Source: a candidate division WOR-3 bacterium
Lineage (GTDB): Bacteria > Hydrothermota > Tepidihabitantia > SM23-42 > JAOAFX01
Reading direction: 5' to 3'
Length of the DNA stretch: 46,132 nt
NCBI GenBank assembly: GCA_037444665.1
Contig: JBBILZ010000014.1
Span: forward strand, 1 to 46,132
This document shows, piece after piece, positions 1-46,132 of the stretch. The notes below the pieces were generated by a model. That model was not told the origin of the DNA. It did no database searches and worked only from the letters and a program-made list of their open reading frames with translations. Made by a program: the position numbers and the translations under genes. Each line of letters opens with the position of its first letter. Within the stretch, counting starts at the first letter, position 1.

Positions 1-289
1 ATCGACATCAAAAGATATTCATCTAAATCAGGGAAGAAATTATGACAAATGCTAAATTTTTCTATTTAATCTGAAGACCAGGAAAGGTGAGAAAAATTTT
101 GATTATTCAGAGCTGATACCGGTTGCCACGGCCAATAACCATTGGCCATTTGTAAATCGTTATACTGTTTCGTTGGCCGTATTGTAGTTTGGTTATTCGG
201 TGAAGAAGTAAGTATGGAAGTTAGAATTAAGAAGTTAGTCTTAAAAACATTATTCAAACTTCCATACCCACTTCTTTAACCAAATTCTA

Positions 290-382
290 TTATCTCAACA
301 GTATCACCTTTTCTACCTGTTTAAACCCTTCACTTTCTAATTTCACAAAATAAACACCCTAAAAGACTCGTTTATCGTTATT
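290..382 (-). pseudogene. Orphan remnant of a T9SS-type C-terminal domain 3' end (NNDKRVF*GVYFVKLESEGFKQVEKVILLR*)
   Basis: Manual translation of the minus strand. The last 22 aa match the C-terminus of ORF 444-1808 at 21 positions. In-frame TAG at 359-361, no start codon. Confidence 0.8.
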
Positions 383-443
383 GGGTTACGAAACCCGTTT
401 CGGTTAAAGTCTATGGCCATTGGGTTTAAAATACTAATTTCGT

Positions 444-1808
444 CTATCTTAAAAGAATTACCTTCTCAACCTGTTTGAACCCTTCGCTTTCCAGTCTTAC
501 AAAATAAACCCCAGCAGGAAGTTTGCGGCCTGAATCGTCTGTTCCGTCCCAGACGATTTGGGTTGGATGGTTAGATGGTTGGATAGTTTGATAGTTAAAG
601 GATTTAACCAGTCTGCCAGTCACATCGTAGATCATTAGCGAAATCTGGGATTTCCCCTCACCCCAACCCTCTCCCCTATGGGGAGAGGAAAAAGGAGAGG
701 GGATAATTTGGGAATTGGAATTTGTTTCGGATTTCGGATTTCGCATTTCGCATTTGATTGTTAGGTGATTCTTGAATGGATTTGGATAGACCTGTAAAAT
801 AGTGTTATTTGACAAAATAGTAGAGGAATTTTCTTCAATACCCGGGACCTGTCCAATCTGCCAGGTTGTTCCACCATTGGTTGTATAAAGGATAATATGG
901 TAGCCACATACAATACCATGTAATGAGTCTGAAAAATCAACATCATATAAAGTTGTGGTAGCAGGATTATTCTGGAATATCCAGGTATTGCCACCATCAG
1001 TTGTTTTTATAATAGAACCAAATCTACCAACTGCCCAGCCATGCAGATTATCAACAAAATCAACGGCACGAAGATAAAATGTATTTGCTGGAGCTGATAT
1101 TGCATCCCAAGAATTTCCACCATTGGTTGTTTTCCAGATTAGGGGTGCATAGTTTGATTCATTGCCACCAACAACAATTCCTGTATTCTGATTAAAAAAG
1201 TGAACATCAAAAAAGTCTTCGTAAGTATTACTGCGGTACAGTGAATCCCAGGCAAATCCGCCATCGCTTGAATGGATAATCCACCCCTGACCAATATCAA
1301 CACTATCTGGCCAGCCTGATACTGCCCATCCTTGAAGGTGGTCAATAAAAGAGACACCATAAAGTTCAAGTAGACCAAACGGCGTAAAAATCTGTTCCCA
1401 GTATGCACCGCCATCTGTGGTTTTACCGACCACGCCATCTCCACATACTGCCCAACCAAGTGTATCATCAATGAACTCAATGCGTGTTGAATATTTTGCT
1501 AATCCCTGAACCTGATGGATCCAGGTCTGACCACCATCACTGGAATGGGTGATATCCCCCAGGATACCACAGGTCCAGACCTTGAGATTGCTTCGGCAGG
1601 TTACATCAAAGAATTTCCTTGCTGCAACAGGGTTTGCCTGTTCAAACCAGTGAACCCCACCATCTGTAGTTTTTAATACAATTATAGAATCAAGGGTTAC
1701 GACCCAACCGGTGATATTATCTGGTGCCAAACAGCACCCATGAAAATTCTGATAGGCAAATGAAAAATTAACCAGAACGAACAAAAGGGTTAAGTATTTT
1801 ATTTTCAT
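444..1808 (-). CDS. Secreted YCF48/BNR(Asp-box)-repeat beta-propeller protein with T9SS type A/FlgD-Ig C-terminal sorting domain
   Basis: Signal peptide; repeated (T/S)xDGGxxW boxes; CTD motifs YPNPF, IYDVTGRLV, WDGTDDSG, GVYF; AGGAG SD upstream. Confidence 0.85.
   Translation of the reverse strand: MKIKYLTLLFVLVNFSFAYQNFHGCCLAPDNITGWVVTLDSIIVLKTTDGGVHWFEQANPVAARKFFDVTCRSNLKVWTCGILGDITHSSDGGQTWIHQVQGLAKYSTRIEFIDDTLGWAVCGDGVVGKTTDGGAYWEQIFTPFGLLELYGVSFIDHLQGWAVSGWPDSVDIGQGWIIHSSDGGFAWDSLYRSNTYEDFFDVHFFNQNTGIVVGGNESNYAPLIWKTTNGGNSWDAISAPANTFYLRAVDFVDNLHGWAVGRFGSIIKTTDGGNTWIFQNNPATTTLYDVDFSDSLHGIVCGYHIILYTTNGGTTWQIGQVPGIEENSSTILSNNTILQVYPNPFKNHLTIKCEMRNPKSETNSNSQIIPSPFSSPHRGEGWGEGKSQISLMIYDVTGRLVKSFNYQTIQPSNHPTQIVWDGTDDSGRKLPAGVYFVRLESEGFKQVEKVILLR
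640..788. repeat. 149-nt segment duplicated at 2180-2328 (4 mismatches), inside both CTDs. Contains the palindrome cccctcaccccaaccctctcccctatggggagagg and atttcgg heptamers.
   Basis: Direct alignment at offset 1540; mismatches at 645, 742, 744 and 783. Confidence 0.95.
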
Positions 1809-1882
1809 AATTTTCTCCTTTTTAATAATAGGTTGTTTTTCCTGACGGCTCTCTGCCTTTTCCCAAAGGGAGAGCGCATTTT

Positions 1883-1909
1883 CGGACAGGGACTTGCCCT
1901 GTCCCTACA
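1883..1909 (-). repeat. GTAG-family REP-like palindrome (tgtagggacagggcaagtccctgtccg)
   Basis: GTAG tetranucleotide followed by a GC-rich hairpin; related copy at 45457-45481. Confidence 0.75.
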
Positions 1910-1944
1910 ATCAAAAATTTAGATGACTAAAAACCATAATGATA

Positions 1945-4900
1945 TCATTTTAAGAAGACCGCCTTTTTTATTTCACGATATTCTTCCATTTTCCATTCTA
2001 CAAAATAGACACCAGGAGGAACCTTGCGGCCTGCGTCGTCAGAACCATCCCAGATTACCTGATTAAATGGTTGAATGGTTAAATGGTTAAATTGTTTCAC
2101 CAACCTGCCTGTCGCATCGTAGATTTGTAGTGTAGGGGCTTGTCCCCGTGAATTACGCCCATAAAGGGCTACACTACCTGAAATTTGGGATTTCCCCTCA
2201 CCCCAACCCTCTCCCCTATGGGGAGAGGAAAAAGGAGAGGGGATAATTTGGGAATTGGAATTTGTTTCGGATTTCGGATTTTGGATTTCGCATTTGATTG
2301 TTAGGTGATTCTTGAATGGATTGGGATATATTAAGAACTTCTGTCCTTTCACTTCATACTTATTAATTTCTTTTATTCCCGGAAATGGGTCTGGTTGGTC
2401 AGTGGTAAATTTGATTGCCCTGTTATTCGCAAGGGGTGCAGCAGATGGTGGATACATATTGGCATAAGTATATTCCAGACCATTGTTATGGTGATAATCT
2501 TCAATGCCTACAGTTGCATAATTATGCCAGTAATCATCATTGGTAATCTTTTTGTATTGGAATAGAATCTCTCCATCGCTGGTCTGGGTCGGATAATAAT
2601 TAGGGTCATAGAGAATAATTTCAAATGTTTGTAATTCTGCAGGTGTCGGGTTAGTTGGACTATGGATATGTTGAATCCTTGACCATTCTATTATGAAACG
2701 ATGATTTACTACATCATTGTAGTAGCAAACATTACCACTTGAATCAGTAGCATTCGGGTCTAAATCATCCCAGAAAGGTGCAATGAGTAATGGTGGACCA
2801 CCAGCAGAAAGAATGTGCCAGTTATACATATCTGCTATCCAGGTTGAATCCATTGCAATATAACCATTGGAACTGATTGAAATCTTATTATAGTTTGTGC
2901 CATAATATTTAAAACTGAATGGCAGGTTAATAGTTTTTGTTTCATCATTTAAAAGATTGAGGATAGTTCCCTGTCCTCCCAGTTCCGGGTCAATCTCAAC
3001 CCAGTTATATGTAGGTGCCTCAGGATAGTCTGTGTCCGTGTTATCATACGCATAATAACCATAACCATCAGGACCGGTCGGTGAATTTGTAGAAACAACT
3101 CCTATAACAATTGAAAAATCAACAGTGTCTTTAAAATTATTATCGCCTGAGAGAAGGCAAGAAAAGTTTATAGTATGGCCTGGTGCTAACTGGGATGAAG
3201 CACTCACCTGAAAATGGTTCCCTGAATTTGTCGCAGAGTCACCAATTCCAATATTGCCGAATACACCAATAGAATCCGACACAGAAACTCCAGGATTTTT
3301 TGACCTTAATACCCCCTGAATGTTTGTGCCTCCAAGTCCTCCAGAGTTTTTTATAGATATAACCATATCTGAAGTTTCTCCGGGTTCAAGGACTCCATTA
3401 CCACCATCAAGAATCTGGTTTTTTTGATATTCAAATACTGGTGCTTTTGCACTGAGCCATAAGACCGAATTCCAATTTCCCTGGCTGGATGTGATTGAGA
3501 GATTAAATTTTATTAAATGATTATCTTTGATTTGCTGCGAGACATTGAATTGATAAGGGCTCGCATTTGCACTTGCACCAGGTGCGATATTACCATAATT
3601 CTTTATTGAGTCAGTGATTGTAATTAATGGGTCTATACTTGATAATTTTGCCGAGACATTATTTGCAGTCGTTGTATTACCAAAATTCTTTAATGTTATG
3701 CTGAGCTGAATCGCTTCTCCAGGATTTATCTCTCCGTTATTATTGCCTCCGGGGTCACTGATTGTGTGATTGTAGTATCCCACATAGACATTAGAATTAC
3801 TAACCAGGGCATATCCACAATAGGGTTTGAAATTATGCTTGGTCACAGTAACAAAGAGCGTATCAGTAGTGCTCGTTGTAATTTGAAAATATGCCATTCC
3901 ATTGGCATCAGTAAATGCCAATTCTTTTACTTCATTCTTTTTGTATAAACTGACAAGTGCACCTTGCACTGGCTGCGATAAATAATTTAAAACCTGAACT
4001 GAAAATGAATTTGTTCCGACCGCAATTGATGAATTATGATTCACAATAAAATTGCGTGGCACATCGGTCCATACTTCTAATGAAGGGTCGCCGAGAAGGT
4101 TATAGGCATTGAAATAGAATTCACTACCAGAATCAGGAGAGACCTCTAAAGGAAAATTTAGATAGACCTCTATTTTGCCACGATAGGTCATTGGACCCAA
4201 ATAATAGATACTATCTTCTAATAATCCCCAATATATACCATAATCAAGGCAGTTGTTCCAGCGGGAATGGGTGGTTGGGGGAGAGGCACCGAAAAATGCA
4301 ATACCACCCTTAGGTGTTGTTGGATTGCCAGCTCTTATCCAAGCTTCTCCAAAGCAGGGTTCAGCATTGAAATTGCCCGTGAGACAGACAATGCTCGTTA
4401 TCACCGGTAATTTCCAACCATTAGAGAGTCCAATCACATCTGTATTATAGAAACTTGGTCTATCCCAACCAGACCAGGAAGCAATGCCACCACGGTAGTT
4501 TATAAATGTTACACCTTGATTTACTGAATTTGTGATTGGCGTCTGGCCACTTGAGAGAGGTGGATAAAATACTGTATCAATTTGATAATATCCATTTTTT
4601 AAAAATTGTTCTCGCAGCAAACGTTTTACTGGGATAGGCGTTGTCATTTGGTTGTCTGGATAATTCCCTGCGACCATTAATCCCCTTTTGAACCATAAGG
4701 TGTCTGTAGTATAAGGTGTCTTCTCATATCCGATAATTTTGGCAATGACCGTATTTAGTTCATTAACATTGGCAACTGAGACTCTGCCAATGAACAGGTC
4801 AGAAAGAAAATCATTTCCTTCAATTGTAGTATATGGATGGTCAGTAGGATTAGAAGCAATGGTGAAACAGGGCACACTATCTTTATCACCAATAAGTATT

Positions 4901-5526
4901 ACATATTCAGGTCTGGGTTCCCAATAAAAGTATGCATCAGTAATATAATTTTTGATTGCGGTTGCAGAACTTCCGGTCTCTGAAAGGCGTGCTACAGTAA
5001 CCTTCCAGCCCTTTTTTTCCTTCCAATCAGCAAGGGGCAAAACCGCATTATAAAAAGAATTTGGTGTGATTATGAGCATACCCTGAGGTGGATTTTCCGG
5101 ATTGTATGTATAGTTCAGAATTAAATTTTTATAGACCTGGGCAAGGCTGGGTGGTAGTTTAATTTCGGGATAATTAACAAAAGAAAGTTTGAGTTCCATC
5201 TTTTGAATATTGATTTTATTGTTATTTATTTTAAAGACTGGACTCACAATTATGGGGTATACATTATACCCACTCAACTGGACTGGAGCGCCGATAACCA
5301 CTGATTGGTCAAATAAACCTGAACCATTCTGTGCCAGGGATTCGGCTCTAAGCAGTGTGTATTGAGGAACAGGAGGAACAGGAGCGATGATAAACCCAAT
5401 ATTTATCGGCTCATCTGAAGATTTGGCAAAAGAGATTTCCATATTAATGGACGAGCCCGTTTTCTCTATAACATTTATTGTGTCATTGTTAATAATATGC
5501 CCAAGAAAACATAATAATAATATCAT
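1945..5526 (-). CDS. Peptidase C25 (gingipain) family protein with Ig-like domains and T9SS-type CTD; catalytic His apparently substituted
   Basis: C25 motifs LIITP, WKEKKG, YVILIGD, IGRVS, FINYRG, SIVCLTG, YNLLGDP; GNNNGEINPGE Ig-like repeats; CTD YPNPF...IYDATGRLV...GVYF. Confidence 0.88.
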   Translation of the reverse strand: MILLLCFLGHIINNDTINVIEKTGSSINMEISFAKSSDEPINIGFIIAPVPPVPQYTLLRAESLAQNGSGLFDQSVVIGAPVQLSGYNVYPIIVSPVFKINNNKINIQKMELKLSFVNYPEIKLPPSLAQVYKNLILNYTYNPENPPQGMLIITPNSFYNAVLPLADWKEKKGWKVTVARLSETGSSATAIKNYITDAYFYWEPRPEYVILIGDKDSVPCFTIASNPTDHPYTTIEGNDFLSDLFIGRVSVANVNELNTVIAKIIGYEKTPYTTDTLWFKRGLMVAGNYPDNQMTTPIPVKRLLREQFLKNGYYQIDTVFYPPLSSGQTPITNSVNQGVTFINYRGGIASWSGWDRPSFYNTDVIGLSNGWKLPVITSIVCLTGNFNAEPCFGEAWIRAGNPTTPKGGIAFFGASPPTTHSRWNNCLDYGIYWGLLEDSIYYLGPMTYRGKIEVYLNFPLEVSPDSGSEFYFNAYNLLGDPSLEVWTDVPRNFIVNHNSSIAVGTNSFSVQVLNYLSQPVQGALVSLYKKNEVKELAFTDANGMAYFQITTSTTDTLFVTVTKHNFKPYCGYALVSNSNVYVGYYNHTISDPGGNNNGEINPGEAIQLSITLKNFGNTTTANNVSAKLSSIDPLITITDSIKNYGNIAPGASANASPYQFNVSQQIKDNHLIKFNLSITSSQGNWNSVLWLSAKAPVFEYQKNQILDGGNGVLEPGETSDMVISIKNSGGLGGTNIQGVLRSKNPGVSVSDSIGVFGNIGIGDSATNSGNHFQVSASSQLAPGHTINFSCLLSGDNNFKDTVDFSIVIGVVSTNSPTGPDGYGYYAYDNTDTDYPEAPTYNWVEIDPELGGQGTILNLLNDETKTINLPFSFKYYGTNYNKISISSNGYIAMDSTWIADMYNWHILSAGGPPLLIAPFWDDLDPNATDSSGNVCYYNDVVNHRFIIEWSRIQHIHSPTNPTPAELQTFEIILYDPNYYPTQTSDGEILFQYKKITNDDYWHNYATVGIEDYHHNNGLEYTYANMYPPSAAPLANNRAIKFTTDQPDPFPGIKEINKYEVKGQKFLIYPNPFKNHLTIKCEIQNPKSETNSNSQIIPSPFSSPHRGEGWGEGKSQISGSVALYGRNSRGQAPTLQIYDATGRLVKQFNHLTIQPFNQVIWDGSDDAGRKVPPGVYFVEWKMEEYREIKKAVFLK
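2127..2177. repeat. REP doublet (REPIN-like) inserted in frame in the C25 CTD
   Basis: 9-bp terminal inverted repeat gtagtgtag/ctacactac enclosing two GTAG hairpins; adds 16 aa (GSVALYGRNSRGQAPT) relative to the paralogous CTD. Confidence 0.8.
2180..2328. repeat. Second copy of the 149-nt CTD segment (see 640-788)
   Basis: Direct alignment, 145/149 identical. Confidence 0.95.
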
Positions 5527-6626
5527 TGGTTAGGTTCCTCTCTAATTATAACCAGACCCCAATCCCTGTCAACAAGATAGACCAATCCATTTTTTACCAT
5601 AACATTATATGCATAGGGTGTTTCAAGTTCTCCATATAGCACAGGATTTTCAGGGTCTGATATATCAACTATTTTTAAACCACTGGTTCCATCTGCAATA
5701 TATGCAAGTGTGCCATCCACAAAGATTCCCTGTGCATAACCAGGGGTATCAAAACTATTGATAAAGATTGGGTTATAAGGGTCACTAACATCAATAATAA
5801 CCAGACCATCATAACCATCAGCAATATATGCATTGCCATTTGTCACATAGACATCGCGTGCATTAGATGGAGTATCCATCTCACTTATCTTTGCCGTGCT
5901 ATCAGGATTATGCAGATTGTATATTATCAAACCCATCTGTTCACAGGCAAGATAGACTAGAGAGTCAACAGCAAAAAGGCTATGCACATTGCCCGGGGTT
6001 GCAAATCTCCGTGCATAACTCGGATACTGGGGCCAGGAAACATCTTCAACAATAAACCAGTATCTGGCAGCAATATATACAAATTGTGTATCATTTGCTG
6101 GAGCAAAGACATTGTAGCCATAAAACCAGTTATCCTGTCCAACAAAAACGGGATTCTCGGGGTCAACTATGTTCACAATCAACATACCACCATTATTTGG
6201 TGGACCAGCAGCAAGTGCAAGATATACAAAACTATCCCTTACTGCCACGCCTTGAATATTGGTCTGGTGAAAATAATGTCCTGCAACAAATGTTGATTCA
6301 GGGTTTGAAATATCAACAATCTGCAAACCACCCTGGTCATTGGCAATATAGGCATAATTGCCCTGGATAGCGATGTCCCTGGAATAGCCGGGCAGGGGGC
6401 ATTCGCTAACAATAACAAATTTATGGGTTTCGACCAAAGGACGATGGCAGGTGATAAAAATTATGGACATAATCCACGCCATTGCCCGGATAAATCTGAA
6501 TGGCTTATTGTAAATCGTTAAACGTCTGTCGGTTGCGAAATGCGTTTCGTCTAACAGCATCGTTTGTCGTTGACTAACTACAAAATATTTAGAGTTTCTA
6601 ATGGTTTGTAAAATTCTAATATTCAA
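5523..6626 (-). CDS. LVIVD-repeat beta-propeller protein, probable lipoprotein
   Basis: Repeats AYIAxxxxGLxI(V/I)D(I/V)SxPxNP; basic-hydrophobic-Cys segment KPFRFIRAMAWIMSIIFITC. True start may lie downstream of 6626. Overlaps the C25 start by 4 nt. Confidence 0.82.
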   Translation of the reverse strand: MNIRILQTIRNSKYFVVSQRQTMLLDETHFATDRRLTIYNKPFRFIRAMAWIMSIIFITCHRPLVETHKFVIVSECPLPGYSRDIAIQGNYAYIANDQGGLQIVDISNPESTFVAGHYFHQTNIQGVAVRDSFVYLALAAGPPNNGGMLIVNIVDPENPVFVGQDNWFYGYNVFAPANDTQFVYIAARYWFIVEDVSWPQYPSYARRFATPGNVHSLFAVDSLVYLACEQMGLIIYNLHNPDSTAKISEMDTPSNARDVYVTNGNAYIADGYDGLVIIDVSDPYNPIFINSFDTPGYAQGIFVDGTLAYIADGTSGLKIVDISDPENPVLYGELETPYAYNVMVKNGLVYLVDRDWGLVIIREEPNQ

Positions 6627-7584
6627 ATTCTAATCCTCCTTTAAAAGTCCATTTATTATAATTTTTATAATCTCCAATCTCAGGATAGACATCAGAATGT
6701 GAACGGCGAAGTTCATAGATATATTCCCAATTAACATAGAGTGCAGGGAGCACAGGAAATGCCAATTTCACATTGAATCTTTGTGTGATATCGTTCCTGC
6801 CACTGTGTGGAGAATCAATTATGGGCGATACTTCAGTAGTGTAAATTCTATATTTAAACTGATAAGAAAGAGTGAGTTCAGACAATCTGGGGAATCCAAT
6901 ATTGAGATAGTTTTTAAAATTGATTAGATGCTGTTCATATGAGACATCAAGCACAGGACCTCTTGCTTGGGATGACTTAAATTCATAGGCTATTTTGGTT
7001 TCAAATCTTCTTGATATTGCGAAATCTATGTGCAGGCCTGAGCGCAATGCCTTTGCATCATAGATATTGAAATTTTCTATATAATCGTCAATCTCATAAC
7101 CCAGAAGAAGTCCAACTTCTCCTTTTTGTCTGAGCCTGAAATCTGTTTTAATATAAAACAGATTTTCGCTAAATTCACATCCTGTATATTGAGTACTATC
7201 CGGATTTTGATAATAGCGGATTAAATAGCGGGGCAAATAAAGATATTCAATCTTTGTTGCAAATTTGCCAAATGATTGTCTTGTTCCAGCAGTGATAAAA
7301 AAATAATCTTTTTGCCTGTTGATCAGATAATTGTAGCCATCAAAAATAAAATTAAAAGTCGTAGTATGTTGACCAATTAATTTATTCCGCAGCAGTAATT
7401 GAAATTCATAGTTAGTATAAAAATCATCATAGGTCTCAAATGGAAAGCGTTCGGGATGGATATTATTCATAAATTCATTTAGATATTTTTTTGAGTATTC
7501 AAAGATATTGTCATCGTAGGCAAAATTAATTTTTACATCAATTGAATGGTCAATAGTGAGAAGAAATAGAAGCGTAAATATCAT
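6616..7584 (-). CDS. Putative outer-membrane beta-barrel protein
   Basis: Short signal peptide, N-terminal YDDNIF motif, Tyr/Phe-rich alternating beta-strands, C-terminal GGLEFEY aromatic terminus. Confidence 0.7.
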   Translation of the reverse strand: MIFTLLFLLTIDHSIDVKINFAYDDNIFEYSKKYLNEFMNNIHPERFPFETYDDFYTNYEFQLLLRNKLIGQHTTTFNFIFDGYNYLINRQKDYFFITAGTRQSFGKFATKIEYLYLPRYLIRYYQNPDSTQYTGCEFSENLFYIKTDFRLRQKGEVGLLLGYEIDDYIENFNIYDAKALRSGLHIDFAISRRFETKIAYEFKSSQARGPVLDVSYEQHLINFKNYLNIGFPRLSELTLSYQFKYRIYTTEVSPIIDSPHSGRNDITQRFNVKLAFPVLPALYVNWEYIYELRRSHSDVYPEIGDYKNYNKWTFKGGLEFEY

Positions 7585-8405
7585 TTTATCTCAGCCATAA
7601 ATCTCAATCCGCAACCTGTGCCGTTATTTAGCCAGAATTCATATCGGTGTGTGCCTTTACGAACATTGAGATAGAAGGTATGTGGATTTGATGGTATAAA
7701 ATCTGTTTGTTTATTGTATTCCACAGTTTCTGAACGGTATGCCCGAAAATTCTGTATTTTTAATGTTTTGCCTTTTTCTTTTACCGTAATTGTATAAAGT
7801 TGGTCAGCCCGGGCATTGGCTGGTATATGCAAACGAGATGTGATTTTTAATTTTTTGGGTCCCTCTATTTCAATAACAACAGGTTTATCTATAGTTGCTT
7901 CGTAGTAATTTATTATTTTCTCGTCTTCAATCACATCAAGCGTTTTATTGTAAGAAAGGGCAGGTATATCCTGCCATCTACCTGGCGATTCACTGGTAAA
8001 TTTTATAAGGATTGTATCTGAAGGTGCACGCCAGTGAATAAAGCGGTAGGTGTGTAGACCTTGCGGAACATTAATATAAAACGAACGCCATTTGCTCAAT
8101 CTTATCTTATCCAGACGAGCAACTGATGAATATTCAGTTTCACGGGTAATAAATTTTTCTTTTATATCATCTTCCTGAAGGATTATTTTATATGCCTTTG
8201 TTCCTTTTCTCTCACCTGTCCAGGGGATTCTTGTATATACCCTTATCCAGGTCGGACCCGATACTTTGATTTCAACAGGTTGATTCTTAGTTAAGATTGT
8301 ATATGATTCGTCTTTTGTGGTATGAATCTTTATTTTTGCCTCATATTGTGGCGAGATATTTACTAATTGCCCCACAAAAATTATGAGAAAAAACAAATTA
8401 TTCAT
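7581..8405 (-). CDS. Exported hypothetical protein with two tandem homologous beta-rich domains, Lys/Arg-rich
   Basis: Signal peptide; internal repeat PVEIKVSGPTWIRVYTRI / PVVIEIEGPKKLKITSRL and FYINVPQGLHTYRF / FYLNVRKGTHRYEF; overlaps both neighbours. Confidence 0.75.
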   Translation of the reverse strand: MNNLFFLIIFVGQLVNISPQYEAKIKIHTTKDESYTILTKNQPVEIKVSGPTWIRVYTRIPWTGERKGTKAYKIILQEDDIKEKFITRETEYSSVARLDKIRLSKWRSFYINVPQGLHTYRFIHWRAPSDTILIKFTSESPGRWQDIPALSYNKTLDVIEDEKIINYYEATIDKPVVIEIEGPKKLKITSRLHIPANARADQLYTITVKEKGKTLKIQNFRAYRSETVEYNKQTDFIPSNPHTFYLNVRKGTHRYEFWLNNGTGCGLRFMAEIK

Positions 8406-9477
8406 TTTTGTGCCTCCTTAGATAATAATCTATATCAATTCTTAATATTACAAAAATGATTACACCAAGAATTATCAAAAAAATTATTGCAAGTGAGACA
8501 GAATATTTTTTTTCGTAATATAACTTTCCTTCGCCAATAACTGGTATGGGTATTGGTGCAACTGGCAATTCGTACCGTCGTGCAAGATAGAATATATTGT
8601 TCAGATTGATGACTTTTACACCATTTCTGAGAAATCTACCAGCCAGGCCCTGATGAAATGAATATTTTGATACGTCAAGAATTCCAGTGGGTAGATCAAA
8701 ACCAGCAAGGACAGCCGCGCCACCACCGATATTGATGAAACAAGATATTTTTTCATCTTTTGCCTGGGTATAATAAAGTTCAATCCTTTTTTCAATTGCA
8801 TCCTCAAGATTTTTGGATTTTATTTCAGTAATTTTATTTCTGCGTATCGCTTCTGTAATCATATTTCTACCTTCAGGACTGATGCCCCTGCCCGCATCAT
8901 CAATTCCACCAATGGATGCAGCAATTGAACGAAACTTTAAAACACCGTTTTGATACAACAAATTTTCCATATCAGGATAAGTAAATTCAGGAATATTCGC
9001 TCCCCACATTGATGAGCTTACCGAGGTGATAACAATTGGCTTTAAATTTAATGTTTGAATTGCTGAAAGGACTGCAAGATTTAAGGCAGGAAATGAACCG
9101 CTGAATGAAACTGCAATTAAATCGCCCGTTTTCACATTGCATCTTCTCAGTAATTCAACAACTACTGCTGAAATATTTGGATTGATTGTTGTGAGTTTGG
9201 CATTCAGGTCACCGGGTTCGCTGGTGATTGGTGAATGTTCCACACCGATTAAGCCTGTTTGATTTGGGTCATTCACTGGGTCAATACTGATATTCTTTTG
9301 AATCTTTGCTGATTTGACAGTCTCAAACATAATTTTTGTTAAACGGGCACTTTCTATCTTTTCATTGTACATTGGTGCATAATATTTAATTTTATAATTG
9401 AGTGCAAAATATCCAAAGATAATAGAAATAATGGCAACAGTAATAAGAATATAATTAGGAACTTTTCCGCTGCGCAA
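8398..9477 (-). CDS. pgsW: Poly-gamma-glutamate system protein (PgsW/TIGR04332-like)
   Basis: Motifs DPNQTGLIG, SGSFPALN, SSSMWGAN, INIGGG; N- and C-terminal TM helices; immediately follows capC. Confidence 0.82.
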   Translation of the reverse strand: MRSGKVPNYILITVAIISIIFGYFALNYKIKYYAPMYNEKIESARLTKIMFETVKSAKIQKNISIDPVNDPNQTGLIGVEHSPITSEPGDLNAKLTTINPNISAVVVELLRRCNVKTGDLIAVSFSGSFPALNLAVLSAIQTLNLKPIVITSVSSSMWGANIPEFTYPDMENLLYQNGVLKFRSIAASIGGIDDAGRGISPEGRNMITEAIRRNKITEIKSKNLEDAIEKRIELYYTQAKDEKISCFINIGGGAAVLAGFDLPTGILDVSKYSFHQGLAGRFLRNGVKVINLNNIFYLARRYELPVAPIPIPVIGEGKLYYEKKYSVSLAIIFLIILGVIIFVILRIDIDYYLRRHKNE

Positions 9478-9479
9478 TT

Positions 9480-9929
9480 TTATGGTAATGTGGCACCTCC
9501 GGTAAGAATTATGAGAATAAATCTGACAATGATTGCGGCGATTAACATCGTGCTGATTGTTTCTAATATTCCCTGTCGCTCCATCCAGTATGCGAGCAGC
9601 CCTGGAACTACAAAGCCTACTGTAGTAATATCAAAATTAACTGTGCCAAGAGAGATTGCAGGATATACTTTTGTTACATAACCCAGAAGATAACCAATAA
9701 TTATAGAAACGATTAATAACCTACGACCATAGAGAAGGATAAAATGGGAAAGAAGGCGCACAAAAAGGTATGTAGTAAGGGAGATAATAATCGTGCTCAT
9801 TAACATATCAGGCTTATGCAAATTCAAAGCAATATAACCTGGAACAACGACTCCACCTGCGGCGAGCCCAATCGTCTCAGTCAAAAGAAGATTCAACATC
9901 ATACCCAGACCAACGGCAATGATAATCAT
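9480..9929 (-). CDS. capC: Poly-gamma-glutamate biosynthesis membrane protein CapC/PgsC
   Basis: 149-aa hydrophobic protein with GGVVVPGYIAL, LYGRR and GFVVPGLLA motifs. Confidence 0.93.
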   Translation of the reverse strand: MIIIAVGLGMMLNLLLTETIGLAAGGVVVPGYIALNLHKPDMLMSTIIISLTTYLFVRLLSHFILLYGRRLLIVSIIIGYLLGYVTKVYPAISLGTVNFDITTVGFVVPGLLAYWMERQGILETISTMLIAAIIVRFILIILTGGATLP

Positions 9930-9972
9930 AATTTGCCGATGAGCCCTAAGAAAGATATTGATGAATGTAGAG

Positions 9973-11148
9973 TCATTGAGTTCCTCTTTCTTTAAAGTAT
10001 TCTATGAGCTTCTCTCCATAGCCAACGATATTTCCGATTGCCAAAATTACGCCGTGGTCTTTGACGATAGATGTGATTCTGTTAAATATATATTCCACAC
10101 TTTTGTTACCAAGATTGACTAACTTTTCTGAAGGTATTCCTTTTTTGATGGCGATACGATGTAAGATACTCGTTCCACCACCAGTAATAAAATAATAATC
10201 TGCCTTGATTTTTGTACTGATGAGGTCAGCCATCTGCACTGAGCGGTCAATGCGGTCAGAACGGCAGTTAATTAATACATAAAAATTTTTTGCTGGTTTT
10301 TTTATTCTTTCATAAATAAAATATGTGGAATCAGGGTCATTTGCTGCCAGGGCATTATATAATACAATATTTTTGTTTTCTATTTTCAATTCATACTTTC
10401 TTAATACACCAGTATCAGGAATATATTTATACATTTCATTCAATGCCTTGTCTCGCGGGATACCAAGATATTTACATATACTCAAAACAAGTGCTATATT
10501 TTCGCGATGCTCAAAATATGGAAAATATTTTAATTCTTCATCTGTGACTTCGTCTTCATTGCTCAAGAAGATTTCAATGCCGCGTTCTGCAGCAAATTGC
10601 TGTAATACTGGGAAAAGAGATTTTTCCGCCGTAAAAATGCGGGCATTTGTCGGCGCCGCATTAATGAAATTTCTTGCAATATCCTTGAGTGTAGGTCCCA
10701 TTACTTCCAGATGGTCAGAACGCACATTTGTGATTACTACAAAATGTGGTGCCATTATTCTGGTTTCTTCAAACCATTGGAGGTCAGGTCGGATAGACAT
10801 ATTTTCAAAGACTATGGCATTAACTTTTTCTTTTGCTGCTTTTTTTGTGATGGCCAGTTGCTCATGGATATTGGGTTTTCCAGGCCTTATAACCGGTAAT
10901 TCAATAAGATTGTTGATAATCATCCTCGGTTTTGTTCCAGTGGTTTTGGCAAAAGTCTTGTATCCTCCTGCTTTTAATGCGGCACCAAGGAGTCTGGTAA
11001 CTGTGGACTTACCCCGTGTTCCATTTACGACAATTCTCAAAGGAATAGATTTTAAATTTTTTTGATGATTTATCCATTCAATACGTCCATAAAGAACAAA
11101 GAGTGCCAGCAGGGAAATTAAGAGGTAGATTCCATAATCAACAACCAT
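9973..11148 (-). CDS. capB: Poly-gamma-glutamate synthase CapB/PgsB (Mur-ligase fold)
   Basis: VNGTRGKSTVTRL, AKTTGT, ITNVRSDHLEVMG, AANDPDST, NCRSDRIDRS, GNIVG motifs; N-terminal TM. Confidence 0.95.
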   Translation of the reverse strand: MVVDYGIYLLISLLALFVLYGRIEWINHQKNLKSIPLRIVVNGTRGKSTVTRLLGAALKAGGYKTFAKTTGTKPRMIINNLIELPVIRPGKPNIHEQLAITKKAAKEKVNAIVFENMSIRPDLQWFEETRIMAPHFVVITNVRSDHLEVMGPTLKDIARNFINAAPTNARIFTAEKSLFPVLQQFAAERGIEIFLSNEDEVTDEELKYFPYFEHRENIALVLSICKYLGIPRDKALNEMYKYIPDTGVLRKYELKIENKNIVLYNALAANDPDSTYFIYERIKKPAKNFYVLINCRSDRIDRSVQMADLISTKIKADYYFITGGGTSILHRIAIKKGIPSEKLVNLGNKSVEYIFNRITSIVKDHGVILAIGNIVGYGEKLIEYFKERGTQ

Positions 11149-11153
11149 ACTTA

Positions 11154-11181
11154 AGTTTATTTAAATTCACACCAAAGTCAA
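11154..11181 (-). promoter_or_regulatory. sigma70-type promoter of the PGA operon (TTGACT-N16-TAAACT), predicted leaderless
   Basis: -35 at 11176-11181, -10 at 11154-11159, ATG 5 nt downstream, no SD. Confidence 0.7.
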
Positions 11182-11241
11182 TATAAAAAATTATGCTTTA
11201 GATTGATAACTACAAAATTATCTCTAAATATGTACTTTTGC

Positions 11242-11952
11242 TTACTGGTCGTAGTATGATGTGATGGTGACAATCCCGGCAAGTGCCGCAGTTTCGCTAC
11301 GCAAGCGGTTTTTGCTGAATGAAATAAATTTGACATTATTTTTGCAAAAATCATCAATTTCTTCAGGTGCAAAACCTCCTTCGGGTCCAATGAGTAAGAG
11401 AATATTTTTTACTCCGGGACTGATTTTGTCTTTACCTTCTTTTTCGCCCAGAATCACAAGGTCATAATTTGTAAATTCCTTAATAATATTCTCGGTACAT
11501 ATAATTTCGGGTAAATAATATTGCTGTGATTGCAACATAGCAGATAAGGCGATTTTTTTAAAATGTTCAATGCGTGGTTGGTTCAAATTTCTTATTATTC
11601 CATATCTTGATATAAAAAAAATAAATCGCCGAATACCCAATTCAGTCCCTTTTTCTATAACAAAGTCTGTCCTGCCTGTTTTTAAAAGCACCAGACCGAG
11701 GTCAAGATTTATAGATTTTTCCTGTACAATTTTTTTAATCTCAATTATCTGAAGAACCATTGCATTATTCAGGGTCTGCTCTATTTCTGTTTTATATAAG
11801 GTTCCATTACCATCAGTAAAATATACGGTTTCGCCTGACTTTTTACGCAGGACATTTTTTATGTGATGGAATTCTGTGCCTGTAAGAATAATCTTAGAAT
11901 TATCAATCTGTTCTTTTTTTATGAAAAAAAGATTATGCAGCTCTTTTTCCAT
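11242..11952 (-). CDS. rsmE: 16S rRNA m3U1498 methyltransferase
   Basis: HIKNVLR, EKGTELG, IGPEGGF, LRSETA motifs; follows dnaJ. Confidence 0.93.
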   Translation of the reverse strand: MEKELHNLFFIKKEQIDNSKIILTGTEFHHIKNVLRKKSGETVYFTDGNGTLYKTEIEQTLNNAMVLQIIEIKKIVQEKSINLDLGLVLLKTGRTDFVIEKGTELGIRRFIFFISRYGIIRNLNQPRIEHFKKIALSAMLQSQQYYLPEIICTENIIKEFTNYDLVILGEKEGKDKISPGVKNILLLIGPEGGFAPEEIDDFCKNNVKFISFSKNRLRSETAALAGIVTITSYYDQ

Positions 11953-11962
11953 TGTTTTATAA

Positions 11963-13063
11963 TTAACCTGTGCGTTTCTTTATCATTGGCTCGCCTTCAT
12001 ATTTTTTCAATTCTTCAATAATCCGGGTGAGATTTCGGTCAGAACTTGATAAGGGTTTCAAGTCAATTTCAACATAAAGGTCGCCATAACCACCATTTAT
12101 GCGGGGTATACCCTTTCCCTTGATTTTAATAATTTCCGGCGCACTGCACCCTTTAGGTATTTTTACAACTTCATGCGAACCATTTAAACCAGGAATTTCC
12201 ACGCTGCCGCCGTTAACCAGAGTAGAATAGGGGGCTAATATTCTAATAAAAAGGTCGTCACCACGGCGTTCAAAGTATTCATGGGGTTTTTCTTCAAATT
12301 CAACAATTATATTGCCCCTGCCACCTGGTCCATAATGTCCTTCACCTCTTAAGACAATATACTGGCCATTGCTGATACCACGCGGAATTTTTATCTCCAC
12401 GGTTCGGGAAATTTTTGTTCTGCCTGTGCCACCACATTTTACACAGGGGGTCTTTATTATTTCGCCCCTGCCCTGACACTTGGGACAGATTGAAACACTG
12501 GTAAAGGTTCCAAAGAAACTCCTTGTCTGGGTTCTTACCTGGCCCTTGCCATTACACTGAGAACAGGTTGTAAAATCGTGGCCACCCCTTCCTGAACAGT
12601 TACTACAATATTCATAACGATTAATCTTGAACTGTTTTTTTGCAGAGTTTGCAATTTCTTCAAGAGATACCTTTAAAACAACATGGATGTCGCCGCCTTT
12701 TGGTTGAGTAGTCCGCGTTTTTGTGGAACCAAAAAAGTCTTCAAATATTGAGCCACCGAGGAGATTACCAAGAATATCCTGCAAGTCATCAAAGTGCGTA
12801 AAATCATCCCAGGTAAATCCACCACCACGGAAGGTTTGAGATACTCCATCATGGCCATAACTATCATACAATTGTCTCTTCTGTGGATCCATAAGGACCT
12901 CATAGGCTTCAGATATTTCTTTAAATCGCTCTTCAGCCTCTTTCTTATTGTCTGGATTCATGTCAGGGTGCCATTTTTTTGCCAGATTTCTATAGGCTCT
13001 TTTTATTTCATCAGCAGTAGCATTTTTGGAGACACCAAGAATTTCGTAATAATCTTTTTTCAT
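11963..13063 (-). CDS. dnaJ: Chaperone DnaJ
   Basis: J domain with HPD; four CxxCxGxG zinc-finger motifs. Confidence 0.97.
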
Positions 13064-13141
13064 AATTGTTTTTACGGATAGAGATTCAACACCGGGAAAA
13101 TGACAATAAATTTAATCTATTTAGCGCAAACAATAATTTTA

Positions 13142-15058
13142 TTATTTATTTCCTTCGTCGTCCACCACACGATAATCTGCACCGCCCTGCTGACTATCTT
13201 CAGGCTTTGGACCTTGAGGAGTTTCAGTAGTTGGACCCTGACCCTGGGCACGGCTTGCTGCTTCACGATAGACTGCCTCAGAGAGTTTATATACTGATTG
13301 TTGCAGGTCATCTATTGCCTGGGTAATAGCATTTATATCTGTTCCGTCTTTTCTCTGTTTCAGTGTTTCAAGTTTTTTGCCTATTTCGCTTCGTTCTTCA
13401 AAAGATATTTTTTCACCATATTCTTTCAGAGTCTTTTCTACGCTGTATATTACGCTATCTGCACGATTCCTTACTTCAATCAATTCTTTCTGCCGTCGGT
13501 CTTCAGCCGCATGTTCTTCAGCCTCTTTCATCATTTTATCAATTTCATCTTTGGAAAGACCACTTGATGCAGTAATTCTTATTTTTTGCTCTTTGCCAGT
13601 GCCCAAATCCTTTGCAGAAACATGGAGAATGCCATCTGCATCAATATCAAAAGTCACCTCAATTTGTGGAATGCCTCTGGGTGCAGGAGGAATACCATAA
13701 AGGTCAAACTTTCCTAAAGTTCGGTTTTGATAAGCCATAGGCCTTTCGCCCTGTAATACATGAACCGTAACTGCGGTTTGATTATCTTCAGCAGTTGTAA
13801 AGATTTGTGATTTTTTCGTAGGGATGGTAGTATTGCGTGGTATAATCGGAGTCATTACCTGTCCCAGGGTTTCAATACCGAGAGTCAGAGGTGTAACATC
13901 AAGCAGAAGGATGTCTTTTTTCTCACCACTGAGCACTGCACCCTGGATAGCGGCGCCAACCGCTACAACTTCGTCAGGATTTATACCTTTGTGGGGTTCT
14001 TTTCCAAAAAAGTCTCGCACAATCTGCTGAATACGGGGCATCCTTGTTTGTCCACCCACGAGCACAACCTCGTTTATATCGTTTGTTGTCAGTCCTGCAT
14101 CAAGGAGTGCCTGTTTTATTGGCGGTATTGATCTCTGGAGCAAATCTTCTACGAGTGATTCCAATTTTGCCCGTGTTAATTTCATTTCCAGATGGAGCGG
14201 GGTACGGTCTTTGTCCGAGGCAATAAATGGAAGGCTGATGGTTGTTTCCATCAATGTAGAGAGTTCACACTTTGCCTTTTCAGATGCTTCTTTCAAACGC
14301 TGCAGTGCAGTAATATCCTTTCTTAAATCAATACCGTGCTCTTTCATAAATTCGTCTGCAATATAATTCATGATCCGCTCATCAAGGTCATCACCACCAA
14401 GATGGGTGTCACCATTTGTTGAGCGAACTTCAAATACACCTTCACCAATTTCAAGTATTGATATATCAAATGTGCCACCACCAAAGTCATACACTGCAAT
14501 TTTTTCGTTTTTCTTTTTGTCTAAGCCATAAGCCAGAGATGAAGCAGTGGGTTCGTTTATAATCCTCAGGACTTCAAGCCCGGCAATCTTGCCTGCATCT
14601 TTTGTTGCCTGTCGCTGTGAGTCATTAAAATATGCAGGAACAGTGATTACCGCTTTCGTGACTTTTTCACCAAGATATGATTCTGCTGCCTGCTTTAGAT
14701 ATTGAAGAATCATTGCGGAAATCTCAGGAGGTGAATATTTAGAACCCATTACTTCAACCCATGCATCGCCATTTGTATGCTCCACTACTTTAAAAGGAAC
14801 ACGGGCAATTTCCTGAGGAACCTCACTGTATCTCCTACCCATAAACCGTTTTATTGAATATACTGTATTTTCCGGGTTCGTAATTGCCTGTCTCTTTGCA
14901 AGCGGCCCAACAAGCCTTTCTCCAGTCTTGGTAAATGCAACCACAGAAGGGGTTGTTCTACCACCTTCAGGATTAGGTATCACAGTCGGTTGGCCCCCTT
15001 CCAGGACAGCAACGCAGGAATTTGTTGTTCCTAAATCAATCCCGATTATTTTTGCCAT
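13142..15058 (-). CDS. dnaK: Chaperone DnaK (Hsp70)
   Basis: [25 protein letters not shown] signatures. Confidence 0.99.
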
Positions 15059-15560
15059 TTTCTTGACCCCCTTTTTCTTCAGGTTTGGAGACCAGAACCT
15101 TGGCTGGTTGAATTATCCGGTCTCCAATTTTATAACCTTTGCTAATCTCTTCAATAATAGTATTCTCTGGATGGTCATTGGTTACAATGACGCCAATTGC
15201 ATCGTGCAGCAATGGGTCAAACTGTTCGCCCAATCCAGAGTATTCTATTAAACCCATTGATTTCAGTACTTCCTTTAACTGTCTTTCAATTATTTCCACA
15301 CCTTTGTAAAAACTTTCAAAATCAGGATTCAATTCAGCACCTGCAAGCGCACGGTCAAAATTATCCAGTACCGGAATGATCTTGGAGATAAAATCAGCCT
15401 TTGCATATTTTTTAAATTCCGCCAGTTCGTTCTCCATACGCTTGCGGTAATTGTCCCATTCTGCAAGGGCGCGCAAATAATTATCTTTTAATACCTCAAT
15501 CTCTGTGCCTTTTTTCTGAAGTTCTTCCTTCATTAATATAACCGGTCCTTTTCTTAACAT
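15036..15560 (-). CDS. grpE: Nucleotide exchange factor GrpE
   Basis: [23 protein letters not shown]...PAKV motifs; upstream of dnaK. Confidence 0.95.
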
Positions 15561-15623
15561 TTTTTATCTCCATTCAAAAATTTAGACAAATTATATTGCA
15601 GGAGGTTTAGATTCTCCAACGGT

Positions 15624-16352
15624 CTATTTACCAACGAGGAGCCGTTCTGCCAATTGTTCAGGAAGTCCGGCATCTATAATTTTCTGACTTGCCAGAGGTA
15701 TATTATATTCTATTCTAATAAAATCAATTGAATTTTTATTGCCATCATAGATAACATAACTCGCCCTTGGGTCAAGGTCTCGTGGTTGTCCTACGCTTCC
15801 TGCATTAATTATAAATTTTCTCTTCTTGATGATTGGAAATGGATTTTCGCGCACAAGGTCAGTATAACCATTGGTATCCTGGAATGCGGCACCAGGAATA
15901 TGGGAGTGGCCAATACAACAGATCTGCGCATCAAAATGTTTAAATGCCATCTGAAATTCTTCCAGGGTAAATAGATAGCGCCATTCTTCAGGGTGGTCAG
16001 GTGTAGAATGGACTAAAAACAGGTCACCAATCTTCTGGGTAAGCGGTAGTTCCTGAAGTCTCTTTAGGTTTTCTGATGAGATATGTTCTTTGGTCCATTT
16101 GACCGCAGCGGCAGCAATTTTATTGAAATTTGATACATCGGTCTTATCAATGGTAGCCCAATCATGATTGCCGGCAATTATTGCATCCGCTTCTTTAAAG
16201 CATAATTCTATACACTCATTAGGGTTTGCTCCATATCCAACAAGGTCGCCCAGACAGAAGATATTTTTTATCCGTCTCTTTTTGATATCTTTTATTACTG
16301 CCTGTAGTGCCTCTAAATTTGAATGGATATCACTGATTATTGCTGCTTTCAT
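15624..16352 (-). CDS. Calcineurin-like metallophosphoesterase
   Basis: SDIHSN, LGDLVGYG, GNHD, GHSH, GSVGQPRD motifs. Confidence 0.9.
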   Translation of the reverse strand: MKAAIISDIHSNLEALQAVIKDIKKRRIKNIFCLGDLVGYGANPNECIELCFKEADAIIAGNHDWATIDKTDVSNFNKIAAAAVKWTKEHISSENLKRLQELPLTQKIGDLFLVHSTPDHPEEWRYLFTLEEFQMAFKHFDAQICCIGHSHIPGAAFQDTNGYTDLVRENPFPIIKKRKFIINAGSVGQPRDLDPRASYVIYDGNKNSIDFIRIEYNIPLASQKIIDAGLPEQLAERLLVGK

Positions 16353-16768
16353 TTTTTTGTTATTGTTTTTTTATTCTGTTTTACTATGGCATCAAGAATG
16401 CCATTAACAAATTTTGGCGATTCTCCAGTGCCGTATTTTTTTGCCATTTCAATGGCTTCGTTAATTGTAACCTCATAAGGAATTTCATTAAAGAATAATA
16501 ACTCGCAGACGCCGAGCCTTAAGATTAATTTATCAATGGTTGAGATACGTTCGTATTCCCAATGCTCCAGCACATCTTTCACCTTTTTATCAATAGTTTG
16601 CATATTGTCAATGGTTAGCGTGACCAGTTCTTTTGAAAATTTTTTTACTGACGAATGGTATTTTTTTTTATCAAGGAATTCATTCAGTAACATTGGAATT
16701 TCAGTTCTACCACTTTTATAACAATACAATATCTTCAATGCAAGTTCCCGTGCCAATCTTCTACTCAT
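16349..16768 (-). CDS. nusB: Transcription antitermination factor NusB
   Basis: RRLARE, INEAIEMAKKY, FVNGILD; follows ribH. Confidence 0.95.
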   Translation of the reverse strand: MSRRLARELALKILYCYKSGRTEIPMLLNEFLDKKKYHSSVKKFSKELVTLTIDNMQTIDKKVKDVLEHWEYERISTIDKLILRLGVCELLFFNEIPYEVTINEAIEMAKKYGTGESPKFVNGILDAIVKQNKKTITKK

Positions 16769-16816
16769 ATATCGCTAAGTTATGCAATAAAGACCGTTCA
16801 TTACACAGCTTGGACA

Positions 16817-17278
16817 TTATTTTATCTGGGAATAAAGGTTAACCATCTCAAGGCCGGTCATTGCTGCATCCCAGCCTTTGTTCCCCATTTTGGTTCCTGC
16901 CCTTTCTATTGCCTGTTCTGTTGTATCCGCGGTGATTATTCCATATACTACAGGAGGTCCGGGTTCAAGATTCAAAAGGGCAATGCCTTTTGTAACCTCA
17001 CTGGCGATATAGTCAAAATGGGGGGTATCGCCCCTGATTACAGCACCAAGACATATTATACAATCAAGTTTTGCGGTCTTTAATCTTCGGGCTAATCCGG
17101 GTATTTCAAAACTGCCGGGAACCCAGTAGATTTTTATATCGTTCTCGTCAACACTATGCCTTGTCAAACAATCAATTGCTCCATCAATTAATTTGCGGGA
17201 GATAAATTCATTGAAACGAGAAACGACAATGGCAAATTTCTTATCTTTACCAATAAGTGCGCCTTTAATCTCTTTCAT
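16817..17278 (-). CDS. ribH: 6,7-dimethyl-8-ribityllumazine synthase
   Basis: [25 protein letters not shown]. Start reassigned to ATG 17278, behind an AGGAGG SD. Confidence 0.96.
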
Positions 17279-17291
17279 AAAATTTCCTCCT

Positions 17292-18509
17292 TTACATACC
17301 AGAGTCTTTGACAATAGACTCGGGTATTAAATGTCCCAGTTTTTTGCGTTTTGTTTTAAGATACTTGATATTCCATTTGTTGGGTGCAAAAACAGGAATT
17401 TGTTCCACAACCTTCAATCCGTATCCTTCAAGCCCGACTATTTTTTTTGGATTGTTGGTTAAAAGCCTGACCGTAGAAAGTCCTAAATCTGCAAGTATCT
17501 GTGCGCCAATCCCATAATCCCTTAAATCAGGTGCAAAGCCAAGTTTCAGGTTTGCCTCAACAGTATCAAAACCACTATCCTGCAATTTGTATGCTCTGAG
17601 TTTATTGACCAACCCGATGCCTCTACCTTCCTGTCGCATATAGAGAAGAACACCAAGATGGTTTCTGGCAATTATTGCCATTGCCTTTTCAAGCTGGTCT
17701 CCACAATCGCATCTCAATGAATGGAATACATCGCCGGTTAAACATTGAGAATGGACACGCACAAGCACATTCTTTTTTCCTTCAACATCACCCATAATAA
17801 GTGCAATATGGTGTTCATAACTTATTTTGTCTTCATACAGAACAAGTTTAAAATTACCAAATTTTGTGGGAAGATTTGTTTCTAAGATTCGTTCCACAAG
17901 TCTTTCTTTACGCCGTCGGTATTCAATCAGGTCTTTAATAGTGACCAGGGCGAGATTTAATTTCAATGCAATTTTTTTTAATTTCGGAAGCTTTGCCATT
18001 CTTCCATCGCTATCCATTATTTCGCAGAGCACACCACCTGGATATAAACCTGCAAGCCGCGCCAGGTCAACACTGGCTTCAGTATGGCCTGCTCTTCGTA
18101 GAACACCTCCATCCATTGCCCTGAGCGGAAAGATATGACCGGGTCGGGCAAGGTCTTCGGGTCGGGTATTTTTGTTAACCAATGCCTTTATGGTCTGGGC
18201 ACGGTCAAATGCAGATATACCAGTAGTCGTTCCTTTTTTTACATCCACACTTATCGCAAATGGGGTTTGAAATTTAGCAGTATTGTCATTAACCATAATT
18301 GGGATATTTAGTTGTTCTAATCGTTGTGCAGGAAGGGCAACACAGATAAGTCCACGGCCGTGTTGTGCCATAAAATTGACCAATTTAGGCGTAACTTTTT
18401 CTGCTGCTGCAATAAAATCTCCTTCATTCTCGCGATTTTCATCATCCACGACAATGATTGGTTTGCCCTTTTTAATATCTTTTATTGCCTTTTCAATAGT
18501 GTCAAACAT
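17292..18509 (-). CDS. ribBA: Bifunctional DHBP synthase / GTP cyclohydrolase II
   Basis: [38 protein letters not shown] motifs. Confidence 0.97.
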
Positions 18510-18516
18510 ACTTAAT

Positions 18517-18544
18517 ATTTTACTGAAAATTCATAAAAAGTCAA
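18517..18544 (-). promoter_or_regulatory. Promoter of ribBA (TTGACT-N16-TAAAAT), leaderless or near-leaderless
   Basis: -35 at 18539-18544, -10 at 18517-18522, ATG 7 nt downstream. Confidence 0.65.
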
Positions 18545-18572
18545 TAATTTTGTCAGTTTGGATTATTTTATA

Positions 18573-19172
18573 TTATCTGATGTCAGGGATGTTGTCCATC
18601 TGCTTTAAGATGGTCAGGTGGCAGATGGATTTGAGTGTGTCAAACACGCCGATACCCCTGAGCGCGACTGCTTCAAAATAAGTATAACCTTCGCGATTAA
18701 CATATAATTGAAGGTCACTGATGGGCAGAATATTTGGTAGGTCCCGTTTATTGTACTGGATAACCATTGGGATGTCTTTTAGACTCAGTCCATAGGACTG
18801 TAGATTATCTTTTAGATTATTATAACTTTCAACATTCTCTTCGCATCTTTCTTCCTGTGAATCTACGACAAAGACCAAACCATCAACTCCCCTGAGCACA
18901 AGTTTTCTTGATACATTATAGTATACCTGTCCTGGGACTGTGAAGAGATGGAATCTGAGTTTCCATCCTTTAATGCTACCTAAATCCACAGGTAAAAAGT
19001 CAAAGAAGAGCGTCTGGTCAAGCTCTGTGGCGAGGCTCATCATCTTTCCTTTTCTCTCCTGGGGAAAGGCAGCAAATATGGAACGCAGGTTTGTGGTCTT
19101 GCCACACAGACCAGTTCCATAATAGACAATCTTCAAGTTCAACTCTTTTGAATTATAATTCAGGTTTGCCAT
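18573..19172 (-). CDS. mglA: MglA-family small Ras-like GTPase
   Basis: KIVYYGxGLCGKTTNL, TLFFDFLP, TVPGQVYY, VVDSQ, QYNKRDLP. Confidence 0.9.
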   Translation of the reverse strand: MANLNYNSKELNLKIVYYGTGLCGKTTNLRSIFAAFPQERKGKMMSLATELDQTLFFDFLPVDLGSIKGWKLRFHLFTVPGQVYYNVSRKLVLRGVDGLVFVVDSQEERCEENVESYNNLKDNLQSYGLSLKDIPMVIQYNKRDLPNILPISDLQLYVNREGYTYFEAVALRGIGVFDTLKSICHLTILKQMDNIPDIR

Positions 19173-20677
19173 AATCCCATTTCAATAATGTTCATCCTGT
19201 TATCTATTGTATATAAATCTACCCCATCAGTCAATAGGGGAGGAGCATTACCTTCACCAAATGGCAATAATGGTTCAAGTAAGCCAATTCTTGTCTTATC
19301 AAGGGTTACCTCTGGTTTTTTTTGCTGCTTGTTCTTTGCCCGCGGTTCAGGAATATTATTGGCAGCGAATTCTACAAATTTATCAAGATGTTCTATCTTC
19401 ATTGAAAAACCAGCAGCCCTTTTGTGCCCGCCAAAATCCAGGAACAGATTTTTTATTTTATTCAAAAACTCAAAAAGATGTATGTCATAAGAGCGTAGTT
19501 CACCCAGGCAGGTGTCCTCTTTTGTCATTATAATAACCGCAGTTCTGTGAAAATAGTCACGCAGCTGGGCGGCAACTGCACCAAGATTATTAATCTTTGT
19601 TGAGACCATTGCATTTGCCGGGATAATTGATATCACAACACCCGGATAGATTTTGGCAGCATCTAACGCAATTTGAAAAAGGGCATTGATATTCATTGTT
19701 CTTGCATTTTCTATGGTTTTTAATCTTTCAATTATTTTGGCAAACTCTCGGTCTGATTCAGTAAGAAAGAATTCAAGACCGATTGCAGGGTCTTCAAGTG
19801 AAGCAGATTGGAGGAGCGGTATTATTTCATTAAAGATATAAGGGAAATTTATATGATTTTCACGCACAAAATATTTTGTCCATGGTCTGTCAATATTTTT
19901 GAATTCCTTAAGCCCGACATAACACAGAGCGCGATTTTCATTTACAGGCATCACCCGGTCTGCAAGTGTGCCAATCATTGCAATTGTAAGGAGTTCTTTT
20001 TTTAGTTTATAGAAATCTTTGTTTTCAATTCCTAATGCCATTTTGTATATTGACTGGCTTAATTTCAGGGTAACACCTGCTCCGGCAAGTTCCCTGAATG
20101 GATAGCGCGAATTGAGCCTTTTGGGGTCTAAAGCAGGTACTGGGAATTCGCTTAAATTTGTTTCATGGTGGTCACAGACAATCAAATTTAATCCCATATC
20201 CCTCGCAATATTGAAATTTTCTGTATTGCTTATTCCAAAATCAACCGTTATCAGGATTTTGGCGCCCAGTGCCCTATACTTTTTTAGAACCTCAGGATTT
20301 AATATATAACCATCCTTTTCCCGCTTGATTGGATAGAGTAGTACCTGGGGTCTATTGTTTCTACGGACATCTAATAGGGTTTGGTATAATAATGTGGCTG
20401 ATGTATAACCATCAGGGTCGTCATGGGTATAGATCAGAATATCATCACCATTTTTTAAACCTTTGATGATTTCTGCTGTTGCTATTTCAATGTCTGGTAT
20501 GGTCTGCGGGTCATTGAGTTGGTCAAGACCTGGAAAAAGGAATCTTTTTGCTTCATCAAAAGATGGAAACCTCTGGCTTATAATACAGGCAAGTTCATAG
20601 TGTATATTGAATTCCTGGGCATATCGCTGGCTTAGAATATCATCCATTATCTTTTCCCTCAGGAATTCTGGATCCAT
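19160..20677 (-). CDS. RecJ-like DHH/DHHA1 phosphoesterase (divergent, short C-terminus)
   Basis: HDDPDG, TVDFG, CDHH, YPFRELAGAGV, GTLAD...ENR, GGHKRAAG, PFGEGN; likely start ATG 20677. Confidence 0.82.
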   Translation of the reverse strand: MDPEFLREKIMDDILSQRYAQEFNIHYELACIISQRFPSFDEAKRFLFPGLDQLNDPQTIPDIEIATAEIIKGLKNGDDILIYTHDDPDGYTSATLLYQTLLDVRRNNRPQVLLYPIKREKDGYILNPEVLKKYRALGAKILITVDFGISNTENFNIARDMGLNLIVCDHHETNLSEFPVPALDPKRLNSRYPFRELAGAGVTLKLSQSIYKMALGIENKDFYKLKKELLTIAMIGTLADRVMPVNENRALCYVGLKEFKNIDRPWTKYFVRENHINFPYIFNEIIPLLQSASLEDPAIGLEFFLTESDREFAKIIERLKTIENARTMNINALFQIALDAAKIYPGVVISIIPANAMVSTKINNLGAVAAQLRDYFHRTAVIIMTKEDTCLGELRSYDIHLFEFLNKIKNLFLDFGGHKRAAGFSMKIEHLDKFVEFAANNIPEPRAKNKQQKKPEVTLDKTRIGLLEPLLPFGEGNAPPLLTDGVDLYTIDNRMNIIEMGLWQT

Positions 20678-21068
20678 TGTCCTGATAGTATCTTTTCTTG
20701 ATAAAATCAACTATTTTATCACGGTCTTCAGGTAATAGCAGAAAAACGCCACGAAAGTTGTTCAAAAAAGTTTTGTGCTTAAATGGACTCAATAAGACAC
20801 CGTTCTTTCCAAAATAGACTTTTTTAAATTCAGTCAATTTTCTCTTATTCGTGGTAAAGATGGTCTTTATTATTACTTCTTCATCAGTGATTTCATAGAC
20901 CGTCGGAAAATAGTAGGAATATAAAGAAATGAAAAGAAATATTGCACCGAGTAAAGACCAAAAAAATCCGTAAATTATTCCAATGAGCAGAAGAAAGATC
21001 GCTACAAAAATCAAACTGACAATAGTTTTTGTAAGGTTTCCATTTGCCGGGTGCACACGCCAGGTCAT
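20640..21068 (-). CDS. Hypothetical membrane protein (2 TM plus small soluble domain)
   Basis: ORF with two hydrophobic helices, co-oriented with tRNA and the RecJ-like gene. Confidence 0.7.
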   Translation of the reverse strand: MTWRVHPANGNLTKTIVSLIFVAIFLLLIGIIYGFFWSLLGAIFLFISLYSYYFPTVYEITDEEVIIKTIFTTNKRKLTEFKKVYFGKNGVLLSPFKHKTFLNNFRGVFLLLPEDRDKIVDFIKKRYYQDNGSRIPEGKDNG

Positions 21069-21142
21069 AGTCTAATATTTCCTCAATTCAAGACGCTTAT
21101 CATAACATTTGGGCGGTAAAATTCCTAAAAAATTAGTTAATT

Positions 21143-21216
21143 TGGGCCCGGTAGGACTTGAACCCACGACCCGCTGATTATGAGTCAGCTGCTCTAACCA
21201 CCTGAGCTACGGGCCC
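21143..21216 (-). tRNA. tRNA with CAT anticodon, most likely tRNA-Ile2 (lysidine), otherwise elongator Met; CCA not encoded
   Basis: GGGCCCG/CGGGCCC acceptor region, TAGCTCAG...GG D-arm, GCTGA-CTCATAA-TCAGC anticodon arm, GTTCAAGT T-loop. Confidence 0.92.
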
Positions 21217-21258
21217 CCTTTTTTTATTTTTTATCAAACATAAAAAAATTACCATACT

Positions 21259-21286
21259 ATTATATTTATTAAATAAAGTTTGTCAA
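21259..21286 (-). promoter_or_regulatory. Promoter of tRNA(CAT) (TTGACA-N16-TATAAT)
   Basis: -35 at 21281-21286, -10 at 21259-21264. Confidence 0.8.
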
Positions 21287-21324
21287 CTATACGATATTAG
21301 TAACAATTTAGCCTCCCTAAAATC

Positions 21325-21411
21325 GTAGTTGCTTGATTTATCAAGCACCAAAAAGAGCCCAATGCTCCGTCCCGATGGGACGAGAGTCCCTTCGGGAAAT
21401 TGGGCAACTAC
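21325..21411. repeat. GTAG REP doublet (gtagttgc...gcaactac) with a nested 33-nt hairpin insertion
   Basis: Inverted GTAGTTGC ends; right arm matches the uninterrupted copy at 45321-45342 except for the insert at 21365-21397. Confidence 0.75.
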
Positions 21412-21476
21412 ATTGATTTAATTCTATTTTTTAGAATGGTTAACCTATTACAAATTGCTTTCCTTACAAATAATGT

Positions 21477-21564
21477 GGCTCTATTAGATAAGCCTGCTGT
21501 ATCTTTTAACCCGTAGGAGGGAGTACGGGTTTCTTATTATAGATACAGCGGTTCTAACAGAGCC
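21477..21564 (-). ncRNA. Putative novel 88-nt rod-shaped small RNA with C-rich (anti-SD) apical loop
   Basis: Three nested stems (12, 9 and 8 bp); dedicated promoter whose predicted +1 is the first G of the stem. Confidence 0.7.
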
Positions 21565-21570
21565 GATTAT

Positions 21571-21598
21571 ATTATACCAAAAATTTACAAAAAGTCAA
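21571..21598 (-). promoter_or_regulatory. Promoter of the putative sRNA (TTGACT-N16-TATAAT, extended -10 TGn)
   Basis: -35 at 21593-21598, -10 at 21571-21576; back-to-back with the tRNA-Val promoter. Confidence 0.78.
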
Positions 21599-21601
21599 TG
21601 G

Positions 21602-21629
21602 TTGACAAAACTTAACTTTTGATTATAAT
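21602..21629 (+). promoter_or_regulatory. Promoter of tRNA-Val-groES-groEL (TTGACA-N16-TATAAT)
   Basis: -35 at 21602-21607, -10 at 21624-21629. Confidence 0.82.
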
Positions 21630-21641
21630 ATAATGTCTAAA

Positions 21642-21715
21642 GGGCGAATAGCTCAGATGGTGAGAGCGTCTGCCTTACAAGCAGAAGGTCACCCGTTCAA
21701 ATCGGGTTTCGCCCA
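21642..21715 (+). tRNA. tRNA-Val(TAC); CCA not encoded
   Basis: GGGCGAA/TTCGCCC acceptor stem, TCTGC-CTTACAA-GCAGA anticodon arm, GTTCAAAT T-loop. Confidence 0.95.
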
Positions 21716-21797
21716 GATATATTGTTTAGTATTAATCGTTGTTGGATTTCATGATTAACAGCGGTCTAAATAATAGGAATTGAAAGGAGGTAGTATT

Positions 21798-22091
21798 ATG
21801 AATATTAAACCACTCCATGACCATATCCTTGTAGAAAGGATTGAGGAAGAAGTCAGGAAGGGTGGAATTATAATACCTGATACGGCTAAAGAAAAACCAC
21901 AGCAAGGTAAGGTGATTGCAGTGGGTGATGGCCGCAGGGATGAAAAAGGTAATCGTATTGCTCTGGATGTGAAGAAGGGTGATATTATTCTTTTTGGTAA
22001 ATATGCAGGTTCAGAAGTGAAGATTGATGATAAAGAATATTTGATAATCCGTGAGGAAGATGTCCTCGGTATTATAGAGAAAAAGGAGTAA
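21798..22091 (+). CDS. groES: Co-chaperonin GroES
   Basis: [22 protein letters not shown]; start ATG 21798 behind AGGAGG. Confidence 0.98.
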
Positions 22092-23720
<1,629 letters not shown>

Positions 23721-23733
23721 AAGATAGTTTAAA

Positions 23734-23784
23734 GGTTAGGGTTGGGATGCTTGTCCAGCTTCTCAACCCTAACCGAATAACCAT
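23734..23784 (+). repeat. Intergenic stem-loop after groEL; homologous copy at 35569-35643
   Basis: ggttagggttgggatgct...agcttctcaaccctaacc followed by aataaccat. Confidence 0.65.
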
Positions 23785-23793
23785 TTTTAAAGT

Positions 23794-24054
23794 ATGCCGA
23801 CATACGAATACGAATGTAATAATTGTAAATTACATTTTGAGTTATTGCAGGGTATAAATGAGCCTCCGGTTAAGAATTGCCCAAAATGCGGAGGGAGTGT
23901 CCGTCGTTTGATATCAGGCGGCGCAGGTTTGATATTTAAAGGTAGTGGTTTTTATATCACGGATTATAAAAAAACGAGTTTACCCAGGGAAGAGAAAAGA
24001 CCAGAATTAAACAAACCATCAGAAAAACCAAGGATTACACAAAAAAAAGACTAG
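23794..24054 (+). CDS. FmdB-family zinc-ribbon protein
   Basis: MPTYEYECxxC...CPKCGG...FKGSGFYITDY. Confidence 0.92.
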   Translation: MPTYEYECNNCKLHFELLQGINEPPVKNCPKCGGSVRRLISGGAGLIFKGSGFYITDYKKTSLPREEKRPELNKPSEKPRITQKKD

Positions 24055-24072
24055 CCAATAAATTTTACAAAG

Positions 24073-24285
24073 ATGTATAACACAGGAAAATTTTTCATAA
24101 TATTTGGTATAATATTTATTATAGTGGGTCTTTTTTTTATTATTTTTCCAAAATTTCCAATTTTTAAATTGCCCGGCGATATTGTAGTCAAAAAAGAAAA
24201 TTTTTCTTTTTATTTTCCAATTGTATCAAGCATTTTAATCTCGGTAATACTATCTATAATATTAAATCTGATGTTCCGTAAATGA
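24073..24285 (+). CDS. Small membrane protein (DUF2905-like)
   Basis: Two TM helices with LPGDI and FYFPI motifs. Confidence 0.82.
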   Translation: MYNTGKFFIIFGIIFIIVGLFFIIFPKFPIFKLPGDIVVKKENFSFYFPIVSSILISVILSIILNLMFRK

Positions 24286-24287
24286 GA

Positions 24288-24989
24288 TTAAATTATTCTA
24301 CCGATACGCTTCAGCCTTATCTCTTTCCAGCGCCAGAATTGCAAGATATCAAAGATACTTGATGCTTCCCTTCCTGGATTAAAAGAAAAATAGATAAATA
24401 AAGGTTTGCCTTTTAAATACTTTTTATGTAATGGACCCCAGAATCTTGAGTCCATTGAGTTATCACGGTTATCGCCCATTGCAAATACGCAGTCTTTTGG
24501 AACAATCACAGGTCCGAAATTATCCCTGATATATATACCATAAAGGTCGGCAAAACGTGCATTCTCCCAATTTTTTTGGTAATTTGGATTATTGTTTTCA
24601 AAGCCTGGCAGGATTCTGTGGTCTCTATGTATTTTGTAAGGCTCATTGACTGCTTTTCCATTTACATAAAGGACTTTATTTACGATTCTAACTGTATCAC
24701 CTTCAATCGCAATACACCTTTTTACAAAATCACGATTTTCAAAAGGATATTTAAAAACAATTATTTCACCCCGCTGGGGCATTCTGCCCTGAATAATTTG
24801 CAGGTTTGTATAGGGCAATTTTATGCCATAAATAAAACGATTGACCAGGAGGGCGTCGCCAATGAGCAGGGTATTTTCCATTGAACCAGTTGGAATGACA
24901 TAGGCTTCTACAAAGATTGCCCGAAGAATTAAAACTACAATAATAACGAGTGTCCAGGAATAGACTTCTCTTTTTATCTTATCAAGCAC
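24288..24989 (-). CDS. lepB: Signal peptidase I
   Basis: IPTGSMENTL (Ser), FVKRC (Lys), GDNRDNSMDSRFWG. Start reassigned to GTG 24989 from promoter geometry. Confidence 0.95.
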   Translation of the reverse strand: MLDKIKREVYSWTLVIIVVLILRAIFVEAYVIPTGSMENTLLIGDALLVNRFIYGIKLPYTNLQIIQGRMPQRGEIIVFKYPFENRDFVKRCIAIEGDTVRIVNKVLYVNGKAVNEPYKIHRDHRILPGFENNNPNYQKNWENARFADLYGIYIRDNFGPVIVPKDCVFAMGDNRDNSMDSRFWGPLHKKYLKGKPLFIYFSFNPGREASSIFDILQFWRWKEIRLKRIGRII

Positions 24990-24994
24990 AGCCA

Positions 24995-25022
24995 ATTATA
25001 TGCACTTTAGCAACAAAGTCAA
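24995..25022 (-). promoter_or_regulatory. Promoter of lepB (TTGACT-N16-TATAAT), leaderless
   Basis: -35 at 25017-25022, -10 at 24995-25000, in-frame GTG 5 nt downstream. Confidence 0.75.
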
Positions 25023-25052
25023 GGAATCGTTTGATGTTTTTTGCTTGGGATT

Positions 25053-27011
25053 TTATAGAATCAGGTTCAGGATTGCTCCGACTGAGAACGCGGTCAAGAG
25101 CATTATGCCCGTTGCCTTGAGTGTATCAATTATGCCCAGTTCTTTAATAAATACGGCAAATGTCGCAACACAGGGGAAATACATTGCGAGCACTGTGCTT
25201 GCAACGACCAATTGTTTAAGGGATAAATTTAATGGCACGAGCATACCTACTGCAATATCTTTTCTTAAGAATCCTAACAGAAGCGCAATCGTTGCCTCTG
25301 CAGGAAGGGATAAGATATTCACAACGATCGGTCCAATAATTTTTGAAAGGAAATTGAATATACCAAGAGCATAGAATAGATTGGCAATGAATACACCTAA
25401 AAGAACAAATGGTGTTGCCTCAAGGATAAACCATTTTACACGCATCCAGAGTTTCTTCATTAGGGCAGGAACATAGGGGAGACGATAAGTAGGAATTTCT
25501 GTAAAGATTTCCGGACTCTCACCTTTAAAGATTAATTTCAGTAAGATTCCACCAATAACAAAGACAATGAATAGTGTGGCAAAAACAGGGAAGAGCCCTT
25601 TTGCTCCATATTTACCAACCAATCCAAAAATCATAGCGGTCAATGCGGCACAGGGGACACAGATTGCCATCAGGGTCATTGCAATGAACCGTTCCCTTTT
25701 TGTCTCAAGAATTCTTGTGCTCAAAACACCCGGGACATTACAGCCCATACCCAAAAGCATGGGAATTATTGCCATACCATGGAGGCCAAAAAGGTGGAGG
25801 AATTTATCAACGAGCACAGCGAGTCTGGGTAGATAGCCTGAATCTTCAAGAAAACTTAATACGAGATAGAATGCAAAGACATAAGGCAGTACCTGTCCAA
25901 ACTCTACATACAATCCTGTAGTAAGTATGCCGAATGATTGGCTGAAGTCAATGTCCCCATTTATCAATTCACCAATGATAAGATTATGGATAATACCTGA
26001 ACCGCCAAGTATTTTTGAGAGAGCCATCATAACTGGTTTATATAAACCATAAAATACCGGGTCACAAATGTAATTAATTATGCTTTCGCCGATGAATCTA
26101 ATCAATTGGAATATTAGAAACAAAATGATTAGCGAAATGGGAATGCCGGTCCAGGGTTTGATTGTCAGGTCACCAATACTTTCCAGAAATGTGTGATGCC
26201 GGTGTTTTATAACCTGAACCTGGGAAATTATTTTTCCTATTTCGTGCCACCGTTCTGTATCCTTGAATTGGTATTCTCCTTTTTTTGCCTCATCAAGGCG
26301 ATTGAGCAATTCTTTTATTCCTTCACCAGTAATAGCAACAGTTGGAATTACACTTACGCCAAGAATCCTTTCAAGTTCTTTGATATTTATTTCTATGCCT
26401 GTGTGTTTTGCCTCATCCCATAAATTTAATGCGATAATCATAGGAATATTCTTTTTTAATAATTGGAGTGTAAGATTGAGATTGCGCTCTAAATTTGTTG
26501 CATCAATAACATTCACAATGATGCAGTCTCCTTCCTCTATTGCTTTGTTTAACATTTGGACTGCTACTTCCTCAGCCGGGGTTGATGGTTCTAAACTATA
26601 GGTCCCTGGCACATCAACTACATCAATCCGCTTATCACCATATCCGGCACAGCCACGACAAAATTCAACTGTTGTTCCTGGATAATTTGATGCAATTACA
26701 TCCACACCAGTTAATCTTGAAAATATTACACTCTTTCCAACATTGGGATTGCCAACCAGTAATATTTTTTTTATATGATACTCTACTTTTACCATAATCT
26801 TCCGTGTCATTCCATATCCGAGCGCGACCTGGGTATTTCCTATTTTAATCACAACTGGTCCATGCATAATCTGCTCGCTTATTTTCTCTATTTCTGCGCC
26901 AGGAACAATACCGAGTGCCTCCAATCGGTTTATAAATCCCTTACCTCCAATAATTTCTACAACCTTGCCTTTCTCGCCAGCATGCATTGCCGCCAGATTT
27001 ACAAGACTCAT
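25053..27011 (-). CDS. feoB: Ferrous iron transporter, FeoA-FeoB fusion
   Basis: N-terminal FeoA domain (RLEALGIVPG...GPVVIK...VALG); G1 GNPNVGKS, NYPGTTVE, DVPGTYSL; EDSGYLPR, GMGCNVP gate motifs. Confidence 0.93.
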   Translation of the reverse strand: MSLVNLAAMHAGEKGKVVEIIGGKGFINRLEALGIVPGAEIEKISEQIMHGPVVIKIGNTQVALGYGMTRKIMVKVEYHIKKILLVGNPNVGKSVIFSRLTGVDVIASNYPGTTVEFCRGCAGYGDKRIDVVDVPGTYSLEPSTPAEEVAVQMLNKAIEEGDCIIVNVIDATNLERNLNLTLQLLKKNIPMIIALNLWDEAKHTGIEINIKELERILGVSVIPTVAITGEGIKELLNRLDEAKKGEYQFKDTERWHEIGKIISQVQVIKHRHHTFLESIGDLTIKPWTGIPISLIILFLIFQLIRFIGESIINYICDPVFYGLYKPVMMALSKILGGSGIIHNLIIGELINGDIDFSQSFGILTTGLYVEFGQVLPYVFAFYLVLSFLEDSGYLPRLAVLVDKFLHLFGLHGMAIIPMLLGMGCNVPGVLSTRILETKRERFIAMTLMAICVPCAALTAMIFGLVGKYGAKGLFPVFATLFIVFVIGGILLKLIFKGESPEIFTEIPTYRLPYVPALMKKLWMRVKWFILEATPFVLLGVFIANLFYALGIFNFLSKIIGPIVVNILSLPAEATIALLLGFLRKDIAVGMLVPLNLSLKQLVVASTVLAMYFPCVATFAVFIKELGIIDTLKATGIMLLTAFSVGAILNLIL

Positions 27012-27475
27012 TGGTATTTCTCCTTTTTCTTACATTTTTGACATAATCCATAAATTTCCAGTTTATGGTCGGTGACAGTGAATTTATAATTCAGAGCTAT
27101 CTTTTTCTGAATTTTTTCAATTGCGGGGTTGGTAAATTCAATAATTGCACCACACCTTATGCAGACCAGGTGGTTATGGTGCCCTTCTTTATGAACTGGC
27201 TCAAAGCGGGTAAGCCCTTTTTCAAAATTTCGTTCAGCAGCAAGACCCCGTGATACAAGTAGTTTTAGTGCTCTGTAGACGGTTGAATAACCAATGCCGG
27301 GCATCCTGTTTTTAATTTGGTTGTAGAGCTCTTCAACACTGTAATGTTTATCTTGCTTTAAAAAATACTCAATTATAAACAACCTTTTCTGGGATGATTT
27401 CAACCTGTGCTTTTTGCTAAAATTATTCTTCAGTCTAAAATTAAATTCGTTCTTGATTTTGAATTTCATTTTCAT
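27008..27475 (-). CDS. fur: Fur-family transcriptional repressor
   Basis: STVYRAL, HHNHLVCIRCG, YGLCQKC; overlaps feoAB by 4 nt. Confidence 0.92.
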   Translation of the reverse strand: MKMKFKIKNEFNFRLKNNFSKKHRLKSSQKRLFIIEYFLKQDKHYSVEELYNQIKNRMPGIGYSTVYRALKLLVSRGLAAERNFEKGLTRFEPVHKEGHHNHLVCIRCGAIIEFTNPAIEKIQKKIALNYKFTVTDHKLEIYGLCQKCKKKEKYQ

Positions 27476-27509
27476 TTTATAATGATAATCAAAAAATTAA
27501 CTTTGTCAA
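27455..27509 (-). promoter_or_regulatory. Promoter of fur-feoAB (TTGACA-N16-TATCAT) overlapped by a Fur-box-like array
   Basis: -35 at 27504-27509, -10 at 27482-27487; ataatgataatc at 27479-27490 plus aatgaaaatgaaattc across the start codon. Confidence 0.7.
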
Positions 27510-27552
27510 GGGGAAGAAAATAAAATTGGTTAAATGGTTAAAAGTTACGGTT

Positions 27553-30000
27553 TCAGCTTTTGTCAACGAATAGGTCGGGCTGGGATAATTTTGTTTTTTT
27601 TAATTTTCTTATGCTGAACACCTCACCTTCTTCAAATTTTGCTAAAACCATTTTTGCCCGTTCAATTACTGACTTGGGTAGACCTGCTAAACGGGCGACC
27701 TGTATTCCATAGGATTGGTCTGATGGACCGGGGTTCATCTTTCTTAAAAAGATAATTTCATCTCCCCATTCCTTTACTAAAAAATTAAAATTTTTTACAC
27801 CACTTAGAAAATCTTCAATTTTTGTGAGTTCATGGAAGTGCGTGGCAAAAAGGGAACGGGGTCGTTTGTTATTGTTAAGTTCTTCAACAACTGCCCAGGC
27901 TAATGCCAGCCCATCATAAGTAGAGGTGCCGCGCCCCACCTCATCAAGAATGACCAGACTACGCTCTGTTACATTATTTAGAATATTGGCGGTTTCCATC
28001 ATCTCAGCAAGGAATGTACTTACTCCTCTTGAAATATCATCGCTGGCGCCAATCCTTGTGAAAATTTTATCCACCACCCCGATGCGTGCTTCTTTTGCCG
28101 GCACATAACTACCTACCTGCGCCATTATAACAATCAAAGCGACCTGACGCAGATAAGTAGATTTACCTGCCATATTTGGACCGGTGATTATCAGAATTTG
28201 ATTGCGGTTTCGGTCCAGTTCTGTATCATTGGGGATAAAAGAACCTTTTTCTATTAGTTTTTCTACAACCGGATGCCTTCCTTCAATTATCTCAATCCTG
28301 TCACTTTCATTCACCTCGGGACGGGTATAATTATTCAGAACCGCATTTTCAGCAAATGCCTGGAGTATGTCCAATAGAGAGATGGCTCTGGTACTATTGA
28401 GAATTTTATTACCTTCAAGGGCAATCTCATTACGCAGTCTTATGAATATCTCATACTCAAGATTTTTACTTTTTTCTTCAGCACCCAGGATCTTCTCTTC
28501 AAACTCTTTTAACTCTGTGGTATAAAATCGTTCAGCATTCACAAGGGTCTGCTTGCGAATGTAATACTCAGGAACAAGATTTAGATTGGGTTTGGTCACT
28601 TCAATATAATAACCAAAGATTGTATTATATGCCACCTTTAAAGAACTTATTCCGGTCTTTTCTCTTTCCTGGGTCTGAAATTTTACGAGCCAGCCTTTTG
28701 CATTTCGCGCAATCTCTCTTAATTCATCAAGCTCTTTTGAATAACCTTCTTTGATTATACCTGTTTCGTCAAGTGAAGCAGGGGCGTCAGGAGATATTGC
28801 CTTTCCGATTTTTTCAACGAGTTCATCAAATTTATCAATCTGATTGTAGATTTGCTTTAAGATTTTACTTTCGCATTGCTGTAGTATTCCTTTTATTTCA
28901 GGATAAATCTTCAGTGATTCTTTTAAACTATTCAATTCCCTGGGCATAATGCGTGCACACATAAGTCGGGTCGTAATCCTTTCCACATCATGGACATTAT
29001 TTAAAAAATCTCTCAGTTCTTTTCTTAAAAACTCTTTATTTTTTAATTCTTCCACTCCGTCAAGCCGCTCGTTTATCTTTTCACATTCAATCAATGGCTC
29101 AATGAGTTCATTGCGTAGCCTTCTTTTACCAAAGGGGGTCATACAATTATTCATTACCCAGTAGAGCGTCTTTGTTTCTTCATTCCGAATATTGAAGATA
29201 ATCTCAAGATTCTTCCTTGTGGCATTATCAAGGTACAAACTTTCTTTTGTATCAAAATGGTTTATCTTAGTAATCTGGGGAAGGGTGGATTTTTGGTTCT
29301 CTTTTAAGTAGTAAATTAAAGCACCTGCTGCGGCTGTGGCAAGTTTTTTATCTTCAATGCCAAAACCATCCAGTGTAACCACTTTGAAGTGTTCTTTTAG
29401 TTGTTGATATGCAATCTCATAAATAAAATGGTAGTTATCAATAGTTGTTATTGGGATTTCACTTTTAAGATTGATGTCCTGAGGTAAAATTAATTCTTTT
29501 ACTTCTTTGCGCATCAGGATTTCAGGCAATTGCTCAGTGGTAATCTCGCCGCAGGAAAAGTCGCCCGTAGTTATATCGCAAAAGGCAATGCCCATTTTAT
29601 TTTCATCAGGAAGACAACTGGCAACATAAAGCGGTTTGTTATCTTCAAGGAGTGATGGTCTTAAAATGGTTCCTGGGGTTATTACTTCAATAACATCGCG
29701 GGCAACAATTTTTTTTGCTTTATCTGGTGGTTCAAGTTGTTCGCATATTGCAATCTTGATGCCATTCTTTACAAGTTTGGCAATGTAATTTTCGCTCGCC
29801 TTCACCGGAATACCTGCTAAGGGGACACTTGTTCCTTTACTTATACTCTTTGAAGTAAGTGTGATTCCTAATAGGGCACTTGCCTTTTTGGCATCATCAT
29901 AATAGAATTCATAAAAATCACCTACACGGAATAAAAGCAGTGTATCTTTATATTTACTTTTTATCTGCTGGTATTGTTCTAATAGCGGAGTAAGATGCAT
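27553..30000 (-). CDS. mutS: DNA mismatch repair protein MutS
   Basis: FRVGDFYE, TGPNMAGKSTY, DEVGRGTST, FATHFHEL. Confidence 0.97.
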   Translation of the reverse strand: MHLTPLLEQYQQIKSKYKDTLLLFRVGDFYEFYYDDAKKASALLGITLTSKSISKGTSVPLAGIPVKASENYIAKLVKNGIKIAICEQLEPPDKAKKIVARDVIEVITPGTILRPSLLEDNKPLYVASCLPDENKMGIAFCDITTGDFSCGEITTEQLPEILMRKEVKELILPQDINLKSEIPITTIDNYHFIYEIAYQQLKEHFKVVTLDGFGIEDKKLATAAAGALIYYLKENQKSTLPQITKINHFDTKESLYLDNATRKNLEIIFNIRNEETKTLYWVMNNCMTPFGKRRLRNELIEPLIECEKINERLDGVEELKNKEFLRKELRDFLNNVHDVERITTRLMCARIMPRELNSLKESLKIYPEIKGILQQCESKILKQIYNQIDKFDELVEKIGKAISPDAPASLDETGIIKEGYSKELDELREIARNAKGWLVKFQTQEREKTGISSLKVAYNTIFGYYIEVTKPNLNLVPEYYIRKQTLVNAERFYTTELKEFEEKILGAEEKSKNLEYEIFIRLRNEIALEGNKILNSTRAISLLDILQAFAENAVLNNYTRPEVNESDRIEIIEGRHPVVEKLIEKGSFIPNDTELDRNRNQILIITGPNMAGKSTYLRQVALIVIMAQVGSYVPAKEARIGVVDKIFTRIGASDDISRGVSTFLAEMMETANILNNVTERSLVILDEVGRGTSTYDGLALAWAVVEELNNNKRPRSLFATHFHELTKIEDFLSGVKNFNFLVKEWGDEIIFLRKMNPGPSDQSYGIQVARLAGLPKSVIERAKMVLAKFEEGEVFSIRKLKKTKLSQPDLFVDKS

Positions 30001-30126
30001 ATTTAAAATCTCTAAAAATCCAAAATGCCTAAAATTCTGAATTTAGAGCCCACGATTTTTGCATCTTGTTTTTTTGACCTGTTTTGTTCTCCGGGATTGG
30101 TAATTTCGTCTTTTCAAAGTATCGGG

Positions 30127-30891
30127 TTAATATCCCTTAACAACATTTGCTTTGATGCCTAAGGAATCAAGCTTTGCCACTAATGATTTTGCCTGTTCCA
30201 TTGTTTCAAATTCGCCTATCCAGACACGGTAATGCAACTTCCCCATCACTGTTGCCTCAACGATCTGGCCACTAAAACCTTTGGCTTTTAATTCCTCAAG
30301 CTTTTTTGCAGCATTTTCTTTGTTTCTGAAAGAGCCGACCTGCACCGTATAATAGACCTTATGCGGTTCGGTTTGAGGAATCAGATTGCGGGCACGATTT
30401 GCCCAGATTGATTTAGGATAGGCATTTATTAAATTCTGGAGGGTTTGATAACCTTCTTCTTTGTTCCCACTCTCGATCTGGGCAATGCCGAACCAGAACT
30501 CTATCTCTTCTTTTAACTCAGAATTAGGATAATTTTTATTCAATTCATTCAATGTAATCAGGGCATTCTTATATTTCCCCTGGGCAATAGCAATTTTGGC
30601 AATTTCAAGATAGGCGATGTCGGCATAACGGGATTCAGGATAATTGTTTATGATACGCTGATAGTAGAGTATTGAAGAATCAGGATTGGTAGTCAGTCTT
30701 GCCAGATAGTAGTATATTTCGGCGATACGGGGATTATTGATATCTTTTGCCAGTTCTTCAAAAATTATCCGTGCCTTTTCAAATTGGAATGTATTGAATA
30801 ACTTAATCGCCTCTTCTATATTTTGAGCAGGAAGTATGACGGCGATTAAAGCTGTGGCAAATACGATTCTATAGAGCGACAATTTGGACAT
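30127..30891 (-). CDS. Exported TPR + SPOR domain protein
   Basis: Signal peptide, TPR-like helices (YPES/YPNS/YPKS), C-terminal YTVQVGSF...YRVWIG SPOR domain. Confidence 0.85.
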   Translation of the reverse strand: MSKLSLYRIVFATALIAVILPAQNIEEAIKLFNTFQFEKARIIFEELAKDINNPRIAEIYYYLARLTTNPDSSILYYQRIINNYPESRYADIAYLEIAKIAIAQGKYKNALITLNELNKNYPNSELKEEIEFWFGIAQIESGNKEEGYQTLQNLINAYPKSIWANRARNLIPQTEPHKVYYTVQVGSFRNKENAAKKLEELKAKGFSGQIVEATVMGKLHYRVWIGEFETMEQAKSLVAKLDSLGIKANVVKGY

Positions 30892-31976
30892 AGGAAAATA
30901 AATTTTTTTATTTTATTACTACATTTTACACATACGAATTTAGGTTGCATTAGAATTTTTTCAATTTCTGCAAGTTCTTTTTTAATCGGCTTGGTATCGG
31001 CAGATAATTTCATCATAAAAATTCTCGGTAATAATGCCTCTGGATTCAAGTCGGCAATTTTTCTGTATATCTCTTTTGCTGGTTCTATTTCATTTTTCTT
31101 TTCGTATAGATTTGCCAGGGCAAAACCTACGGAAAAATTCTTTGGGTTCTGTTTAAAAATTTTTTCATAAAGGGGAATAATTTCTTCAAAGGTGCCAGTT
31201 TCATAGGCTGTTTTTTCCAATTCAGGAATGATAAGAAATGCATATTCCGGGTGAAAATTTATGAGTTTGAGATAATATTCTTTTGCTTTTTTTAATTCGC
31301 CATTATTTTTATACAATTCTGCAACGGCAAAGAGTGCACTCACTGAATCCGGTTTGATCTTAAGTGCCTTTTTTAGCAGATTGGTTGTTTCTTTGATGCG
31401 TTCCTCTTGTTCTTCTGATACTTCAGCTAAACGCGCATTGCTCAGGGCTGAGTAATAATAGGCAATGCGTTGATTATCAGCGGGACTACTACCATATTCT
31501 TCACAGAGGGTGATACAATCCTGATAATTCTGGAGGTCCTCATAGACCTTTAAGAGCATTTCCCGGGCATTTCGGTCATTTTTATCAATCTTTAATATTT
31601 CTCTTAAGAATGCAATTGCCTTATTGGGTCGGTTGGACTGAAGGTAATCTTCCACCAGACTGAAATAAACTTTTTTCTCTTCTTCTTTTTTAAGGGTGGG
31701 ACGAACAGTAAGTGATTGGTGAATTTTTATTGCCCTCTCAATATCACCTGTTTTACGATAAAGATTACCAAGTCTGATATATCCATCAACAAGTGTGGTA
31801 TCTATATTTAATGCTTCTTTCAGTTTTTTTATTGCCAGGTCATCATTATTATCCAGTTCAGCAATAAGCGATTCAAGATAGGGGATATTGGATGGTATTT
31901 TAGCACGGTAGGGTTTAAAATAGAAGTAAATTATAAAGGCAATCAGGGCAAAGATAATTATCAAAAGTATCGTCAT
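30846..31976 (-). CDS. lapB: LapB (YciM)-like TPR protein
   Basis: N-terminal TM, LGNLYR...RAIKIHQ, TPRs, C-terminal CxxC...CPxC. Confidence 0.8.
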   Translation of the reverse strand: MTILLIIIFALIAFIIYFYFKPYRAKIPSNIPYLESLIAELDNNDDLAIKKLKEALNIDTTLVDGYIRLGNLYRKTGDIERAIKIHQSLTVRPTLKKEEEKKVYFSLVEDYLQSNRPNKAIAFLREILKIDKNDRNAREMLLKVYEDLQNYQDCITLCEEYGSSPADNQRIAYYYSALSNARLAEVSEEQEERIKETTNLLKKALKIKPDSVSALFAVAELYKNNGELKKAKEYYLKLINFHPEYAFLIIPELEKTAYETGTFEEIIPLYEKIFKQNPKNFSVGFALANLYEKKNEIEPAKEIYRKIADLNPEALLPRIFMMKLSADTKPIKKELAEIEKILMQPKFVCVKCSNKIKKFIFLCPNCRSIESYLPQL

Positions 31977-32269
31977 TTTTCCTCCTCAAACGGTAAATTG
32001 CGCAGGGCATCAAGTTCTTTTTTTATAAGATTGTTCTCTTTTTTTAACTTATTCATTACGTTTCTTAGCGCAATCTCGTCGGCAAGGGCAAAGACCAGGA
32101 CAAAAACCATACCGGCTACAAAGGCATAGAAGCAGACCATAGAAAGGGCAATGTTTGAAAATTTTTGTCCGAAAATATCAACATCAACTTTTTTATCCGT
32201 GTTGAGCACAATAAAACCAATCATAAATCCGATAACGATCACCACAAACAATAGACCCACAAAACGCAT
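31973..32269 (-). CDS. lapA: LapA-family membrane protein
   Basis: Two TM helices, coiled tail ending LRNLP; start ATG 32269 behind AGGAGGT; upstream of lapB. Confidence 0.78.
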   Translation of the reverse strand: MRFVGLLFVVIVIGFMIGFIVLNTDKKVDVDIFGQKFSNIALSMVCFYAFVAGMVFVLVFALADEIALRNVMNKLKKENNLIKKELDALRNLPFEEEK

Positions 32270-32297
32270 CAGACCTCCTTCATAATATGGACAATAT

Positions 32298-32325
32298 ATG
32301 ATAATCAAATAATTTCATTTGTCAA
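32298..32325 (-). promoter_or_regulatory. Promoter of lapAB (TTGACA-N16-TATCAT)
   Basis: -35 at 32320-32325, -10 at 32298-32303. Confidence 0.7.
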
Positions 32326-32338
32326 GTGTCGTAGAAAA

Positions 32339-33094
32339 TTATTCTTTGAAGACTTTCTTCAGTGTTCTGGTAAGGGCGTCTGCATTGACGCGCGTAACAA
32401 GTTTAGCCCTATAGGCAAATGATATTTTACCTGTTTCTTCAGAAATGACAATGCAAAATGCGTCAGAATGTTCAGCAATACCCAGTGCTGCCCGATGCCT
32501 TAAACCAAACTTGCCTCCCAGGTCAGGATTTTCGCTCAAGGGCAAAACACAGGATGCAGCAACAATCTTATCCCCTTGAATAATACAGGCACCATCATGG
32601 AGCGGATTATCCGGGAAAAATATGCTCTGGAGCAAGATTGAATTAACTATAGCATCTATGTGAATGCCTGACTCAATGATATCGCCTAAATTATCATTTT
32701 TTTGAATGACGATGAGCCCGCCGTGACGCCTTTCAGAAAGTTTTTTTACTGCATCAATAATCTCACTAACCATAGGGAATGGCGCTACCTTGAAAAAAAA
32801 TCTTAAAGGGCGTTGTCGTCCAACAAAGGCAAGGGCGTTTCTTATTTCGGGTTGGAACAGGATAACAAATGCAACTACCCATACTGCGAGGATGGAGTTC
32901 ATAATCCAGGCAAGGGCACGAAGATTGAACCATCTTGCGATAAAGGATACTCCAAAAATTATAATGAGACCAAAAAGAATCGGGGTTGCCTTAGTTCCTT
33001 TTATAAATCTTAGAAATTGATAAATAAGAAAGGCAACAATAATAATATCAATCACATCAAGAAAATTGAGATTTAAAAAGCCAAATAACTTCAT
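32339..33094 (-). CDS. cdaA: Diadenylate cyclase CdaA/DacA
   Basis: Three TM helices, FQPEIR, catalytic HDGA and RHRAA, SEETG. Confidence 0.93.
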   Translation of the reverse strand: MKLFGFLNLNFLDVIDIIIVAFLIYQFLRFIKGTKATPILFGLIIIFGVSFIARWFNLRALAWIMNSILAVWVVAFVILFQPEIRNALAFVGRQRPLRFFFKVAPFPMVSEIIDAVKKLSERRHGGLIVIQKNDNLGDIIESGIHIDAIVNSILLQSIFFPDNPLHDGACIIQGDKIVAASCVLPLSENPDLGGKFGLRHRAALGIAEHSDAFCIVISEETGKISFAYRAKLVTRVNADALTRTLKKVFKE

Positions 33095-34278
33095 CGCACG
33101 ATTCTATCTATTAATTGAGCTACTTTTTTTGCTTCTGCCACATCATGAACCCGAACTATGGAAGCGCCATTTTTTATAAGCAGTGCCTGGACTCCAAGCG
33201 TTCCTTCAAGCCTTTCTTCAGCTGGTAGATTAAAAGGTGCTCCAATAAACGATTTGCGAGAATGCCCAACGAGTATTGGGCGCTGCAATATCTTAAATTC
33301 AGCCAGCCTTTCAATGATTTCATAATTATCTTCAACTCTTTTACCAAATCCTAAACCCGGGTCAATGATAATTCTTGTTCTATCAATTCCATTGCTCAGT
33401 GCGAATTCTATTCTTTCTTTTAAATACTCAAGGATCTCTGCCATAAGATTTTTATATTGGGGATTGATTTGCATTGTTTCGGGTGTTCCCTGAATATGCA
33501 TAATTACGACGCCTGCCCGAGCACGCGCAATAATACGAGCAAGTTTTTTATTGAAATGGCAGAAGCCAAATCCGGAAATATCATTGATGATTTTTGCACC
33601 ATGGTCAAGGGCATATTTGGCAACCTCGGCTTTATATGTATCCACTGAGATGGGAATCTTTGTATTCTTTGTAATCGCCGGCAAAACTGATTTAAGGCGG
33701 GTAATCTCTTCTTTCTCACTGAGCATTTTAGCACCAGGCCTTGTTGATTCTGCACCAATATCAATGAAATCAGCACCTTCCTTTGTCATTTCATCAACTA
33801 TCTTTTTTATTGTCGATATTGTAGTATAACGGCTACCACTATAAAATGAATCCGGGCTAAGATTGATAATACCCATAATATGGGTGCGTTCAAATTTAAT
33901 TTCATCATCACCTATTTTAAGCACCGGGATTAATTGTGGTTTGAGTATTTCAGATAGTAAGCTGGTTATTTTATCCATCCAGGGTTGTTCGTTCAGGCGA
34001 CCGATAATCTTTTCAATCTCCCTTTGATTGGCAAAGAGCAGGACCGTGAACTTTCTTTTTTTTAAGGCAATATAGGCATCCCTGGGAATTGCTAAATCAG
34101 CGCCACAGATGAGTGCAATCTGTTTAAGGATGTTTGCCTGGGCAAGAGAGAGGTCATCTATTTTGATGATATGATAATCTGCTTTTTTCAGGAATATGGA
34201 ATATGCCTCAGGTGCGACGCCGATATGCTCTAACTCTTTCAGTATCTGTTCTTTATGCAGATTGCACAGTACTTGCAT
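33091..34278 (-). CDS. folP: Dihydropteroate synthase with about 125-aa N-terminal extension
   Basis: MGIINLSPDSFY, IGAESTRPG, SVDT, DPGLGFGK, SRKSF, RVHDV. Confidence 0.95.
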   Translation of the reverse strand: MQVLCNLHKEQILKELEHIGVAPEAYSIFLKKADYHIIKIDDLSLAQANILKQIALICGADLAIPRDAYIALKKRKFTVLLFANQREIEKIIGRLNEQPWMDKITSLLSEILKPQLIPVLKIGDDEIKFERTHIMGIINLSPDSFYSGSRYTTISTIKKIVDEMTKEGADFIDIGAESTRPGAKMLSEKEEITRLKSVLPAITKNTKIPISVDTYKAEVAKYALDHGAKIINDISGFGFCHFNKKLARIIARARAGVVIMHIQGTPETMQINPQYKNLMAEILEYLKERIEFALSNGIDRTRIIIDPGLGFGKRVEDNYEIIERLAEFKILQRPILVGHSRKSFIGAPFNLPAEERLEGTLGVQALLIKNGASIVRVHDVAEAKKVAQLIDRIVR

Positions 34279-34283
34279 AATCT

Positions 34284-34311
34284 ATTATACAATAAATCTG
34301 GAGCTTGTCAA
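34284..34311 (-). promoter_or_regulatory. Promoter of folP-cdaA (TTGACA-N16-TATAAT), leaderless
   Basis: -35 at 34306-34311, -10 at 34284-34289, ATG 5 nt downstream. Confidence 0.8.
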
Positions 34312-34331
34312 CAATACAAGAGAACCCTGTA

Positions 34332-34395
34332 TTTTTTTCACCCTTTTTACCCTTCTTCGCCCTTTTAGTCTTTTTTACCCTTCTTAAGCCTTTTT
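34332..34395. repeat. Degenerate about 9-nt pyrimidine-rich tandem array (e.g. tttaccctt) between divergent promoters
   Basis: ttcaccctt tttaccctt cttcgccct ... ttttaccct seen directly. Confidence 0.55.
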
Positions 34396-34434
34396 AAACT
34401 GGTAAGGATGTGTGTTAATATTTGCTATCTCATA

Positions 34435-34462
34435 TTGACATCCTGTATGTTTTGAATATAAT
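34435..34462 (+). promoter_or_regulatory. Promoter of gcvT (TTGACA-N16-TATAAT), leaderless
   Basis: -35 at 34435-34440, -10 at 34457-34462, ATG at 34468. Confidence 0.82.
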
Positions 34463-34467
34463 AAGCC

Positions 34468-35556
34468 ATGGTGAAAAAGACTCCATTTTATGAGATGCAT
34501 TTAAAATATAATTGCAAGATTGTGGAATTTGCCAATTTTTTGATGCCTATCCAGTTTGATGGCATTATTGCTGAGCATGAGACTGTGCGCACAAATGTTG
34601 GTGTTTTTGATGTTTCTCATATGGGTGAGATTGAAATTACAGGTCCGGATAGATTCCAATTTACCAATTATATTACCACCAATGATGTCGGAAAACTGGC
34701 ATTGAATCAGGTCCAGTACTCGGCAATGCTTTACCCGGACGGAGGTATTGTGGATGACCTTCTCGTCTATAATCTGAATAACCGCATTTTTCTGGTGGTT
34801 AATGCAGCAAATACTGAAAAAGATTTTGCCTGGATTATGCAGAATAAAAAGTATAATATAGAAGTGAAGAATCGCAGTGATGAGATTGGGCAGCTTGCTG
34901 TGCAGGGGCCAAAATCAGAATTGTTGATGCAGAAATTGGTTGATTTTAATCTTGCTGATTTAAAGTATTACTGGGCTGTAGAAACAAAAATAAAAGGTAT
35001 TGATGTGATACTTTCTCGGACTGGATATACAGGTGAGGACGGTTTTGAAATTTATATGGATGCAAAAGATGGCTTAAAAATCTGGGAGATGGTTTTTGAT
35101 GCGGGTAAGGACTTTAATGTAAAACCGATTGGGCTTGGTGCTCGGGATACGCTCCGTTTTGAGATGCGATATTGTTTATATGGTAATGATATTGATAAAA
35201 CAACGAATCCGCTTGAGGCAGGATTGGGCTGGATTGTAAAATTTGACAAAGGCGATTTTATTGGCAGGGAATCTTTACTCGCGATAAAAGAAAAGGGTTT
35301 AAAAAGAAAACTCGTGGGATTTGAAACAACAGGAAAAGGGATTCCCAGACCACATCAGAAGATTGTGAGCAATAGTCAAGAAATAGGGTTTGTAACATCG
35401 GGAACATTTTCTCCGTCATTAAAAAAAGGAATTGGAATGGGCTATGTTGGTCTGTCATTTAGTGAGCCGGGAACGAAATTACAGGTGATGGCAAAAGAAT
35501 CAATTGATGTGGAGATTATAAAAGGACCATTTTACAAAAAAGGAACACATAAATAA
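34468..35556 (+). CDS. gcvT: Glycine cleavage system aminomethyltransferase T
   Basis: FDVSHMGEI, SRTGYTGEDGFE, GLGARDTLR. Confidence 0.97.
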   Translation: MVKKTPFYEMHLKYNCKIVEFANFLMPIQFDGIIAEHETVRTNVGVFDVSHMGEIEITGPDRFQFTNYITTNDVGKLALNQVQYSAMLYPDGGIVDDLLVYNLNNRIFLVVNAANTEKDFAWIMQNKKYNIEVKNRSDEIGQLAVQGPKSELLMQKLVDFNLADLKYYWAVETKIKGIDVILSRTGYTGEDGFEIYMDAKDGLKIWEMVFDAGKDFNVKPIGLGARDTLRFEMRYCLYGNDIDKTTNPLEAGLGWIVKFDKGDFIGRESLLAIKEKGLKRKLVGFETTGKGIPRPHQKIVSNSQEIGFVTSGTFSPSLKKGIGMGYVGLSFSEPGTKLQVMAKESIDVEIIKGPFYKKGTHK

Positions 35557-35568
35557 ATATGGTGATGA

Positions 35569-35643
35569 GGTTAGGGTTAAGATGCTGGAAACAAAACTTA
35601 ATGGTTTTAAAACCAGCGTCCCAACCCATTAACAAATAACCAT
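35569..35643 (+). repeat. Intergenic stem-loop homologous to 23734-23784, with a longer loop
   Basis: ggttagggttaagatgctgg...ccagcgtcccaaccc followed by aataaccat. Confidence 0.6.
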
Positions 35644-35660
35644 CTGTTAAAGGAGGTTAA

Positions 35661-36047
35661 ATGGCTAATGTTATTGAAGGGATTAGATATACGCGAGAGC
35701 ATGAATGGGCTAAGATTGAAGGTGATGTAGGGATCACCGGCATTACTGATTATGCCCAATCTGAACTCTCGGATATTGTAATGGTTGAGCCACCAAAGGT
35801 TGGCACAAAGATTAGTGCTGGTGATGCAGTAGGCACAATTGAAGCGGTCAAAGCAGTGAGCGACCTTTTTGCACCACTCAGTGGTGAAGTGATTGAAGTC
35901 AATGAAAAGGCTATTAAAGACCCGACAATTATAAACAAGGACCCATATAACGAAGGATGGCTCTACAAAATCAAATTGAGCACACCTGGAGAAATAGAAA
36001 AATTGCTCACTCCAGAGCAATATAAAGAATTAATCGCAGGGCACTAA
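35661..36047 (+). CDS. gcvH: Glycine cleavage system H protein
   Basis: HEW, GITDYAQ, lipoyl motif EAVKAVSD. Confidence 0.97.
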   Translation: MANVIEGIRYTREHEWAKIEGDVGITGITDYAQSELSDIVMVEPPKVGTKISAGDAVGTIEAVKAVSDLFAPLSGEVIEVNEKAIKDPTIINKDPYNEGWLYKIKLSTPGEIEKLLTPEQYKELIAGH

Positions 36048-37393
36048 TGCATTATCTTCCTTTAACATCTCAGGACGAGCAGAAGATTTTGCAAAGGCTC
36101 GGTGTTAATTCATTTTCTGAATTGATTGACAAGATCATTCCACCGGATATCCAGTTCAAGGGGAAGATAGAACTGCCTGAAGCCGCATCCGAGATTGAAA
36201 TAAGAAAGATTCTCAAATCCATTGCGGGTATGAACTATAATACAAATGATTTTGTATCATTCTTAGGAGCAGGCATCTATGACCATTATATTCCTGCGGT
36301 GATAGATAGTATCATTTCGCGGAGTGAATTCTATACTGCTTATACTCCATATCAGGCAGAAGTTTCACAGGGGACACTCCAGACTATATTTGAGTATCAG
36401 ACTGCAATATGTGAACTAACAAAAATGGAAGTTGCCAATGCATCAATGTATGACTGTGGTTCTGCCCTTGCTGAAGCCTGCCATATGTCATGTGCGATAA
36501 ATAATAGAAAGAAGATAATCCTTTCTGAACTCATCCATCCCTTTTATCAACGGGTTGTCCGAACATATACAAAAGAATGCGGGGTTGAGATTTTAATCTG
36601 TCCGGCAAAACAGGGTGTTCTTGATATTGCAGGGCTTGAAGCATTATTAGATGAGCAGACCAGCTGTGTTGCGGTTCAGCATCCGAATTTTTATGGTAAC
36701 TTAGAATTGATGTCAGAGATTTCAGAGATGGTGCACAAAAAGGGTGCTTTATTTATTTCAGTATTTGACCCGCTCTCGCTTGGTGTGATTGCTCCACCTG
36801 GTGAATATAATGCAGATATCGCAGTTGGTGAAGGTCAGGGTATGGGTATTGCCCAGGGATTTGGTGGACCGCTCTTAGGCATTTTTGCGACAAAAATGGA
36901 ATTTGTAAGACAGATGCCAGGAAGGGTTGTGGGCGAGACCGTTGATACTGATGGAAAAAGGGGTTTTGTTCTGACCCTGCAGACCCGTGAGCAGCATATC
37001 AGAAGGGAAAAGGCAACATCTAATATCTGCACAAATGAGGCGCTCTGCGCCTTGAGTTCATTAATTTATCTCTGCACAATGGGTAAGCAGGGGCTCATTG
37101 AAGTAGGAAATCAATGTCTGGCTAAGAGCCATTATTTATATAATAAGTTAATGGGCTTACGAGGAGTTAAACCGTTATTCAAAACAGAATTTTTCAAAGA
37201 ATTTGTTGTAGAATTATCAAAGCCTGCCCAGGAGATTGTAGATAAATTATTAGAGTATAATCTATTGGGAGGGGTACCTTTATCATTATTTAATAAAGAT
37301 TTAAAGAATCATCTTTTGATTGCTGTTACTGAAAAGAGAACAAAAGAGGAGATGGATAGATTCGTTGATGCATTAACAAAAATCCTTCAGTAA
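36047..37393 (+). CDS. gcvPA: Glycine dehydrogenase subunit 1 (GcvPA)
   Basis: FLGAGIYDH, YTPYQAEVSQG, NASMYD, REQHIRREKATSNICTN. Confidence 0.96.
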   Translation: MHYLPLTSQDEQKILQRLGVNSFSELIDKIIPPDIQFKGKIELPEAASEIEIRKILKSIAGMNYNTNDFVSFLGAGIYDHYIPAVIDSIISRSEFYTAYTPYQAEVSQGTLQTIFEYQTAICELTKMEVANASMYDCGSALAEACHMSCAINNRKKIILSELIHPFYQRVVRTYTKECGVEILICPAKQGVLDIAGLEALLDEQTSCVAVQHPNFYGNLELMSEISEMVHKKGALFISVFDPLSLGVIAPPGEYNADIAVGEGQGMGIAQGFGGPLLGIFATKMEFVRQMPGRVVGETVDTDGKRGFVLTLQTREQHIRREKATSNICTNEALCALSSLIYLCTMGKQGLIEVGNQCLAKSHYLYNKLMGLRGVKPLFKTEFFKEFVVELSKPAQEIVDKLLEYNLLGGVPLSLFNKDLKNHLLIAVTEKRTKEEMDRFVDALTKILQ

Positions 37394-37432
37394 ATAAATG
37401 GCCATCTGAATTGTCCTGAATAAAATTCAAAT

Positions 37433-38203
37433 ATGAAACTTCTATTTATTGGTGATATTATTGGCGAACCGGGTAGAAAAAAGATTGTTCAGGCATTACC
37501 AGAAATTATAGAAAAAGAAAGAATCTTTTTTACAATTGCCCAGGGTGAGAATTTGGCTGGTGGAGTCGGTATTACAGAAAATACTGCTAAGCAACTGTTT
37601 GATGCAGGGGTTGATTGTATTACGACAGGTAATCATGTCTGGAAATACAAAGAAGTTTATAAATATCTAAATTCAGAGACAAGACTATTAAGACCTGCAA
37701 ATTATCCAGAGGGTGTGCCAGGCAGGGGATACTATGTGTATGAGAAGATGGGTATCAAAATTGGAGTCATCAATCTTGAAGGCAGGGTCTTTATGCAAAC
37801 GCTTGAAGACCCGTTGAAAGTGGGTAAGATAGTGGTGCAGGAGGTGCGGAAACAAACAAAAAATATTTTTATTGATTTTCATGCTGAGGCAACTGCAGAA
37901 AAAAGGGCATTGGCATTCTATCTCTGCGATTTTGTGACTGCAATTATCGGCACCCATACCCATATTCAGACTGCAGACGAGCAGATTATAAATGGGCGCT
38001 GTGCTTATATCACTGATGCAGGTATGGTCGGCTCAGCAGATTCTATTATTGGTGTTAAAAAAGAAGAGGCTGTTAAACACTTTTTATATAATTTGCCAGC
38101 AAAATTTAAGGTTGCAAAAGAAAATATAATGGGCAACAGTGTGATTATTGATTTTGATGAGGGTCCAGGGATAGCAAAAGGTATTTTCAGGTTGAATTTT
38201 TAG
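37433..38203 (+). CDS. ymdB: YmdB/TIGR00282-family metallophosphoesterase
   Basis: FIGDIIG, GNH, LRPANYP, DFHAEATAEK, GTHTH, YITDAGM. Confidence 0.9.
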   Translation: MKLLFIGDIIGEPGRKKIVQALPEIIEKERIFFTIAQGENLAGGVGITENTAKQLFDAGVDCITTGNHVWKYKEVYKYLNSETRLLRPANYPEGVPGRGYYVYEKMGIKIGVINLEGRVFMQTLEDPLKVGKIVVQEVRKQTKNIFIDFHAEATAEKRALAFYLCDFVTAIIGTHTHIQTADEQIINGRCAYITDAGMVGSADSIIGVKKEEAVKHFLYNLPAKFKVAKENIMGNSVIIDFDEGPGIAKGIFRLNF

Positions 38204-38320
38204 ATGTTTTTATATTGTTTGGAATTATCACAGGGTTCAATATATTATACTTTTGTGCAATTCAGGATTGACAATGTTTTATTAAAGTGCCGATTTTACG
38301 AGACTTAAGTCTCATCAGAT

Positions 38321-38336
38321 TGGCATATATTTTGCA
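38321..38336 (+). promoter_or_regulatory. sigma54-type -24/-12 promoter
   Basis: TGGCATATATTTTGCA, GG-N10-GC spacing, 31 nt before an ATG with AAGGAGGT SD. Confidence 0.7.
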
Positions 38337-38367
38337 TATTAAATAAATAGAAATTAAGGAGGTCAAC

Positions 38368-38916
38368 ATGAAAAAGGGATTTATATTAATTTTAGCAATT
38401 TTTGCCCTATGCACTGGAGGCAGGCTCGGTATTGGTTTTAGTGGTGGTGGAGAGTATAAAAATGGATACGGATTACAGAATTATGACCAGATACAGGGTA
38501 TGTTCTATGGTGCTGAATTCCATATTTCTGCTGAAGCATTGCCCTATATGTTCCTTGAGCCGAGTGGTCTGGTTGTGAATGATGCAATAAAACATTCAAA
38601 TATTCCCGGAATTGGACTGAGAATTAATGTTGCACCAAGACTTGGTAAGTTCTTTCTCGCACCATTCTTTGGAATAGAGGGTGATATTCTTTTTTACAAT
38701 TCAAATATTGAGCTTAGAGATGCTGCAAGTTCAGGAAATTTGCAATACTATTTTGAGAGTTCTTCACCGAGGGCAATTGGTATGGGCTTTGCCGGTCTGT
38801 CCATCTACTTTGGTAAGGCAATTTCGCTGGATTGTCAGTATAGATACCTGAGCTTAGCAAAGAATCTGGGTGCAGAAATGGTCTGGGCAGGAATCACATA
38901 CTACATAAACTGGTAA
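38368..38916 (+). CDS. Putative small outer-membrane beta-barrel protein
   Basis: Signal peptide, Gly/aromatic-rich strands, C-terminal AGITYYINW. Confidence 0.68.
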   Translation: MKKGFILILAIFALCTGGRLGIGFSGGGEYKNGYGLQNYDQIQGMFYGAEFHISAEALPYMFLEPSGLVVNDAIKHSNIPGIGLRINVAPRLGKFFLAPFFGIEGDILFYNSNIELRDAASSGNLQYYFESSSPRAIGMGFAGLSIYFGKAISLDCQYRYLSLAKNLGAEMVWAGITYYINW

Positions 38917-38930
38917 AGAAATTTGCAATA

Positions 38931-38986
38931 AAATGTAGCGGCAGAGACTCCATCCAAAAAAAATGTAGCGGCAGAGCTTACTCTGC
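38931..38986 (+). repeat. Tandem GTAG REP-like pair (aaatgtagcggcagag x2; second copy closes a hairpin with ctctgc)
   Basis: Direct repeat with 30-nt period; related gtagcgg element at 45513. Confidence 0.7.
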
Positions 38987-39033
38987 TTATATAGAATTTT
39001 AGCCATCTTTTTACCTAAACAGAAAGATTTCCC

Positions 39034-39061
39034 TTGACTTTTGTTTAAATTTGTTTAATAT
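39034..39061 (+). promoter_or_regulatory. Promoter (TTGACT-N16-TAATAT), leaderless
   Basis: -35 at 39034-39039, -10 at 39056-39061, ATG at 39068. Confidence 0.62.
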
Positions 39062-39067
39062 TATACT

Positions 39068-40021
39068 ATGAAATTGCCCAAGGGCAGACCTATACTTGAG
39101 AACACACGATTGGAATTCATCAATTTTGATAATGTATTGAGCGCTTCTAAGCGGGAAAGGGCGCATCGTATTTCTGGATACATTTCAATTATTTACCCTG
39201 ATATGGAGGAATTGATTTTTTTAAAACAGGGCGAACCATTTAATGCTGCACGCTTGAGTGCGAAAGAAAGAACAATCATATCAATAAGTGAGGTCATAGA
39301 AAAGGCGCGTAAAGCAACATCAGGAATTCTTTCAGAGTATGCCACAGATGAGATACTACTCAATATGATTATAACTTCAATTACTGTTCAACCAATTAAA
39401 ACAGGTTTAGATATTAATAGACTCCAGCCAAAGATTTTAATTGATAAACTAAAAACTACTAAATTTGATGGTTTTCTCTGGATAAAAGCGAGCATTGAGG
39501 AATCTTTTATTGCTTTTAAGCAGGGTGAACTTATTGGCCTTTATGCAGCCGGGAGTGCTGAGAAGATTCAAGACGACAAGGCGATTATTACATTCTTAAC
39601 AAAACCCAATGCGAATATATCTGTGTTTGACCATATTGAAACCGGTATGCCAGTGCAGGCAACACCTGCCCAGGTAGAGATGTTTTGTAAGATAATGTCA
39701 ACTCTGATAAAAAGTTATTGTAAACCACTGGGCACTACAATGGTCTTAAAGACCGTCTTGATGGCAAAATCAACTGCACAAAAGGAGTATCCTTTTATCA
39801 ATGAATTTCAGGTTAACGCTGATTTTAATGTTACTGCAAAACTGGTTATTGAACCGAAAATTCTGGCGCGGGGAGTTGCCCGCTGGCTCGACTTAATCTT
39901 TGAATCCTTTTCTACCCTGTTAGGCAAGGAGAGCGAAGTCATTGCACGCAAAGTCCTCAATGATTATCGCTTTGCCTTAATGTCCCTGAATTTTTTTGAC
40001 TACACCAAATTAAAAATTTAA
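39068..40021 (+). CDS. Cytoplasmic hypothetical protein with two similar N-terminal alpha/beta units
   Basis: 317-aa ORF coupled to rsmI; ISGYISI...LIFLKQGE resembles FDGFLWI...FIAFKQGE. Confidence 0.72.
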
Positions 40022-40686
40022 TGCCCCTTTATATCGTTGCTACACCAATTGGCAATCTGGATGATATTACAGTCAGGGCAATTAAAATTTTACAAAATGT
40101 TGATTTGATCGCCTGCGAAGATACACGCCGGGCAGCAGTTCTTTTGAAAAAATATAATATAAAAAAAGATTTAATCTCTTACTATGACCGAGTAGAAAAA
40201 AGACGAACACCGCTATTGATCGATCTTTTAAAAGAAGGTAAAAACATTGCATTGATAAGTAATGCAGGAACACCCCTTATCTCTGACCCTGGTTATGTTA
40301 TTGTTAAAGAAGCAATCAATGCACAAATTCCGGTTTACTCCATTCCCGGACCCTCAGCAATCACTGGCGCAATTGTTTTATCAGGATTTTCGGTTAACCG
40401 CTTTATTTTTGAAGGTTTTTTACCCAAAAAGAAAAATCAGCGGTGCAGGATTCTTGAATCATTCAAAAATGACCCGCGGGCTATAGTAATTTTTGAATCT
40501 CCTTATAGAATTCAAAATACATTAAAAGAAATAAAATCTATTCTTGGAAATAGAATGGTTGTGCTCGTGCGCGAATTGACTAAATACTATGAAGAAATTT
40601 TGCGTGGCAGTGTTGATGAAATTCTACAAAAAATAAAGACCTGCCGCGGCGAATTTACCATTATTGTCTCTGGTTATCGTGAATAA
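40021..40686 (+). CDS. rsmI: 16S rRNA C1402 2'-O-methyltransferase
   Basis: [42 protein letters not shown]. Confidence 0.96.
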
Positions 40687-41269
40687 AATAAAGGTTATTT
40701 TCAAAAAGTTGATTGTTCTACCAGTGGTAAAATTATTAATAAGATTGAAAGTCCAGCCTAACCTCATTACAGTCCTGAGTCTGCTTATTGCGATATTTGC
40801 CTTCTGGGTATATAAAAATGGGACATTCTGGCTTGGTGGAATAATTTTGTTATTTAGTAGTATCCTTGATACTTTTGATGGAGAACTTGCCCGTCAGACA
40901 AACCGGGTGACAAAATTTGGTGGATTCCTTGATTCAACCATTGACCGGGTGAATGAGTTTTTAATCTACCTTGGGCTCTTTGTTTATTATTATTATCGCG
41001 CAGATTATGCACTCTATTGGGTATTCTTTGCCCTTTTTGGCTCAATAATGGTCAGTTATACAAGGGCACGGGGCGAAGGACTGGGCATCTCTCCTCAGGT
41101 AGGGATATTTGAACGTTTTGTCCGACTCCTGTTTTTGATTGTGGGTTCATTTTTAGGTCCAAAGATAATGGTCTATATCCTTGCGGTTATTGCCATTGGT
41201 TCAATTCAGACCGCAATCCACCGTGTATTTTATCTTTTTCAAAATTCAAAACCAGTTAAAAAGATTTGA
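40664..41269 (+). CDS. CDP-alcohol phosphatidyltransferase
   Basis: DxxDGxxAR...GxxLDxxxDR motif; SYTRAR. Confidence 0.9.
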
Positions 41270-42360
41270 CAGTATATCAGAATACTACACATAAAGAAAG
41301 GGTATTTTTAATCACTGCTGGTGATGCAAGAACAAAGCGCTGGGAATTATTGCAATCGCTTGAGGAACTTGTTAGTTTAACACGCACTGCGGGTGGCGAA
41401 GTAGTAGAAAGTTTTATCCAGATGCGTGACCGATACAATCCAGCACTCTTGCTCGGAAAGGGTAAGGTTGAGGAGCTCGGTATAATCGCTGCAGAATTCA
41501 AAATTGACCTTTTGATCTTTGATACAGAGCTTTCTGCTGCCCAGATTAGAAACATAGAAGAAATAACCGCAATTCGTGTCATTGACCGAACAACACTGAT
41601 ACTTGATATCTTCGCAAAACACGCCAGAACAAAAGAGGCTAAATTGCAGGTAGAGATGGCACAGCTTGAGTACCGGTTATCCCGGCTTGTAGGTAAAGGA
41701 TTGCAACTTTCAAGATTGGGTGGTGGTATTGGCACGCGTGGACCAGGTGAAAAAAAACTGGAGGTTGACCGCCGGCGCATAAAAGAGCGAATCTCTATTC
41801 TCAAAAAAGAACTTAAAAAAATTGAATTGTCCAAGCAGATTCAAAGGAAGCAACGCCACAATCTCTATAAGGTCTGTATTGTTGGTTATACAAATGCAGG
41901 TAAATCATCCCTTGTCAATGCGCTTACCCGTGGCAATTTACTTACTGCTGATTACCTGTTTTCAACCCTTGATTCAAATACTTCGGTGCTGTTTCTGCCC
42001 CCGAAATATAAGATACTCATCAGTGATACGGTTGGTTTTTTAAGAAATTTACCACACAGTTTGATTGCTTCTTTCCGGGCAACTCTGGCAGAGGTGCTTG
42101 AGGCAGATCTTTTGATTCATATTGTAGATGCTTCTGATAGTGATATAGATTCCAAATTGGAGACAGTGCAGAGAGTTTTGAGCGAGATTGGCGCAGAAGA
42201 TAAACCACGGATACTCGTTTTCAATAAATTAGACAGGCTCTTTAGTGAAGAAAAAATAAGGCTCGGCGAGAAATTCCCTGGTGCACTATTTGTTTCTGCA
42301 ACAGAGGGGGCAGGTATCAAAGAATTAAAGGAATATTTAAAAAATTATTTTTTCCATTGA
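41266..42360 (+). CDS. hflX: Ribosome-splitting GTPase HflX
   Basis: GGGIGTRGPGE, VGYTNAGKS, DTVGF, NKLD. Confidence 0.96.
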   Translation: MTVYQNTTHKERVFLITAGDARTKRWELLQSLEELVSLTRTAGGEVVESFIQMRDRYNPALLLGKGKVEELGIIAAEFKIDLLIFDTELSAAQIRNIEEITAIRVIDRTTLILDIFAKHARTKEAKLQVEMAQLEYRLSRLVGKGLQLSRLGGGIGTRGPGEKKLEVDRRRIKERISILKKELKKIELSKQIQRKQRHNLYKVCIVGYTNAGKSSLVNALTRGNLLTADYLFSTLDSNTSVLFLPPKYKILISDTVGFLRNLPHSLIASFRATLAEVLEADLLIHIVDASDSDIDSKLETVQRVLSEIGAEDKPRILVFNKLDRLFSEEKIRLGEKFPGALFVSATEGAGIKELKEYLKNYFFH

Positions 42361-42377
42361 TATTGGTTACACATAAC

Positions 42378-43472
42378 TTATTCAAAATTTTTTACAAACA
42401 TCATTCCTGGTAATTGTTTAACCAGCCCTTTGATTTCAAAATCAAGTAAAATCTTCAGAATTTCCGCAGTGGGCATACCAATCTTTTCTTTCAGTTCATC
42501 AAGATAGATCGGCTCAAAAGATAGACCATCCCAAACTGTTTTTTCATCATCTTTTAATATGATTTCTTTAACTTCCCGTTCTTTCTTTGTCCATTTTATA
42601 TTGAGATATTCAAGAACTTCTTCTGCAGAGGTTACCGGGGTTGCACCTTCTTTTATGAGGCGATTCGTTCCGGCAGATGTCTTTGAATAGATATTGCCGG
42701 GAATTGCATATATTTCTTTGTTCTGTTGTAATGCCCATTCTACTGTGTTCATTACTCCGGATCTTTCTTTTGCTTCAATAGCAACAATTGCCCGCGAAAG
42801 TCCGGCAATAATTCTGTTCCGTTTTGGAAAATGTTGCGCAAGGGGTAGGGTTTGAATATTAAATTCTGAGATTACTGCTCCATTTTTTATTATATCTTCC
42901 ATTAAATTCCTATTTTCCGGCGGATAAACAATATCCACTCCGCATCCCAATACTGCGATTGTCCTACCATTGTTCTTGAGTGCACCTTGATGTGCTGCTG
43001 TATCAATGCCCCTTGCCATACCACTGACCACACAGACACCAGCACGGGCAAATTCCGCAGCAAAGTTTTCTGCGATTGCCTTACCATAGACTGTTGCACC
43101 CCTTGTTCCCACTATCGCTATTCCTACTTCATCCTCAGGTATTATTGTGCCACGCATAAATATTACTGGCGGAAAGTGTTCAATATTTTTCAACCAGGAA
43201 GGATATTCTCGGGCATAATATGGGATTACTTTTATATTTTTCTTTTCCATTATCTCGTACTTTCTTTTTATGGCATCGTCCACCTTTAATGAAGATATTC
43301 TATGGGCAATGTCTTCACCGACAATATTAGATAGTTCATCATATCGGGCATTTAATATATGCCCTGGTGTTTTAAATTTTTCTAAAAGGTTATACAACCG
43401 GGATTCAGTGATTTTTTCTATGGAGAGCAATAATACAAATTCTCTTGCCTGGTTTAATAAATTATCGCTCAT
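42378..43472 (-). CDS. dprA: DNA-processing protein DprA
   Basis: AIVGTR, VSGMARGID, FPKRNRIIAGLS, GTNRLIKEGA. Confidence 0.96.
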   Translation of the reverse strand: MSDNLLNQAREFVLLLSIEKITESRLYNLLEKFKTPGHILNARYDELSNIVGEDIAHRISSLKVDDAIKRKYEIMEKKNIKVIPYYAREYPSWLKNIEHFPPVIFMRGTIIPEDEVGIAIVGTRGATVYGKAIAENFAAEFARAGVCVVSGMARGIDTAAHQGALKNNGRTIAVLGCGVDIVYPPENRNLMEDIIKNGAVISEFNIQTLPLAQHFPKRNRIIAGLSRAIVAIEAKERSGVMNTVEWALQQNKEIYAIPGNIYSKTSAGTNRLIKEGATPVTSAEEVLEYLNIKWTKKEREVKEIILKDDEKTVWDGLSFEPIYLDELKEKIGMPTAEILKILLDFEIKGLVKQLPGMMFVKNFE

Positions 43473-43999
43473 TCTGTTTTTTCCTTAAATATTTCTTTTA
43501 GTTTTTCCTTCTGTTCTGGAATGCACTCAATTAAAACAGAATATGCAGGTTCATCAAGTTTCTGTTCATTTCTGAGCTGTTTGATGAGGGCTAAGAAATC
43601 TTCACCATTTTTTTTAGCAATTTTTTTTATTGCCTGTTTTGCTTCTTTTAAAACCGTAGGATTGTCATCGTTTAATAATAATTTAAGAATTGTTCCTGTA
43701 GCATCCAAGTCGCCAATCTCGCCCAGGGTTCTACAGGCAGCTGCACGGGTATACCAGAATCCTTTATTACATAGTTTTTTTAACCGGGGGACAAGTTTAT
43801 TGCCGAATGGAACGAGTTCTTTTGTTGCCTGCTCGCGCAGATACCAGGAACTGTCTTCAAGTATCTTTAACAGGATTTTTATCCTATCGGATTCAGACAG
43901 GTCACCTAATTTATTAAAAATCTTCAATTTTTTATTGAAGTCTGAATCCTTTAAAAGTTTAAGCAGGGTTTCTTTGTCAGTTTTTAGAGAAATTTTCAT
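43469..43999 (-). CDS. HEAT-repeat protein
   Basis: DSSWYLREQA, WYTRAAACRTLGEIGD repeats; overlaps obg and dprA. Confidence 0.8.
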   Translation of the reverse strand: MKISLKTDKETLLKLLKDSDFNKKLKIFNKLGDLSESDRIKILLKILEDSSWYLREQATKELVPFGNKLVPRLKKLCNKGFWYTRAAACRTLGEIGDLDATGTILKLLLNDDNPTVLKEAKQAIKKIAKKNGEDFLALIKQLRNEQKLDEPAYSVLIECIPEQKEKLKEIFKEKTE

Positions 44000-44939
44000 C
44001 TTTCAAATGGGCAATTAATTTATCCACGCCTTTATTTTTGAGTGCAGAAATGTAGAATGTTGGTTCGGCTAAAGGAAATTTTTCAATTTTTTCAAGCAGG
44101 TCAATCTTATTAAAAACTACAATTCGTGGTTTTTTTAATAGAGTTGCATTATATTTTTTGAACTCTTCAAGGATTGCCTGATATTGTTTGATTGGTTCTG
44201 ATAATGAAGTATCAATGAGCACAAGGATTATTCTGGTTCGCTCAATATGGCGCAAAAATTTCAAACCAAGACCCCTGCCTTTGTGTGCACCTTCAATAAT
44301 TCCTGGCATATCAGCGATAACTACATTTTGGTAATTATTTTTGAGCACACCTAAGTTGGGCGTGAGTGTGGTAAATGGGTAATCAGCAATTTTAGGTTGG
44401 GCATTTGTCATTGCCTTCAAAAGTGTAGACTTGCCCGCATTGGGAAATCCAACTATGCCAATCTGCGAGATTAATTTTAGAATAATTTTTAATTTACATT
44501 TCTCTCCGGGTTCACCTTTTTCAGCAATTTTAGGTGCGCGATTGGTTGATGTTACAAAATGGCGATTACCTCTGCCACCTTTTCCACCTTTTGCAACGAG
44601 CATCTTTTGTTCATGCTCAAGAATTTCGCCGAGCAAATTATCATCCTTGTAGATTTCAATACCAAGTGGAACAGAGATATATCTATCATCACCGGATTTC
44701 CCATCCATACCCTTACCCATACCATGCATTCCCCGACCTGCTTTGTAATGCGGTCTCAATTGTAAATCATAAAGGGTCTGCAGAATTTTGTTACCAATGA
44801 GATAGACTGAGCCGCCATCACCACCATCACCACCATCAGGTCCACCACGGGGCACAAATTTTTCTCTTCTGAATGAAATACATCCATTACCACCAGGGCC
44901 GGCTTCTACAAAGATTGTTACCTCATCAACAAACTTCAC
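43977..44939 (-). CDS. obgE: GTPase Obg/CgtA
   Basis: FVDEV, GGPDGGDGGDGG, GFPNAGKST, YPFTTL, DMPG, NKID. Confidence 0.97.
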   Translation of the reverse strand: MKFVDEVTIFVEAGPGGNGCISFRREKFVPRGGPDGGDGGDGGSVYLIGNKILQTLYDLQLRPHYKAGRGMHGMGKGMDGKSGDDRYISVPLGIEIYKDDNLLGEILEHEQKMLVAKGGKGGRGNRHFVTSTNRAPKIAEKGEPGEKCKLKIILKLISQIGIVGFPNAGKSTLLKAMTNAQPKIADYPFTTLTPNLGVLKNNYQNVVIADMPGIIEGAHKGRGLGLKFLRHIERTRIILVLIDTSLSEPIKQYQAILEEFKKYNATLLKKPRIVVFNKIDLLEKIEKFPLAEPTFYISALKNKGVDKLIAHLKDENFSKN

Positions 44940-44944
44940 AGATG

Positions 44945-44972
44945 ATTATAATAATTCTTAACTCAGTGTCAA
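44945..44972 (-). promoter_or_regulatory. Promoter of obg operon (TTGACA-N16-TATAAT), leaderless GTG start
   Basis: -35 at 44967-44972, -10 at 44945-44950, GTG at 44939. Confidence 0.8.
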
Positions 44973-45019
44973 GATGATTTATTCTGATTGCGCCACATTT
45001 TTACCCTCTTTTTAATATA

Positions 45020-45559
45020 GTAGTTGGTTCATTTATGAGGCTTTTTATCTTTGAATAAGAACAACCTTTATAAAATTAAAATGCCTAAAAGTCCAAAAGA
45101 GAATCAAGGGTTATCAGGGGGTATCAAGGGGAATCAGGGGATAGGAGATGGGGAAATAGTAAGTAGTAAGTAAGAAGTAAGAAGTAGGAAATTGTAGATA
45201 TTCAGTATCGAGTATCAAGTATCCAGTATCGAGTATCAAGGAAGCATCCAGGCCCCATAATCATACTGGCTGCTATGCCCTATAACTTTAGACCTGTTTC
45301 TAAATCAATCCTTGAATAATGCCCGATGAATCGGGCAACTACAATTGGGGTTAAAATCCTCCTCGATCCCCCTTTTCTAAAGGGGGAGGTAGGGGGATTG
45401 GTTAAGGCATTTAGTTTTAAGTGGATATTGTAGTTGGCTCATTTATGAGGCTTTTTGTAGGGACAACCTTGTGGTTGTCCGTAATTATTCTTTCGGCATT
45501 CCAGAGGACATTGTAGCGGTGCACTTTAGCGCACAAAGGGGATGCTGAAACAAGTTCAG
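45020..45559. repeat. Mosaic intergenic repeat cluster (several GTAG REPs, 7-mer and 10-mer arrays, G/C-run palindromes)
   Basis: 27-nt direct repeat at 45020 and 45430; 10-mers 45101-45140; 7-mers 45158-45190 and 45203-45240; REPs 45321-45342, 45457-45481, 45513-45534; palindromes 45355-45399 and 45541-45559. Confidence 0.85.
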
Positions 45560-45605
45560 AGTAAGATTTAACCTGACAAAAACTTATTTTGCCTTCCTGA
45601 ACCCT

Positions 45606-46132
45606 CTATTTAAGTTTGACCACCTTTTGCATTAAGACCTTTTCAGGGCAATCTAATCTTACAAAATATACACCGGCAGGAAGTCTGCGACCAGAATCGT
45701 CGTCACCGTACCACAAAACATAATTAAATTGGTAATTTCCGCCACGCTGATTGGCGGATAAATGGTTAAATTGTTTAACCAGTCTACCACTCGCATCGTA
45801 GATTTGTAGTTTGGTGTTTGGTATTTGGTCCGCCACACTTCTTGGCGGATTGGGATTTGTTTCGGATTTCGGATTTCGTATTTCGAATTTAATCACGCAG
45901 TGATTCTGGAAGGGATTTGGTGAAATTTTCAGAATGTAATCCTTTATCCGATACTTATTATCAACTTCAATCCCTGTCTGGGGTCTGATGGCAAAGACAT
46001 TTAAGGAGATATCCCAGGCAACACCACGGGGCTGTTGCTCACCAGGCCTGGGTGGTCCATAAGCCCAGATCATTATCTTGCAGTTTTCCGAAATCGCATT
46101 GGGAATCGTCCACATATAAACAGTATCATCTG
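45606..46132 (-). CDS. 3' part of a secreted protein with T9SS-type CTD (gene begins beyond the window)
   Basis: Frame is open to the window edge; SPNPF, IYDASGRLV, WYGDDDSG, AGVYFVRL motifs. Confidence 0.85.
   Translation of the reverse strand, partial: DDTVYMWTIPNAISENCKIMIWAYGPPRPGEQQPRGVAWDISLNVFAIRPQTGIEVDNKYRIKDYILKISPNPFQNHCVIKFEIRNPKSETNPNPPRSVADQIPNTKLQIYDASGRLVKQFNHLSANQRGGNYQFNYVLWYGDDDSGRRLPAGVYFVRLDCPEKVLMQKVVKLK

Follow-up and report, generated by a model that had tools for sequence, protein, structure and literature searches.

A predicted small-RNA gene with a rod-shaped fold and an anti-SD-like loop, most likely a domesticated palindromic repeat, in one family of uncultured bacteria

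Introduction

What is the unannotated palindrome that lies between two tRNA genes in the genome of a candidate division WOR-3 bacterium? It is part of a 46,132-nucleotide stretch of DNA, referred to here as the window, which comprises positions 1 to 46,132 of contig JBBILZ010000014.1 in assembly GCA_037444665.1 (denoted G000; 2.54 Mb in 120 contigs, 37.7% G+C, 99.5% complete). Coordinates given without a contig name are positions on that contig. The first-pass annotation, made from the letters of the window, had read the palindrome as a novel small RNA (sRNA) with its own promoter and had offered two functions for it, pairing with ribosome-binding sites or acting as a minimal 6S-like promoter mimic. 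Here we ask whether the palindrome is a gene, from what it descends and what its product would do.

Results

The locus folds into a single rod and carries its own promoter

The minus-strand sequence from 21564 to 21477 is exactly the one written out in the first-pass annotation, and the MFE fold of these 88 nt, which we take as the probable transcript body on the basis of the fold and a covariance model, bears out the architecture proposed there. It is a single rod in which a basal stem of 12 bp is followed by a middle stem of 2 + 9 bp and an apical stem of 8 bp closed by an 8-nt C-rich loop, CUCCCUCC, with an A/U-rich asymmetric internal loop; the G-U pair that had been noted is present as well (nt 7/82). 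The MFE of the rod is -39.7 kcal/mol, compared with a mean of -16.5 kcal/mol for 200 dinucleotide shuffles (z = -7.63), none of which was as stable. The basal helix pairs GGCUCUGUUAGA (21553-21564) with UCUAAUAGAGCC (21477-21488), and the core of the middle helix pairs GCUGUAUC (21542-21549) with GAUACAGC (21496-21503). The apical hairpin (21510-21529) has the stem CCCGUA/UACGGG and displays CUCCCUCC at positions 21516-21523. This loop is unpaired in both the MFE and the consensus structures.

Upstream of the rod, on the same strand, we found the promoter that had been described before (21571-21598): a -35 hexamer TTGACT (21598-21593), a 16-nt spacer with a terminal TG and a -10 hexamer TATAAT (21576-21571), corresponding to 11 of 12 consensus matches plus an extended -10 TG. 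The first G of the rod (21564) lies 7 nt past the -10 hexamer and is the probable +1. The promoter diverges from a perfect promoter on the plus strand (21602-21629), which precedes tRNA-Val(UAC) (21642-21715) and then groES-groEL. Because near-consensus promoters are very common in G000 (242 perfect sites and 673 with at least 11 of 12 matches genome-wide), a lone site of this kind is weak evidence for an sRNA, and we do not claim exceptional expression; what counts is conservation of the promoter. The pattern TTGAC(T/A)-N16/17-TATAAT aligned in 14 of 14 family genomes, with a spacer of varying sequence, and was also present in three metagenome copies.

On its 3' side the rod is followed by the tail ACAUUAUUUGUA (21465-21476, minus strand), a conserved (A/C)CAU with a U-rich run that probably marks the end of the transcript. 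At least six T residues occur in this 12-nt tail in 21 of the 22 distinct sequences collected (see below); the exception, G012, carries a separate arms-only hairpin with U5 directly behind its rod. A simple scan flagged the rod tail as terminator-like. The U-tract is set off from the stem by (A/C)CA and in this respect is unlike a textbook terminator.

No conserved ORF was found 3' of the rod, in agreement with the earlier reading that no ORF follows. The sole downstream minus-strand ORF (21407-21297, 36 aa) falls within a dispersed repeat of ~155 bp (21297-21452, no strand assigned) that is not part of the RNA gene. This repeat has 32 matches of at least 100 bp over 25 contigs of G000; it is present at the rod locus in G000 and G008 only and is missing there in the other relatives. 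It is followed, on the same strand as the rod, by a perfect promoter (21286-21259) and tRNA-Met(CAU) (21216-21143), the two together spanning 21143-21286. At two compact metagenome loci, the tRNA-Met promoter begins ~20-30 nt past the rod.

The rod is conserved as one copy per genome within a single family

A BLAST search of 40 relatives recovered one full-length copy, at 78-98% identity, in all 11 same-genus and both second-genus genomes. With the covariance model (R1), one rod per genome was found in 14 of the 15 family relatives, G000 apart (11/11 in genus g1, 1/1 in g2 and 2/2 in g4); the rod of the single third-genus genome scored 52 bits, and the only family miss was a 67%-complete genome. 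When the 88 nt were searched through the entire G000 assembly by short-word BLAST, the rod proved to be single copy, the remaining matches being just 12-16 nt long. Scanning with the exact apical-hairpin pattern yielded 42 metagenome loci, including 10 true copies, and 21 loci in species genomes, of which four were true copies identical in sequence to those of genomes already counted and 17 were chance or partial matches; the same pattern had no match in viral contigs. After removal of exact duplicates (m082 = G011, m116 = G012 and m101 = m093), 22 distinct sequences were available for comparison.

Over the rest of the order, R1 gave a match in 1 of 31 genomes of the sister family f2 and in neither of the two f3 genomes, and a second model (R2) matched none of the 147 genomes outside the family in the phylum sample. 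A looser model (R3), applied to the class, identified the family together with G035 and G039 only, both of which belonged to its training set. In five f2 genomes, neither a rod nor a divergent promoter was present upstream of tRNA-Val.

Within the family, mean pairwise identity was 87% for the rod, 78% for the 50-nt promoter block and 51% for the DNA 13-60 nt downstream (78 pairs from 13 genomes with full flanks), the last segment being essentially unalignable between family genomes. The divergent neighbour was tRNA-Val at all five family loci checked, and tRNA-Met was located downstream at three of them. In g2 and g4, the rod still has groES-groEL-tRNA-Val on one side, but its other flank is different, and tRNA-Met is not downstream.

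Compensatory changes support the rod and its strand

The collection of homologues and the covariation analysis that had been proposed along with the sRNA reading turned out in its favour. In the model-fitted alignment of the 22 sequences, 99.8% of 570 cells were paired and 8 of the 26 base pairs, with 21 cells, showed compensatory changes; a structure-blind MAFFT alignment gave 98.1% paired cells and again 8 of 26 compensated pairs, with 15 cells. Neither result was reached by any of 500 shuffles. When the partners were shifted by 1-3 columns, only 33-43% of the cells could pair. All three helices contribute. In the basal helix, 12 of 12 pairs are kept, with two compensatory and five one-sided (wobble) changes; the middle helix has compensatory changes at four of its eight pairs, and the apical stem at two of six, in two g2-type sequences. 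Since the compensatory cells stem largely from a few divergent lineages (the two g2-type sequences, g4, m109 and m106), the number of independent covariation events is small.

Of the 570 cells, 40 are G-U pairs; read from the plus strand, these would turn into A-C mismatches. The covariance model scored 116.9 bits on the minus strand versus 31.8 bits on the plus strand. Together, the G-U cells and the strand-specific scores identify the minus strand as the functional one and place the constraint at the RNA level.

The internal loop varies in both sequence and length (9-13 nt on the 5' side versus 3-6 nt on the other). The helices, for their part, are more conserved in sequence than pairing alone requires: in an alignment of 14 genomes, 62 of 100 columns do not vary, and the basal-stem core GUUAG/CUAA is near-constant across all 22 sequences.

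By these comparative measures, the rod is a real single-copy small-RNA gene that is vertically inherited and confined to one family of uncultured bacteria. The proposal of a novel sRNA with its own promoter is upheld by the single copy, the orthologues in 14 of 15 relatives, the covariation, the conserved promoter and the lack of an Rfam match described below.

The rod matches no catalogued RNA family

At gathering scores, Rfam 15 reported only the two tRNAs of the region and nothing at the rod. A permissive scan of positions 20900-22000 returned no family better than E 1.5 over the rod, so the Infernal check suggested in the first-pass annotation left the RNA without a known family. A published description of this RNA was found neither in Rfam 15 nor in a literature search, and when CUCCCUCC was queried as a text string, the matches listed were all eukaryotic miRNAs or lncRNAs.

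G000 has canonical versions of the two RNAs to which a rod of this kind might be compared. Its 6S RNA (RF00013) is located at C5:30811-30964 (154 nt, 83.5 bits), and its small SRP RNA (RF00169) at C17:27444-27541 (54.6 bits), with a GGAA domain IV and the segment CCAGGUCCGGAAGGAAGCA. The rod is not similar to either copy, which speaks against a paralogue. Membership in the 6S family was rejected on the absence of an RF00013 match at the locus at the gathering score or at E <=10, and membership in the SRP family on the absence of an RF00169 match there and of the domain IV motif (GNAR tetraloop).

Several other classes were considered and set aside. A bacterial Y RNA is disfavoured by the lack of a Ro (TROVE) match in G000, and an Hfq-dependent sRNA by the lack of an identifiable Hfq gene. 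For a CsrB/RsmZ-type sponge, no CsrA gene was found, and GGA in the loop would require transcription of the plus strand, against which both the G-U pairs and the model scores speak. Integron attC sites read RYYYAAC...GTTRRRY; the arms of the rod have the inverse order, and the element is single copy in G000. Judged by analogy, the rod represents a new RNA family within a functional kind already known, that of the sRNAs with C-rich, anti-SD-like loops, and its single-rod architecture is unusual.

The basal stem shares homology with arms that bound dispersed palindromic elements

In the basal stem we recognise a diverged version of CCCCGTTAGA/TCTAACGGGG, the arms that bound short dispersed palindromic elements. 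Members of the RNA family resemble these arms to different degrees: the metagenome member m079 has the exact arms CCCCGTTAG...CTAACGGGG, G012 has them with a single change (CCTCGTTAG...CTAACGGGG), and those of genus g1 are more diverged (CTCTGTTAGA...TCTAATAGAG). Searches with the pattern CCCCGTTAG-N40-70-CTAACGGGG revealed arm-bounded elements of 62-90 bp in 15 of the 49 genomes of the order, at up to 20 copies per genome (20 in G030) and with several unrelated interiors; in the phylum sample, such elements were present in 12 of 201 genomes. The reversed pattern, which served as a control, had no match in any genome. Arms-only mini-hairpins also occur.

The looser model R3 likewise detected, in sister genomes, hairpins of 72 nt that occur in multiple copies and share with the rod only the arms (C/U)ACCCCGUUAGA...UCUAACGGGGUG. 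G035 and G039 contain single arm-bounded hairpins with a basal stem GACCCCG.../...CGGGGU and with UCCCUCC in their loops, which, prior to their inclusion in training, had scores of 29.6-31.5 and 28.8 bits. These hairpins occupy non-orthologous sites, one of them within an operon spacer, and from their sequences we class them with the related repeat copies and do not count them as proven orthologues of the rod.

Among the sister-lineage copies inspected, 5 of 12 are flanked by direct repeats of 4-5 bp, and several lie inside the loop of a longer palindrome. Direct repeats are not evident around the rod, and G000 has no arm-bounded element besides the rod. We did not identify an autonomous parent with CACCCCGTTAGA arms: among the 12-mer arm sites of three genomes there was no inverted pair 0.7-2.5 kb apart.

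The first-pass annotation had set its sRNA reading against that of a MITE with many dispersed genomic copies. Both sides of this opposition hold in part: the rod is single copy in G000, yet its basal stem is homologous to repeat arms dispersed in sister lineages. Because this homology extends to elements across the phylum, the rod RNA is most likely a domesticated copy of a dispersed palindromic repeat. By its sequence record, with compensatory evolution around an invariant loop, it nevertheless has the behaviour of a gene rather than that of a repeat. One copy of the repeat would have been fixed beside tRNA-Val in the ancestor of the family and kept by selection thereafter.

The loop resembles the anti-SD core, and the search for specific mRNA sites yielded none that is credible

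The loop CUCCCUCC is the same in 21 of the 22 distinct sequences; the remaining one has CCCCCUCC. Together with its 3' neighbour it reads CCUCCU, the anti-SD core, which is common to the rod loop and the 3' end of the G000 16S rRNA (GGAUCACCUCCUUUC). Seven hairpins with a UCCCUCC loop are present in G000, and among them the rod alone is strong (8-bp stem), the other six having stems of 5-6 bp. The organism makes strong use of SD sequences, for instance AAGGAGGT before groES.

We calculated naive duplex energies of the loop with 898 SD-bearing start regions. The mean was -10.1 kcal/mol for the loop, -7.4 kcal/mol for shuffles and -10.3 kcal/mol for the 16S tail, and the favourable value of the loop is due partly to largely to its composition. 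Complementarity of 5-6 nt to GGAGG is generic. RNAcofold of the rod with the same 898 regions gave a gain of ~0 kcal/mol throughout, by a method that cannot represent pairing of a loop with its target.

Perfect 8-mer sites (GGAGGGAG) number 20 in G000 including the rod's own complement, and none of the 19 non-self sites is at a credible ribosome-binding site. The sole site near an ATG was rejected: it falls within the reading frame of a conserved protein, whose upstream start is conserved, and it is not kept in 14 orthologues. Four sites fall within purine-rich heptamer-array repeats, where complementarity extends to 10-13 nt. As these repeats are confined to 3 of the 49 genomes of the order (G000, G008 and G003), they cannot be a conserved target.

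Genes for Hfq, ProQ, CsrA and Ro were searched for in G000 and none was found. The genome encodes two RRM_1 proteins (~100 aa), located at C41:31-240 and C63:1249-1458, and two cold-shock-domain (CSD) proteins.

Discussion

Resemblance to known RNAs

The rod-like 6S and small SRP RNAs are stable bacterial RNAs that often go unannotated. The rod described here is similar in size to SRP RNA and, at 88 nt, shorter than the 6S rod of ~180 nt; it has neither the large conserved central bubble of 6S RNA nor the SRP domain IV motif. Transcribed palindromic repeats that act as RNA hairpins include the Correia elements of Neisseria and the REP/ERIC sequences of enterobacteria, and the route from repeat to RNA gene is well documented for plant miRNAs derived from MITEs. 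Like these hairpins, the rod is a long hairpin whose terminal helix probably derives from inverted-repeat arms; unlike them, it is single, orthologous across the family, equipped with its own promoter and invariant in its loop.

Closer functional parallels may be found among RNAs with C-rich loops. The UCCC RNAs of staphylococci and bacilli (RsaA-K, RsaE/RoxS and the RNAIII hairpins) display a conserved unpaired C-rich motif in hairpin loops, pair with SD regions and, in the staphylococcal case, block initiation independently of Hfq (PMC2790875). The rod is like them in that its unpaired C-rich motif is in its most conserved part and is shown in a hairpin loop. It is unlike them in that neither its sequence nor any Rfam model links it to RsaE/RoxS or another catalogued member, and in its architecture, a three-helix rod with a single loop in place of the 5' hairpin, single-stranded motif and terminator of the UCCC RNAs. 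The rod also comes from an uncultured lineage, and the complementarity found between its loop and SD regions is a generic match to GGAGG.

Alphaproteobacterial cuckoo RNAs (RSs0680 / SmelC397 type) consist of 2-4 adjacent hairpins, each with CCUCCUCCC in its loop; this anti-SD-like motif is their only strongly conserved sequence, the stems drift by compensatory change, and one member is reported to be Hfq-bound (PMC4615179). The rod shares with them the conserved anti-SD-like, C-rich hairpin loop and the compensated stem pairs. It differs in being one nested rod whose only apical loop is CUCCCUCC and in coming from a genome in which no Hfq gene was found, and it has neither sequence nor taxonomic kinship with the cuckoo RNAs.

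Proposed function and competing explanations

On account of the anti-SD-like loop and of the UCCC-loop and cuckoo analogues, we adopt a model in which the loop pairs with mRNA. The sigma-70-type promoter would drive a transcript of ~90-100 nt ending in the U-rich tail. The rod would be a stable, nuclease-resistant scaffold that displays the invariant C-rich loop CUCCCUCC, and the loop would pair with G-rich, SD-like stretches of mRNA and occlude ribosome binding independently of Hfq, a mode of action like that of the staphylococcal UCCC-loop RNAs and the CCUCCUCCC-loop cuckoo RNAs. The explanation as a whole, a single-copy, repeat-derived sRNA gene whose rod scaffold presents a loop for pairing with SD-like mRNA, is one we advance tentatively, at somewhat below even chance; its functional part, the rod as scaffold and the loop as partner of G-rich or SD-like mRNA, is thinly supported and is credited at that level or slightly lower. 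A bolder version, which we consider doubtful, would have the captured repeat act as a third constitutive rod RNA besides SRP and 6S, its tip mimicking the anti-SD and competing with ribosomes, or titrating a factor that reads the tail, across the translatome and not as a regulator of one or two genes.

Other explanations need to be weighed against loop pairing. The sequence conservation of the helices themselves, expressed in the invariant columns and the near-constant basal-stem core noted above, would fit base pairing and, equally well, a decoy or scaffold for protein, read either by a single-strand pyrimidine-binding protein, such as an RRM or CSD protein, or, along its helices, by a dsRNA-binding enzyme, with no mRNA pairing. 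This view also draws on the empty search for a specific mRNA target and on a genome in which RRM_1 and CSD proteins are encoded and Hfq, ProQ and CsrA were not found. However, the locus offers no linked protein gene, its downstream neighbours being variable, and no RRM or CSD protein is tied to the rod; in addition, the likeness of the loop to the anti-SD would have to be a coincidence. We regard protein binding alone as rather unlikely, though to be taken seriously. Still less probable, and a little below the translatome-wide version, is a fixed palindromic copy with a local role in cis, such as a terminator, an insulator or a leader of tRNA-Met, and no function in trans. Homology of the arms to the dispersed repeat family, the terminator-like U-rich tail, the compact loci in which the rod is wedged between two promoters, with tRNA-Met downstream of it, and the arms-only hairpin with U5 behind the G012 rod, which serves as a terminator, are all compatible with such a role. 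Against this, neither a terminator nor a spacer needs an invariant 8-nt loop and a conserved promoter of its own, tRNA-Met has its own perfect promoter, and the rod is kept in g2 and g4 though tRNA-Met is not downstream there.

The second function offered in the first-pass annotation, a small 6S-like RNA that would resemble an open promoter and be bound by RNA polymerase, was suggested by the rod shape and by a UAUAAU in the internal loop. That motif does exist in G000 and its closest relative, G008, but it is not a feature of the family: it is present in 2 of 22 sequences, in a loop that is asymmetric and variable, and with the bubble so limited the 6S-like reading fails. The canonical 6S RNA on contig C5 and the absence of a 6S match at the rod locus point the same way, and we consider a 6S-like function highly improbable.

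Implications

Almost nothing is known of RNA regulators in uncultured lineages without Hfq, ProQ and CsrA. To these the rod adds a well-supported sRNA family, with a covariance model, 22 sequences and an invariant loop that provides a testable functional element. As a probable product of domestication, it further offers an unusually clear bacterial example of how a dispersed palindromic repeat may become a conserved RNA gene. If the loop does mimic the anti-SD, the C-rich-loop mechanism of Firmicutes and alphaproteobacteria would extend to a distant phylum, and its occurrence there would argue for repeated evolution of the same solution.

Genomic neighborhood and promoters

Back to back with the small RNA lies the gene for tRNA-Val(UAC), which carries a perfect promoter and is followed on the same strand, after ∼64 nt, by groES-groEL (window positions 21602–23720). 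The order tRNA-Val(UAC)-groES-groEL, also seen at loci L047 and L041, is shared by two other genera. The minus-strand genes downstream of tRNA-Met overlap each other and encode a DHH/DHHA1 phosphoesterase (516 amino acids) and a small Ras/Arf-like GTPase (199 amino acids; 18573–20710); as far as can be seen, neither is related to the small RNA.

Throughout the genome of the window, promoters are unusually close to the consensus TTGACA-N16-18-TATAAT. The genome contains 242 perfect sites, compared with ∼5 expected by chance as estimated from base composition, and 673 sites that match at 11 or more of the 12 positions. For 23 of its 49 tRNA genes, a near-consensus site is located no more than 60 nt upstream.

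Dispersed intergenic repeats

The stretch that separates the small RNA from the promoter of tRNA-Met contains an inserted copy (21297–21452) of a dispersed repeat of ∼155 bp, which starts with GTAGTTGC, ends with GCAACTAC and folds strongly on itself. Matches of at least 100 bp to this repeat number 32 and are spread over 25 contigs of the genome; its presence at the small-RNA/tRNA-Met site is restricted to this genome and its closest relative, G008. The genome also holds C-poor, purine-rich intergenic repeats, seen at positions 36640–36759 of contig C13, 2913–2994 of contig C2 and ∼16 further sites, in which a conserved head of ∼60 nt is followed by arrays of the heptamers GTAGGTA and GTAAGTA. 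We counted 18 matches in this genome, 27 in G008 and 4 in another genome, G003; the order's remaining 46 genomes gave none.

Arm-bounded palindromic elements

The arms, inverted-repeat ends of the form (C)ACCCCGTTAGA...TCTAACGGGGT(G), define a phylum-wide family of elements of 60–90 bp (loci L177–L188; for example, L185:1501–1564), whose interiors differ by lineage while the arms themselves are invariant. A pattern search retrieved these elements from 15 of the 49 genomes of the order and from 12 of the 201 genomes of the phylum sample, with individual genomes carrying up to 20 copies. As a control, the reversed pattern yielded 0 matches. Some copies are flanked at their ends by direct repeats of 4–5 bp, some reside in the loops of longer palindromes, and mini-hairpins consisting of the arms only occur as well. 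No gene-bearing parent was found; among the 12-mer arm sites of three genomes, no inverted pair was spaced 0.7–2.5 kb apart.

In the distant genome G060, one arm-bounded subfamily of ∼6 copies (for example, C29:14735–14802) has AAGGAGG...ATG beside one arm; the opposite strand therefore reads ...CCUCCUUUC, like the tail of 16S rRNA. An arms-only hairpin is located directly after the copy of the small RNA in another compared genome, G012 (L047:1421–1500), and consists of GUCCCGUUAGAGG, 7 nt and CCUCUAACGGGAC, followed by U5. This hairpin is a second piece of the arm-repeat family, working as a classical terminator.
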